NCBI GenBank assembly: GCA_951406725.2
Contig: OX597833.1
Coordinates: forward strand, 72,664,001 to 72,728,000
Length of the DNA: 64,000 nucleotides
Reading direction: 5' to 3'
Source of the DNA: Octopus vulgaris
Lineage: Eukaryota
Position 1 is the stretch's first letter. Each line of letters starts with the position of its first letter. Positions 1-64,000 of this stretch are shown piece by piece. The position numbers were made by a program, and so were the translations under genes. Under the pieces are notes generated by a model. It was not told where the DNA came from and searched no databases. It saw only the letters and a program-made list of their open reading frames with translations.

Positions 1-337
1 TAGATGTATGCGTGCGTGCGTGCGCGTATGTGCGTGTATATATGTATATATGTTTTACTATTGCTTACAATCGGTCTTGGTTTGTTTACGTCCCCGTAAC
101 TTAACTACTCGGCAAAAGGGTCCGATAGAATAAGTAAGAAATAATTAAAAATAGTATAAGTACTGCGGTTGATTTGTTCAGCTAAGACCCTTTCAAGGCG
201 GTGCCCCAGCATGGCCGCAATCCAATGACTAAAACAAGGAAGTGATAAATGGAAATTAAAAGTTAAGAATTAATAAAGACGGTAAAATTAATGTATTTTC
301 TGTGGTGGGTGGTTAAGGGTTAGGGTTTCCTACTTAC

Positions 338-694
338 CATCTGTTACAAGAACCAAAACCCTGGGGGCATCCTTCTTGGGTTTGGCACCATTACTCGGGT
401 TGAAAACATTGTTGACGACAGTGTTGATTCCAGCGGCCGTTTCTGTGCCTCCGCTATCGTAGCCCATGGTCCGGATCTTCTGAATCATTTGACTTTTGCT
501 GGTGAAAGCATTCAAGTAAAAGAGCACTTTGGCTGTGCTACTAAAAGTGGTAACAGACACCCGGAACTGGCCGGGAGATATTGGCAGCCGGTTGATGGAC
601 TTCTCCAGAAACTGCTTCACTTTGTTGTAGTTGGCTTGTCCAACACTTCCCGATTCATCCAGAAGAAATACAAGATCCGTCGGCTTCTCACAGC
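338..694 (-). CDS. Exon 3: von Willebrand factor A domain (gene continues left of window)
   Basis: TTTCAG acceptor, phase 1, matching exon 2. Reads CEKPTDLVFLLDESGSVG (DxSxS MIDAS)...GGTET...VLVLVTDG, then a GTAAGT donor at 337. Confidence 0.9.
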
Positions 695-795
695 CTGAAA
701 TAAGACGATTCCTATGTCAGACAATGAGAAAAAAGGGTGTGGCGGAGGGTGGGGTGGGGGATACGACACTGCGTTGGGATTCCATTCCATAATAA

Positions 796-835
<40 letters not shown>

Positions 836-1340
836 CTCCTCACTCAAAATTTCTCAATGCATCCCCTATTTCTCTTTCTAACCCATATACACACACACAT
901 ACATACATTCACACATACACACATGCATACACACATACATACATACATACATACACACATACACACACACACATACATACACACATACATACATACATAC
1001 AAAAATACCCTGATGATGTTGCTGAAATTGTAATGAAGGAGCCTTGGATCAAGGTTAGAAACCAGCTCTTTCTCTATCGGCAAGAAATCTTGAAATAAAA
1101 CTGAATAATGACATACATACAGAAATACACACATACAGACACACACACATAGATACATACATACATACATACAAGCAGATATACATACGTACATACACAC
1201 ATTCATGTATACATATATACATACATACACACACACATCCATTCATGCACATACACATACATACACACATGTACACACGCATACACACAGATACATACAC
1301 ACATACACACGTATACAGATAGATATACAAACAAACTTAC

Positions 1341-1626
1341 TGACTGACACTCGATTCGCTGCTTCTTTGAACTTGTTGTTGTTATTGGTGACCCCTGGAT
1401 GGAAGTAATGTTGCCAGATGCTTTCTTGGCTGGCCGCATCCCCGGCAATGGGTTTGCCGCGCAGTTGCAGGTACAGGTAAGTCGCTAAGCCGGAATACAA
1501 AGGTTTCATCAGATCCGACCATTTGGTCTGTGACCAGTTGATGTTGAATGTTTGCCGAATCTTTTGGCAAGGTGCAGCCAACACGCCGCTGCAAGGTCTT
1601 ACGGCATTGTACTGCTTTTCGGTGAT
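1341..1626 (-). CDS. Exon 2 of lysozyme-like + VWA protein
   Basis: TAG acceptor after a (TTC)n pyrimidine tract. Reads ITEKQYNAVRPCSGVLAAPCQKIRQTFNINWSQTKWSDLMKPLYSGLATYLYLQ...RVSV. GTAAGT donor at 1340, phase 1. Confidence 0.8.
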
Positions 1627-1630
1627 CTAG

Positions 1631-1680
1631 AGAAGAAGAAGAAGAAGAAGAAGAAGAAGAAGAATATGATGATAATTATG

Positions 1681-1748
<68 letters not shown>

Positions 1749-1910
1749 AAGAAGAAGAAGAAGAAGAAGAAGAAGAAGAGAAGAGAAGAAGAAGAAGGAA
1801 AAGAAGAAAAAGAAGAAGAAGAAGAAGAAGAAGAAAAGAAGAAGAAGGAAAAGAAGAAGAAGAAGAAGAAGAAGAAGAAGAAGAAGAAGAATAATATGAT
1901 GATAATTATG

Positions 1911-1941
<31 letters not shown>

Positions 1942-2080
1942 GAAGAAGAAGAAGAAGAAGAAGGAGAAGAAGAAGAAGAAGAAGAAGAAGAAGAAGAAGA
2001 AGAAGAAGAAGAAGAAGAAGAAGAAGAAGAAGAAGAAGAAGAAGAAGAAGAAGAAGAAGAAGAAGAAGAAGAAGAAGAAG

Positions 2081-2112
<32 letters not shown>

Positions 2113-2222
2113 GGAGGTGGAGGAGGAAGAAAGGAAGAGAAAGAAGAGAAAGGAGGAAAAGAAGAGAAAGAAAATAAAGAAGATAAAGAAGATAAAGAAG
2201 ATAAAGAAGAAGCTGAAGAAGA
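1631..2222. repeat. Compound (GAA)n/(TAA)n microsatellite in intron 1 of the VWA gene
   Basis: Directly visible trinucleotide arrays, with an internally duplicated gaatatgatgataattatgataat block. Confidence 0.95.
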
Positions 2223-2565
2223 AACACGTGAAATGCAAACTAAAACTAGAACATCAACGTAAGGTGAGAGAGCGATGGCAAGAAAAGCCCCGAAACCGGG
2301 CAAATATTGGGTTCAGGGAAATAAAAAAGAAAAAGGGAAAGCAAAATGGCAGAGAGAGAAGCGTGTGTTTGTGTGTGTATGTGTGTGTGTGTGTGTGGTG
2401 AGGTAAGGGAGAAATTGTCTGAGTGGACAATCTAAGCGCCATCTTGTCTTCCGTTGGTCATTTGCGATTTGGACAAAGCACGGCTGTTGGTCTTGCCACC
2501 TTCTCAGCGTCTATAAAAGGGCCACGTCTTTTCTTATAGATGATAATAGTGATAGTGGAAAGTGT

Positions 2566-2600
<35 letters not shown>

Positions 2601-2714
2601 GGACAGACAGACAGAGAGAGGAGGGAGTGAGAGAGAAAGGGAGAAATGAGGGAAAGAGGATGAGGTTCGGCAATTAAACTACCAACAAACAAACTAACAA
2701 ACAAACCAACCAAC

Positions 2715-2960
2715 CTGCCATATTCCTCCGAAGAAATTCGGTCGGAAAGTGCTGTGGTCGAAACCATCTTTCGATTCGACGTAGGCCATTCTTCTGACGA
2801 AAAGTCTGTCATTATCAAATATACAGGAACCTCGAATTTTATCGACGACAGCTTCAACCACGCTGGGACCGTTCGCTTTTGGCACCAAAGTCCTGTCCAC
2901 ACTGTTCGCCTTCACAACATTCAACAATAAAGCACTGGCAATCCACCATATTGCTTGCAT
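2715..2960 (-). CDS. Exon 1 of secreted lysozyme-like + VWA domain protein (signal peptide and start of lysozyme/SLT-like domain)
   Basis: ATG at 2960 gives MQAIWWIASALLLNVVKA (signal peptide-like) followed by ...RRMAYVESKDG...GGIWQ. GT donor at 2714, phase 0. TATA and CCAAT boxes lie upstream. Confidence 0.8.
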
Positions 2961-3032
2961 GATGGACGATTTGACGTGTACACTTTTATCCGGCACAATC
3001 AATGGAAACTGTCCACCGCTGGCTGATCCTTA

Positions 3033-3066
3033 TTTTATAGTGATCACCGACCAATCACCGACCAAT
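3033..3066 (-). promoter_or_regulatory. Candidate core promoter of the VWA gene: TATAAAA plus two CCAAT boxes
   Basis: ttttata at 3033-3039 is TATAAAA on the minus strand, ~75 bp upstream of the ATG. Tandem accgaccaatc repeats give CCAAT at 3051 and 3062. Confidence 0.55.
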
Positions 3067-3130
3067 CGAAGCTGATTATTGACGACGGCGACGACGAAGA
3101 TTGGAAAGGTCTTTTTTATCTGTTCTTAAG

Positions 3131-3222
<92 letters not shown>

Positions 3223-3240
3223 TCCTTCTTTCTTTCTTTT

Positions 3241-3326
<86 letters not shown>
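3131..3326. repeat. (TTTC)n microsatellite
   Basis: Directly visible tetranucleotide array. Confidence 0.95.
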
Positions 3327-3327
<1 letters not shown>

Positions 3328-3611
3328 CCTCCCAATCTTGTTAAGTGTCTCACATTATCTCTTGAACTCATTTTTGAGAAGTGAGCGGGTTGGGTTGGTT
3401 TTTGGTGGTGGTCGTGGTGGATTATTGCCTTCAACATGTCAAAAATAAAGAATAAAAAAAGTAAATAAAATCTCAGATAAATGATAAATAAAACCCAGGG
3501 TACCTCCACACAGTCACAGTCACAAAGATACACACACACACACACACACACACACGTATATAAAGAGAAAGGTAGAGAGAGACGGGAGATAGAGAGGAAG
3601 AGAAAGAGAGG

Positions 3612-3695
<84 letters not shown>

Positions 3696-3872
3696 CAATT
3701 ATGTGGCAAAACCAATTGGATATATAAAATGTAACAGTTTGGGTATGAAATACAAAATATGTTGCTATGGATACAGGCAAAACGAGAGAAAGCAAAAACG
3801 AATATCTGAGTATAGACATATACGGGGTCGGGGAGAAAGTGGGCATTAAAAATTGGTCATAAACTCCATATC

Positions 3873-4403
3873 CCTTTTAATGAAAGGTTGTGTCTTAAGA
3901 GAGATCTGGCTGCTATTTGTAGTGGCTCAAGTTACGACAGAGAACCCTCTGTGTGTGTGTGTGTGTTTTGTTGCGGTGAATAAAATACTTTTTCTCAGAA
4001 TATTTCGCAGAATCATTTTAAAGAAATCTGGGCATCTTTCTTACTGCCAACCATTCAACTTCAAATCACAACTGTTAATTGTTGCAAGTCAAGCAGACTG
4101 AGATGTACATATACTGTTATCGTTTAGAGTGCAGCAGTTCAGTACATAGTTTTGAACTCATTATCTGGTGGTTAGTAATCCATTGCCTTAAATACGAAGC
4201 CATTAAGTCTTTAAACACTATTTTCCTGGGTTTAGTCTTTCGACTGTCACCATGATGGGGGTATCACCTGCAAAAATGTAATGGATCATATTGACCTCAT
4301 TACGTATTTCAGTCTGGTATTTATTCTATAGAACTCTGCTTGGGGAACTTTGTGATATAGCGGGACACAATACACGATTTGACAACAAATGTACACACAC
4401 ACA

Positions 4404-4446
<43 letters not shown>

Positions 4447-4617
4447 GCACACACGCACACACACACATATATTAGGTGCAAGAATGTGGTTGAGAAGTTT
4501 GCTTCCCAACCACATGGTTGTTTAGTGTTTGTGTGTCCATTCTGCCCATAAGACAGAAAGAAATAATACAATGTGGTTGTAGGTCATAACACGGGCAACG
4601 CCGGGGTGCATTGCTAG
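3873..4617 (+). repeat. Copy A of an inverted duplicated segment (partner at ~21767-22666), ending in a Helitron-like 3' terminus
   Basis: Near-identical reverse complement of 21997-22666 over ~650 bp. Ends acgggcaacgccgggg-tgcattgCTAG-t. Confidence 0.85.
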
Positions 4618-5099
4618 TTCTTCTCTAAGACGAACAGTTCTTTGTGGGAATCCTGCTCACGCGAAGGAAGAGATTCAAACTTGAGACACTCTTGGATACG
4701 AAAGGATAAACTAATCTCGGTAAAGCAGAAGGTGTCCCCTGCCCCCCGTCAGCATTGGTGTGACTGATGAGGGGGATGTCCAGTCTGAAGGTCAGAAGGT
4801 TAAAGTTAGGTGGACAGAGGGGAAGGTGGGACATGGAGAATGCTGGAGATTGTTGAGAAAGAAAAACTTGACCAAGTGTTTCGTCTGAGGTCAAAGGGTA
4901 AAAGGCGGGTGGGGAGAGAAGTTGGTGAGTTGGGGTGGGCCTGGGTGGAGAGTATATGAAGTGAAATGGTGGTGGTGGTGGTAGCACCATTGTGGTTGTG
5001 GAAATGGTTGTTGAATCAAGTTGTTCTTCATTGTTTTTGTTGTTTAGCCCATGGTCCTCCCGGACTGCGCAGTTTTAACCTACGACTACATAATTTAAG

Positions 5100-5630
5100 A
5101 TGGTAGAGTCTGATTTGAAGGAAATTTGACTGCAATAATTGAAGCCGCAACAGCGGAACAGGAGGACATTCCAGAAGTTATAATTATTCTGGATGTGAAA
5201 AAAACTGATAGTCTCTGTCCAGGGCAGAACCCCAATATGTTTCGAGTGGGGACTGAAGGGGCACACAAGGAATACGTGCCCCTCACCCCGCCCCAGGCCC
5301 ATCAACCTGAAGCACAAGTATAGAAACAGGATGAACGAAAGGAAGAGCAAGAGAAACCTAACGAGGAAGCTGCAGGTGAAGAGGAAGAGAAGCAGGAAGA
5401 GGCGGAGAAGAAAGTGGAGGAGAAGGAGAATTGCGTGCCGGAAGAAGCTGGACCGTCCACATCTACCGAGGAAAGTGGGGAGAAATGGTCAGTTGGTGGG
5501 AGGAAGAAGAAAAGAAAGTCATCGTTCTCTTCCTCCAACAAACACAAAAAGCTTAAATAAGAATGCACGAGATTCGAACGCAGACAGCAAAAAGAAAAAA
5601 GATTCCCCTCCCCGAAAAGAAAGCTGAAAA
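5100..5630 (+). mobile_element. Degenerate LINE ORF1 (gag-like) fragment with zinc knuckle
   Basis: Frame-shifted GRTPICFEWGLKGHTRNTCP is a decayed CX2CX4HX4C, followed by an acidic then basic (KKKRK) low-complexity segment typical of L1/Tx1 ORF1. Confidence 0.6.
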
Positions 5631-6039
5631 TATAACACGAGTCGCAGCAGACAGCAAGGGCAAAGAGAGAAAAATGAAGGCACGAGGGTAGGAACGCTGA
5701 CGGCAAAAAAGCTACCCCGACCCCAAAAGAACGCAAAATATAGAAAACAAACAACAGACAGCAACGACAAAGAGACAAAAATTAAATAACTGTTTAAAAA
5801 TTCTTTCTAAAAATGTTCAATGACGTTATCTGGCGCGTTGGGTTCGAGTTGACGTCGTTCCATCTTTTAATTTATCGTTACCATTCTTTCATTCGATTTT
5901 ATTACCCCCCCGCTTTTGTGTTTTTCCTGTCCTTGTGTGTCCCCTCTATGTTCGGCCCTGTGTGGCCCAAATAATAAAATGCAGTCAGCGAGGCACGCCT
6001 TTGAGGTGCTGTTGGTTATTTATTGCTTGGCATCGTTTC

Positions 6040-7362
6040 GTTGCAGCGGCTTTGCTATGGAAAATACCTGGCAAACTTGGATGTCCAGATCACTTTGTAT
6101 CTATAATTAAATCATTTCATGATGAGATGGAGCTTGGATCAGTGTTGGTTGTGGCATGGCGGGACCCATTCCCGTAGAGAATGGTGTCAAGCAGGGAGAC
6201 ATCCTTGCCCCAACTCTCTTCTCTGTACTTTACTGCTGCGTTTACTCTTCCTTTTGCTAAGGTTATCTCTCTGGGAATATATGTCAGGTATCGACCTTCC
6301 GGCCGCCTCTTTAATCTGCGCCGATTTTCTGCCATTCAAAAATGTTCCCGTCTCTTATTCGTGACCTCCTTTATGCAGATGACTGTGACTTAGTCACTTT
6401 TACAGTGGATGACATGCAAATACTTATGAACCGTATTTCTGCTTCTTGCAAGGCGTTTGGATTCATCATTAGCCTGGAAAAGGCTGTTGTAATGTTCCAG
6501 CCTGCGCCAGGAAATCCATATGTGAAACCAGCTATCTTGGTTGAAGAAACAATTCTGAAAGTGGTAGACAAGTTTGGGTCTACATGGGCAGCACATTCAA
6601 CCGTTCTTGCTCCCTGGATGAGGAAATATCTTTCAGGCTGCAGCGAGCAACTGATTCCTTCCCGTCTCTTCAATCTCGTGTCTAGTCCCAGCGTGGCATC
6701 ACAAAGAAAACAGAAATTGCTGTGTACCGTGAATGTGTACTGACATCGCTCCTTTAGTCATATAAGGGTCCTTGAATGCTTTCATCAGAGATCTCTCAGA
6801 CACATTCTGAATGTTGGCTGGATCTTAAAAACTTCAGACACACAGGTCCTGAGGACAGCTGATATCTTAAGTATTGAGGCGATGGCGCACAAGCACCGGT
6901 TACGTTGGACTGGATACCTTATTAGAATGAAGGACAACAGGATCCCTAGGCAGATGCTATATGGGGAACTGGTGAATGGAAAGAGACCCCAGCAGAAACC
7001 AAGGCTGCGATTTAAGAACTGTGTCAAGTCCTCATCAAAGACCTGTGATATGCAGGAGACTGACAGGGAGAGCAATGCCTGTCATCGCCACAGATGGAGG
7101 AAGCAGGTTAAGGAGGGGGTCAACACCTTTGAGGGAGCACGTATTCTGCGTGAAGAATTTCAGGGTGCTGCTCAAAAGCGCACGGCTGGTGGAGTGAATG
7201 GGGAAAGCTTGGTCTGCAATGTTTGCCGTCGTGTATGCTTGTCAAGAGCAGGGCTCATCAGCCACCAATGGAGCCGCAAATGCAAAACATAAGTTAGTCC
7301 TAGAGTGCACAATGTTCCTGAAGGTCAGCAATGGTCTTCCTCGGTCACGAGTGGACGGCCGT
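6040..7362 (+). mobile_element. 5'-truncated, frameshifted RTE-clade LINE (RT and C-terminal C2H2 finger)
   Basis: LWKIPGKLGCPDHFVSIIKSFHD; NGVKQGDILAPTLF; YRPSGRLFNLRR; DLLYADDC; RLRWTGYLIRMKDNRIPRQMLYGEL; CNVCRRVCLSRAGLISHQ. Confidence 0.9.
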
Positions 7363-7504
7363 CATGTGTGTGTGTGTGTGGGTGTATGTATGTATGTATG
7401 TATGTATGTATGTGTGTATGCATGTGTTTGTATGTACGTATGTGTGTGTATGTAAATATGAATACACACGCACACACACACACACACACGCACACACACA
7501 CACG

Positions 7505-7535
<31 letters not shown>

Positions 7536-7877
7536 GCATTTGTATATATGTCATGACAATTATCAGTATACAGTAATCCCTCGCCATATCGCGTTTCACC
7601 TATCACCAACTAGCACATGGCTCCGTCCCCCACAGTTTCGGGTCTTGTGCCTAGAGCAGAAAAGAATATGGTGGGCTCTGATTGTTCCCTGATGAGAAGC
7701 TTCGACCAAGACCAAAAGGAGAAACTTCAGACAGTTCTGTGTGGATCCTTCTGGTGTCTCCCGAGTTATGAACACTATGCTTTCTTTTCTACTCTAGGCA
7801 CAAGGCCCGAAATTTTGGGGGAGGGGACCAGTCAATTAGATCGATCCCAGCAAGCAACTGGTACTTAATTTATCGAG

Positions 7878-8103
7878 CGGCGGCGAGCTGGCAGATTCGT
7901 TAGCACGCCGGGCGAAATGCCTAGCGGTATTTCCTCTGCCGTTACGTTCTGAGTTCAAATTCCGCCGAGGTCAACTTTGCCTTTCATCCTTTCGGGGCCG
8001 ATTAAATAAGTACCAGTTACGCACTGGGGTCGATGTAATCGACTTAATACGTTTGTTTGTCCCCTCTGTGTTTAGCCCCTTGTGGGTAGTAAAGAAATAG
8101 GTA
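7878..8103 (+). mobile_element. tRNA-derived SINE, family 1
   Basis: ggcggcgagctggcaga...gagttcaaattcc (A/B-box-like head). Near-identical copies at ~29000, ~43320 and ~47870, plus many fragments. Confidence 0.85.
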
Positions 8104-8294
8104 CTTAATTTATCGATCACAATAGGATGAAAGGCAAAGTTGACCCCTAAAGGGTGAAAGGCAAAATTGACCCAGAAAAGATGAAAGGCAATGTCAAATT
8201 CAGAGCATAAAAACAGACGAAATACCGCCAAGCATTTCGACTGGCGTGCGAACGTTTCTGCCTGCTCGCCGCTTTGAACATTATGTTTTCTGCT

Positions 8295-8600
8295 GCAGCG
8301 ATGGTTTTAGGAGTGGTGAGTGATGAAAGTCATATCATGCTGCCTCACACCTTTCTACAGAGTCTTAGAATTAATACTGCTGGATACATTGAGATGCTGG
8401 AGATAGTTGTTAATCCTTAGAGGGATGAAGTACGCAGTGGAACGACTAAACATACTCCAGCGAGGCTCGGAACTTTCTCGCAAAGAATATGTCACCCAAG
8501 AATGAACGTCAAACAATTTTTATGATCAAATAACGCCAACGATTCCGGTTTCGCATTGAAGCAGTTATCGAAGCTGAGGGCGGATCCCTAGAATAAATCT
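8295..8600 (+). mobile_element. Degenerate Tc1/mariner (maT-like) transposase fragment
   Basis: MVLGVVSDESHIMLPHTFLQSLRINTAGYIEMLEIVVNP*... resembles the DDD catalytic region of maT/rosa-type transposases; contains stops. Confidence 0.6.
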
Positions 8601-8735
8601 TACAAGAAAGCTTATCAACATCTGTACAACATTTGTATTTAAACACATTTGGCTTTTGCTAGATTAGAGAGCTATTTTATAAATTTGCAAATGTCCTTAG
8701 CTACCCTTTGCACTCTGTGTACATATATATATATA

Positions 8736-8799
<64 letters not shown>

Positions 8800-9619
8800 T
8801 ACATACGTACATACATACATACATACATACATACATACATGCGTGCGTGTGAATGTGTGTGCGTATGACATCTGTGTTAGACATTCACATAAAATCGAGG
8901 TTCCAATTAACAACAACAACAACATTTCAGAAATTAAATGGAATGAAGTTTTTCCAATTTATTTTCTTCAATTCCTCCACAATCCCAACTGTTAAGAAAA
9001 AACTTCCCCCCACACCAATCAAATGACCCCATTACGCCTCCCCTCCCCTGCTATCCGACACCCAACACCCACCCTTTTCTCACCCGAGATTTTCATTAGT
9101 TTATTCCGAGCTCGAATTAATTGTTTCGTTGTTTGTTTGTTAATTCGTCTTTCTTCAGGAATAAACATCAAACCACTCACAAGAATGGAATGTAATTTCG
9201 CACAAGTCGCAGCCCCGCCGCCGCCGCATCTTCCCTCCCCAGAACCTCCGATATAATTCTTCTTCTTCGTTTCCTTCTTCTGCCTCCCCCCCCCCCGCCA
9301 AAATATGTGGACTTCTACAACAAGAACAATAACAGCAATTATTTCCTAACATAAGTGCAAGGTTTGTATCCTGAGGAGGAGAGGACTTCGGATTATATCG
9401 ACCTCAGTCGTTCACTCTTTTTCATCGTCGTCAAAAGCTGACGTCAGTGGGATTCGAACTCAGAACATAAACACCCGAAATACTGCAAAGCATTTTTGCG
9501 ACACTAACGAATAATAACAATAATCCTTTCTCTCTCGGGGGAGGGGGTCAGTAGATTACATCGGCTCCCCAGTACATAACTGGTACTTAATTTATCGACT
9601 CCGAAAAGATGAAAGGCAA

Positions 9620-10340
9620 TGCACGTAAGAAGGTTTTAGCTATAAATTCTTTGGCAGTTCCTGTTGTTATTTATTGTTTCGATGTGTTGAACTGGAAAAT
9701 GAGCGAAATAAGGAAGACTGACCGGAGAATCAGTAAGCTGCAGACTTGCAATAAGATGAACCACCCAAAAAGCAGACGCAGATTGTCTTTATCTACCCAG
9801 AGCTCAAGGAGGTCGAGGCTTGATCCAATTTGAAATCTCCTACAAAACCACCAGAATTGGACTGGCAAAATATCTTGAAACTTCTAACGATTGGATGCTA
9901 AAGCTCTTTGAAAACCATGAAAGACGTAAGAAGCTTCATTCTGTTATGAAGGAGAGCAAAATATTTTAAAGTGTGCTCATGCATAATACCCAGGTTGAAC
10001 AGCACGAATGAAGTGCAGCAAATGTAGTGGCAAAGAAGGTGAAATCAATAGCAAAGGCGTTTGAACAATTGGCTGATAGGTGGGAACAAAAACCTCAGTA
10101 TTGGCATATATGAGGCCTGTAGCATATAAGCTGATGTAGACCAGAAGCACATCCATCAGTGGCTACGGAGCTCAGGGCTAAAGGCAGAGAGCGAAGGCTT
10201 TATCTTGGCTGCCCAAGATCAGATGTGATGAAAAATGGTGTAGATCCAAACAGCCGATACTGCAACGATGGGATAGAAACGGTCAACCCCTTAATCTCTG
10301 GATGCAAGGTTTTAGCACCTGTAGAATACAAATCAAGATA
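9620..10340 (+). mobile_element. R4/Dong-like LINE fragment (post-RT region and zinc knuckle)
   Basis: KKVLAINSLAVPVVIYCFDVLNW...MNHPK and RYCNDGIETVNPLISGCKVLAPVEYKSR; homologous to 59550-60320. Confidence 0.75.
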
Positions 10341-10344
10341 TTTG

Positions 10345-10453
10345 TCCTCATCTTGTTTGTTGTTAACACAACGTTTCGGCTGATAAACCCTCCAGCATTT
10401 CAGGTGTCTTGGGGAAATTTTCGAAGCTGGGTTCTCAGGTATTTTTCGATGTT

Positions 10454-10495
<42 letters not shown>

Positions 10496-10565
10496 GTCGT
10501 CGTCGTCGTCGTCGTCGTCGTAGTCATCATCATCATCATCATCATCATCAACATCATCATCATCA

Positions 10566-10625
<60 letters not shown>

Positions 10626-10702
10626 TCACTGACTGGAATCGAACTCGGAATCTTGGGGTTAGTAGCCCGCGCTGTCAACCACTACGTCATATGCCCGTGG
10701 GT
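10345..10702 (-). mobile_element. tRNA-headed SINE with internal (AAT)n/(GAT)n tract and hammerhead-like tail
   Basis: Minus strand: tgacgtagtgg (A box)...gagttcgattc (B box), then microsatellite, then acac-ctgaaa-tgctg...cagcc-gaaacgtt-gtgt. Confidence 0.6.
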
Positions 10703-11280
10703 ATATAATAATGACAGCCCTTATCCAACCCTGCTTGGACAGTCCTATGATCAAAGATGTGGCAGTTTCGATCCTTCATGCCTCTTCTGGATCACATTAC
10801 TCAACATGTCTTGTCCCGCCTTCTTCAAGAAAAAGTAGAGTAGAGGCTGAGGGAGAATTAGATACTATTTCTAGCTTACGTAGCCGACTTGTTGTTGCTA
10901 TTGTTATTGTTGCTGCAATTGTTTAAACACAGACTAACTCTGAGAATTTTGATCAAAGACATTCCATCCATGGCAGGGAACTTAGGACCACATTATCCGA
11001 AATGGGCTTCAATTTTAAACGCGTGACTTGAGGGATGTTTCGCTATTTTTAGCCAATCGATGTCATTGTTGATGCTGTTCATGATGATGATGGTGATGAT
11101 GTTGCTAATGAATGTGATGGCAGCGGCGGCGGCGGTGGTGAAGGTGAGGGCTGAAGAAGAACTAAAGAGGAGGAGGAGGAGCAGGAGAAGGAGGAGGAGG
11201 AAGGGGCGGAGACAGCAGGGGAGTCGCATTAAACGTTGCTGTCGTGGTTGCCGTTGGAGGCGGGGCCGGGGGTGATTTCG

Positions 11281-11316
11281 GAAGAAGAAGAAGAAGAAGA
11301 AGAAGAAGAAGAAGAA

Positions 11317-11381
<65 letters not shown>

Positions 11382-11414
11382 CGATGACGATGATGATGAT
11401 GATGATGATGATGT

Positions 11415-11459
<45 letters not shown>

Positions 11460-11460
11460 A
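11281..11460. repeat. (GAA)n(GAT)n microsatellite
   Basis: Directly visible. Confidence 0.95.
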
Positions 11461-12562
11461 GGTGAAATAATGAATTTTTAAAGAGATTAGGAATGTAAAT
11501 TAAAGACGAGAATAGAAGCGTGTCAGGCAGAGAGAAGGTGATGTGCGTGGAATGGTGCGGCTGTGATTCTGTTATTTGAGAGGCAGCTGTCGCGGGAAGA
11601 CGTCGATCCGAACCACGGAGTGGCGCTCTGGGATGATACGAACCTCTACCACAACAGTTTGAGGCTGGGATTGTGAGTAGTGGTGTTCTTGTTGTTGTTT
11701 TTATTGTTGTTACATAACGACTCGACCAAGGAGAGGAGGTTTCTGTGGCGAATTACTGAGGAAAGGTGAGTCGAAAAAAGAAGAAAAATTATAACATTTC
11801 GTTCCGGTTTCAATCTGTTTCCATGTCTGTCGAAATAATTTCTTTTTTTAGGTCTGTTTGTTTGTTTGTTTGTTTACCTCTGCTTTTCAATTCTCATCTA
11901 TACATGAACATACTTATATCATATATATGTATGCACATATTTGTGTGTGTATGTATTTATATATATACATATATACATATATACATATGCACACACACAC
12001 GCACACACACACAGAGACGCATAGATACATACCCACACGTATACATATATATCAGGAACAAAAACACAAGTACTCAATAGATTGTATAGAGCGAGTTTAT
12101 TTATGATAATATGACCGACAAATATTGCAAGTTTGTGTTTGACTTCGTTTGATGCTGAGGAGAGCATTCATCGGGTGGATGTGCTTCGAATTGAAACACT
12201 CTCCCCAATGACTTCCATCTGAATAGAATACTCGATCACACATGAAAATTAAAAGACATCAAAAAGTTATAATATTAACCCATTATAATATTATAATATA
12301 AAATAGTATGATATAATATATTAAAATATAACATATCAAAATATAATATATTGTAGTATAATGTAATTATTCGTATAGTTATCCATACACGTGCATATTG
12401 TTATCCATACACATTCTGCCATAAATGAAACAAAAAAGAAAACAGCATTTTAGATGATTTAATCCTCGATACACTTTGTTCAAAAAACAAAATAAATCGA
12501 TCGTTCTTGTAATTCCGGAATTCCAACAACACTCAATGTTCTTGTTGTTATCTATGCGCACA

Positions 12563-12724
12563 GGCGCAGGAGTGGCCGAGTAGTAAGAAGCTTGCAGCCC
12601 AACCACATTTTTCCGGGTTCAGTCCTACTGCGTGGCACCTTGGGCAAGTGTTTTCTACTCTAGCCTCTATCCAACCAAAGCCTTGTGAATGGATTTGGTT
12701 GACGGAAACTGAAAGAAGCCCGTC

Positions 12725-12792
<68 letters not shown>

Positions 12793-12985
12793 CTGTGTTT
12801 GTTCATCCCATTACCGCTTGACAACCAGTGTTGGTGTGTTTACGCCCCCGTAACTTAGCGGTTCGGCAAAATGGTCTGATAGAATAAGTACCAGGCTTAA
12901 AATATAAGTGCTAGGGTCGATTCATTCGACTAAAAATTCAAAGCGGTGCCCCAGCATGACCGCAGTCTAATGGCTAAAACAAGTG
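12563..12985 (+). mobile_element. tRNA-derived SINE, family 2 (with internal TA/TG tract)
   Basis: ggcgcaggagtggc...gggttcagtcc...ggcaccttgggcaagtg...cccagcatg. Copies at 54357-54750, 27355-27515 (-) and 62077, plus a 3' part at 60-240. Confidence 0.85.
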
Positions 12986-13283
12986 TTTATTACGTTCACA
13001 TATTATGTTGTATTATATTAATATTTACAACTATTATTATTTTTGAAAGTGGAACCTAATTTTCTTTAAGTCGTCCTTTCATCCTTTCGAGAGCGACAAA
13101 TTAAGTACCAGTTACGTACTGAGGGCGATCGAATCGACTGGCTCCCTTCCCAATAATTTCGGGCCTTGTGCCTAGAGTAAAAAAGAATAAGTAAACGTTT
13201 TTACAAGAGACATTGATCCTTCTTTAGCCGTTGTTACGAAAATGCCTGAGTGATTTTCTTTTCTTTTATAACTTAAAAGTAAT

Positions 13284-13780
13284 CTAGCAATAAGGTTTCG
13301 GTCCCAAGTAGAGTCGATTAAATACAATTCTTAATAAAACTCTCAATTTGTGACTGTCTTTAATGAAACGTGTCTCTGTTTTGGGCAATAAGATATGTAG
13401 AACTTTGCCAACATTTGGTAGAATTAATGTTTTACCAATTCTGTGAACTTTGCTGGATTTAGTAATCAATCATAATTTTAAGAAACGCAAAACTCATCCT
13501 TTTCTGGCAAATGTAAACATATTTAACAACTTTTGCAAAATTGGTTTTGAAATTCTTTAAAATCAGATAAATTTTCGTTTGCCTCGTCAGAGCGATTCTT
13601 CTTCCCAAGAGTTCTTCTAATCTTAAAGATTTCATAGATTCGTTGGAAAACACTTTTTGGGGCAGATCAGCTCCATTGTTAAGGGTTTGTTTGCAGATAA
13701 AGGACCAGAGAAATCTCTTGAATAGCAAACATATTATTCGGTTGTGTCAAGGTTGTCGTTATAGGAATCGCGTGATCATA
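13284..13780 (-). mobile_element. Degenerate hAT (Buster/FAM200-like) transposase N-terminal fragment
   Basis: QKVFSNESMKSLRLEELL and ITKSSKVHRIGKTLILP resemble the NESMKPSRL and KPHTIGETLILP motifs of Buster-type transposases. Confidence 0.65.
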
Positions 13781-14334
13781 GCTCTATGTGTTTCTTCCTG
13801 TTTTTGTTTTTTTATCATATTTTAGTAATTAAATAAGATTCTGCTATCTCCGCGTTCAACACAAGGAGCCATTTGCAAACAACAGACAATCTTCATTCTT
13901 TTTATCTTTCTCACGCCGCCACCCTCTTCCACTCCCCTTCTCTATTTCAATCCCCAGCCCAAGTAGGCAACAGATTCGCCCTCCTTGTGGCTGGCAAGGA
14001 GATCACTGAGTTAGATTAAACCTTATAATCAAATATGTTCAACTTTGTCGCTGTGAGCTGTTGCCCTTCCAACTGGGTCACCAGATTACAAAATAATCTG
14101 CCTGATCAGGGTTGATATTGTGTAAAAACCCACCAACCCTAGTGAAATCCTATCAATCTGTTTTATTTTGACTGGGTGAACCTTATCGGACCGAAAACTC
14201 ATTGCTGCGATTCATATTTACACCTTAACGCACAAGAGTGCTTTAAAGACCTAGTCCATAAGTTAGGTATTGATCACTTTCCACACATAATTGATCTTTC
14301 TTCCATTTTAGTAGAGGTCCTTAAGTATAAATTC

Positions 14335-15290
14335 CAGGTGGTCAGTCTGCTGCCAGCCCCTTCTGAGTGGCAGATTAGGGGTCCGTGGCTTCTAATGTGC
14401 AGACACGCTCTTAGGCTACGCCACTTGCAACAATTTCTGGACGGTGGGCGTGTGTGGGATCCGTTTGTGAGGCTCGTCTTTCCACACCTCGTCTCCTTGA
14501 CGGAGCTGCAGGCCTGGATGAAGAAAAGACTGAGACTGGGCGCCTGGTACCTAGAATGTCGTCAGGTGCTCACAGTCCTCTACCAGTTGCGCAATGGGAT
14601 CGGTGGATGTTCTGCTTTAGCAATTTATTCTCGGAGAGACTCTGGGCGTTGGCGAAAACGAAATGGTCTGTTCTGGAGGACTTTTCAGTCGGGAACTATC
14701 ATGGATGATTTCCAGCTGTCCTTGGTCTGGCAGTGCTGCCGGTGAGCGTTACCAGTTCGAGTTAAACTCTACAGGTACGGGTGTGCTGTCAGGCGGCCTC
14801 GTTCGAGGTGCGCGCAAAGTGACGAAACCGTTCTGCACGCACTCGTTCAGTGTCCGGGCATTGCTGCTGTCACGTCTGGGACGGTTCCATCTATTGGCCT
14901 CGCTACCCTCCTTTAATCGGGCAGGCAGGGAAGTTTTCCTTTGCCTGGTGGCTGTGGCGAAAGCGGTTATATTGTGGATGAGGCTGAAAAGCATGAGGAC
15001 AGAGACATTTCTATTTGGTGGAGACCTCATCGACTCTTTTAAGTTGCACTTGAAATGGAAACTGAGGGTGGGAAGGGAACTGCTGTGGTCGAGTGAGTTT
15101 ATTGAAAGGTGGGAGAAAGTTGCGAAAATAGCAAGAGTGGATGGTACCTTTGTAAGGGTAGACCTGTGAGTCGGAGAAAGGGAATTAAAGAGGGCACTTT
15201 CCCTTGGTGTTCAGGGAGATCTTGAATGATGGGGTTCCTCGACTATCCCTATAGGTTCTATCAAGAGGACTACATCACTATCACCCCTTT
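14335..15290 (+). mobile_element. L1/Tx1-like LINE ORF2 3' fragment
   Basis: RHALRLRHLQQFL...SLVWQCCR...RCAQSDETVLHALVQC...FIERWEKVAKIARVDG. Close homologue in opposite orientation at 57960-59190. Confidence 0.8.
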
Positions 15291-16359
15291 TTTTTTTACC
15301 TTTGAATACATTTCCCTTCCTTTTCATTGAATACTGCATTTCGCCCGTCTTTACGTCCTGAGTTCAAATTCCACCGAGGTAGATTTTGTCTTTCGTCCTT
15401 TCGGGGGTCGATGAAATAAGTACCAACTGAACATTTGGAGTTGATGTAATCGACTAAACCCCCCCCCCCATCCCGTGTCCCCTAAATTGCTGGCTTTGTG
15501 CCTAAAGCAGAAAGGATTTATTACTGTTGTTGTTTAATCCCAGCTCAGCCCTGGTCCAGCAGATCGATGATCAAGGACCCTCTAGCAGTGAATATTTCGC
15601 CTACATCATCTGACGTGTCCTTCCTTTGTAACACGGTATGATGTGATTGAAAGGAGGTTTGGCTGCTACTCCTAGCAACACGAATCGATCGAGGAAGCAC
15701 TATCTATAAATTCTTTGAGGAATTCCACTCCAAAGTAGTCTTGTCTTCGATTAAAATCCTATTACGACACCACATTTACATCTCGTCTGCTTTATGGAAA
15801 TATTTTAGGAATCTTTGGCATTTCACTGCTGCATTATTTCAATGATGTTTTTCACTGAAAACATGAGAGACGAAGTCGATCCGAGCAAGGTTTGAACACA
15901 GGACGTGGAGAACCGCAACTAGATGCCGCAGCTACTTTGTCGATAATTCTGCCAAATCGACGAGAGAGCCACTACGTGGTCACTCCACCGGCTAGAAACA
16001 GCGACTAAACCTCTTTCCAATTGCACCAAAGGAATGGCACATTGGATAAGGAGATTCAGGATGCACTGTGTCTAGAGAAAGGGCCGAGATAGTCATGGGT
16101 GGAATGCCTTTGATCAATAGGTGTACCCAATCAGGGGGTGGGCAATCTAGGATTAAATAATGTCAGGTGGGAATAATATTTGTAAATTCTGTATTTTCTT
16201 CTTTTTCTCTAGAAAAGACGCTGCGCGGCTGAAAAGACTTTGAGAACAACTTGATTCAAATGAAACTGCAGAGAGCAGCAGACCCTTATAACTGCATGGA
16301 AGAGTAACCAAGAAATAAGAAATTCCGGTCAAAACACGAGTTCTCCCTGCAATGAAGCA

Positions 16360-18732
16360 ATGTTGCCATCTTATATGCCAGATTTCGATTCACAAGAATC
16401 CCAACACCTGCCTCCATATTTGAACAGATGCAACATGTTAAATGGCCGTAAATTGTCTTTTCCAGAATCAATGGAACAGCATGATGTTTCCAAACGATTC
16501 GCTCCACAGCAATTTGAAATGAAACGTGAAAACGTTAACAGACGGACAAGAAATATGCCATATTTCCACGACGACGATGACGTCGATCGAACTCTCCTTC
16601 TGACTTATGATGGCGGCAGGCTTATGCGGCCGCAGTCATTTCATGAAATACCGGGCAGTTGCACGGAGAATAAAATGAACAATCAGATAAATTTCTGCAG
16701 TAAAAGAAGAAGCCATGCGGAACCTTTAGAAAGCTCTCTAATGACAGAAGACAACAAGGATCTCGCAGACAATTCTCTTGCGTTAATCCGAGTCCCGAGA
16801 CATGATGGAGAAATTTCTTTACGACAACAGACGCCATTGCACTCGGACATACTTCACTCTCAAAAAAATTATCCACAACAGTCGAACTTTCCGTATGTTC
16901 CTCGCAAACCGTTTTTAAACCCATATTTAAACCCTCATTTACAAAGATATAACAATTTTCATAAATATACACCAAATCGACCTCCTTTTTCAACTGGGTT
17001 CCCGAATTTTATTAATAACCCTTTCAGACAAAATTGCCCACCTTTTCGAATGAACCCGTCTGGTTGTAACTGTTATGCGCAGCCGACACGATTCCCAACG
17101 CAAGAATATTGTCGATTCCCTGGACATCGAATGAAATTATCGAATCCGACACGAGATTATGAGTGGGATTTCATTAATGATGCTGACGATGACCATTACC
17201 AATGGAACCAGAATGACATGGACCCGCGGACACATTTTGAATTCTCCAACTATCAAAGGAGGAAGCATCAGAATAATTTTGGTTTAGGTCAGCCCATTTA
17301 TTGCCACGACGCAATCAGCCTCCAAGAGATCTCGGCGGATCCTTATAGATCTCACTTTAATAACGAAACAGATATCGATGAAATTGAAGAAGAATATTTT
17401 ACTTACTTGCAGAAAACAATTCCCAATTTCAACGTTCTGCCCAAAAAATCCAATCTTAAAATAACATCCTTGATACCGGAGAAGGAAGAGAAGTCTTTGA
17501 CGAATTCCACTTTTGCGTCATCGAACCGAACAAGAAATAACTTTGGCGACCCCCAACAGACTGCTCGGTCTTTGATGCTCATGCGTCTTCTCAAGGTTCT
17601 TGAAGAAAATATAGACATGTCGAATTACTCAATGGACTTCCAAGAAAATTACGTTGACAGCCATGGCAGGCTAGTCGATCCGTTTCAGACGTATATAACG
17701 GATTTAGAACAGAATAAACTAAAATCTCAAAGAGACGAAGCATTTGTTCAAGAAACATTTTCGTCTCGCCCACCTGTCGTGGTTTTACGCAATCGCCGGA
17801 GTGACGTCATAACCCTTGATGAAGGTGTCACTCTTAAGAGTTCAGCCAAGTATATGGAGAAACCGGAAAACGATTACGGAAAGAGCATCAAGCTAAATAA
17901 CGCATCTCTGCATGATTATCTCAACAGGTCTTTGGACGTTCCTGTCAGGCATCAACAGGCACACCAGACACAACAACAACAACGAGAAGAACAAGAAAAA
18001 CATCCTATTCTTCAATCACACCCCGAAGTAATAGTTGAGACAATAAGAAGGGAAAGGAGTGTTCGAGAAGATTTTAGTCAGCCGCCATCTTTCCCTGTCC
18101 CAGGAGTACACGAGAGATTATTTAAAACATCGGTTGAACAACCAATTGATATGGGAACTCCATGGGAAAAAGAAAGAGAATTTCAAAGATATAACATGTT
18201 TAAACCCCAATTTGTTCCTGAAACTAGAATTTACTCTAATGCCGCTCAAATTCCGCTTAGTCACGACATCTTTGATGGCGAAACTGGCAAAAGAGATGTG
18301 ATAAATATATCACAACAACGTTTGATCAGAAAGAATGGCGATCCAAATGAAATTCCATACGAAACTATGGCGGAGTATTTCCAATCGTCTGCCGCTGATA
18401 TTAACCCACGTGTAAGTACGAAATACGTCTTTTTGAAAGACCCAAATTCAGAAGGAATCCAAGAAGATATTTTAAACAAACTGAAATGTCAGAGCAAATT
18501 GCGATCATTCGATGAGAAACCTTTTGTAACAGAAGCCCCGGATGAAAGCGATCCAGAGAATGAAGTTCCAGATCGTGAAAGCGAGTTTCTTGGTCGCCAG
18601 TCGTTCATGGCACTGAAACAACGTTTCGAAACAGAAAAACATGTCCAGTTCGTTGATGAAGATAACAATGGTTCTTTTAAGAATTACCCTTATTTCAAGA
18701 GCCGCGTCGATAGCAGTGACTATTCCTACTAG
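16360..18732 (+). CDS. Uncharacterised 790 aa protein, single coding exon, likely largely disordered
   Basis: Uninterrupted, repeat-free 2373 bp ORF with ATG and TAG. In-frame stop at 16261; splice acceptor ttttctctAG at 16212 (5' UTR intron); AATAAA at ~18935 and ~19018. No recognisable domain or TE motif. Confidence 0.8.
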   Translation: MLPSYMPDFDSQESQHLPPYLNRCNMLNGRKLSFPESMEQHDVSKRFAPQQFEMKRENVNRRTRNMPYFHDDDDVDRTLLLTYDGGRLMRPQSFHEIPGSCTENKMNNQINFCSKRRSHAEPLESSLMTEDNKDLADNSLALIRVPRHDGEISLRQQTPLHSDILHSQKNYPQQSNFPYVPRKPFLNPYLNPHLQRYNNFHKYTPNRPPFSTGFPNFINNPFRQNCPPFRMNPSGCNCYAQPTRFPTQEYCRFPGHRMKLSNPTRDYEWDFINDADDDHYQWNQNDMDPRTHFEFSNYQRRKHQNNFGLGQPIYCHDAISLQEISADPYRSHFNNETDIDEIEEEYFTYLQKTIPNFNVLPKKSNLKITSLIPEKEEKSLTNSTFASSNRTRNNFGDPQQTARSLMLMRLLKVLEENIDMSNYSMDFQENYVDSHGRLVDPFQTYITDLEQNKLKSQRDEAFVQETFSSRPPVVVLRNRRSDVITLDEGVTLKSSAKYMEKPENDYGKSIKLNNASLHDYLNRSLDVPVRHQQAHQTQQQQREEQEKHPILQSHPEVIVETIRRERSVREDFSQPPSFPVPGVHERLFKTSVEQPIDMGTPWEKEREFQRYNMFKPQFVPETRIYSNAAQIPLSHDIFDGETGKRDVINISQQRLIRKNGDPNEIPYETMAEYFQSSAADINPRVSTKYVFLKDPNSEGIQEDILNKLKCQSKLRSFDEKPFVTEAPDESDPENEVPDRESEFLGRQSFMALKQRFETEKHVQFVDEDNNGSFKNYPYFKSRVDSSDYSY

Positions 18733-19236
18733 ATGACGCGTATCGAAGCAATAGCAAACCAAAAATATTGATTTTTGGCGATAAAAAGACAGAAAAATAA
18801 TATATTATAAATTCTATTTATACATTCAATTGAAGTTATCAGAGAACGACGGTATATAGTTTCGGCATATAATACCCTGAGTTCAAATCCAGACGAAGCC
18901 ATCTTTTACGTTTCAACTTTCTAGAATCGATAAAATAAATTACAAATCAATTAATGGAGGTCGATATAATATACAAATTCGTGGCTTCGTATTTATGTTA
19001 GAAAATCAATATTTACAAATAAATAACCAGCTAAATTTGTTTGGAAAGAAATGTCGGGCGTAACGTTTCGTAATCGACTGTTTTGATAGAAGATGCCAAG
19101 GATGACGATGTAACGAACGAAGTGAGTTTGGTCATGGCTCTGTTGGGTGAATTTAATTAATCGGTAATTGGATGAATAAGGTAAAAATCATTAATCTTGC
19201 TTGTAGAAATAGAGAACATTGAAACATTGAAGATTA

Positions 19237-19295
<59 letters not shown>

Positions 19296-19449
19296 GTCTG
19301 TTTTTAAGTTGTGTTACAAGAGTAACAATTTCACATTAATCTGATGAGTTACATCTGTACTTTTTTAGAGTACAAATTTATTATTCCTTAACAAGAATAT
19401 TATAGACAGTGACTTCGAAGTCACAGTCAATAACATTCTTCCTTAAGAA

Positions 19450-19522
<73 letters not shown>

Positions 19523-19786
19523 TACACAAGTGTAGAAGGTGCCATAAAGAAAATGTCCTTGTTCGGTTCATTAAAACAGTTTTTGGATTTGTAGCCGTCT
19601 TTTGTGTCTTTATTGCTTCCGACTTTTGATGAAACTATTTTGAAAGTCAATAAAAGAAAAAACAAAACCAGCTCCAAATATTGATTCATTTTTGTTTTTA
19701 CTGAATTTTATTTATGTTCTACACCACCAGTATATATACCCGCAAATATATGTCTACAGGTGCACATGTATATATATGTATATATG

Positions 19787-19846
<60 letters not shown>

Positions 19847-19853
19847 ACAAATA

Positions 19854-21122
19854 TCAGGTCATCCTATAAGTTTTGTCCGAATTTTGAATAAAGAAAATAA
19901 GTGATCAAATGTTATATTTAATTGAAATTTAATCATCGATGTACTTTCCCTGATTATCTATGACTTCCTTCCATCTATTTACAAGCTTGTTAATCCCATC
20001 AATATAAAACTCCTTTGGTTTCAAAGCGAAGAACTCTGAAATGTCAGTTTCGACCTCTTCCTGGCTTGCGAAAGTTATGTCTCCCAAACGATTCTGTAAA
20101 CTACGAAACAAATGGTAGTCTGAAGGAGCAAGGTTGGGAGAATAAGGTGGATGAGGAATTTTTTCCCAACCAAGCTCTTCGATCTTCTGTGATGTGATCT
20201 TTGCAGTGGGGGTCACGCATTGTCCTGATGAAACATCACTCCTTTTCGATTCATTAAAGCGGGTCTTTTTTTCTTCAAAGCTTGGTTCAAACAGCTCTAA
20301 TTACTGACAGTAGACTTGAGCATTGATTGTTGTATTAGGTGGTAACAATTCAAAGTGAATTACTCCTTTGCAGTCCCACCAGATAGAGAGTAGAACCTTT
20401 TTTCCATGAAGTTCGCTTCTCGATTTTGGTTGAGCTTTTTCTCTTTTACCAAGCCACTGTTTACGATGTTTAACATTTCGATAGAAGATCCATTTTTCGT
20501 CACCAGTCACAAGTCTATCCAAAAAGGGTGAAATGAGTTCACAAGACTGGAGAGAAGAGCAGATGTCAACTCGGGATTTGCACTTGTTTTCGGACAATTC
20601 ACGAGGCACATATTTTCCAAGTTTAGGAACCTTTCCAAGTTGAAGATGAAGATAAACAATTGGCTTTATTGCCAATTCTTCAACTAATAACGCAGGATTT
20701 TCTTCAAGTAATGCCTCAAGGAGTTTATCATCAAACTAACTGGAAGTCCTGTTCGATCTTCATCTTCATGGCTGAACTCTACTTCTGAATTTTGCAAACC
20801 ATCTTCTGCAAGTTCTTTCATTCAAGTATTCTTTCCCATAAACTGAGTGTATGTTTCGATTAGCTTCGGCTGCAGAGTTTCTTTTTTTCTACTCATAAAG
20901 CATTATGTGCCTCAAATGCTCTTTGAATACTTTCATGTTAGAAAGGGTTTTAATCAAAGAAATTTTAAGTATATTATTCTGTAAAATAATACTTAATTAG
21001 TTTAAATGTACACAAATGCATAAAAATAATTTTTAATTCTATTAGACATTCTAAAATACTATTAAATTTCATTCAATTTAAAAAAAAAGGTAAAATCGGA
21101 CGGAACTTATGGGATGACCTGA
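19854..21122 (-). mobile_element. Full-length inactivated mariner (DD34D) element with TIRs and TA target duplication
   Basis: TIRs tcaggtcatcctataagttttgtccga / tcggacggaacttatgggatgacctga, flanked by TA. Transposase ~20936-19929 has VTGDEKW, HQDNA and YSPNLAPSDYHLF, broken by stops/frameshifts. Confidence 0.95.
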
Positions 21123-21766
21123 TAAAAGCAATAACAACGAAAATAACAATATGATTATAACCCTGTACTGCTTGATGACTTTATCCCGGATTCAGGAAGT
21201 CCATTCATTGGATGAAGCTGACCAATCAGAAACCTGACAATAATCTCCTCCAACAATTATCTCTTTAATAAAACAAAACAAAATACACCTTGTTGAACTG
21301 ATACAAGAGGTTGTTATTGTTGTGGCTGTAGTGGTTGTTTAGCTTTAAGGGAGTCTGATTGGCCCCACACCCCCCATCAAAGACGACGGGCTCCAACCTT
21401 TTTGCAGCCCGGACCAATTTCATGCGGACTTTTAAGCTAGCTCCTGTAGAGGGCTAATTGGGCCCGTGGCCCCAAACTAAAGAGAGCAACAATAATAAAG
21501 CATTTATTGTTCCCTTACCATTTCAGATTTATATTACAGAAGATCACATTTGGAGAATTTTGAATCCCTGTGACATTTGGAGATCAGTGTAAAGCGGCCG
21601 GGCAAACAACAGTCTTGGTTTATCATTTGGTTTGAGTATGAAGACACTATTGCCATTTCCAAACACTGAGACAACCAGCATAGAGCTGACCCTGGGGCTG
21701 ACCCTGCCACAAAGGCCAACAGTTTTCAGTGATTGTCTTTGACTCATGTGAATTGACAACCCCGGC

Positions 21767-22059
21767 GTTGCCCGGATGTTACAACCACATTGTATTATTT
21801 GTTCCTTTCTTATGGACCGATTTGGCACATGAGGAGTATGAAGTAAACAGCCCTTCTTTATAAACATCTTTTTCGGTCATTTTCTGATGAACAAAGCTGC
21901 AGTTTCCGTCTACCAAATTCAGTGACAAGTCTGTGGTTGGCCTAGGGCTATAATAGAAAACACTTGCCCAAGGTACCATGCAGAGGGAGTGAACGTGCAA
22001 CCATGTGGCTGGGAAGCAAACTTCTCAACCACATTCTTGCACCTAATATATGTGTGTGA

Positions 22060-22111
<52 letters not shown>

Positions 22112-22120
22112 GTGTGTGTG

Positions 22121-22161
<41 letters not shown>

Positions 22162-22666
22162 ACATTTGTTGTCAAATCGAGTATTGTGTCCCGCTATGTC
22201 ACAAAGTTCCCCAAGCAGAGTTCTATAGAATAAATACCAGATTGAAATACGTAATGAGGTCAGTATGATCCATTAAATTTTTGCAGGTGATGCCCCCATC
22301 ATGGTGACAGTCGAAAGACTAAACCCAGGAAAATAGTGTTTAAAGACTTACTGGCTTCGTATTTAAGGCAATGGATTACTAACCACCAGATAATGAGTTC
22401 AAAACTCTGTACTGAACTGCTGCACTCTAAACGATAACAGTATATGTACATCTCAGTCCGCTTGACTTGCAACAATTAACAGTTGTAATTTGAAGTCGAA
22501 TGGTCAGCAGTAAGAAAGATGTCCAGATTTCTTTAAAATGATTGTGCGAAATATTCTGAGAAAAAGTATTTCTTTCACCGCAACAAAAAAAACACACACA
22601 CACACAGAGGTGTCTCTGTCGTAACTTGAGCTAAATCTCTCTTTAGACGCAACCTTTCATCAAAAG
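21767..22666 (-). repeat. Copy B of the inverted duplicated segment (partner 3873-4617)
   Basis: Reverse-complement match to copy A. Retains extra SINE sequence (~21895-21997) that is missing from copy A. Confidence 0.85.
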
Positions 22667-23311
22667 AAAGACACAAATTTACAGTATTTCGGGAAGAAAA
22701 AATGTATGCGATGGGACTGCTACGTCAGAAGTAACTCTGGATCAGGGCTAAACAAAACACAGACAAATATTCTTCACATTAAAAGATTATCTACTAAATA
22801 ATACTAATAAAGTTGACGGTATATCTTCGAAGTTTCATTCTCTGGTAAAACTCCATGTATTTTAAACATTTTCTCATTATACTCTAATATATAAAAATTG
22901 TTCAGGCAAAGTCGAACCCCGTAGCTAAAAACCTCAAAATTGTGCGACCCGACCTTAGTTTCGAGGTTATTTTGTAGTTAAAAAGAGTTGTTGTGCAAAA
23001 AACATACTTTATTTGGTAGCCGAAAGATTATGGAATCTTTTGATACCTGATACGTCAAAATCGGTAACTCAGTTTTCGAATCCATAAGAAACATACGCAC
23101 ACACAGGCGCCCGTGCACACACACACTCATACACAAACTCTGTTTTATAAATTAAGATGTATGTATTTAAGTATGTATGCTTGTATGCATATATATTTGT
23201 GTGTGTGCTTGCGTGCATGTATGTATGTGCATATATATATATATGTATTTATAAAATAAGGATATAATCAAAATATGGTTATATCAATGGCCTAGCGCAT
23301 AACAGTGACCG

Positions 23312-23373
<62 letters not shown>

Positions 23374-23384
23374 TAATATAGCAA

Positions 23385-23585
23385 GTGTATTCCAGAGGTT
23401 TTGAGACTTTTTCAGGGGTGGGGGACATATTAATTTCCCAAAAGTCCCAAACTCTTACTTTCCTTCAAAGCAAGATCCCCTGGTTTCGACGCATTTCTTG
23501 CAGGGCTTCGTTCACTTTGTGAAGATCCCAGAGAAGTCTTCCAAAGTGAACGTGGCCATGATCCCTGTCACAGCCTCCTCATGTT
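23385..23585 (-). mobile_element. Mariner transposase C-terminal fragment
   Basis: EAVTGIMATFTLEDFSGIFTK*TKPCKKCVETRGSCFEGK* resembles the mariner KC(I/V)xxxGxYFE terminus. Confidence 0.6.
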
Positions 23586-24453
23586 TTCCTTCAACTTGGT
23601 GGAACAGGGACCAAGGTCTGGGCTGTGGCCATGCTAGGGCACTACCTTGAAGAATTTTAGCCGAAGGGATCGACCCCAACCCTTGTTTTATTGTTTTAAA
23701 ACCCTTGTTCTAAACCTATCGATCTCTTTTGCTGACCTCACCCTCACCAACACATATAAATACGTATATGATGCCAAAACACTTTGCTAATAGACTTAAA
23801 ATATTTTTTCTTTTTATGCGGTCTGGTTGTTAAGGAAACCTAACCTAAGACATTCCATCCGTGACTCTCCCATTTTTCTTGAACAATAGGAAACCTAGGA
23901 TTGCGTTATTTAACGGATTCTATTTATTTTAAAGAGGAAAAGGTGTGATTTGAGGGATATTCATTTGCTATTTCTAGCAGGTTCGGGTGCACACATAGTG
24001 GCTTCCTCGTTGGTTCGTGTAATCAAGGTAGAGTGGTATAATAGTGTTTGTGTGTGTGTTGGTGTAGGTCTGGAGGTGAATGGGTGGACACTTAAAGTGT
24101 GAAGGGAATAGGGGTTATCTTTGCAGTGGGTGTAAGGGTGGGGAGGCGCGAGATATCAGCGGGTGGTTCTATGTGTGTGTGTGTGTGTAGTGTGAGGAGG
24201 GGTGGTGGTAAGATAACGGGGTGGTGGAGTCGGTGAGCGAGATAGTTGGGGAGGGGTGAGAGGAGGAGGAGGAGGTGTGTGAGGCTGAAGATGTAAACAA
24301 ACATAAAAGTCTCATGGGAAAAGTAAACAGACAAAAACAAAAAATATCTACTGTTGTTGTTGTTGCTGTTAAGCAGCAAGTCAATTCTGATCGGGCAATT
24401 TGCTGGAAAATGCACCATGAACCTGTTCGTAGAGTTTATTTCAAATGCAGAAT

Positions 24454-24543
<90 letters not shown>

Positions 24544-24944
24544 TACTTCTTTTTCAGCGACCTGTACAGGGCGCTGAAAAGAAAAGGAGGAAGTATAATA
24601 TTAAAAGAAAGGGCCTGAAAGTAGACAATTACCTACAGAGCGGTGCAGTTCCTTCTTTCTCTCTGATCAGTTACAGGTATTGGACGCATTCTTGTCTGTC
24701 TCCTGTCAGAGCTTGTTCCTCCGCGTTCAAGAACTCCACTCGTCTAGGCTTAGTAACACTTCCCGTCTGTTTTCACTGTCTTGTTTTTGTTACCAATTTT
24801 GACTCTCCACACAATCCCAAATTTTATTTAATTTGCTTTGCGGAAGCAACTCTTATGTCAAAAACTTATCTTGCTGTGAAATGCTCGAAATACGAAGTAG
24901 AAAAACAGCCAACAACTGATGAAGTATCGTTTTTCGTGTTGTAT

Positions 24945-25026
<82 letters not shown>

Positions 25027-25074
25027 ATGTGTTATATATATGCATATGTATATATACATATATATACATATACA

Positions 25075-25105
<31 letters not shown>

Positions 25106-25375
25106 GTGTATGTGTGTATATATATATATGTATATATATGCCTATACGTATGTGTGTGTGTGTGTTTACAGACGCACACACATATATTATGTACACGATA
25201 CTTCCAACTGAGACGGTACAGCTATATCTGATTCTTCAAGTGCTTCAGTTCTGTCGATGTACAGATTCTTACAAGATTGCTGACACTTAGCAATGGCTTC
25301 TACCATCGTGTTTATGTGTCATTTTTTTTTATCATTAATAAAACTGTCGGAATTTTTGACGACACGGGTATACTA

Positions 25376-25445
<70 letters not shown>

Positions 25446-26982
25446 ATATGGATACACACACGCATACACATTCAGTTATGACTTAGTATTGTAAACATTA
25501 TCGACCCATCTATGCATACATACACACACGGACTCATATTTATGTTGATGTATGCGTGTGTTTATATGTGTGTGAGAATATGTGTATATGTATGTGTTTG
25601 ATCATGTGTGTGTGTATGTGTGTGTGAGTGTGCGAGTGTGTGTGTGTGTATGTCGGTATGATAAATTCAATGACTTCTTTCTCTAACATGTTATCCTTGT
25701 TTCTTTTCCCTAACCAATCCTGTTTCCGCAGCTATCGAGTCCTGTTCCTGTCTCACACCTTCTTATCTCGTCAAGTTGTTGCATATTAATCTATATCGCA
25801 CAATATCTCACTCATTTGTTCCAATCTGCATTTACTTTGCTTTTTTTTCTCTCTGTGGGGAAGTCGGGGGTTGTACTAATGTCAGCGACCCTTGCATCTG
25901 TATTAAGGAACCTAGAAAAGAAACTGGATTACACAGAATCACCGTAATTTACTAGATTTCACTTCGAGGAATCGCTACCTGACCCTTAATACAGAAATCT
26001 TGAAGCTCGCGTGACGTTTACAATTGGAATATATTTCTCGATGTTCTGTGGTCTGAGACAAACCTCCAGGGCAAAGCACTGTGACGCTGCATCTAGTATC
26101 TAAGGGTGATATGCCTGAACGTTTTCATCTTTCTTCACTGTGTGGTTAAGAAGTTCTCACCAGAACGACGTGATTTCGGGTTCAGTCCCGCTGCATGACA
26201 CGCTGGACAAGAATCTTCCAGTTACGGCTCCGGACCGACCAATGATCGCGTCTTTTCTTTTTGCTGAGTCAGAAAGAAAAGCCTGTCGAAGGGTTGATCT
26301 TGCTGTGACCCTTAGAGGATCAAGTTATTCGGAGAAAGTTGAGATGTTGTACAGTTATTTAAATTTCTCTATCAGAAGAGACGCTTATCTTTCGAAAAGG
26401 ATGCTGGCTTGGGTCGATACAGCTTGGCAGCACCAGTGCCGTGGCAGTTGTCAGAAGCTCAAAAATGCCAGAATAAATACCGCAAGGCACCGCGATTGAT
26501 CCTTCCAACGGTTCTTACCAGTCTGCCGGCCCCATTGGTGTTTGTTTATCGACATCGAGAAGACCAAGGACAAAGTTGATCCGGGCGGGACTCGAACTCC
26601 GATCATTCACAGAATTCCGAGAGAGTGAGAGGGATAGAGAGAGAGGGGGAGAGAGAGAGAGAGAGAGAGAGAGAAAATGAGAGGATGAGAGACCAAATAA
26701 GACACAAAATAAAATAGAAATTTATTTTATTTTCGCTGTTTTTTCTTTTATTGTAAGGTGGATTGTATTTTTATTGATCTATTTATTTATTTTACAAGAG
26801 AAAGGCTTTTTCGCCATTCTTCAATCAAATGAGATACAAAAGAAAAAAAAATACTCAAAAATGAATTTATTGTCCCCGTCACGAATCTGAGAAAGGGGGG
26901 AGGAGAGTGTGTGGAGAGAGAGAGAGAAAACTGGTGCAACTACTGCAGTGGTGGTCTCGGTGGTAGTTCATGTGGAAGTAAA

Positions 26983-27046
<64 letters not shown>

Positions 27047-28320
27047 ATAGTAGTAGTAGTAGTAGTAGTGGTAGTAGTGGTGGTTGTGATGGTGGTGGTG
27101 GTGGTAATTGTGATGGGAGTGGTGGCTGTGGTGGCGGTAAGAGGAGCTGAAATAGAAGGGTTCCCAAAACCGCATCAGTTTTTGAAGCCATCACAATGTT
27201 GTTGTTGTTGCTGTTGTTGTTGTTGTTGTTTAAAACTGGTATCATATCTTCACCAAGCAGACCGCTGTAAACAAAGGCCAGCCATGACCATCACGCAGCA
27301 ACACACAACGGATTCTCCATCGTCACACATAACTGTGTGAGTGTGTGTGTGTGTGTATGACGGGCTTCTTTCAGTTTCCATCTACCAAATCCACTCACAC
27401 CGGTTTTGTCGGCCCGAGGCTATGGTAGAAGACACTTGCCCAAGGTGCCACGCAGTGGGGGTGAACCCGAAACCGTATGGCTAGGAAGCCTAGATTCTTA
27501 CCACACAGCCACGCCCATCTGGCCTGCATATTCTGCCTGTTGTATGATCAAACTGAACTGATCCAGTCTCTCACACCTATCCTACAATGTCAATCTAAAA
27601 ATCAGTGACAGATCGATGTCCTTTCATGATCAGCTGAAAACTTTGTGAATAAATAAGACTTACATTTAATGGAGTGATATGACTGCTAAAGGGTTAAGAT
27701 ATCTCACAGCAGGATCGAACCTGTGATCTAGTGGTTACAAAGTGAACTTTATAATGAATGACTTAGCCATGCATGTGTCCACAGAGCAACTGCATAGAGG
27801 ACTCCTCACTGGTTGCTGGTTGATTTATTGACGGCAGAACGAGTGGTTTGAGAGGAATATAGCTGCTATTTTTAGCAAATTCACTGGCTAAGTATGGATT
27901 CCTTCTAAATTTAAGGAGGGAGGGTGTGAGTATATGAGAGGTCGCTAGAAATAGTAGCCAAATCTTTATCAGATCAGACACACTAGCAGAACAATGGAAG
28001 GACATGTTGAATCAATGTAGTCTAGGATATGGCAAAAGGCAGAATGGGTACGGCTGGAACGCCGGATGCTGGGTTTAAACATCAACAGCAACAACAGCAA
28101 TATAAAGGGAAAACGGTAAGAAGGTGCGTCACTCGATTCGCAGGAAATAGCAGCCAAATCTGCCCTTTAAATCCCAGCTTTCTCGCAGTCCTTACCTAAT
28201 GTAACCCTACAAACCCCTAAAACAGATGGGACGGTCATTGCTGGATCGCCTTCCATCACATCTGTAAGTTGACTCGAGGCTCAACACCAACAAATAAGAA
28301 ACATCCCCACCCCTTAGGGA

Positions 28321-28599
28321 TTAACCCGTAATTTATGGGGTCTTTTGGACATTTTCCTATTTCATGCCTTCGTTCACAGAGCTTGCGAGGAACCGCAAAC
28401 GCTGCTGGTTCGATTCCTGGCCTGGAATGTGCATTACCTCCCTGGGGAAGCTACTTTACTTTTTGTTGCTCCAATTCACTCTTGCGTAATCTTGCAACGG
28501 ACAGTGTTCGGTTTAGTGGGGCGGGAAAGGGGGGCAGAAGGAGTATGGCACCACCCCCGGCGCTTACATGACATAGGAACCCGGATAAAGTCCGGTTAA
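28321..28599. mobile_element. Possible TTAA-flanked (piggyBac-like) MITE
   Basis: Begins ttaacccgtaatttatgggg and ends cccggataaagtccggttaa: imperfect terminal inverted repeats bounded by TTAA. Confidence 0.35.
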
Positions 28600-28863
28600 A
28601 TGAGCCTGTTGACCCCTGACTGACCAACAGACTGAGACGGGGACAGTGTCCACAGCCTTTCCATCCTCTCCCAGGCTGGTGGGATTGATGCGGTTTGTAT
28701 TAAAGTTGAATATTTATTATCAGACCTGTAGGGGGGGGAGGAAAGGTTACGAAAGAAGGTGAAGAGGTTATGTGGTCAGGGTGGGCCTGGATGGCAAGGG
28801 TATTCAGGTATCTAATTCAGAGGAACAGAGACTGTTGTACAAGGAACAAAATAAGTGGAGAGG

Positions 28864-28905
<42 letters not shown>

Positions 28906-28994
28906 GAGGGGAGAAAGAGAGAGCAAATCTGAGAGTTCGGGGCTGTTGTATGTTGGTGAGTTATGGGGAGAAAAGAAGAGGAGAAATCGTTTTT

Positions 28995-29225
28995 ATTTCT
29001 TTATTGCCCCCAAGGGGCTACAAACAGAGGGGACAAGCAAGGACAGACAAAGGGATTAAATCAATTACATCGACTCCAGTGCGTAACTGGTACTTAATTT
29101 ATCGACCCCGAAAGGATGAAAGGCAATGGCGACCTCGGCGGAATTTGAACTCAGAACGTAACGACAGACGGAATACCGTTAAGCATTTCGCACGGCGTGC
29201 TAACGTTTCTGCCATCTCGCCGCCA
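28995..29225 (-). mobile_element. tRNA-derived SINE, family 1
   Basis: Reverse complement of the 7878-8103 element. Confidence 0.85.
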
Positions 29226-29434
29226 AAGAGGAGAAATCGTTTTGGTGTCAGAAGAAGCAGGAGGAGGGTGGTGGTGGGCGAGGGAGGGAATAGGGTGAAG
29301 GGGGGGGAGTATCTTGTTTGGACGCGTCCACACCACTCGGACATCCCATTGCAAGGGAGATAATCAACAAGGGAACAGGACGAAGGCAAGCGGAGAGAGG
29401 AGGAGGGGGAAAAGCCCGGTGGAGTGTGTTGCTG

Positions 29435-29501
29435 TCAGTTCTGTGCTTGATGGCGTTTGCTTGGAGTCTCTTGAGTGGTTTTAACAGAGGCCGGACAGCG
29501 T
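29435..29501 (-). CDS. Candidate terminal coding exon of bestrophin (RCPASVKTTQETPSKRHQAQN*)
   Basis: (TTC)n-cccAG acceptor. Phase 2 matches the donor at 34276, and the frame is open to TGA at 29435-29437. No homology support. Confidence 0.4.
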
Positions 29502-30224
29502 CTGGGAAGAAGAAGAAGAAGAAGAAACAAAACGATTTTTAATACAGAAAAAGAAAATGAAATAAATAAGAAAAGAGATTAACGAAACAAATTTAAAAGT
29601 CAAAATCTCAAAAGAAAGAAAAGAATAGTTATAAGAGTAATTTGGAGGCAAAAGTTTATGAAGTAAATTCATATACCGTGGGAGAGAGAGGGGGGCGGAG
29701 AGAGAAGGGGGAGAGAGAGAGTGGGTGGAGAAAGAAGAGGGAGAGAGAGGATGAGGGGAGAGAGGGGTTGGGGGGAAGAGAGGGGAGAGAAAGTGGAGAG
29801 AGAGGGTGGGGAGAGAAAGTGGGAGAGAGAGAGGGTGGGGAGAGAAAGTGGGAGAGAGAGAGGGTGGGGAGAGAAAGTGGGAGAGAGAGGGTGGAGAGAG
29901 TAGTAACGTTTGATAATTAAAGGAAAATTTTTTTTTTCTTTCCGACGAACGAACGAAGGGCTTCGCTGGAAATGTTGGTTTGTCATCCCTCTACGAAATA
30001 AGGTTTCATGCTCTGTGAACCGTCCAGGAGATGTAGACTTATGCTGTAGGGTCACTGAACCTTCCCAATGTTTATATTTATAGGAAATCAGAAATGGAAA
30101 ACAAAACGATAAATTGAACAATTATAAATTCAATTCAATTTAAATATTCTATACAAACAAATGTGCCACATCTCATAAATCACAGCTGTATATATATATA
30201 TGTATATATATAATATATATATAC

Positions 30225-30561
30225 TTTATTTAAAGCAGCAGAAAATTCAACAAAATCTGTTACTCTGAGTTTCTCGTTGCCGTTCATCAGACAGTTTTTG
30301 CTAGAATGGAACCGATATATCAATTCAATCTAGGCTCTTACAAACGCTACACCTTAAAAAAAAAATGGACTTGTTTGATTGGCCCTTTGGACTTGTTTGA
30401 TAGGGCCAATCAAACAAGTCCATTTTTTTTAAGGTGTAGCGTTTGTAAGAGTCTAGATTGAATTGATATATCGGTTCCATTCTAGCAAAAACTGTCTGAT
30501 GAACGGCAACGAGAAACTCAGAGTAACAGATTTTGTTGAATTTTCTGCTGCTTTAAATAAA
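30225..30561. repeat. Near-perfect long inverted repeat (162/160 bp arms, 15 nt loop), TA-flanked, probably Penelope-derived
   Basis: 30225-30386 is the reverse complement of 30402-30561, apart from one substitution and a 2 nt difference in an A-run. Confidence 0.95.
30486..30535 (+). ncRNA. Minimal type-I hammerhead ribozyme motif (mirror copy at 30251-30300, minus strand)
   Basis: caaaaa-ctgt CTGATGA a-cg-GCAA-cg-a GAAA ctc-a-gag TA acag-a-ttttg: core boxes, stem I, GNRA-capped stem II, short palindromic stem III and a GUA cleavage triplet. There is an A.A mismatch at the base of stem II. Confidence 0.7.
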
Positions 30562-30634
30562 TCATATTACTCTACCACTGGTATTTGAGTACTCTTTTTT
30601 CCATCTTGTTTCACATTTATATGTTTACTCCGGT

Positions 30635-30704
<70 letters not shown>

Positions 30705-32633
30705 GCTCGGATGTATTCGGACATGATAAGACCTTCCGCTGCGGAAAGAGTTCTGATAGAAAATTCTCCCTCGAAACATTTGTGAAAACACATTTTAGGC
30801 TGCGAATGTTTTCATTGAATCGTAAGACGAATGCATTTCTGCATCCTTTTTATTTCGTCAGCTTCCAAAAGTAAATTCACCCTTCACAGCCTGGTAAGAA
30901 AAAAATCATTCTTATTAAAGTAACGTACGGTTACATATGCTGATGTGCGTAAAGCTTGGTTAAGCTAGAATTAAAGGAATATCGGCAGGAAACAGTTCTG
31001 GATAAAACATTTTTAGGTTTGTACACACACACACACACACACACATCAATTAAAGGTAATGTACCTCATTAAGGGATCATAAATCGATATTGTTACATAT
31101 TGTTTATTTTCTTAATATTACCTTAATATTACCCTCAAGCCTGCTTCATAGGATATTAACCTCCTGTTTATTTAATGGAATGTGGTTTGTTGGAAACCTT
31201 TTAAGATCCTTCACTATCTAATGGGTTTTTTATTTTATTTTTAAATTTTGGTCTTTTACCTTAAAGGCTTGAAATAAATTTTCTTCGGAGATGAACGGAT
31301 TTAATTTGTATTTTCTCTTTCCATATTATTCTGAATTTGCTATTTATACATTTACTGAATTAAACTTTATCGCATTTTAATTAAAAGCATAAATAATAAT
31401 GAGTAAAGATTGTTTGCCAACATAACATGGCAGTCCTGGTTTAGCAAGAATGTTGCTATAATTTAGCCCCAGTAGACAACATCTCCTGCTGGCTTTTTAT
31501 CACTAATCTTACTTCTTAAGAGCTAGACCATCAGAAAAGTTTTACACTGTTCCTTGATGTGGGTATATACTTATTAATAATTTACTCACTAATTTTGCTT
31601 CAATTCGATTTTGAGCGGCGTATCAGTCTGACGGACGGATTAGTGGTGTCATCTAGCAAAATGGCGCCAGCCGAGCCTACACACACTCAGTCTCGAGCCA
31701 CATCAATGGACAGATCTCGAATAAAGTTGCATAGATCGCTAACCAGTCGAAGTGTGTGTGTGTGTGTGTGCAAACTTAAGGTCACTTCAAATATGTAAAG
31801 ACAACTGCAGTTTTCGTGGAAGAAAATTTCCGCTTATGACATAATGGTGTTAAAACAGTGTAGTCAGCTCAGAGCCGCCACTGTGGGATTCTTGGACACA
31901 TTTCAGACTTAGATTTCTTCAGCAGCAGATACTAAAAAGAGCAACTCTGAGTTGACTACAAACCTTTCTTTTTTTATAGTAAATCAGTCAATATTATTCA
32001 ATAAAGACGAATATTTGCCGCCAGACAGGAAAAAATTCGTGAGTAGGAGCTGTATGTATGTATGTATGTATGGATGGATGGATGGATGGATGGATGGATG
32101 GATGGATGGATGGATGGATGCATGCATGCATGCATGCATGTATATACATATATATTTGTATGTTTGTCTATGTGTTTATATACTCATGTACATGTATATA
32201 CATGTATATATAATGATCCTATATGATAAACAGTAATAACAATAGTTTCTAATTTGGGTTGAAGTTCATCAATTTTGAGGGGAGGGGCGAAGTCGATTAA
32301 CTCGACTCTGCGACTAATAATACTAATGAGTTTATTTTGTAGATTGTTTTAGTGGGACCACAACTAGCCGGAAAAGGGTTACCGAGGGGGAGAGAAGCGG
32401 CACCGTGTGTTTAGCAAGGAAAGATAAGAACGAAAGGTGGAAATACGGGAGACAGACGGGAGAGAGAAAAACAGGGAAAAAGATAGGAAAATGGACAGAG
32501 AAAAGGGAGAAGCAGCAATGGCGGAGGGAAGTTTCGAAAAGCAGGGAAATAATTTACACACACACACACACATATATGTGTATGAATATATATATATATA
32601 TACGTGTATATGTATTGATTCATACATATATAC

Positions 32634-32710
<77 letters not shown>

Positions 32711-32791
32711 CGTGTGTGTGTGTGTATGTGTGTGTGTGTGTGTGTGTATGTGTGTGTGTGTGTGTGTGCATGTGTGTGTGTGTGTGTATAC

Positions 32792-32822
<31 letters not shown>

Positions 32823-32826
32823 TGTA

Positions 32827-32873
<47 letters not shown>

Positions 32874-33135
32874 ATGTGTGTGTGTATATATACATATGTA
32901 TGTGTGTGTGTATATATATATATATATATACGGAGAGGAGAGTATTTGTATGAGATTCATTTGTTCAGGAATAATTCCCCGTTCTTTCTTCTATGAAGGT
33001 TTACAACCATCATTAGAAGGGAAATAACTTGCAAGAACTGTTAGTATTACCTAAAGTACCACTGATTATTTCCCTTTAGCACTTATATTTGAATCTAACC
33101 TGTCCAGATGCAGCAGCAGCAGCAAGAACATCCCA

Positions 33136-33376
<241 letters not shown>

Positions 33377-33549
33377 GCTTGCTAGCTAGCTAGCTAGGTA
33401 GATAGGTAGATTACTGGCTAGCTAGTTGCCTGTCTGTCTGTCTTTCTATTTTTAAATAGGTGTGTGCGTGCGCGCGCGTGGTTGATTATATTTTGGATGC
33501 GTCTGTAAAATGACGTCTGATGTAAGCAGGAAGGAACATCAAAAGTGTG

Positions 33550-34222
33550 GATGCGAGAGCGATGCCAGGGCAACGCCAGAACGATGCGAGAGCGATGCTG
33601 GAGAAATGCCAGGGCAATGCAAGAGAAATGCCTGGCAATGACAGGGCAATGCCAGAGCAATGCCAAAGCAATGCCAGAGCAATGCCTGGGCAATGACAGG
33701 GCAATGCCTGAGCAATGACAGGGCAATGCCAGAGCGATGTCAAAGCGATGCCAGGGCGATGTCAGGGCAATGCCAGAGCAATGCCAGGGCAATGCCAGAG
33801 CAATGCCAGAGCAATGCCAGGGCAATGCCAGAGCAATGCTTGGGCAATGACAGGGCAATGCCAGGGCAATGCCAGAGCAATGCCAGAGCAATGCCAGGGC
33901 AATGCCAGAGCAATGCTTGGGCAATGACAGGGCAATGCCAGAGCGATGTCAAAGCGATGCCAGGGCAATGTCAGAGCAATGCCAGAGCAATGCCAGGGCA
34001 ATGCCAGAGCAATGACAGGGCAATGCCAGAGCAATGCCAGAGCAATGCCAGGGCAATGCCAGAGCAATGCTTGGGCAATGACAGGGCAATGCCAGAGCGA
34101 TGTCAAAGCGATGCCAGGGCAATGTCAGAGCAATCCCAGAGCAATGGCAGGGCAATGCCAGAGCGATGTCAAAGCGATGTCAGGGCAATCTCAGAGTAAT
34201 GCCAGAGCGATGTCAGAGCGAT
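33550..34222. repeat. 11-bp minisatellite, consensus GCAATGCCAG(A/G), about 60 units
   Basis: Tandem units with recurring variants (gcaatgcttgg, gcaatgacagg, gcgatgtcaaa). Confidence 0.95.
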
Positions 34223-34276
34223 AGAATGCGGCGAAGCGTTTGTTGAAGCCGAAGCTGACTGATCTCACATACTTAC

Positions 34277-35335
34277 GTCTTATTCACAATGGCGGAGTTC
34301 GGTGTCGGAGGCGGTTGTGAATGGACCAGCGATGATGATGATGATGATGGCGGCGGCTGCGGCGGTGGTGGTGGTGGTGGTGGCCGCGCTGCAGCGGTCG
34401 TTAACATTGAAGGGCGAGGCACATTGAGGGTCGGCGCTCCGCTGGGTGCTTTGTTGATCGCCGGCGGCGGCGGGGCTGGCTGCGACCGACTGGCCTGAGC
34501 TCGTTTGTCCTTTTGGACGACTTCTGGCTGAAAGTGAACCGTCGGTTGATATTGCTTAAGACGTCGCGGCGAGATCGGTTCCCCGCCACTTCGGGCTTTT
34601 TCCGTGGCGTGTTTGAGGTCGGGTTGTTTTATAAGGGTCGGCGGAAGTGGAAGTGGAGGGGGCGGGGGAGACGGTTTTGTCTTGCTTTGCATTTGAACTC
34701 GCGACGTTGCTGACTTCGCTGCTGCTCTTTCGGGTAGGTTTTTATCCACCCGTTGTTGTTCGATCTGACACGGACAAGAGCAAGGACAAGCACCCACGGC
34801 AGCAGCAGTAGCAGCAGAAACAGCTGTAGTAGTTGAAGTAGTAGTGGTGGCAGTCACCGTCGTTGTTGCCATGGTAGCCGAAGCTGTTGTTGTAGTAGCA
34901 GTATCAGTAGTCGTGGAAGGGGTGCAGTGACCCCGTCTCGTGGCTGCCTTAAACGCTCCCTCGTTGTCATCGCCGTCATCGTCACCTTCATCACCGTCGT
35001 AGTACTGGTCCCTGATACGGTCCCTGGTGTCGCCTTCCCCCTCTCCGTACTCTTCCATCTCTTCGCTGTCCGACGGACTGTCCACACTGTAATGGTGGCA
35101 CCTGCGGGCGCGGCGTCGAAATAAGCGGCGCTGCTGCTGACGAAGACGCGCCGTTTCCTCCACGCTCGGACGTTGAGCGTTGAGGTCCGAGTCCGACAGC
35201 CAACCGGTCATCCTCCGGTTGCTTTTCCTGACCGCTGGCCTCTGCACTAGAATCGGCGGTAAGGCCACATATTGTTGACCGCTCTTCGGCCGCGCTTTTC
35301 GCGTCGCTACGCCTCCACGTCGCTGCGCCTTGGTT
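34277..35335 (-). CDS. BEST: Bestrophin C-terminal tail exon (Arg/acidic/Thr/Pro-rich, ~353 aa)
   Basis: tttcacAG acceptor at 35336, phase 2, in frame with ORF 34273-35268. GC-rich, coding-like. Ends at a GTAAGT donor (34276) or a read-through stop (34273). Assigned to bestrophin by strand and phase continuity. Confidence 0.7.
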
Positions 35336-35369
35336 CTGTGAAACGGATGTTAAGTTAAATTATATAATG

Positions 35370-35423
<54 letters not shown>

Positions 35424-36091
35424 GAAGAAAATTTGAAGAAAGAAGGAAAAAAATAATGATAACATTACTTATAATAACAATAACAATGACGGACTTGGTT
35501 AGCATTTGAACTGGATCATATACAGTGGATTTGGCTTTCTATTTGACCCTAAGCCTGTTTTCAGACCAACAAACCTGATTGTGTTGCAAAAAATGATTCT
35601 GACAAAACATCTTTACTCGTAGAAATGTCAATCGCAGCAGACGGCAGCATTTCGGTAAAACCATTCGGTAAGTGAAATGAATATAAGGAGCTTGAATTAG
35701 GGGTCTTTGAAATATGGTATATAAGAACAACAACTCTACCTGGGATCATCGAAACTTAGGGAACAATTATAAATGGTGATCTTAAACATTATGACCCAAA
35801 ACCAGGAAACTCAAAAGAACCAGAACCACGAAGAATTGTTCTCATGAGTACCGGCCAGAGACTGAGAAAAACATTGTCAACCTGAAAATACTGGATTCTC
35901 TTAAAACTTTCAAAACTGAAATGCTGCAAATTTAACAGAATCTTGCTTCTCAGATTCTGGTCTCCCCCCCCCCCTCACAATATATCATTGCTAATCATAA
36001 ATAACACCCGTAGGAAAACGACCAACGTGCTGTTACTTGAGGTCTCTGGGTGAGACTTAGAAGAGCGTGTACACAACGAAGCAACACCACC

Positions 36092-36144
<53 letters not shown>

Positions 36145-36176
36145 AAACAAAAACAAAAACAATAATAATGATAATG

Positions 36177-36240
<64 letters not shown>

Positions 36241-37763
36241 TTTTCAAATTTCGCCACATGAGCAGCAGTTTTCTTTGGGTGGGGGCGATGAGTCGATTGC
36301 ATCGACCCAGAGTTCAACTGGTACTTATTTTATCGACTCACAAAAGGATGGAAGGCAAAGTCGACACCAGAAGCATTTGAACTCAGAAGAGGGCGACGGG
36401 CGAAATACCGCCAAGCATTTCTTTCAGCTCAGGATTCTGCCAGATCACCACCCTAATAATAATAATAATAATAATAGTCGCGCAATGACATCACCATGTC
36501 GCACAAATATGGTTGTGATGCATGTGCCTAGTGTACCCTTATCAGACGGGTAATCATGATGGGTATACTGGGCTTCGTATATATAACTAATGTCCGACTT
36601 TCAAAATAGTAGCAGAAACGAAGGTACTTAGGATACATTCGTCAACTTTAGCAGACGGACATAAGTCAAATAGAATGGAAAGAAACAGAGGCAAAGAATG
36701 GCCTTCGTATGGTCAGTAATTTCCTGAATTGTGAAGAAAAAAAGTTTCTCTTGCTTGGATACATAAATTTAGGCTGGTTACAGAAAATCGGACCGTGTAG
36801 GGCAAACGATGCATCAACAGTTGCGATACAGGGAAGGCTATGGCCAGTAGAGTAAAACTGATATTTCAGATTCATTTCTACGAATGTCTCCTGAGTAGAG
36901 CATTTCCTATGAATAATATATCACATAATATATGAGGGAGCCCCACGAAGCGGCGACGACATTTATTTGGAAACAAAATAACTTGGTAAGGCTCTTCTGT
37001 GTACGATTGCGCTTCAGATTTCAACTGCTGCAAAAGATTTTAAAAAAAGACATCTCTCCGGTTCTCATATGAACATCGAGGGTCTTGGAATATGTCTTTG
37101 TGAAAATACTCAGGAATTTTAACAAACAACTCGACTACTCGACCGCACATAGTTTACTTAACTTTATCCGCTAAAAACAAAAACAAAAGTGTTTTAATTG
37201 TTGACAATAACAATAAAAAATGGCCGTTGTGCATAAGCAATCTGAAAAGCTAAGAAGTTATATAAATTACGTCCAAGGTAGACATAGGCATGCTTCAGAA
37301 TATAACAATACTATGAGCTGTAAATATTCCAAGATATTCTCACGCAACATTTGTTTAAACTTATTTGTTTCACCCCGAAACATTCGTCTATCAATGTTTT
37401 CTATGTTTTACATTGAACCAACTTTTTTTAATGTTGAATACTTCAAGACGGCGTTCACCAAGATGTACCTGGCCCTTGTTTCCTGGGGTAAAATATACGA
37501 AGCCCAGTATACTCATCCTGACTACTCGTCTGATAAGGGTACACCAGGCACATGCATCTCAACCATATGTGCGCGACATGGTGATCTGATATCAAGATAA
37601 AGGGCGCATGACCTTGCAGGTGGGGCCCAGCTAGAATTTTCTTCAGGTCGAGTAGCCCATCCTGCTCAAAAGGACCCTGAATATAGGACCTTATAAGCTG
37701 AACAACAAAGTTGGAAGAGAGCACTTGGTCTCTCTTGACAGTAACGCCGATTCTCTCTCTCTA

Positions 37764-37822
<59 letters not shown>

Positions 37823-38016
37823 CACTCTCTTTCGCTTTCCCAACGCTATCATTTATGATTTTTATATTCTAGCCGTTAAAAATGGTGTATTGTATTACAC
37901 ACACAAATGCTCGTACACATGCATATACTCTAACATGTTTATAGGTTTATGTATATTTATGTATGTGTGCGTATACATACATACATACATACATACATAC
38001 ATACGTATGTACGTAC

Positions 38017-38091
<75 letters not shown>

Positions 38092-38292
38092 CATATATAC
38101 ACATACATATATATACATATACACACGCTATTACAAGGGCTACGACAATTTTAAATAACGCCAAGAAGAATCAAACTGCCACCACTGCCACCACTACTAC
38201 CACTACCACCACCACCACCACCGCCACCACTGCCAAGAACAACAACAACAGCAACAACAACAACAACAACAAGAGAAAGAGAATCTACTCAC

Positions 38293-38469
38293 AATGCTGA
38301 CAAAGAATCTTCGTCAAATACTTCCGGTTCTGCAAGAACTGCTTGTTGTTGCTTTTGTAATTGCAGTTGTTGTTGTTGTTGTTGTAGTTGTTTTTGTTGC
38401 TTTTGCTGCTTTTGCAGATGGTAAAGTTGTTGTTGTTGTTGTTGTTGTTGTTGTTGCTGTTGTTGTTGC

Positions 38470-38503
<34 letters not shown>

Positions 38504-38712
38504 GCTGTTGTTGATGTTGTTGTTGTTGCGGTAGCACCTGAGTCAGGCTGGTGACGGTGTTCTGTTCCTCGATGGACGAAAGTAAGGGCGGACGAGAAAC
38601 TATTTTTGTGTAGGGTTTGTCCATTGAAGCGAAGACTTTTTCTAGTTTTTGCGAGTTCCGTCGGTTCGACGTCGTTCCTTCGCATTCTATATCGACCGGT
38701 GCTATCATAAAT
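38293..38712 (-). CDS. BEST: Bestrophin C-terminal tail exon with polyglutamine tract
   Basis: cttcAG acceptor and GTGAGT donor, 420 nt, phase 2-2. Reads FMIAPVDIECEG...LSSIEE...polyQ...EPEVFDEDSLSA. Confidence 0.7.
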
Positions 38713-40769
38713 CTGAAGCAAAGCAAAAAAAAAAACAAAAAAAATGATGGAATGGAATGGAAAAGGCAAAAAGATGGAAGGAAAAAATGGGAAAAAACTC
38801 CTCTTGGAATGATTTCATGTTTGAAGACGTTTGAAGCAGACAAGCAATTCGAATATTCTCATTCGTCTCTTTTAGACACCATGAGACACATTTGACTATT
38901 TTCATTTTATGCTGTGTCAGTTGCATGCACCAGATTATCAAAATGTCATGGGACTTGGAGCACTTGTCGTCCAGTCATGTCGTAAAACCTTATGATTAAA
39001 TATTAGAAATATAACATGAGATTATAAAAAAAGTGCTGAGGGAAGAGAAAAGGCAAGCGTTGTGCTGAACCATCACAAGTTGCAAATGTCCGCTTTTTAA
39101 AACCTTAAAGAATGAATCTGGCCAAATAAAAGTTGTTCTGCTATTTGTCAACCGAGTTTAATATTTCGAAATTAAATCTGACAAACAATAAAATTATGGG
39201 GAAGATATTTAGTGTTTTGGGCAGAAATCGACTGCTGTTGCCCCAAGCAAATTCTCTGACAAAAGGCGTTAGATTAAATAGTTGAAGGGAGACGTGAGGG
39301 AATGGCTTAACCATTATCACTGTTCGGAAATGGTTTGAAAAGGACAGGAAACGCTCTAATCTAGATTTAGGTAAGATGAAGAGAAAAAATCAAGTGCTTA
39401 TTTGCGGACTGCATCGAAATTTTTCGGACAACAGAAGGCAGTAAATAGTTATTAATGCAAACGTATGTTGGCTATTTGGAAACAGTTACTTCTTAAAGCA
39501 TATATCTCGAAAGAGGAAAGACAGGTACCTAGGTGCAAAGGTACCTATGCATAATGGTACTTAGGTATGGAGTAACTTGGAAGTATAAAAGTATCTAGGT
39601 ATAATGCAGCAGAACTCAATTGTCTGGAACAAACGTCACTGGAGTCATGAAACTTAAAGACCTTGCTTGTTTATCATTATCATCCGCCAAGAACAAGGAA
39701 TGGTGTCTGTAAAATCTAGCCTGTCTGTTATATGAGAGTCTAATAGAAAATCTTGGATTACACAAGAATTTCTTACTGAATGGGCAATTCGAACATTTCT
39801 GTCCGTCTGCTGTCAAAAGTTACTCTTTGGCTGAATTTGGAATCGAAGGAACTTCTGCTTTGGGTCGCCCATCAAAACTCGATCCATTCTAAATGTTCGT
39901 CACTATATCAGTAGTTTTTAACTCATTAAGCACAATTTTTACTACTCTAACATATGGATTAAGGAGTTGTGACTGTTTTTAAGGAATATTATCTGAGAAT
40001 AAGGTCTTTCGATTACAGCAATGATGATAAATATCGGTCGGTCGAAGAATTAAAGAAAATTGACAACAAACAATAAACTATGTTAGAAATGCCTTGTTAA
40101 AGTTAAGCATACATGCGTTGTTGAGGTTTGGAGAAATGTATAAAAGTGTAGTCGAGTAAGAGCAAAGATTAGGGAGTGAAAGAGTGACAGTTAGTAAAAA
40201 GTTTGTAGAAATGGCAGATAAATTGTTGGATTTGAAGAAGATGATGTCCGTAATTATTCAGTGTTTATTACTGGTAGAGGTAACCTCACTCAGAAACATC
40301 TTCAGAACCGCAAGAGTAAACAGGTTCAGACAGTAAACAGGTTCACAAATCTCATCTTAAAAACATAGTGAAAAAAATTATGCTTTCGAGCGCCTTTCAG
40401 AAAATGGTCCAAATTTTGAATATTTTGGAAGACTGAATTTTTAGAAGTGAGAAGAATTATAAATTTGTAAAAAAAAAAGAGAAAAAAAGAGTGGGTAAAG
40501 CAGTTTTCTGCATCAAATATGAATAATTTTAATTGACTTACAAATAATTTAGTAGAAAGGCTTCTCTTTCCGTCCACTTGCATTCATTGAAGGCCATATT
40601 GGCGTTCAAAGGTGTTTTATGGTGTAATTAAATGAGCTTCGGAGTATAAAAACTATGTTCTACGAATAATAAAGTTTCTGATTGCGAATTGCAAGAGTGG
40701 AACATATACTCAATAACCAAGGTATTGGTTTACACATACACACATGCACGCACACACGCACACACACAC

Positions 40770-40837
<68 letters not shown>

Positions 40838-40838
<1 letters not shown>

Positions 40839-40887
40839 CAAGAAAAAAGCAACAAGAATGGATCCATTCTTGTTGCTTTTTTCTTGG
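40838..40887. repeat. Perfect 50 bp palindrome next to (TA)n
   Basis: ccaagaaaaaagcaacaagaatgga|tccattcttgttgcttttttcttgg, with no spacer. Confidence 0.95.
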
Positions 40888-41132
40888 TTATAATCACCCC
40901 ACATAATTTAATGGTTAATACCATAAAGAATTCTGGTGCATCTAAGTTAAGTACAATATTCATTTGAATTCACTTGAATCTTAATTGTTTTGCTGAAATT
41001 ATATATATATATATATATACAGATCGTCTTTTTAAGGTGTATCTAGGACTTCATTACTGAATGCCCCTTGCCTTTTCATTAAGTTAGTTGTGTATGATTT
41101 GAAGGAAAGTCGGCTACTATTTCTTTCCAGAG

Positions 41133-41179
<47 letters not shown>

Positions 41180-41182
<3 letters not shown>

Positions 41183-41347
41183 GGCCTGCCCCAGGGTTGC
41201 TGGCGCCCTGGGCAAGCTGAACTTCGGCGCCCTTATAAGTATAATTTTTAAAAAACTTTCACGAGAAGAAAAACTGAAAATGTAGAATGAAAAGCAGATG
41301 GCCCCTCGGGCGACTTCCCGAACTTCCGGTACCTTGAGCCGGCCCTG
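41180..41347. mobile_element. Short hAT-like MITE
   Basis: Termini cagggcctgc ... gccggccctg; GC-rich ends with ggcgccct motifs, inserted in a TA tract. Confidence 0.55.
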
Positions 41348-42001
41348 TATACACACACATACATTCAAATCCAGTCGGAGGCCGACTTTTCATCTCTGAG
41401 GTTGATAAAACAACATTTGCCCCTCCTCTCAAACTGCCGACCTTCGGTCTAAATGAAAATTTATTATTGATATTGTTGTTGTCATTGTTGCAGTTATTCC
41501 CCGCCATCTCAGCCTTAATAAAGTAAATTAATTATTATAGGCGTTCCAGCCGTGACCAACACATTTACAAAACGTATCTAAGGAAAAAGTTATTCAACCC
41601 AGTGAGCCCTTTCCTTGTTTTAAACGACCAAAACTGATTTGACGTAAATTTGGCTTCCATTTCTAGCAAATCCAGTCACTCCGTTGATTCGTTCTGTAAA
41701 CCAAGTCGTAAGGTGCCGCTTTTCGTCTCACTTTATCTCCGTCGCGTTCGGAATAGCAATAATGGTTTACGACTTCATTTTTTTCCCCGCAATAAATTTC
41801 ACATTTCGCACGAATTCTTGCCTTTGTTGGGGTGTGTGGGGTGGGGGTGGGGTGGGGAGTGGAGACGAAGTGAAATGTCGGCCATCTTTGATGAAGGAAC
41901 TAAAACACTAAAACACGAAAATATTTCATTGACACGTCTCGGCTCGTTTGAAGATTGCTTTGATCTTATCGAGAATGTTTGAGCTAACGTGTTAGGAAAA
42001 A

Positions 42002-42099
<98 letters not shown>

Positions 42100-42189
42100 G
42101 GAAAGAGAAGAGAGAAGGAGAAAGAAAAGTGTATGTGTAAGCAGGAATCAGGGTGGATGCAAGGTGTTTGTGAGAAGCGGAATGAATCG

Positions 42190-42230
<41 letters not shown>

Positions 42231-42798
42231 GAGAGATAGAGAAGGGAGAGAGAGAAGGAATAGAGATGGTGTAAGCTTATGCAAAATGGAGGAATGAAAA
42301 TGCTTTTGAATGTGTGTGTGTGCATGCTTCATGTAACTATATATATATATATATATCATCATCATTTAGCGTCATATATATATATATATATAAAGAGAGA
42401 GTGGGGAGAAAGAATGGGAGTGAGAGGGAGAGATGAAAGAGATGGGAGAGACAGAAAACAGAAAGAGGAAATAATTTTGTAGTGAAGCGAATCCGCCGCC
42501 GCCGCCGACGACCGTCGACAGCAGCCATCTTGTACAGAGTTTGTGAGACAACGAGGTAAAGCCGTTGTAAACCTGTGTGTGCTAGAAATAGCTGCCAAAT
42601 CTACAAGAAACCACATTCTATCAGTTTAGAACCAAAAGGACACGTGTTACATAATGTCGTTCTGAATAAACACTGACTTGAAACAACAAGAGAAACTGGG
42701 TGATGAGGGGCGGAACGTGTTTCATCTTTGGTTTGCTTTTGTTGAGATGAACAAACACCACCACCACCACCACCACCACCACCACCACCACCACCACC

Positions 42799-42889
<91 letters not shown>

Positions 42890-43317
42890 CAGTGATGATT
42901 AAACGGTTAAAGCGACAAATTAACTGGATCGGTAGAGCGTCCTATAAGACACCTTGTAGCATTTGTTCTGATAATAGCTACAGGTTTAACAACTGAAACG
43001 CTAGCAATTGGCATCCGAGTTCGAATCCGGGTGAGATTTGCTCAGGGTCCCCGTGAAGAGCAGCGAATTAGTGGAGTCATTCGAACATCGGATGGAACGG
43101 TTCAGTTCTTTGAGTTCTGAGGACGTCTGCTGCGGTAGCGGTGCCACGCAGCGCCGACATTTGTCTTTCTCTTGGGGAACTTTGGTGGTGTGGAGATGCA
43201 GAGGCTTGCATGCATAGACAACTGTTTCTCTTCCATACACCCGCAACAACAACAACGACAACAACAACAAAGTCAACCATAACAATAACGTCAACAACAT
43301 TTACAACGCCAGATACA

Positions 43318-43549
43318 ACCTATTTCTTTTCTACCCACAAGGGGCTAAACACAGAGGGGACAAACAAGGACAGACAAACGGATTAAGTCGATTATATCGA
43401 ACCTAGTGCGTAACTGGTACTTATTTAATCGACCCCGAAAGGATGAAAGGCAAAGTCGACCTCAGCGGAATTTGAACTCAGGACGTAACGGCAGACGAAA
43501 TACGGCTAAGTATTTCGCCCGGCATGCTAACGTTTCTGCCAGCTCGCCG
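43318..43549 (-). mobile_element. tRNA-derived SINE, family 1
   Basis: Reverse complement of the 7878 element. An 18 bp direct repeat acaacgccagat(a/g)caacc occurs at 43303 and 43575. Confidence 0.85.
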
Positions 43550-43593
43550 ACAAAAACTAAGTCGATCTCGGAGAACAACGCCAGATGCAACCA

Positions 43594-43662
43594 TGACGTC
43601 AGTCATGACGTCAGTCGCGACGTAACGTACGAATATGACGTCAGCAACAGTGACTGACGTCG
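43594..43662. promoter_or_regulatory. Cluster of CRE/ATF palindromes (TGACGTCA x3 plus a near-match)
   Basis: Exact TGACGTCA at 43594, 43606 and 43636, and TGACGTCG at 43655, in a CpG-rich patch. Function untested. Confidence 0.4.
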
Positions 43663-45108
43663 ACTACGAACGACGCCCACGCGTAGAACATTAACAATGT
43701 TAGCAAGATGATCAACATCGACAACAACCCAAAGCTCCATTGTAGCCGCGAGTTCCGAAAACCTGATTTCAAATTTTGACACGAGGCCAGCAATTTCGGG
43801 GCAGGAGGTCTTCAGCGCTCAGCTGGTACTTGTGTTATTGACCCAGAAAAGATGAAAAATGAAGTCGACCCCAGCAGAAAAACCGACAAATATCTACAAT
43901 GCTAATTCGGTGGCGAGCTGGCAGAATCAGTAGATCATCGCACGATATTCTTTGTGACTCTCGTTCTGTTTATTTACGTCCAGAGTTCAAATCCCGTCGA
44001 GGTGCAATTTGCTTTTCTATCTTTTCGTGGTCAATGAAATGCAAATAATAGTTATATCTTGGAGCCGATGGGATTAACTTGCCCCTCCCCTCAAAATTGC
44101 GGGACTTGAAGTTAATGCTAATATAAATGGAAAAAAGACAGTAATAATGAGAAGCAAAACGTTGGTGGGAGGACGTTGACGACAAGAGCAACAACTGAGG
44201 GCTATGGTTCGAACCTTGGCACTGGCTTACCGCTGTGGTCAAAACCAGCGTAATTTTTCTCCTAAGAGCTCAGGCTACTTGGCTTAAAAGTAAGTCACCA
44301 CCGTCTCTACTGATATAAACATTCTAAACGTATTTTATAAGGACTTCAAGCTTATTCCACAAACACAGCGTCTTACCCCATTGCAGTACTGGGTTCTGCT
44401 GTACCCGTAGGGAAACCCTTGTTTTTCGACCGGACTACTCGTTTGGCTGTTAACCCCAAACTCTTCCCCTGCAATAAATAAATGACTTCCTCTTTGATCA
44501 CCGAAAGAGATGGATGTTGAGACTCGTAACTAAGAATTTGCTGGAGAAAATTGTCTCAGTTCCACAATACACATGAAGACAATAAGGTTTGAGGGAGATT
44601 TGGCTGTTTTTTCTTGCAAGTCTGAGTGACAGCGTTGAACAGGGGCGCACTCAGTGACTTGTTGAGGTTCAGATACATTGGGCCTAAAAAAAAGAAAGAG
44701 GTCTAGATACGCTGTGTCTGAAAATGAGAAAGCTCGGTCACGGATGGCAGCCATTGATCATTGGTCAACGCCATTAACATCAATCTGGGACAACAACAAC
44801 AACAACAACAACAACAACAGCAACAGTAGCAGTAGCAGTAGCAGTAGCAGTAGCAGTAGCAGTTTTATCAAATTCATACACCAGGGAAAGCACCATTAGT
44901 TAAATCGCATCTTTTCGTATAAGGCCATTCCTTACGCATCTTATCGTTTGTCTTTCTCCTTTCCAAACCGCTCAACAAACATCGGTTCTCAGAACCCATT
45001 TCCCACTTTTGCACTACTTCTCCACCATCATCACAAAAGCATTTTATCACCCGTTGGGTGCATATATATATGTTATATATATATATATATGTGTATGTGT
45101 TATATAAG

Positions 45109-45139
<31 letters not shown>

Positions 45140-45637
45140 TATATAATAGTATGTGTAGTTATATAATAGTATCCCTGAAGGATGCAAAGTTAAATCGACT
45201 TCGGTGGGAATTGAACTCAAAATATAAAAAAATGTTATACAACTATTTGAGGGATTTTTTCTTTCTGTTGCTCTGCGGATTCTTCCACGCAGGGCCCTTG
45301 CATATATAAGGTAAATAGACACTTATTTCGACGATGGACTTTAAAGAACATACGTTAGGGCAGGGGTTTATTGGGGTCGCTTTAATTAACCCCAATACAT
45401 CACTGGTACATTATCTTTACTTAGAAGGATGAAAGACCAAATTCACCTCGGTGAGATTCGAACACAAAATTTACAGATACGGTTCTTTTCTTTCACAATC
45501 CAGTTTTACCTTTTATAATTTCGGGGTCGATAACAAAGTATTTGTCAAGTACGGGGGTTGATGTAATCGACTTAATCCCCTCCCACAAGCTGCCCTTGTG
45601 GCAAAAATTTGAAATCATCATCATCATCATCATCAAA

Positions 45638-45767
<130 letters not shown>

Positions 45768-46786
45768 TCCATACTTTATCATTATTATTTTGACTTATGT
45801 AATTAGAAAAGTGTTGGTACGGTTTCGAGGCGCGGTAGAATATCGGAGCAATACATAACAGGAGCGAAGTGGAGACGGTTTCAAATCTAAGTAGGGATTA
45901 TGATACTTATTTCTTATGAGCCTTCTACTGACTACTTCCTCCGTCGCTTTCGACGATGATTATTTCAGTTTTTCGACCAACTGAATTACCTCGTAAAATG
46001 AGTGAGGATGTCATAAACACATTTGTACCCTTAATGGAATATTCTGGTAGACCCAACCCGAAAGAGTGAGTGATGAGGCTGGATTTTTTGAATTGCGTAT
46101 ATAGTTGGCGGGCTTCTTCGCAGTTTCCGTCTACTAAAGTTCAAACACAACGCTTCGGTAGTCCTGCAGCTACGTAGAAGACATTAGGTCGGGGTGGGAT
46201 CGAAACTGTGACCTCTTGATTGTTAACCAGACTTCTTGACTATTTGGCCATGCTTGGGTTCTTTCCTTTTATCTAATATCAGATTTCTCAGACTGGCTTC
46301 CGTGGAACCCCGGTATTTTGTGGAACTGCAGGGTTTTGTGGGAAATTCCTAAGGGTTTCCTCGAGATAAATATCTTTTAAGAAAATTTAACAATTATTTT
46401 ATAAACATTAACAAAATGGTGTTCATAATTTTCAAAATAACAATTATTATATAATTAATATATAATTCCTTATATTATTAATATATAAATAAGTTTTTTA
46501 AAACAATTGTTGCTTTGTTATAGACTTAAAACGAAAGTGACGTGGGTTGGCCATAATTTACAGGGAAGAATCCCTTTTTTTCATTTATATATATCTTTGG
46601 AAATGGTAGAAAGATTCGAAGAGAAATAAGTTAGCAGGACTTGCTGCTGTTTTAAACTACTTTACATGGACATGAATCTGACGGATGCTGCATTTAGTTA
46701 TGCTGTGAATGGGAGGCTTCATGCAGGTGCAGAAAGAAAAGAAAAAGAAAAAGAACTAATTGATATATGGCAGAAAATCTATCTAC

Positions 46787-47188
46787 CTCGTTTGCTTTGA
46801 ATCCACCCCACTGCCGTTAGGCTGGGTCGAAATAGATGAGGGTATTTCAGACATTTTGTTTGTATCTCTCCGTCGCAGAAGGTTGATGGGAAAACTAAAC
46901 TTTCGCTGTATTTTCGCCTTTTTGCAGTCGCTGCGTCCTTCGATGTCCGTCTGAGTTGGCTGGCGTTGCTCTATCGGTTCTTCGGACGATCGGGTGGTCA
47001 GGTCCGAATCTGACGACCAGTTGGTGATGATGTTTGTGGGTGCGTCTGGATCGGGAGACTGGAGATTCGGGCACGGCACCCCCATACCGGGTATGTTCAG
47101 AAGGGGTGCACCACCATTGGGGACGCTCATCGCTCTGTCTTCTCTTTTTGGCAGCGGAATCAGACAATCTTGTTGCAAGTGAAGTTTA
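46787..47188 (-). CDS. BEST: Bestrophin C-terminal tail exon (Ser/Pro-rich)
   Basis: tttcctgcAG acceptor and GTAGAT donor, 402 nt, phase 2-2. Reads KLHLQQDCLIPLPKREDRAMSVP...RKFSFPINLLRRR...KQT. Confidence 0.75.
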
Positions 47189-47420
47189 CTGCAGGAAACG
47201 GAAAGCTGGACATTTAGAATGGTAAATGGTAACGGTTCTAATGCGCAGAGAACGAGGCGATTAGGTCTCACGTGCATGTGGGGTGTGTATGTGTGTGTGT
47301 GTGTGCGCGCATATGTATATATGAATATACAAATCTATATTTGTATGTATGTATGTATGTATGTATGTATGTATGTATGTATGTATGTATGTATATATGC
47401 ATGTATATATACGTTTGTGT

Positions 47421-47462
<42 letters not shown>

Positions 47463-47693
47463 TATGTACATTACATATGTACGTGTATATATGCATCTAT
47501 GTATGTATGTGTATATATGTATTTATAGGCGTGTATATGTGTGAATGTATGTGTGTGTACATTTGTACTTCCAAGTATATACATATTCTATTTTTCTTTT
47601 GTCATTTTATTATGTATGCATGAAACATCAGAATTGCGCCGGGTGGGCCATAACTGGCTCTACCATTACAAACACACACGCACACACGCACAC

Positions 47694-47736
<43 letters not shown>

Positions 47737-47865
47737 GATGTCTGACAAAGACAATGAAACTCAACACGTGAGCAATGCTGCTCCTTCAACTGCGGAATGT
47801 GCCAACGCGGCACACCAACCCCTTCAGCAGCGTCACATCCATCGACATGTGACAAAATGTGACCC

Positions 47866-48090
47866 TACCGACGAGCTGGCAGAAACGTTAGCACGCCGGA
47901 CGAAATGCCTAGCGGTGTTTCGCCTGCCTTTACGCTCTGAGTTCAAATTCCGCCGAGGTCGACTTTGCCTTTCATCCTTTCGGGGTCAATTAAATAAGAT
48001 CACTGGGGTCGATGTAATCGACTCAATCCCTTTGTCTGTCCTTGTTTGTCCCCTCTGTGTTTAGCCCCCTGTGGGCAATAAAGAAATAAA
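47866..48090 (+). mobile_element. tRNA-derived SINE, family 1
   Basis: Matches 7878-8103. Confidence 0.85.
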
Positions 48091-48217
48091 ATGTGAAACA
48101 GCTATCGACATGACCTGACTTCTATTATAGGAGCCATTCACTTCTCTTTTGACGAACGCAACGTGCAAGAAAGATGCGGAAACGGGATTAACCTTGGCTG
48201 AACAGGGAAGGGGACGC

Positions 48218-48283
<66 letters not shown>

Positions 48284-48574
48284 TTGAAATTGAAAGAATT
48301 TGGAGGATGCGAGCAGTAAAGGTTGTGCCTATAACAATTGGTGCATTGGGAACAATAAGAAAGGATATAAGCGAATGGCCGAAGGGAATTGAAATAAAAT
48401 GCCCGGTGGAACTTCTAAGGAGAGAAAGTTTGACTCTTGGGGAGAGCAGGGATTATCAGGAGAGTTCTAAGCACTTGAAAGACAGCTGAAACATTGTGGA
48501 TACCTAAGGCTAAAGGTAATTCGCTATCCACAGAAATCCTGCCAGGAATAAGACTAAACCTGAGCCAAACCAAA

Positions 48575-48575
<1 letters not shown>
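48284..48575 (+). mobile_element. R4/Dong-like LINE extreme 3' fragment after (AAT)n
   Basis: FEIERIWRMRAVKVVPITIGALGTI is typical of the C-terminus of restriction-like-endonuclease LINEs. Confidence 0.65.
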
Positions 48576-48609
<34 letters not shown>

Positions 48610-49499
48610 AATCGTTTCTAGTAAAGGCGCAAGGCCTGAAAGTTGGTGGGAGGGGTGTCCAGTCGATTACATCGACCCCAGTATTCAACTGGTACTTAAT
48701 TTATCGACCGTTGTCCACTTACGTCATTGAATGTCGTCTGGAAAAGAGGCTGAGTAAAGACCCAGCTACAGTACTGGATATCGAGCTACGGCGAGTGGGG
48801 ACCTCAGCAAGATCATGGACAATTCTCTGTTCTTCAATACTTGGTCGACTGCAAATAAATAAAAAAAACACAAAATATTAAAACAATCAACATTAAACAA
48901 ATGAAACCTGATCAACAAATTCAGTTTCAGTAAAATGGACCGAGTAATGTATGTTGTTAGGTGGATGAGGGTTTCGCATTCCGGGGGAAATTTCACTCTC
49001 GCCCCAATTGTAGGTCAAACAACGGAAGATGGTCCAGTGGTTAAGATACAGTAGGGGACATGTGTCACAGAGGCCCACCGGAAACCATTTTGCACATACG
49101 ATCAAAGATATTCCAGCTGTGAAACTTCCGTCGTTTTCCCAAATATAATTTATCATAATTTATCATAATTTATTATAATTAATATTATAATTAAAAATGT
49201 ATTTTCTTAAATGCAAGAGTAAATACGGTAGGATGTGATTTAAGGAAGATTTGGTTGCTTCTTCTAGCAGGTCGAGTGACCACACAGACATTGTTTCATT
49301 GGTTGGAGTGTCTTCATAATGGATACGAAGCAGCATCAAAGTCACGATTCGAACCAACGAATCCTGATATCTATTCAACACACCTTCTGAGCCAGGTATA
49401 TATGAATTAGTAAGCCACAGTCGTCAAATTCCACTCCATTCCCAAGACACATAACTGCAACCTTCGTTCAAAGTAAAGACACAATTTCTTCAGACTTAC

Positions 49500-49651
49500 G
49501 CTATGTTATATGTGGAACCCAAGAAATTCGGTCTCTTCGAAGCGTACGATGCCTCTGTATAGGGAAGCTCCTCGATGTTCTCATTCCAATACATGTCCCT
49601 AATAAGTGGCGGATGCTTCCCGTAGCATTGGTCAATAAGGGTCATAGAAAC
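49500..49651 (-). CDS. BEST: Bestrophin exon (proximal C-terminus)
   Basis: VSMTLIDQCYGKHPPLIRDMYWNENIEELPYTEASYASKRPNFLGSTYNI matches the bestrophin D.YW...PYT.AS...F.GST region. AG/GT boundaries, phase 0-2. Confidence 0.93.
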
Positions 49652-50292
49652 CTGGAAAATTAAGCATCAACTCATAACAATTACTTTTAAAAGGGAAAGC
49701 AGTACCCTGGCTCGTTGCAGGGTCCTCGAGACAGTTGAAAGGGTGGGGGATGAGGAAAAGAGGTGACTTGCTTACAACAGAGGAGACTCCCAAGGTGCCA
49801 GGTAGGGATCTTATTCTTTCAAACGGCTTAAGTCTAGAAATGCCATTCGAAAATCTAAAATTGCACAAATCTCTTTGTTTTTCAGACATCAACTCTCTCT
49901 CTCTCTCTCTCTCTCCCGCCTCCTCTCTCTCTCTCCCTCCTCCTCTCTCTCTCCCTCCTCCTCTCACTTTCCCTCCTCCTTTCTCTCTCTCCCTCCTCCT
50001 CTCTCTTTCCCTCCTCCTTTCTCTCTTTCCCTCCTCCTTTCTCTCTCTCCCATTTTCCTCTCTCTCCCTCCTCCTCTCTCTTTCCCTCCTCCTTTCTACT
50101 TCCAGCAGATCTAGCTACCACGTAGGAGCCCCTTCTTTGGCTTACTAAAAGACAGATGGAGTCCCTAGGTGAACAGTTCTGTCAGAAAGCTCATGGTTGT
50201 TGTTGCTGTTGTTGTTGTTGTTTAGTACTAGGTCAGCCCTGATCAAGCAAATCCGATGTTCAGAGGTTTGTCAACAACAATTACAGCAACAT

Positions 50293-50324
<32 letters not shown>

Positions 50325-50350
50325 CTGTTCCTTTTAGGATCAATAACTTT

Positions 50351-50757
<407 letters not shown>

Positions 50758-50821
50758 TGGCTGAGTGTCCATATAAAAGAAATCGGAAGAGAGAATAGGT
50801 TCCGTGGAGGTGACTTCTTAC

Positions 50822-50902
50822 CGCCGTGTGTCTGTCCAGTAACCAGTTGATGTCGTAGTCATCGTCGTCTTCTCCAAACGGATTGATCAGTTGCTCGGCC
50901 AC
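50822..50902 (-). CDS. BEST: Bestrophin exon (Ca2+ clasp)
   Basis: [27 protein letters not shown]; 81 nt, phase 0-0. Confidence 0.97.
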
Positions 50903-52188
50903 CTTCAACAGAAAAGCGAAAGGTGAAGCCAATCCGACAATGAGAGCAGATTTCTTATTCCAATGCACACACGCACACACACACACACACAAACATAAAA
51001 ACATACATATATATGTATGTGTGTGTGTGTGTGTGTGTGCGTGTTCATGTATAATTAGAGAACAGCTTTTCTTTCAAATGTGTGATATTTAAAATTACAA
51101 ATAGTTTTGAGTTGTTGAATGGATTTTCCATATTGCCTTCTTTATCCTTTTTATGTTTAGTTCAGGATAACACCCTTCCTAAATCCATTAATCCTTTAAT
51201 ATTCCAATCCTGTCCCGGCCTCATCATCACAATGAAATCAAGAGAATAACGACTTATTGTTCACTCGCGTCGCAGTCGATCGAAAAGGAACAAAGCAATT
51301 CCACGAAAACCGATGGAAATCGTTTTTAAAATCACGCAACATTTAAAATCTTGGCAAATTTCATTCTTTATTTCAAATGCGAACCATTTTTGTATTGAGT
51401 TTTGTTGGTATTTTGCTTTAGTGAATCTTCCATAATTATTCTTTCTATTTTTGTGGAATTCTACATAAAACTGCCATACTGTCAACAAATAGCTTTTCTA
51501 ATTTCCAGCCGAAGACTGTCTTAACCGTTTTGTTCCATATTTCTGTTGAAAGATACTGGCTTTGTGCCAATACATTTTAAAACAAGAAATTGTCATTGTT
51601 CAGTTAGTATTTCGAACATAGATGTCGATGAAATTTTGATGAGATCAATTTAAAACGGGAAGTTTATATCACAAAACTAGGATCGGTCAAAGGCAAGCTG
51701 GAATGAAAAGAATGAAAATGAGTTGCGATGAGTTCTTGTTTTACTTCGAGGTTTATTTCTTTCTGTCGTTGATTCTGACCGCAACAGAAAACACGCCTCA
51801 TTTTACTCAACCGTTGGCATGGCGCTAATGAAGGTAAACGGATTACAATACCTCAGAGATGCAGCCATTCAGGGGCCATTGAAAGGTGGGTAATTAGCGA
51901 ATTTAGTCAGAATGGACTCCTTCAAAGCAGTTTATAGCCAGCAAATAACATCAATATAGAGGATAAAACTAAAATGGACAACTACGTGAGATGGTGGATC
52001 GAACCCACACACAAACGATTGCAAAAGAAAGAAAAATAATAATAATAAAAAGACACACACACAAGATAAGCTCCTTAGCCACTCGGCTACGTCTGCAGCG
52101 AATTGGATGAAATTAAGGCCACAATTCTACTGACTCGGTCAAGGTTCGAACCTAACGCCACTGCATCGTGAAAGAAGAAAAGACCTAC

Positions 52189-52341
52189 CTTTAACCAACC
52201 CATATAGAAGAAGAATTGTAATAAAGTGAACACTGGTACATAGAGGTCGTACCCGTAGCCTTCGTAACCCTTCTCCGGGTCCAGGTATTGACGGGCGACA
52301 AGACAAGAGGCGAAAAATGTATACACGGCCAATGTGACCAC
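52189..52341 (-). CDS. BEST: Bestrophin exon (TM3-TM4)
   Basis: [51 protein letters not shown]; 153 nt, phase 0-0. Confidence 0.97.
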
Positions 52342-52481
52342 CTACAATAAAAGAAAATATATAAAATAAATGGATTGGATTTAAGAAGGAAAAAAAAAGA
52401 AGGAAACAAAGAAAACAAAAAAAGAACGAAAAGAATCTAATCATTGAACCATGACCGTTCACGTAACAACACAATATAACA

Positions 52482-52990
52482 TCTCTATATATAAAACTGT
52501 AGTTGTGTGAGTGTCTGTCCCCTTCGATTTAGATTCCTAACTACTCCCACATTTTGCGGTGCAGTTTAACCAAATTCGGGTATCTTATAGTCGTGATTCA
52601 TATCGAGCCCGCCTGGGTATTAGCGCGCGTCTACGATGAGTCTACGATTAAAAAAAAAATTTAACATCATTTTTTATTCCATTTTAATGCATAATTTTTC
52701 GTGTGTCGATGGCGGCGGAGTTGGCGTCCATGGTCACACCTGCACCTGTTGCTTCTCCCCCTTCCCTCCCTCGTGAAGCTGTGGGGAAGGGGGTGTAAGG
52801 AAATCAACGTCGTAAAGTGTTGTCAAGGAGACCAGCGTTCTTTTAGAACAACGACTTCATGGCTTGAAGACACCAAAACAGAAATGGCTAAGAAAGCCCG
52901 AATTGGCATCTATAAGGGAAGTAACTCTCTAAAAATGCTTATATAGTTATTTCCCTTACAAACCCGAGCAACGCCGGGCGATACTGCTAG
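52482..52990 (+). mobile_element. Non-autonomous Helitron
   Basis: Inserted between A and T. 5' end TCTCTATATATAAA; 3' hairpin cccgagcaacgccggg followed by CTAG. No TSD or TIR. Confidence 0.75.
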
Positions 52991-53126
52991 TTTTACATAA
53001 AAAAAAATATATGGATTTTAAGCGTTTCTCCCTTATCTTTCCTTGATTCCAAATTTAGTTTTCTCATCCTGCTTCGGGACAGCTGAGAAAGCTGTTATAC
53101 GTGTTACGTATCTTATAATGCAATGC

Positions 53127-53204
<78 letters not shown>

Positions 53205-53274
53205 GAATTTTTTGCGTAATGAGATAAAAAAAAAGCCAAGGCTGTATAGATATTAGAGCATTTATAGATAGAAG

Positions 53275-53329
53275 GTCTTACAGCTGTTTCTAGAATATTA
53301 ATTAATAATAATATCCCTTCATCGGAGAC
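53275..53329 (-). ncRNA. Degenerate minimal type-I hammerhead motif in a TA-flanked Penelope-like remnant
   Basis: Minus strand: gtct CCGATGA agggatatt...aatattcta GAAA cagctg TA agac. Perfect 4 bp stem I and palindromic stem III; the core has U4>C. Confidence 0.5.
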
Positions 53330-53804
53330 AGTGTGAGAGGAAAAATTAAGTCATAGTTAGTTTCGATGTGATACAAAATAAAGAGTGAGGTGGAGGAAAG
53401 AAAATGGATGCAAGATATGTATGGGTATTGAAGTTGCAAATCCGTTTTATTGGCATAATGGTATATATGTGTAATATTCCAATATCCTTTGAGTAAAATC
53501 CAAAGTGCAACAGAGTTCAATATGAATCCATCCAGATGTAAAGTTAATTAGCAATATAAATATATGAATATGCATATATTATATATATATATGCATATGT
53601 ATATGTATATGTGTGTGTGTGTGTGTGTTTGTGTGTGTGTATTAAATCAATATACGGCTCTGTACACATACGAAACAGACTTATATAACACGTATAGACA
53701 CACACTTTTATACACCTGTACAATCAAGCATAAACACACCTGTACAGAAACCCCGATAGGCAGTCATTAGCATACGTCATAGATCTCAATAGATATTAGT
53801 GTAC

Positions 53805-53882
53805 CTGTGTATAGACCAGTGGAATGGTTATCCAATCGTAGACGAATAACAGGGAACACTTGTCACGGAAGTCGGACAATTG
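53805..53882 (-). CDS. BEST: Bestrophin exon
   Basis: QLSDFRDKCSLLFVYDWITIPLVYTQ; 78 nt, phase 0-0. Confidence 0.96.
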
Positions 53883-54066
53883 CTGTGTGGAAGAGAAAAA
53901 CAGGGAAAGGAGAAACATCAAGAAAGTAGGAATACTCGGCCATTAAAATAAACAACACACACACACATATTCACACACACACACATACACACATACACAA
54001 ATACAAGCTTATTCACACACACACACACACACACATATGCACACACACAAACACACAGACAAGCAT

Positions 54067-54101
<35 letters not shown>

Positions 54102-54106
54102 TACAA

Positions 54107-54150
<44 letters not shown>

Positions 54151-54356
54151 TCACACACACACACAGACAAGCATATTCACACACACACACACACACAATA
54201 CTTTTGCAAGAAGATTGGTGACCGTAACTTGGACATTTTAGTCTTCTTATCTTCTTAGAGGCCGAAACTTCGAAGTCCCTGTCGTCGCTCCTCATTTTAT
54301 TCTTTTGTTTAGTAAATATGTACTTGACAAAGCAAAAAGTATTGAGAAATTCTTTA

Positions 54357-54752
54357 GCAGGAGTGGCTGTGTGGTAAGTAGCTTGCTTACCAACCACATG
54401 GTTCCGGGTTCAGTCCCACTGCATGGCACCTTGGGCAAGTGTATTCTGCAATAGCCCCGGGCCGACCAATGCCTTGTGAGTGAATTTGGTAGATGGAAAC
54501 TGAAAGAAGCCTGTCGTATATATGTATATATTTATGTGTGTGTGTGTGTGTGTTTGTGTGTCTGTGTTTGTCCCACTAGCATTGCTTGACAACCGATGCT
54601 GGTGTGTTTACGTCCCGTCACTTAGTGGTTCGGCAAAAGAGACCGATAGAATAAGTACTGGGCTTACAAAGAATAAGTCCCGGGGTTGATTTGCTCGACT
54701 AAAGGCGGTGCTCCAGCATGGCCGCAGTCAAATGACTGAAACAAGTAAAAAA
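54357..54752 (+). mobile_element. tRNA-derived SINE, family 2, near full length
   Basis: Matches 12563-12985. Confidence 0.85.
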
Positions 54753-54994
54753 GAGAGTTAGTTTAATGCAATGTGTGAGTGTGTGAGTGTGTGTGAGTGT
54801 GTGTGATGTGTGTGTGTGTGTGTGTGTGTTTGTGTGGTAGTAGATCGTCGTGATTAGATAGGGAAATAGAAAGAGAGAAAGGAAAGAACAATAAAAAAAA
54901 TAAGGAAGGAAGACGGGCAGAAGAAAAAGAAGAGGAGAAAAAAGAAGAACAACAATGGCAAAAAGGAAAGAAGAAAGTGAAGATGAACCATTAC

Positions 54995-55149
54995 CTGTAT
55001 AATCATCCGAAGTCCCCAATCGGATTCGATTCGTTCTTCTCGCCGAGCAGTGACCAATACGTTGTTAGCCCAGGTGAGCGGGACCCAGAATTTGTGGTAC
55101 TTGCATTGAACACTTTCCCATATTTCGACCTCTTCTTTGGTCATGAAAC
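54995..55149 (-). CDS. BEST: Bestrophin exon (cytosolic helices, aperture region)
   Basis: GFMTKEEVEIWESVQCKYHKFWVPLTWANNVLVTARREERIESDWGLRMIIQ; 155 nt, phase 1-0. Confidence 0.96.
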
Positions 55150-55310
55150 CTGTTCATATCGAGATTAAATATGGAGGGAACACGGAGCACTTTTTTTTAC
55201 TTTCGAATATTCAAGTCTATCAACAATGGCCGAACTCTAGCGATGCGCTGATTGTCGATACAATGCAGCCATTTTATGATACCCATATATATAATACACA
55301 CATACACACA

Positions 55311-55346
<36 letters not shown>

Positions 55347-55978
55347 CATACATACATACATATATACATATATACATACATGCATACATACATACATACA
55401 TACATACACATACATACACACACATACATAAAGGCAAATACAGGTACATACATACGCACATATATACATACATACATGCATACATACATACATACACACA
55501 CATACATACATACACACGTACATACATACATACATATATACATACATACATATATACACACATATATACATACATACATACATATATACATACACGCACA
55601 TACATACACACACACACATACAGACACACATGCATATATACAGGCAAATACAGGTACATCAAATACTATACAAAATAAATTCTTAATTTATTAAATTTTT
55701 CTCCGTCTCTCCGGGATGTCATAATTACCAAATGCTAATTAAGAAAAGCCCCACTTAGAAAAGGAAGATAATTTCAAAAATCAAGAATTTTCCCAAATTG
55801 ACGGGTACACACCTACCCATATCTACATACATACACATGCGCGCGCGCGTGTTTGTGTGTGTATTTGAAACAATTTCAGAAACGCATTAGATATTAGCTG
55901 ATGGCTGGCCTAACATTTAATTATCTTTTAGGTAATTGTCTTTGAAAAATTGCTTGTTTGCAACATATATCTGAGAAT

Positions 55979-56066
<88 letters not shown>

Positions 56067-56173
56067 GACAGAGTGATAGAGAGAGAGAGAGAGAACGAGA
56101 CAGAGTGATAGAGAGAGAGAGAGAGAGAACGAGACAGAGTGAGAGAGAGAGAGAGAGAGAGAACGACACAGAG

Positions 56174-56208
<35 letters not shown>

Positions 56209-56647
56209 GAGAACGAGACAGAGTGATAGAGAGAGAGAGAGACAGACAGACAGAGGGAGGGAGAGTAAAAGAATAAAAGAATGATTTAAGGGGAATGGAA
56301 TACTGAGTGTATCAGTCATGTACTGAGGGCGGTTTATTGAAAGGGTGGCGGTGGCACCCAAGCTAGAGACTACAGCAGCGAATCCCGAATGACTTATTTT
56401 AGTACTGCTCGTTATAAGTTAAGCGAAACTGAGGATAAAAACACGAAACCCACTGACCACGATGTTCCCATTGGAAAGGGAAGTAACTCTATGTGTTATT
56501 AGCTTTGTATTCAAAGACGTGATTGTATTGAAGCTTATATTATCTAATATAGGGAGGATGTGATTTTAGGGTGATTTGGCTGCTACTTCTAACCGTAGAG
56601 GGGGCGCTTTGTTTGGCTCGTGTGGACATGCGTACTATTGGAGTTAC

Positions 56648-56814
56648 CTGCATCAATCACGTGTTCCATGGTTGGGAAGCGCTTCATGACGGCTACACTT
56701 ATGGAGCGGCAGATTAGTATAAGACCGAGGATCATGTAACGAGCCAGTGTTCTGCGGAACATCCGGGCCCTTTCATCATGGCCGTGTAGATAGGTAATTG
56801 TCATGAACAGCGTT
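56648..56814 (-). CDS. BEST: Bestrophin exon (RFP motif)
   Basis: TLFMTITYLHGHDERARMFRRTLARYMILGLILICRSISVAVMKRFPTMEHVIDAG; 167 nt, phase 2-1. Confidence 0.97.
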
Positions 56815-57391
56815 CTGAAATTAGCAACATTAATTAAAGAAATAGACAAAATCAGCAATATTAATTAAAGAAACAAACAGAAGATTCAAGAAATCGATCA
56901 ATAAATTCAATTTGTGGATCCATTATTTTCTTTTCTTCTTATTTCTTAGTTTATAAAAAGAAAAACCTCCGAAAACGGTGGCAGGTGAAACAAGGAAGAA
57001 ATCATCGCCAAAATACCGAGAAACACACAGCATCAAAATATCGATTTCTATATCATCAAATGAGATTTATATATCCTCGAACCGGATACCTGGTTGGAAT
57101 TCTTGCAATAGACGGGAGTAGACTCAGCAAAAGGGCCTTAAGCCGGGTGACGGTTTCATGACCGTCGCAGTCCATCTCATAAGCTTCCATACAGGTCTTG
57201 TCCCCTTCAGTTTTCATTCGTTCATTCCCAAGATTTGGGCTGAGACCCGAGACTGTGCCAGAAGAAGCTTTCTCGGGATTCTACGAACGGCTAAGACTGA
57301 GCTTGTTTTATTTATTTCTTTATCGTTTGTTTTACTGGGAATCATAAGGGGATCGAAGTAAGAAGTGAAGGGGTCAAAAGGGAAAACTCAC

Positions 57392-57526
57392 CTGTCTGGC
57401 CAGGGTACATTTATGAACTGTTGCCACCACCTGGCCACCACGATGGACACGTAAAATCCCAAAACAAACGATACGGGTATTAGGTTGGTGTAGCTGCTAC
57501 AATGGATCACTAATCTCTCGAACATA
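57392..57526 (-). CDS. BEST: Bestrophin exon (TM2 pore neck); the upstream first coding exon was not found in the window
   Basis: [45 protein letters not shown]; ttgcAG acceptor and GTGAGT donor, 135 nt, phase 2-2. Confidence 0.97.
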
Positions 57527-57625
57527 CTGCAAGAAGAAAGGGGTCAGGATTAGGATTCGACCGAAAAGAGATCTGCTGGCTCAGAGGTACTGCAGACGGG
57601 CACAGATGCGTCACTGTGTCTGACA

Positions 57626-57685
<60 letters not shown>

Positions 57686-57705
57686 CGCTGCTGCTGCTGC
57701 TGCTG

Positions 57706-57782
<77 letters not shown>

Positions 57783-57959
57783 TTCATTTATTTGCCACAA
57801 GAGCGAAGGATGAGGGGACAATACAGAGACAGGCATAAAGTGTTGGGGTTTACATATAATAATGAAATGATAAAAAAAAGGAAAAACAAAAAGTAAGTAC
57901 ACACTGAAAAAGAAGGGATATATGAATAGCATACAAAAGTTTAAAGAAGTGGGAGGGAG

Positions 57960-59190
57960 GATGATAGAGATGTGGGCCCCTGATACAGGAAGGCCTCTGG
58001 GGGATAATCGAGGAACTCCACCGTCCAAGATCTGCCTGAACACCAAGGTCAAGTGATCCCCTCCCCAATTCCTTCTCTCCAACTCACTGGTCTACACTTA
58101 AAGAGGTACCATCCCCTCTTGCTATTTTCGCAACTTTCTCCCACCTTCCCAAAAACTCACTCGAGGACAGCACTTCCCTCTCCATTCTCAGATTCCTTTT
58201 CAAGTGAAACTTGAAGAAGTCAATGAGAGCTCTGCCGAAGAGAAATGTATCTGTGCTCATGCCTTTCAGCCTTGCCCACCAAACAACCTCTTTTGTCACC
58301 AGGTAAAGGAAAACTGCCTTGCCTGCCCATCTGAAGGAGGGCGACGGTGGTACGATCTTCGACTCGGTCGACAGACGGATCTGTCCCACACGTGACAGCA
58401 GCTGTTCGACATAACCCCACAGGTCAGGAATACCCAGACACTGAACGAAGGCGTGCAGAACGGTTTCGTCACTCTGCGCGCACCTTGGACAAGTCAGTCT
58501 GACAGCACATCCGTGTCTGTAGAGGTCATCTCGAACTGGTAGCACCCCCCGGTAGCACTGCCAGGCCAAGGACAGCTGGAAATTATCCATGATAATTCCC
58601 GACCGGAAAATCCTCCAGAACAGACAAGCTAGTTCGTTTTCGTCGACGCCCAGAGTCTCTCCGAGAACGTCGTCGTACTTTCCCGCCAATAGTCTACTAT
58701 AAATTGCTAAAGCGGAACATCCACCGATCCCATTGCTCGACTGTGAGCACCTGACGACATTCTAGGTACCAGGCGCCCAGTCTCGGTCTTTTCTTCATCC
58801 AGGACTGCAGCTCCGTCAAGGAGACGAGGTGCGGAAAGACGAGCCTCACAAACGGAGCCCACACACACACACCGTCCAGAAATTGTTGCAAGTGGCGTAG
58901 CCTAAGAGCGTGTATGCGTATTAGGAGCCACATCATACCTAATCCGCCATTCAGAGGATGCTGGGAACAGGCTGACCGCCTGACCATTGGAACGCGTCCC
59001 TTCCATAAAAATTTTAATAAGAGACGCTCTCACTTGGTCAACAGTAACCGAGACAAGGCACGACAGTCAGGCGACAAATGAAAGCGGAGGCGATGTGAGC
59101 ATTCGCCACCTCTGCCCGACCTTTCAGGGACAGCTTCCTCTAAGCCCATTTCTGGGTAAGATTGGCAAACCTGCTCGCCACTTCGTCCCA
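57960..59190 (-). mobile_element. L1/Tx1-like LINE ORF2 3' portion
   Basis: AWQCYRGVLPVRDDL...CPRCAQSDETVLHAFVQC (CCHC motif); frameshifted; homologous to 14335-15290. Confidence 0.85.
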
Positions 59191-59204
59191 GCTCTTGTCA
59201 ATCT

Positions 59205-59478
59205 GGAGGTCGGGACCAAACCAGAACCCTTATTCAAGGACCTTTTCAGCGGGATGCGATACTCGACTTGAAGAAAATTCTAACCGGGTCCCACCTGCAA
59301 GGTCATGCTCTGTTTATCTTGATGTGAGCTCATATCAAGATAAACAGCGGTTGACCTTGCATGGTTGTGATGCATGTGCCTGGTGTACCTTTATCAGACA
59401 GGTAGTCGTGATGGCTATACTGGGCTTCGTATATTTTACCCCAGTTTCACTTTGATGGCATGTGCTGCTCTGTCACTC

Positions 59479-59480
<2 letters not shown>
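59205..59480 (+). repeat. Dispersed repeat ending in (TAA)n (other copies 36480-36585 +, 37480-37700 -), here with an internal 66 bp palindrome
   Basis: Shared gcatgtgcctggtgtacc...tcagac...tatactgggcttcgtatat core in all three copies. Confidence 0.7.
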
Positions 59481-59549
<69 letters not shown>

Positions 59550-60320
59550 GTGAACGGAACAAGATCGAAGCTCTCAACACCTGGGCGATTTCACTCCTTA
59601 GATATGAGCAGGGGTAATCACATGGACAGTAGACGAACTAAACAGCTTAGACAGAAAGACAAGGAAGTTGCTAACTAGATACGAGTCACTCCACCCAAAA
59701 TGTCACACAGATAGACTGTATGTACCAAGAAAAAGAGGGGGAAGAGGACTTATTGGATGCGAACACAGCATTAGAGCAGAAGAAAACAATATAGCATGGT
59801 ATGTAAAAAACATTCCACAGAACCGCTATTATTAGAAGTAGGAAGGTCGGGCTTGTGTAGGATGAAAGATTGCAAAGATAAAGCATGATACAAGGAATTG
59901 AAAACGAATGAAACTGAAAATAGGTGGGTAAAGAAAAGAATGCATGGACAATTTCATAGGGGGGTTGAAAACAGACAGAGAAAAAAGATGGCTGTGGATG
60001 ACTAAAAGTGATTTAAAGCCAGAAACGGATGCTCTAATCTGTGCTGCCCAAGAGCAAGCACTAAGAACAAACTACATAAAATACAGAATAGACAACACAT
60101 CAGAAAGTGATAAGTGCAGAATCTGTGGACAAAACGGTGAAACAGTATGGCATATTACAAGCCAATGTACGCTACTAACCCAGAAGGAATATAAGAGACG
60201 CCACGACAATATAGCCAGACTTGGCCATTGGACGCTTTGCAATAAGTATGGACTTGACAGAGCAAAAAATTGGTACGACTACAAACCTGAAAGCATCGTC
60301 GAAAATAGAAATGCAATTTA
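59550..60320 (+). mobile_element. R4/Dong-like LINE fragment following (AAT)n
   Basis: NKIEALNTWAISLLRY...LHPKCHTDRLYVPRKRGGRGL...AAQEQALRTNY...CRICGQNGETVWHITSQC...YKRRHDNIAR. Confidence 0.85.
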
Positions 60321-60322
60321 AC

Positions 60323-60900
60323 CTATCCTTCCATCCAGCACTCTATGATGCTATCGGTTGACGTGGACCTAATGCTCCAGGTGCTCAGCTGCAGGCCCAC
60401 CGACTTCTCCTGGTCAATCTTTGCTCCTGTCACCACTTCATAGTCCCTTAGGGTAGTGCCGATCACCTCAATTTCCGAGATATGTGACACTATTACAGTG
60501 ACATCCTCCGCATAAGCCAACACGACCCTTCTGCATCCAAGTTCATGCAGGATGCTTCTTGAAACATCCAGATTCCAAAGTAATGGCTCCAGAGCCAGCA
60601 CATGCAGAAGAGGTGAGAGTCAGTAACATTGACAGACTGAACATGCAATGCTAAACGATTCCGGTAGGTGGCCGTTTACTTTGACCATCGAATAGATGTC
60701 GCTGTACATTGCAGCGATCCAGCCATGGAAAACGGACCAGAAACTGGCTGCCGCGAAGACAGCCTCCACGTATTGGCGGTCGACCCCATCAAAAACTTTT
60801 GATTGATCCAAATTGATCTGGGCTCCGCCCATGCCAGGTTCCTTACCCATCCTCTCGATGATGTAACGCGTGAGGTAGAGATTGTCGTGGAAGGAACGAC
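60323..60900 (-). mobile_element. L1/Tx1-like LINE RT core fragment
   Basis: INLDQSKVFDGVD...VCQC..LSPLL.VLALEPLL...LAYAEDVT...GAKIDQEKS. Probably the upstream part of the 57960-59190 element. Confidence 0.8.
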
Positions 60901-61211
60901 AAACACAGGAACAAACTGCAAACGAAGTACAACTGAAGAGGCAAAGGACTGCAAATAAATGTAGAGCCAGGTAAAAAAGAAAAAAAATCAGTATCTTCGC
61001 CACTCTGACCCCTCCCCCCACGACATAATGGTAACAGTCCCTGCACTATTGTGATCCGGCCATCACCGGTTCGTTCGAAAAGGGTGCAAAACGGAGAAGT
61101 ATTTAATTTCCAAATTTAACTTGTTCAGGCGTCAGAAATTCTAACAGAAAATTCGAAACTTCCGGTTTGGTTCTTTGAAGAACAAATCTCAGTAAGACAC
61201 GAAAAATATTA

Positions 61212-61250
<39 letters not shown>

Positions 61251-61682
61251 GTAATAAAAATATCAGGAACTATGTAGACCAAATAGTAGCGCAACGGTGA
61301 AACAATAACAAGATCTTGAAAGCGTCAAATTGAAACTCATAAAAGTGCTCCGCTGTTGGTAAAGACATAAAACATAGATTTAACCAGCCTAGGGAGGAGA
61401 GAGAGAGGGGGAGAGAGAGAGAGATGAAAGAGACAGTGAGTAAGAGAGAGACAGAGGGGGGATAAAAGAGGTAGTGAGTGAGTGTGTGAGAAAGAGAGAG
61501 AGGGAGAGAGAGGGCCAGAGGTGTGATTCTCCACAACAACCTCCTTTATTTGTTTCCTTCTCTGCTTCACACAAAATCCTCGCCGTTTCCTGTTGATGGC
61601 CGTCATTTTATTACTTGTCACTTGTCGTTTTTGTCGTTCAAATTTAATTTAGTTTAAATTGGTTAAATATATATATATACAT

Positions 61683-61857
<175 letters not shown>

Positions 61858-62164
61858 CACACACATATATATGTACACACACATACATACATGTATTTGA
61901 ACTCAACGCATTGAGTCCTTATTTCTCTCGTTTCTTACATCAAACCTCCTTACAAAAAAACATACACAAACGCATGCAAAACACAAATATGTATAATTGC
62001 AAACACGTTGCGAATCAAATCATTGCAGATGCATCAAATTTATTAGATATAATAGTCTGGGTATGGAATACAAAATACGTATGTGGTAAGTAGCTTGCAT
62101 CCCAACCTCATGGTACCGGGTTCAGTCCTGCTGCATGGCACCTCGGCCAAGTGTCTTCTACTAA

Positions 62165-63162
62165 TAAATAATCAGCAAGATGTTCAAAACCATCCTTAAG
62201 AAAAGTATGATGCTCCACCTCCAAAACACAGCCTCTATCTCTGATTCCCAACACGGCTTCGTGCCGAAGAGATCATGCTTGACCAACTTACTGGTAATGG
62301 AAGAATTGGTGACGCGCATCCTCGATGATAGTGATGATGTTGACATCGTTTTATTGGACTTTGCCAAAGCTTTTGACTCGGTAAACCACCGCCTATTACT
62401 TGTCAAGCTTCAAGCATATAGTTTCCATCCGGATATTGTACTATGGGTTGGTGCCTTCCTCTCAGATCGCTCCTTCCAAGTCCAAGTTAATGGTTCGCGG
62501 TCCGACGTCTCCAGTGCGAGCAGTGGCGTGCCTCAAGGTTCAGTGCTTGGGCCCTTATTGTTCTTAGTCTTCATAAATGACTTGCCCGACGACCTCACGC
62601 AACACACCTTTCTATTTGCCGACGATGTCAAACTGGTCGCTCCTCGCGGTGATATAGAGGATCTTCGTCGATGCCTCCACCAAATTTGGAGATGGTCTAA
62701 CGAATGGGACCTGTGTTTGAACGTGTCAAAGTGCTGTCATCTGCCTGCTGGCTCTCCTCCTGCAACTCAACTGGATTTCGAGCCGGGTCGTCTGCTGCTG
62801 AAGAGGACCGATCAGGTAAAGGACCTGGGTATCTTGGTGGATTTCTCCTTTTCGCCTTCGACCCAGTGCGTCCATGCTGCCAACAAAGCACGCGGAATTC
62901 TGTTCTTGATTCGACGGTCATTCGGAATGCTCACAGCAGCCATATTCCTACCGCTCTATGTCACGCTGGTGAGACCCACATTGGAGTACGGGATTCAAGC
63001 CTCTTCTCCTTATCTCCTCAAAGACATACAGCATCTCGAAAGAGTCCAGAAGCTGGCTACCCGCATGGTTCTTGGTCTCAAGAATTTGTCTTATGAAGAA
63101 AGGCTGAAGACGCTCGACCTTTATTCTCTAGAAAAACGATGATGCCGTGGAGATCTCATTCT
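62165..63162 (+). mobile_element. CR1/L2-group LINE reverse transcriptase fragment (open 320 aa frame, 62180-63142) embedded in a SINE
   Basis: QHGFVPKRSCLTNL, DFAKAFDSV, GVPQGSVLGPLLF, FADD, KDLGI, LERVQKLATRMV. Flanked by SINE family 2 head (62077-62163) and tail (63166-63215). Confidence 0.92.
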
Positions 63163-63237
63163 TGCTCCAGCATGGCCACAGTCACATGACTGAAACAAGT
63201 AAAAGAGTAAAAGAGTAATATATATATATATATATAC

Positions 63238-63630
63238 AAATAAAAATTCAGAAAATGGCGCTGTGGCGTTCATATAATTTATTAACTGCAAAAATTCAAC
63301 AAATTCCTTTACAGCTGTTTCAGATTTCCTCAAAGATTAAATTCCAGTAATTAAATCATTGTATCGGGCAAAATCTCAGCAGAGGAGTAGAAAAGACATA
63401 CCGTCAGGTTATTGGGTGTTGTTTGGAAATCATCTCAACAGATAATTTGGAAGCATAATACCCAATGACTTTTCTCCTTCTCTGATGAGATTTTGCCCAA
63501 TACAATGATTTAATTACTGGAATTTAATTCTTTTGGGCAAAATCTAAATAGCTATAAGTGAACGCGTTGAATTTTTGCAGTTGATAAATTATATTAACGC
63601 TATTTCTCCATTTTCTGGATTTTAATTTGA
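63238..63630. repeat. Imperfect long inverted repeat (~150 bp arms) with degenerate hammerhead motifs in each arm
   Basis: attccagtaattaaatcattgtat.gggcaaaatctca.caga pairs with tctgatgagattttgcccaatacaatgatttaattactggaat. The minus strand of the left arm reads ctgctga...gaaacagctgta. Confidence 0.8.
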
Positions 63631-63734
63631 ATATTTATAACCAAGATTTATATTTAAATCTATTATTTTGGGTAAATTACTATTCGCAATAGAATAATAA
63701 TTAACAAATCAGTGAGGCTCGCTGCCTCAACAAG

Positions 63735-63765
<31 letters not shown>

Positions 63766-63824
63766 CCACCACCACCACCAACACCAACAACAACAACAAC
63801 AACCACAACAACAACAACAACAAC

Positions 63825-63881
<57 letters not shown>

Positions 63882-63882
<1 letters not shown>

Positions 63883-64000
63883 TGAACATAAACCCGAAAG
63901 CATAATCGAAAATGATAATGCAAAGATCCTATGGGATTTTATGATTCAGTGTGACCATGAGATAGAGAATAGGAAGCCGGACATGGTGTTGAGAAAGAAA
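63882..64000 (+). mobile_element. R4/Dong-like LINE endonuclease fragment after (AAT)n, runs off the window
   Basis: YEHKPESIIENDNAKILWDFMIQCDHEIENRKPDMVLRK contains the ILWDF and RKPD motifs of the restriction-like endonuclease. Confidence 0.8.

Follow-up and report, generated by a model that had tools for sequence, protein, structure and literature searches.

A predicted secreted octopus protein joins a putative lysozyme-like domain with phage relatives to VWA and chitin-binding domains

Surveys of animal lysozymes describe the c-, g- and i-types together with a few transferred types, patchily distributed among invertebrates (PMC11576321, PMC12855814). As far as the accessible portions of these and the following sources go, an origin by transfer from bacteria has been argued for the g-type lysozymes (PMC12855814), octopuses are reported to have no g-type lysozyme gene (PMC11576321), and the bivalve phage-type lysozymes are described as the product of phage lysin uptake accompanied by intron gain, fusion and duplication (PMC5303276). 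The lysozyme superfamily, whose enzymes cleave beta-1,4 glycans, is defined there by a two-lobed alpha/beta fold and a common core with a Glu at the end of a central helix, a Gly-x-x-Gln and a beta-hairpin (PMC2976769); in goose lysozyme these residues are E73, G92 and Q95, a Glu-to-Gln spacing of 22 (PMC2976769). We describe here an octopus gene whose first domain is an unnamed animal branch of this superfamily with close phage relatives. Our search for a published description of the animal family or of the phage family phrog_3108, which excluded subscription papers and newer domain databases, found none.

The gene lies on the minus strand of a 64,000-nucleotide stretch of Octopus vulgaris DNA (the window). 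Three exons of 246, 286 and 357 nt, bounded by AG acceptors and GT donors, give 296 stop-free codons when joined by script (Table 1). The O. sinensis RefSeq protein P0004 (723 aa) is spliced identically, and the splice put forward in the original prediction is borne out. The exon joins also appear in transcript-like contigs from 4 runs (4 studies, 2 organisms; their RNA nature was guessed by the tool), which cover exon 2 only: their loose ends, matched to the genomic exons by eye, read into exon 3 at its start in all 4 runs and into the last part of exon 1 in 3 of the 4. The O. vulgaris models P0002 and P0003 skip exon 2, a form without support in the contigs examined, from which rare forms may drop out. 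The whole gene has 8 coding exons and encodes about 723 aa; exons 4 to 8 lie before the window start, from G000:C20:72661092 down to about 72655876 and thus within 8.2 kb of that start, and they leave the reading frame open. A join of the full gene by GT-AG boundaries only gives 722 aa, one codon short of P0004. Three motifs had been predicted to assemble only across the exon 1/2 junction; this is true of the third, and the ES and GGIWQ motifs lie wholly inside exon 1.

Table 1. Positions of features in the window (position 1 is its first letter).
Feature	Position	Strand	Basis or remark
Putative promoter-like stretch with TATAAAA and two ATTGG boxes (CCAAT reversed), some 70 nt upstream of the ATG	3033..3066	-	sequence only
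Coding exon 1, codons 1-82: encodes the likely signal peptide and the lysozyme-like domain's first half; GT donor in phase 0	2715..2960	-	splice, P0004, contigs
Likely signal peptide, about 19 aa	2904..2960	-	hydrophobic stretch by eye; homologues have similar leaders
Glu62, putative catalytic acid, C-terminal end of central helix	2775..2777	-	model and conservation
G78-G-I-W-Q82 motif, likely counterpart of the superfamily Gly-x-x-Gln	2715..2729	-	conservation; definition in accessible part of PMC2976769
Intron 1, simple-repeat-rich	1627..2714	-	splice, contigs
Coding exon 2, codons 83-178: second half of lysozyme-like domain	1341..1626	-	splice, contigs
DLxKPLYSGLA helix, in exon 2	1515-1468	-	
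W153-x3-F157-H158, in exon 2; phage relatives have W-x3-Y-N there	1416-1393	-	
Intron 2, phase 1	695..1340	-	splice, contigs
Coding exon 3: first two thirds of VWA domain	338..694	-	Pfam VWA E 1e-32
MIDAS in exon 3: D190-x-S-x-S; T261; D296	659-645; 446-444; 341-339	-	
Bestrophin gene, two exons	50800-51073 and 54995-55153	-	Pfam E 3e-13 and 4e-11
Open frame of 822 codons, composition unremarkable; probably belongs to another gene as a large exon	16264-18729	+	no Pfam match at E 0.01
Retroelement-like fragments	59608-60318	+	zf-RVT match under curated cut-off, E 1e-4

The encoded protein consists, in order, of a likely signal peptide, a 160-aa domain, a VWA domain whose MIDAS is complete, a beta-sandwich (about 170 aa) and CBM14 repeats; the five exons outside the window complete the VWA domain and add the last two parts. 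The first three elements had been predicted from the window sequence, and that domain order holds. In P0004 the VWA domain (PF00092) matches Pfam at E 5e-44 with the full DxSxS...T...D, and the MIDAS residues D190, S192, S194, T261 and D296 are invariant in 22 of 22 aligned proteins. CBM14 (PF01607) scores 56.9 bits against a cut-off of 22.1, with two stretches passing and a third CBM14-like repeat visible by eye. The middle domain (P0004 residues 364-536, exons 5-7) is predicted to be a jelly-roll beta-sandwich, and its PDB matches are weak (best E 0.001). Among them are collagen-binding domains and the g-type lysozyme inhibitor PliG (E 0.007-0.02), and one paralogue on C27 repeats the middle domain several times; that it might regulate the lysozyme-like domain is speculation. 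Existing names follow the forecast that automatic annotation would see only a collagen- or matrilin-like protein: P0002 is called "collagen alpha-1(XII) chain-like" and P0014 "matrilin-3-like".

The 160-aa domain belongs to no family in a Pfam search; PDB sequence searches with the single domain and with a profile gave nothing relevant, and a word-index search with exon 1 alone gave no match. An AlphaFold2 model built from 17 sequences (pLDDT 89, pTM 0.87) was compared with 48,161 chains (VIA), and the best 50 rows were all lysozyme-superfamily proteins by title. Among them were phiKZ gp144 (Z 9.2, rmsd 3.4, 131 residues aligned), a glucosaminidase (Z 9.2), MltE (9.0), and MltC and the GH23 chitinase ChiC (both 8.8); a second structural comparison gave Z 9.3 for MltE and 9.1 for ChiC. 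Foldseek's first PDB match was ChiC, with a best PDB E-value of 0.37, and the ESM Atlas put exon 1 alone in a lysozyme-like cluster at 0.93. Since these Z-scores are middling for a helical domain and tied among families, the structural support rests on the uniformity of the match list. The model's central helix spans domain residues 33-44, and the candidate catalytic Glu (Glu62, domain residue 43) stands at its C-terminal end, followed 20 residues later by Gln82 in G79-I-W-Q82, compared with 22 residues in goose lysozyme. The motif order and spacing are those claimed for this protein from its sequence. DSSP assigned a beta-hairpin or strand nowhere in the model; in the superfamily core, as defined in the accessible part of PMC2976769, the Gly-x-x-Gln is carried on a hairpin. 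Could such a resemblance be the chance likeness of a small helical domain? The middling Z-scores, the lack of a PDB sequence match and the lack of a Pfam lysozyme match for the animal domain would fit that explanation, but the best 50 structural rows are drawn from many families of one superfamily, the motifs stand in the right order at the right spacing, and the phage homologues described below are located in lysis cassettes. We therefore regard chance likeness as very improbable, and the predicted structures support a lysozyme-like fold for the first domain.

The phage relatives came to light through profile and pattern searches. With the profile of phrog_3108, a phage family of unknown function, three of five animal-type proteins match (E 4e-12, 3e-14 and 1e-11) and one matches weakly (E 0.034); the fifth, P0004 itself, gives no match at E 1, and the connection between the octopus protein and phrog_3108 runs via its homologues. 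The octopus domain is 23-27% identical to the phage rows. A tblastn search found 24 GenBank phage records, phiKO2 Gp54 included, and in four phage records the annotation of a member reads endolysin. A motif scan of IMG/VR recovered 409 relatives among 485 matched stretches, the best of which is 44% identical to the domain of the brachiopod Lingula (E 2e-39) and aligns to the animal profile with an hhalign probability of 99.7%; scans of viral contigs with patterns from the animal alignment or from P0011 found no relative, and it was a pattern from the mixed alignment that succeeded. Predicted phage structures superimpose on the model with TM 0.77-0.82 and 0.84. Among 65 distinct phage domains, the Glu is invariant (62 of 62 that cover its site), as is the Gln (63 of 63), neither residue being part of the search pattern. 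The pattern does select for Tyr-Asn, so conservation of that pair among phages is circular and was not used as evidence. These comparisons establish, at the level of sequence, that the octopus domain family is homologous to the unannotated family phrog_3108.

Where phage genes of this family stand alone, their neighbourhoods suggest a lytic role. Peptidoglycan hydrolases typically occur either beside lysis-cassette genes or within large virion proteins. At 28 non-redundant standalone loci, a holin or spanin lies within two genes in 8 and a late regulator (Q-like or late activator) just upstream in 6; 20 of the 28 have no recognised lysis neighbour, and none of the 89 neighbour genes of these loci encodes another endolysin. 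Three more loci carry the domain within proteins of 794-1126 aa, one of them with a second endolysin-like match, which are probably parts of the virion. Given the holin or spanin neighbours and these large, probable virion proteins, members of the phage family likely cut peptidoglycan, and phrog_3108 is indicated as an unrecognised endolysin family. One phage member of 15 proteins scanned shows a weak SLT match (E 0.006; 16.6 bits against a cut-off of 21.3). phiKO2 is listed among phages with two-component spanins in the accessible part of PMC6139136. A 636-kb phage record (LR756504) has three matching places, and the one examined lies between ribonucleotide-reductase-like and topoisomerase-like frames, outside a lysis cassette.

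A profile search of 1.84 billion representatives returned 1,591 proteins at E up to 0.001, of which the best 150 were inspected. Members with names come from cephalopods, gastropods, bivalves, the brachiopod Lingula, two tardigrades, two mites and the brittle star Amphiura; this range covers named groups only, since 14 of 20 family proteins looked up were unnamed and one more had no organism. Among 71 selected longer matches scanned with Pfam, 63 have VWA and 26 CBM14, while 45 have no CBM14 match; other partners are EGF, TSP1, MAM and ZP. Single-domain forms of about 200 aa and tandem-repeat forms also occur. P0027, P0029, P0030, P0032 and P0036 have three tandem copies each, and P0011, P0021, P0026 and P0084 have, in place of CBM14, a hydrophobic C-terminal tail that looks like a membrane or GPI anchor. 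Conservation was scored in 163 proteins (the best 150 and earlier homologues) with 189 domains, 185 of which cover both sites. The position of Glu62 is Glu in 151 of these 185, which makes it one of the family's best-kept polar residues and upholds the expectation that invertebrate homologues would conserve it; Gln82 is kept in 123 of 185, and G79 and W81 each in 99%.

The putative active site is kept unevenly across the family. Tyr-Asn, which the octopus copy has replaced by Phe-His (F157-H158), is present in 46 of 175 animal-type domains; all 45 Tyr-Asn domains scored for Glu keep it, and 28 of 127 domains without Tyr-Asn have lost it. Among CBM14-bearing members Tyr-Asn is found in 1 of 36 and Glu in 23 of 38; for the remaining members the figures are 45 of 139 and 129 of 148, respectively. 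This remainder contains proteins not scanned for CBM14, and related sequences do not count as independent. The branch with chitin-binding repeats is thus drifting from the phage-like site, with the octopus protein intermediate.

Octopus also carries many relatives of the window gene (all counts here are lower bounds). Exon 2 has 18 further genomic matches, of which 16 fall at 8.1-12.2 Mb of C27 and the other 2 on C1, and there are 19 paralogous first exons, all 19 with the donor GT at the same position. At the Glu62 position these have Gln in 18 and Lys in one, and at the Gln82 position Arg in all 19, leaving the window gene as the sole copy found with both residues. Of five paralogue loci examined, with domains labelled by our own profile of alignment A1, two lead on to VWA; in the other three, CBM14-like repeats follow directly and 40 kb contain no VWA match. 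In 11 of 17 first exons on C27 (8.1-10.7 Mb) a Glu stands two residues before the lost catalytic position.

What might the octopus protein do? We tentatively propose, with confidence slightly short of even, that it is a secreted glycosidase that cuts bacterial walls with Glu62 as its acid, kept at chitinous or mucous linings through its CBM14 and VWA domains. As the corresponding Glu does in GH23 enzymes, Glu62 would protonate a beta-1,4 glycosidic bond. The CBM14 repeats would fix the protein to linings that contain chitin, and the VWA domain, which binds metal, would link it to matrix or mucus proteins, so that bacteria at such surfaces would be thinned out or digested. Both the enzyme activity and the substrate of the octopus domain are proposed by analogy. 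Against an active peptidoglycan enzyme are the loss of Tyr-Asn in the octopus copy and the loss of Glu under way in the CBM14 branch. An active enzyme could have been redirected to chitin or chito-oligosaccharides, like Ralstonia ChiC, and remodel the animal's own chitinous matrix: CBM14 repeats lie on the same chain, ChiC is the first Foldseek PDB match and ties for first by Z, 35 of 36 CBM14-bearing members have lost Tyr-Asn, and three octopus paralogues pair the domain with CBM14-like repeats without a VWA match. However, the lead of ChiC is not significant (E 0.37, and Z ties with lytic transglycosylases and a glucosaminidase), 45 of 71 scanned long homologues show no CBM14 match, many homologues consist of the single domain, and CBM14-bearing members are enriched for loss of Glu rather than its retention; we consider a redirected chitin enzyme unlikely. 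The domain could instead be non-catalytic here, its Glu a relic, and bind GlcNAc glycans of chitin or the bacterial wall as a matrix cross-linker or pattern receptor. All 19 paralogous octopus exons lack both Glu and Gln82, as 34 of 185 animal-type domains lack the Glu, Tyr-Asn is lost in the window copy, and the tandem repeats would suit binding; but both Glu and Gln are retained in the window copy and likewise in its nearest relatives, which come from Argonauta, gastropods, bivalves and Lingula, and few polar residues of the family are kept as well as the Glu. A purely binding role for this copy seems to us rather improbable. The 19 Glu-less octopus copies, for their part, would only bind glycans.

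A tree built from 97 animal-type and 33 phage domains (130 in all, reduced by identity from 176 and 61, both sets being the best-scoring parts of larger ones) places all 97 animal-type rows on one side of a branch (SH-aLRT 61) and groups them with three phage rows at SH-aLRT 94. The midpoint root, in a tree without a true outgroup, falls among phage rows and sets 30 of them against the animal-type-plus-three group. P0125 and P0143, near the base of the animal-type group, have unusual Cys-rich partners and might be non-animal eukaryotes. In bacterial genomes, a weak search that used one protein as query yielded one match of 24 residues. With the animal rows on one side and the root among phage rows, the topology fits a single transfer: an early animal ancestor probably acquired the domain once, from a phage or from the bacterium that hosted it, and the signal peptide, intron and animal matrix domains would have been added after capture. 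A bolder reading, possible but on balance somewhat doubtful, is that this is an overlooked animal lysozyme type, a phage hydrolase captured once before the protostome-deuterostome split, present in over a thousand clusters, tethered to matrix as an antibacterial, and expanded in octopus to about 19 dead, glycan-binding copies. If true, it would also give phrog_3108 a function. An enzyme family so far overlooked, probably derived from phages and coupled to adhesion and chitin-binding parts, may be present in many invertebrates, and a widespread further family hidden under "collagen-like" labels would change the count of animal lysozymes and add an old phage-to-animal transfer. The family is tractable: the domain is 160 aa long and has a single predicted catalytic Glu, and paralogues that naturally carry Gln in its place offer in-genome controls.

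The closest counterparts are the phrog_3108 proteins themselves (phiKO2 Gp54, and a protein of Salmonella phage PMBT28 that adjoins a holin), which share full-length homology, the Glu and Gly-x-x-Gln, and predicted structures at TM 0.77-0.84; unlike the octopus protein they lack a signal peptide and matrix domains, and their C-terminus reads YWKKYYNT, whereas the octopus copy has lost the Tyr-Asn. The model also resembles the GH23 lytic transglycosylases MltE, Slt70 and phiKZ gp144 and the chitinase ChiC (Z 8-9.3, rmsd 3.2-3.5 over 120-131 residues), with the Glu at a helix end and Gly-x-x-Gln 20 residues later, but identity is 8-17%, the model has no assigned hairpin, and SLT (PF01464) finds no match at E 1 in 8 animal-type proteins. 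Motif III of SLT is A-Y-N-x-G and includes the Tyr-Asn, where the octopus protein has F157-H158. Animal g-type lysozymes, also GH23, share the superfamily (Z 6.3-6.8) and differ in being 8-12% identical in structural alignments, with no PDB sequence match. Sequence similarity speaks against an identity as a g-type lysozyme, and the profile search against one as a Pfam SLT protein. The accessible part of PMC11576321 does not mention VWA and reports no fusion of g-type lysozymes to it.

Pif/BMSP and other molluscan proteins with VWA and chitin-binding domains share the secreted VWA and CBM14 architecture but have a partial LamG domain (PMC11291548), which Pfam does not find in P0004; the octopus protein has instead an N-terminal lysozyme-like domain and a middle beta-sandwich. 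In its accessible part that study mentions neither lysozyme nor transglycosylase, and the accessible text and supplements of an arthropod survey of transfer chimeras (PMC13389597) do not mention VWA or include the two mite proteins. The bivalve phage-type lysozymes offer the nearest evolutionary parallel, a phage lysin captured by animals, and are described in the accessible part of the source as limited to two bivalve subclasses (PMC5303276); the octopus domain, in contrast, has its match in another phage family, one without annotation, and its relatives occur in protostomes as well as in a deuterostome.
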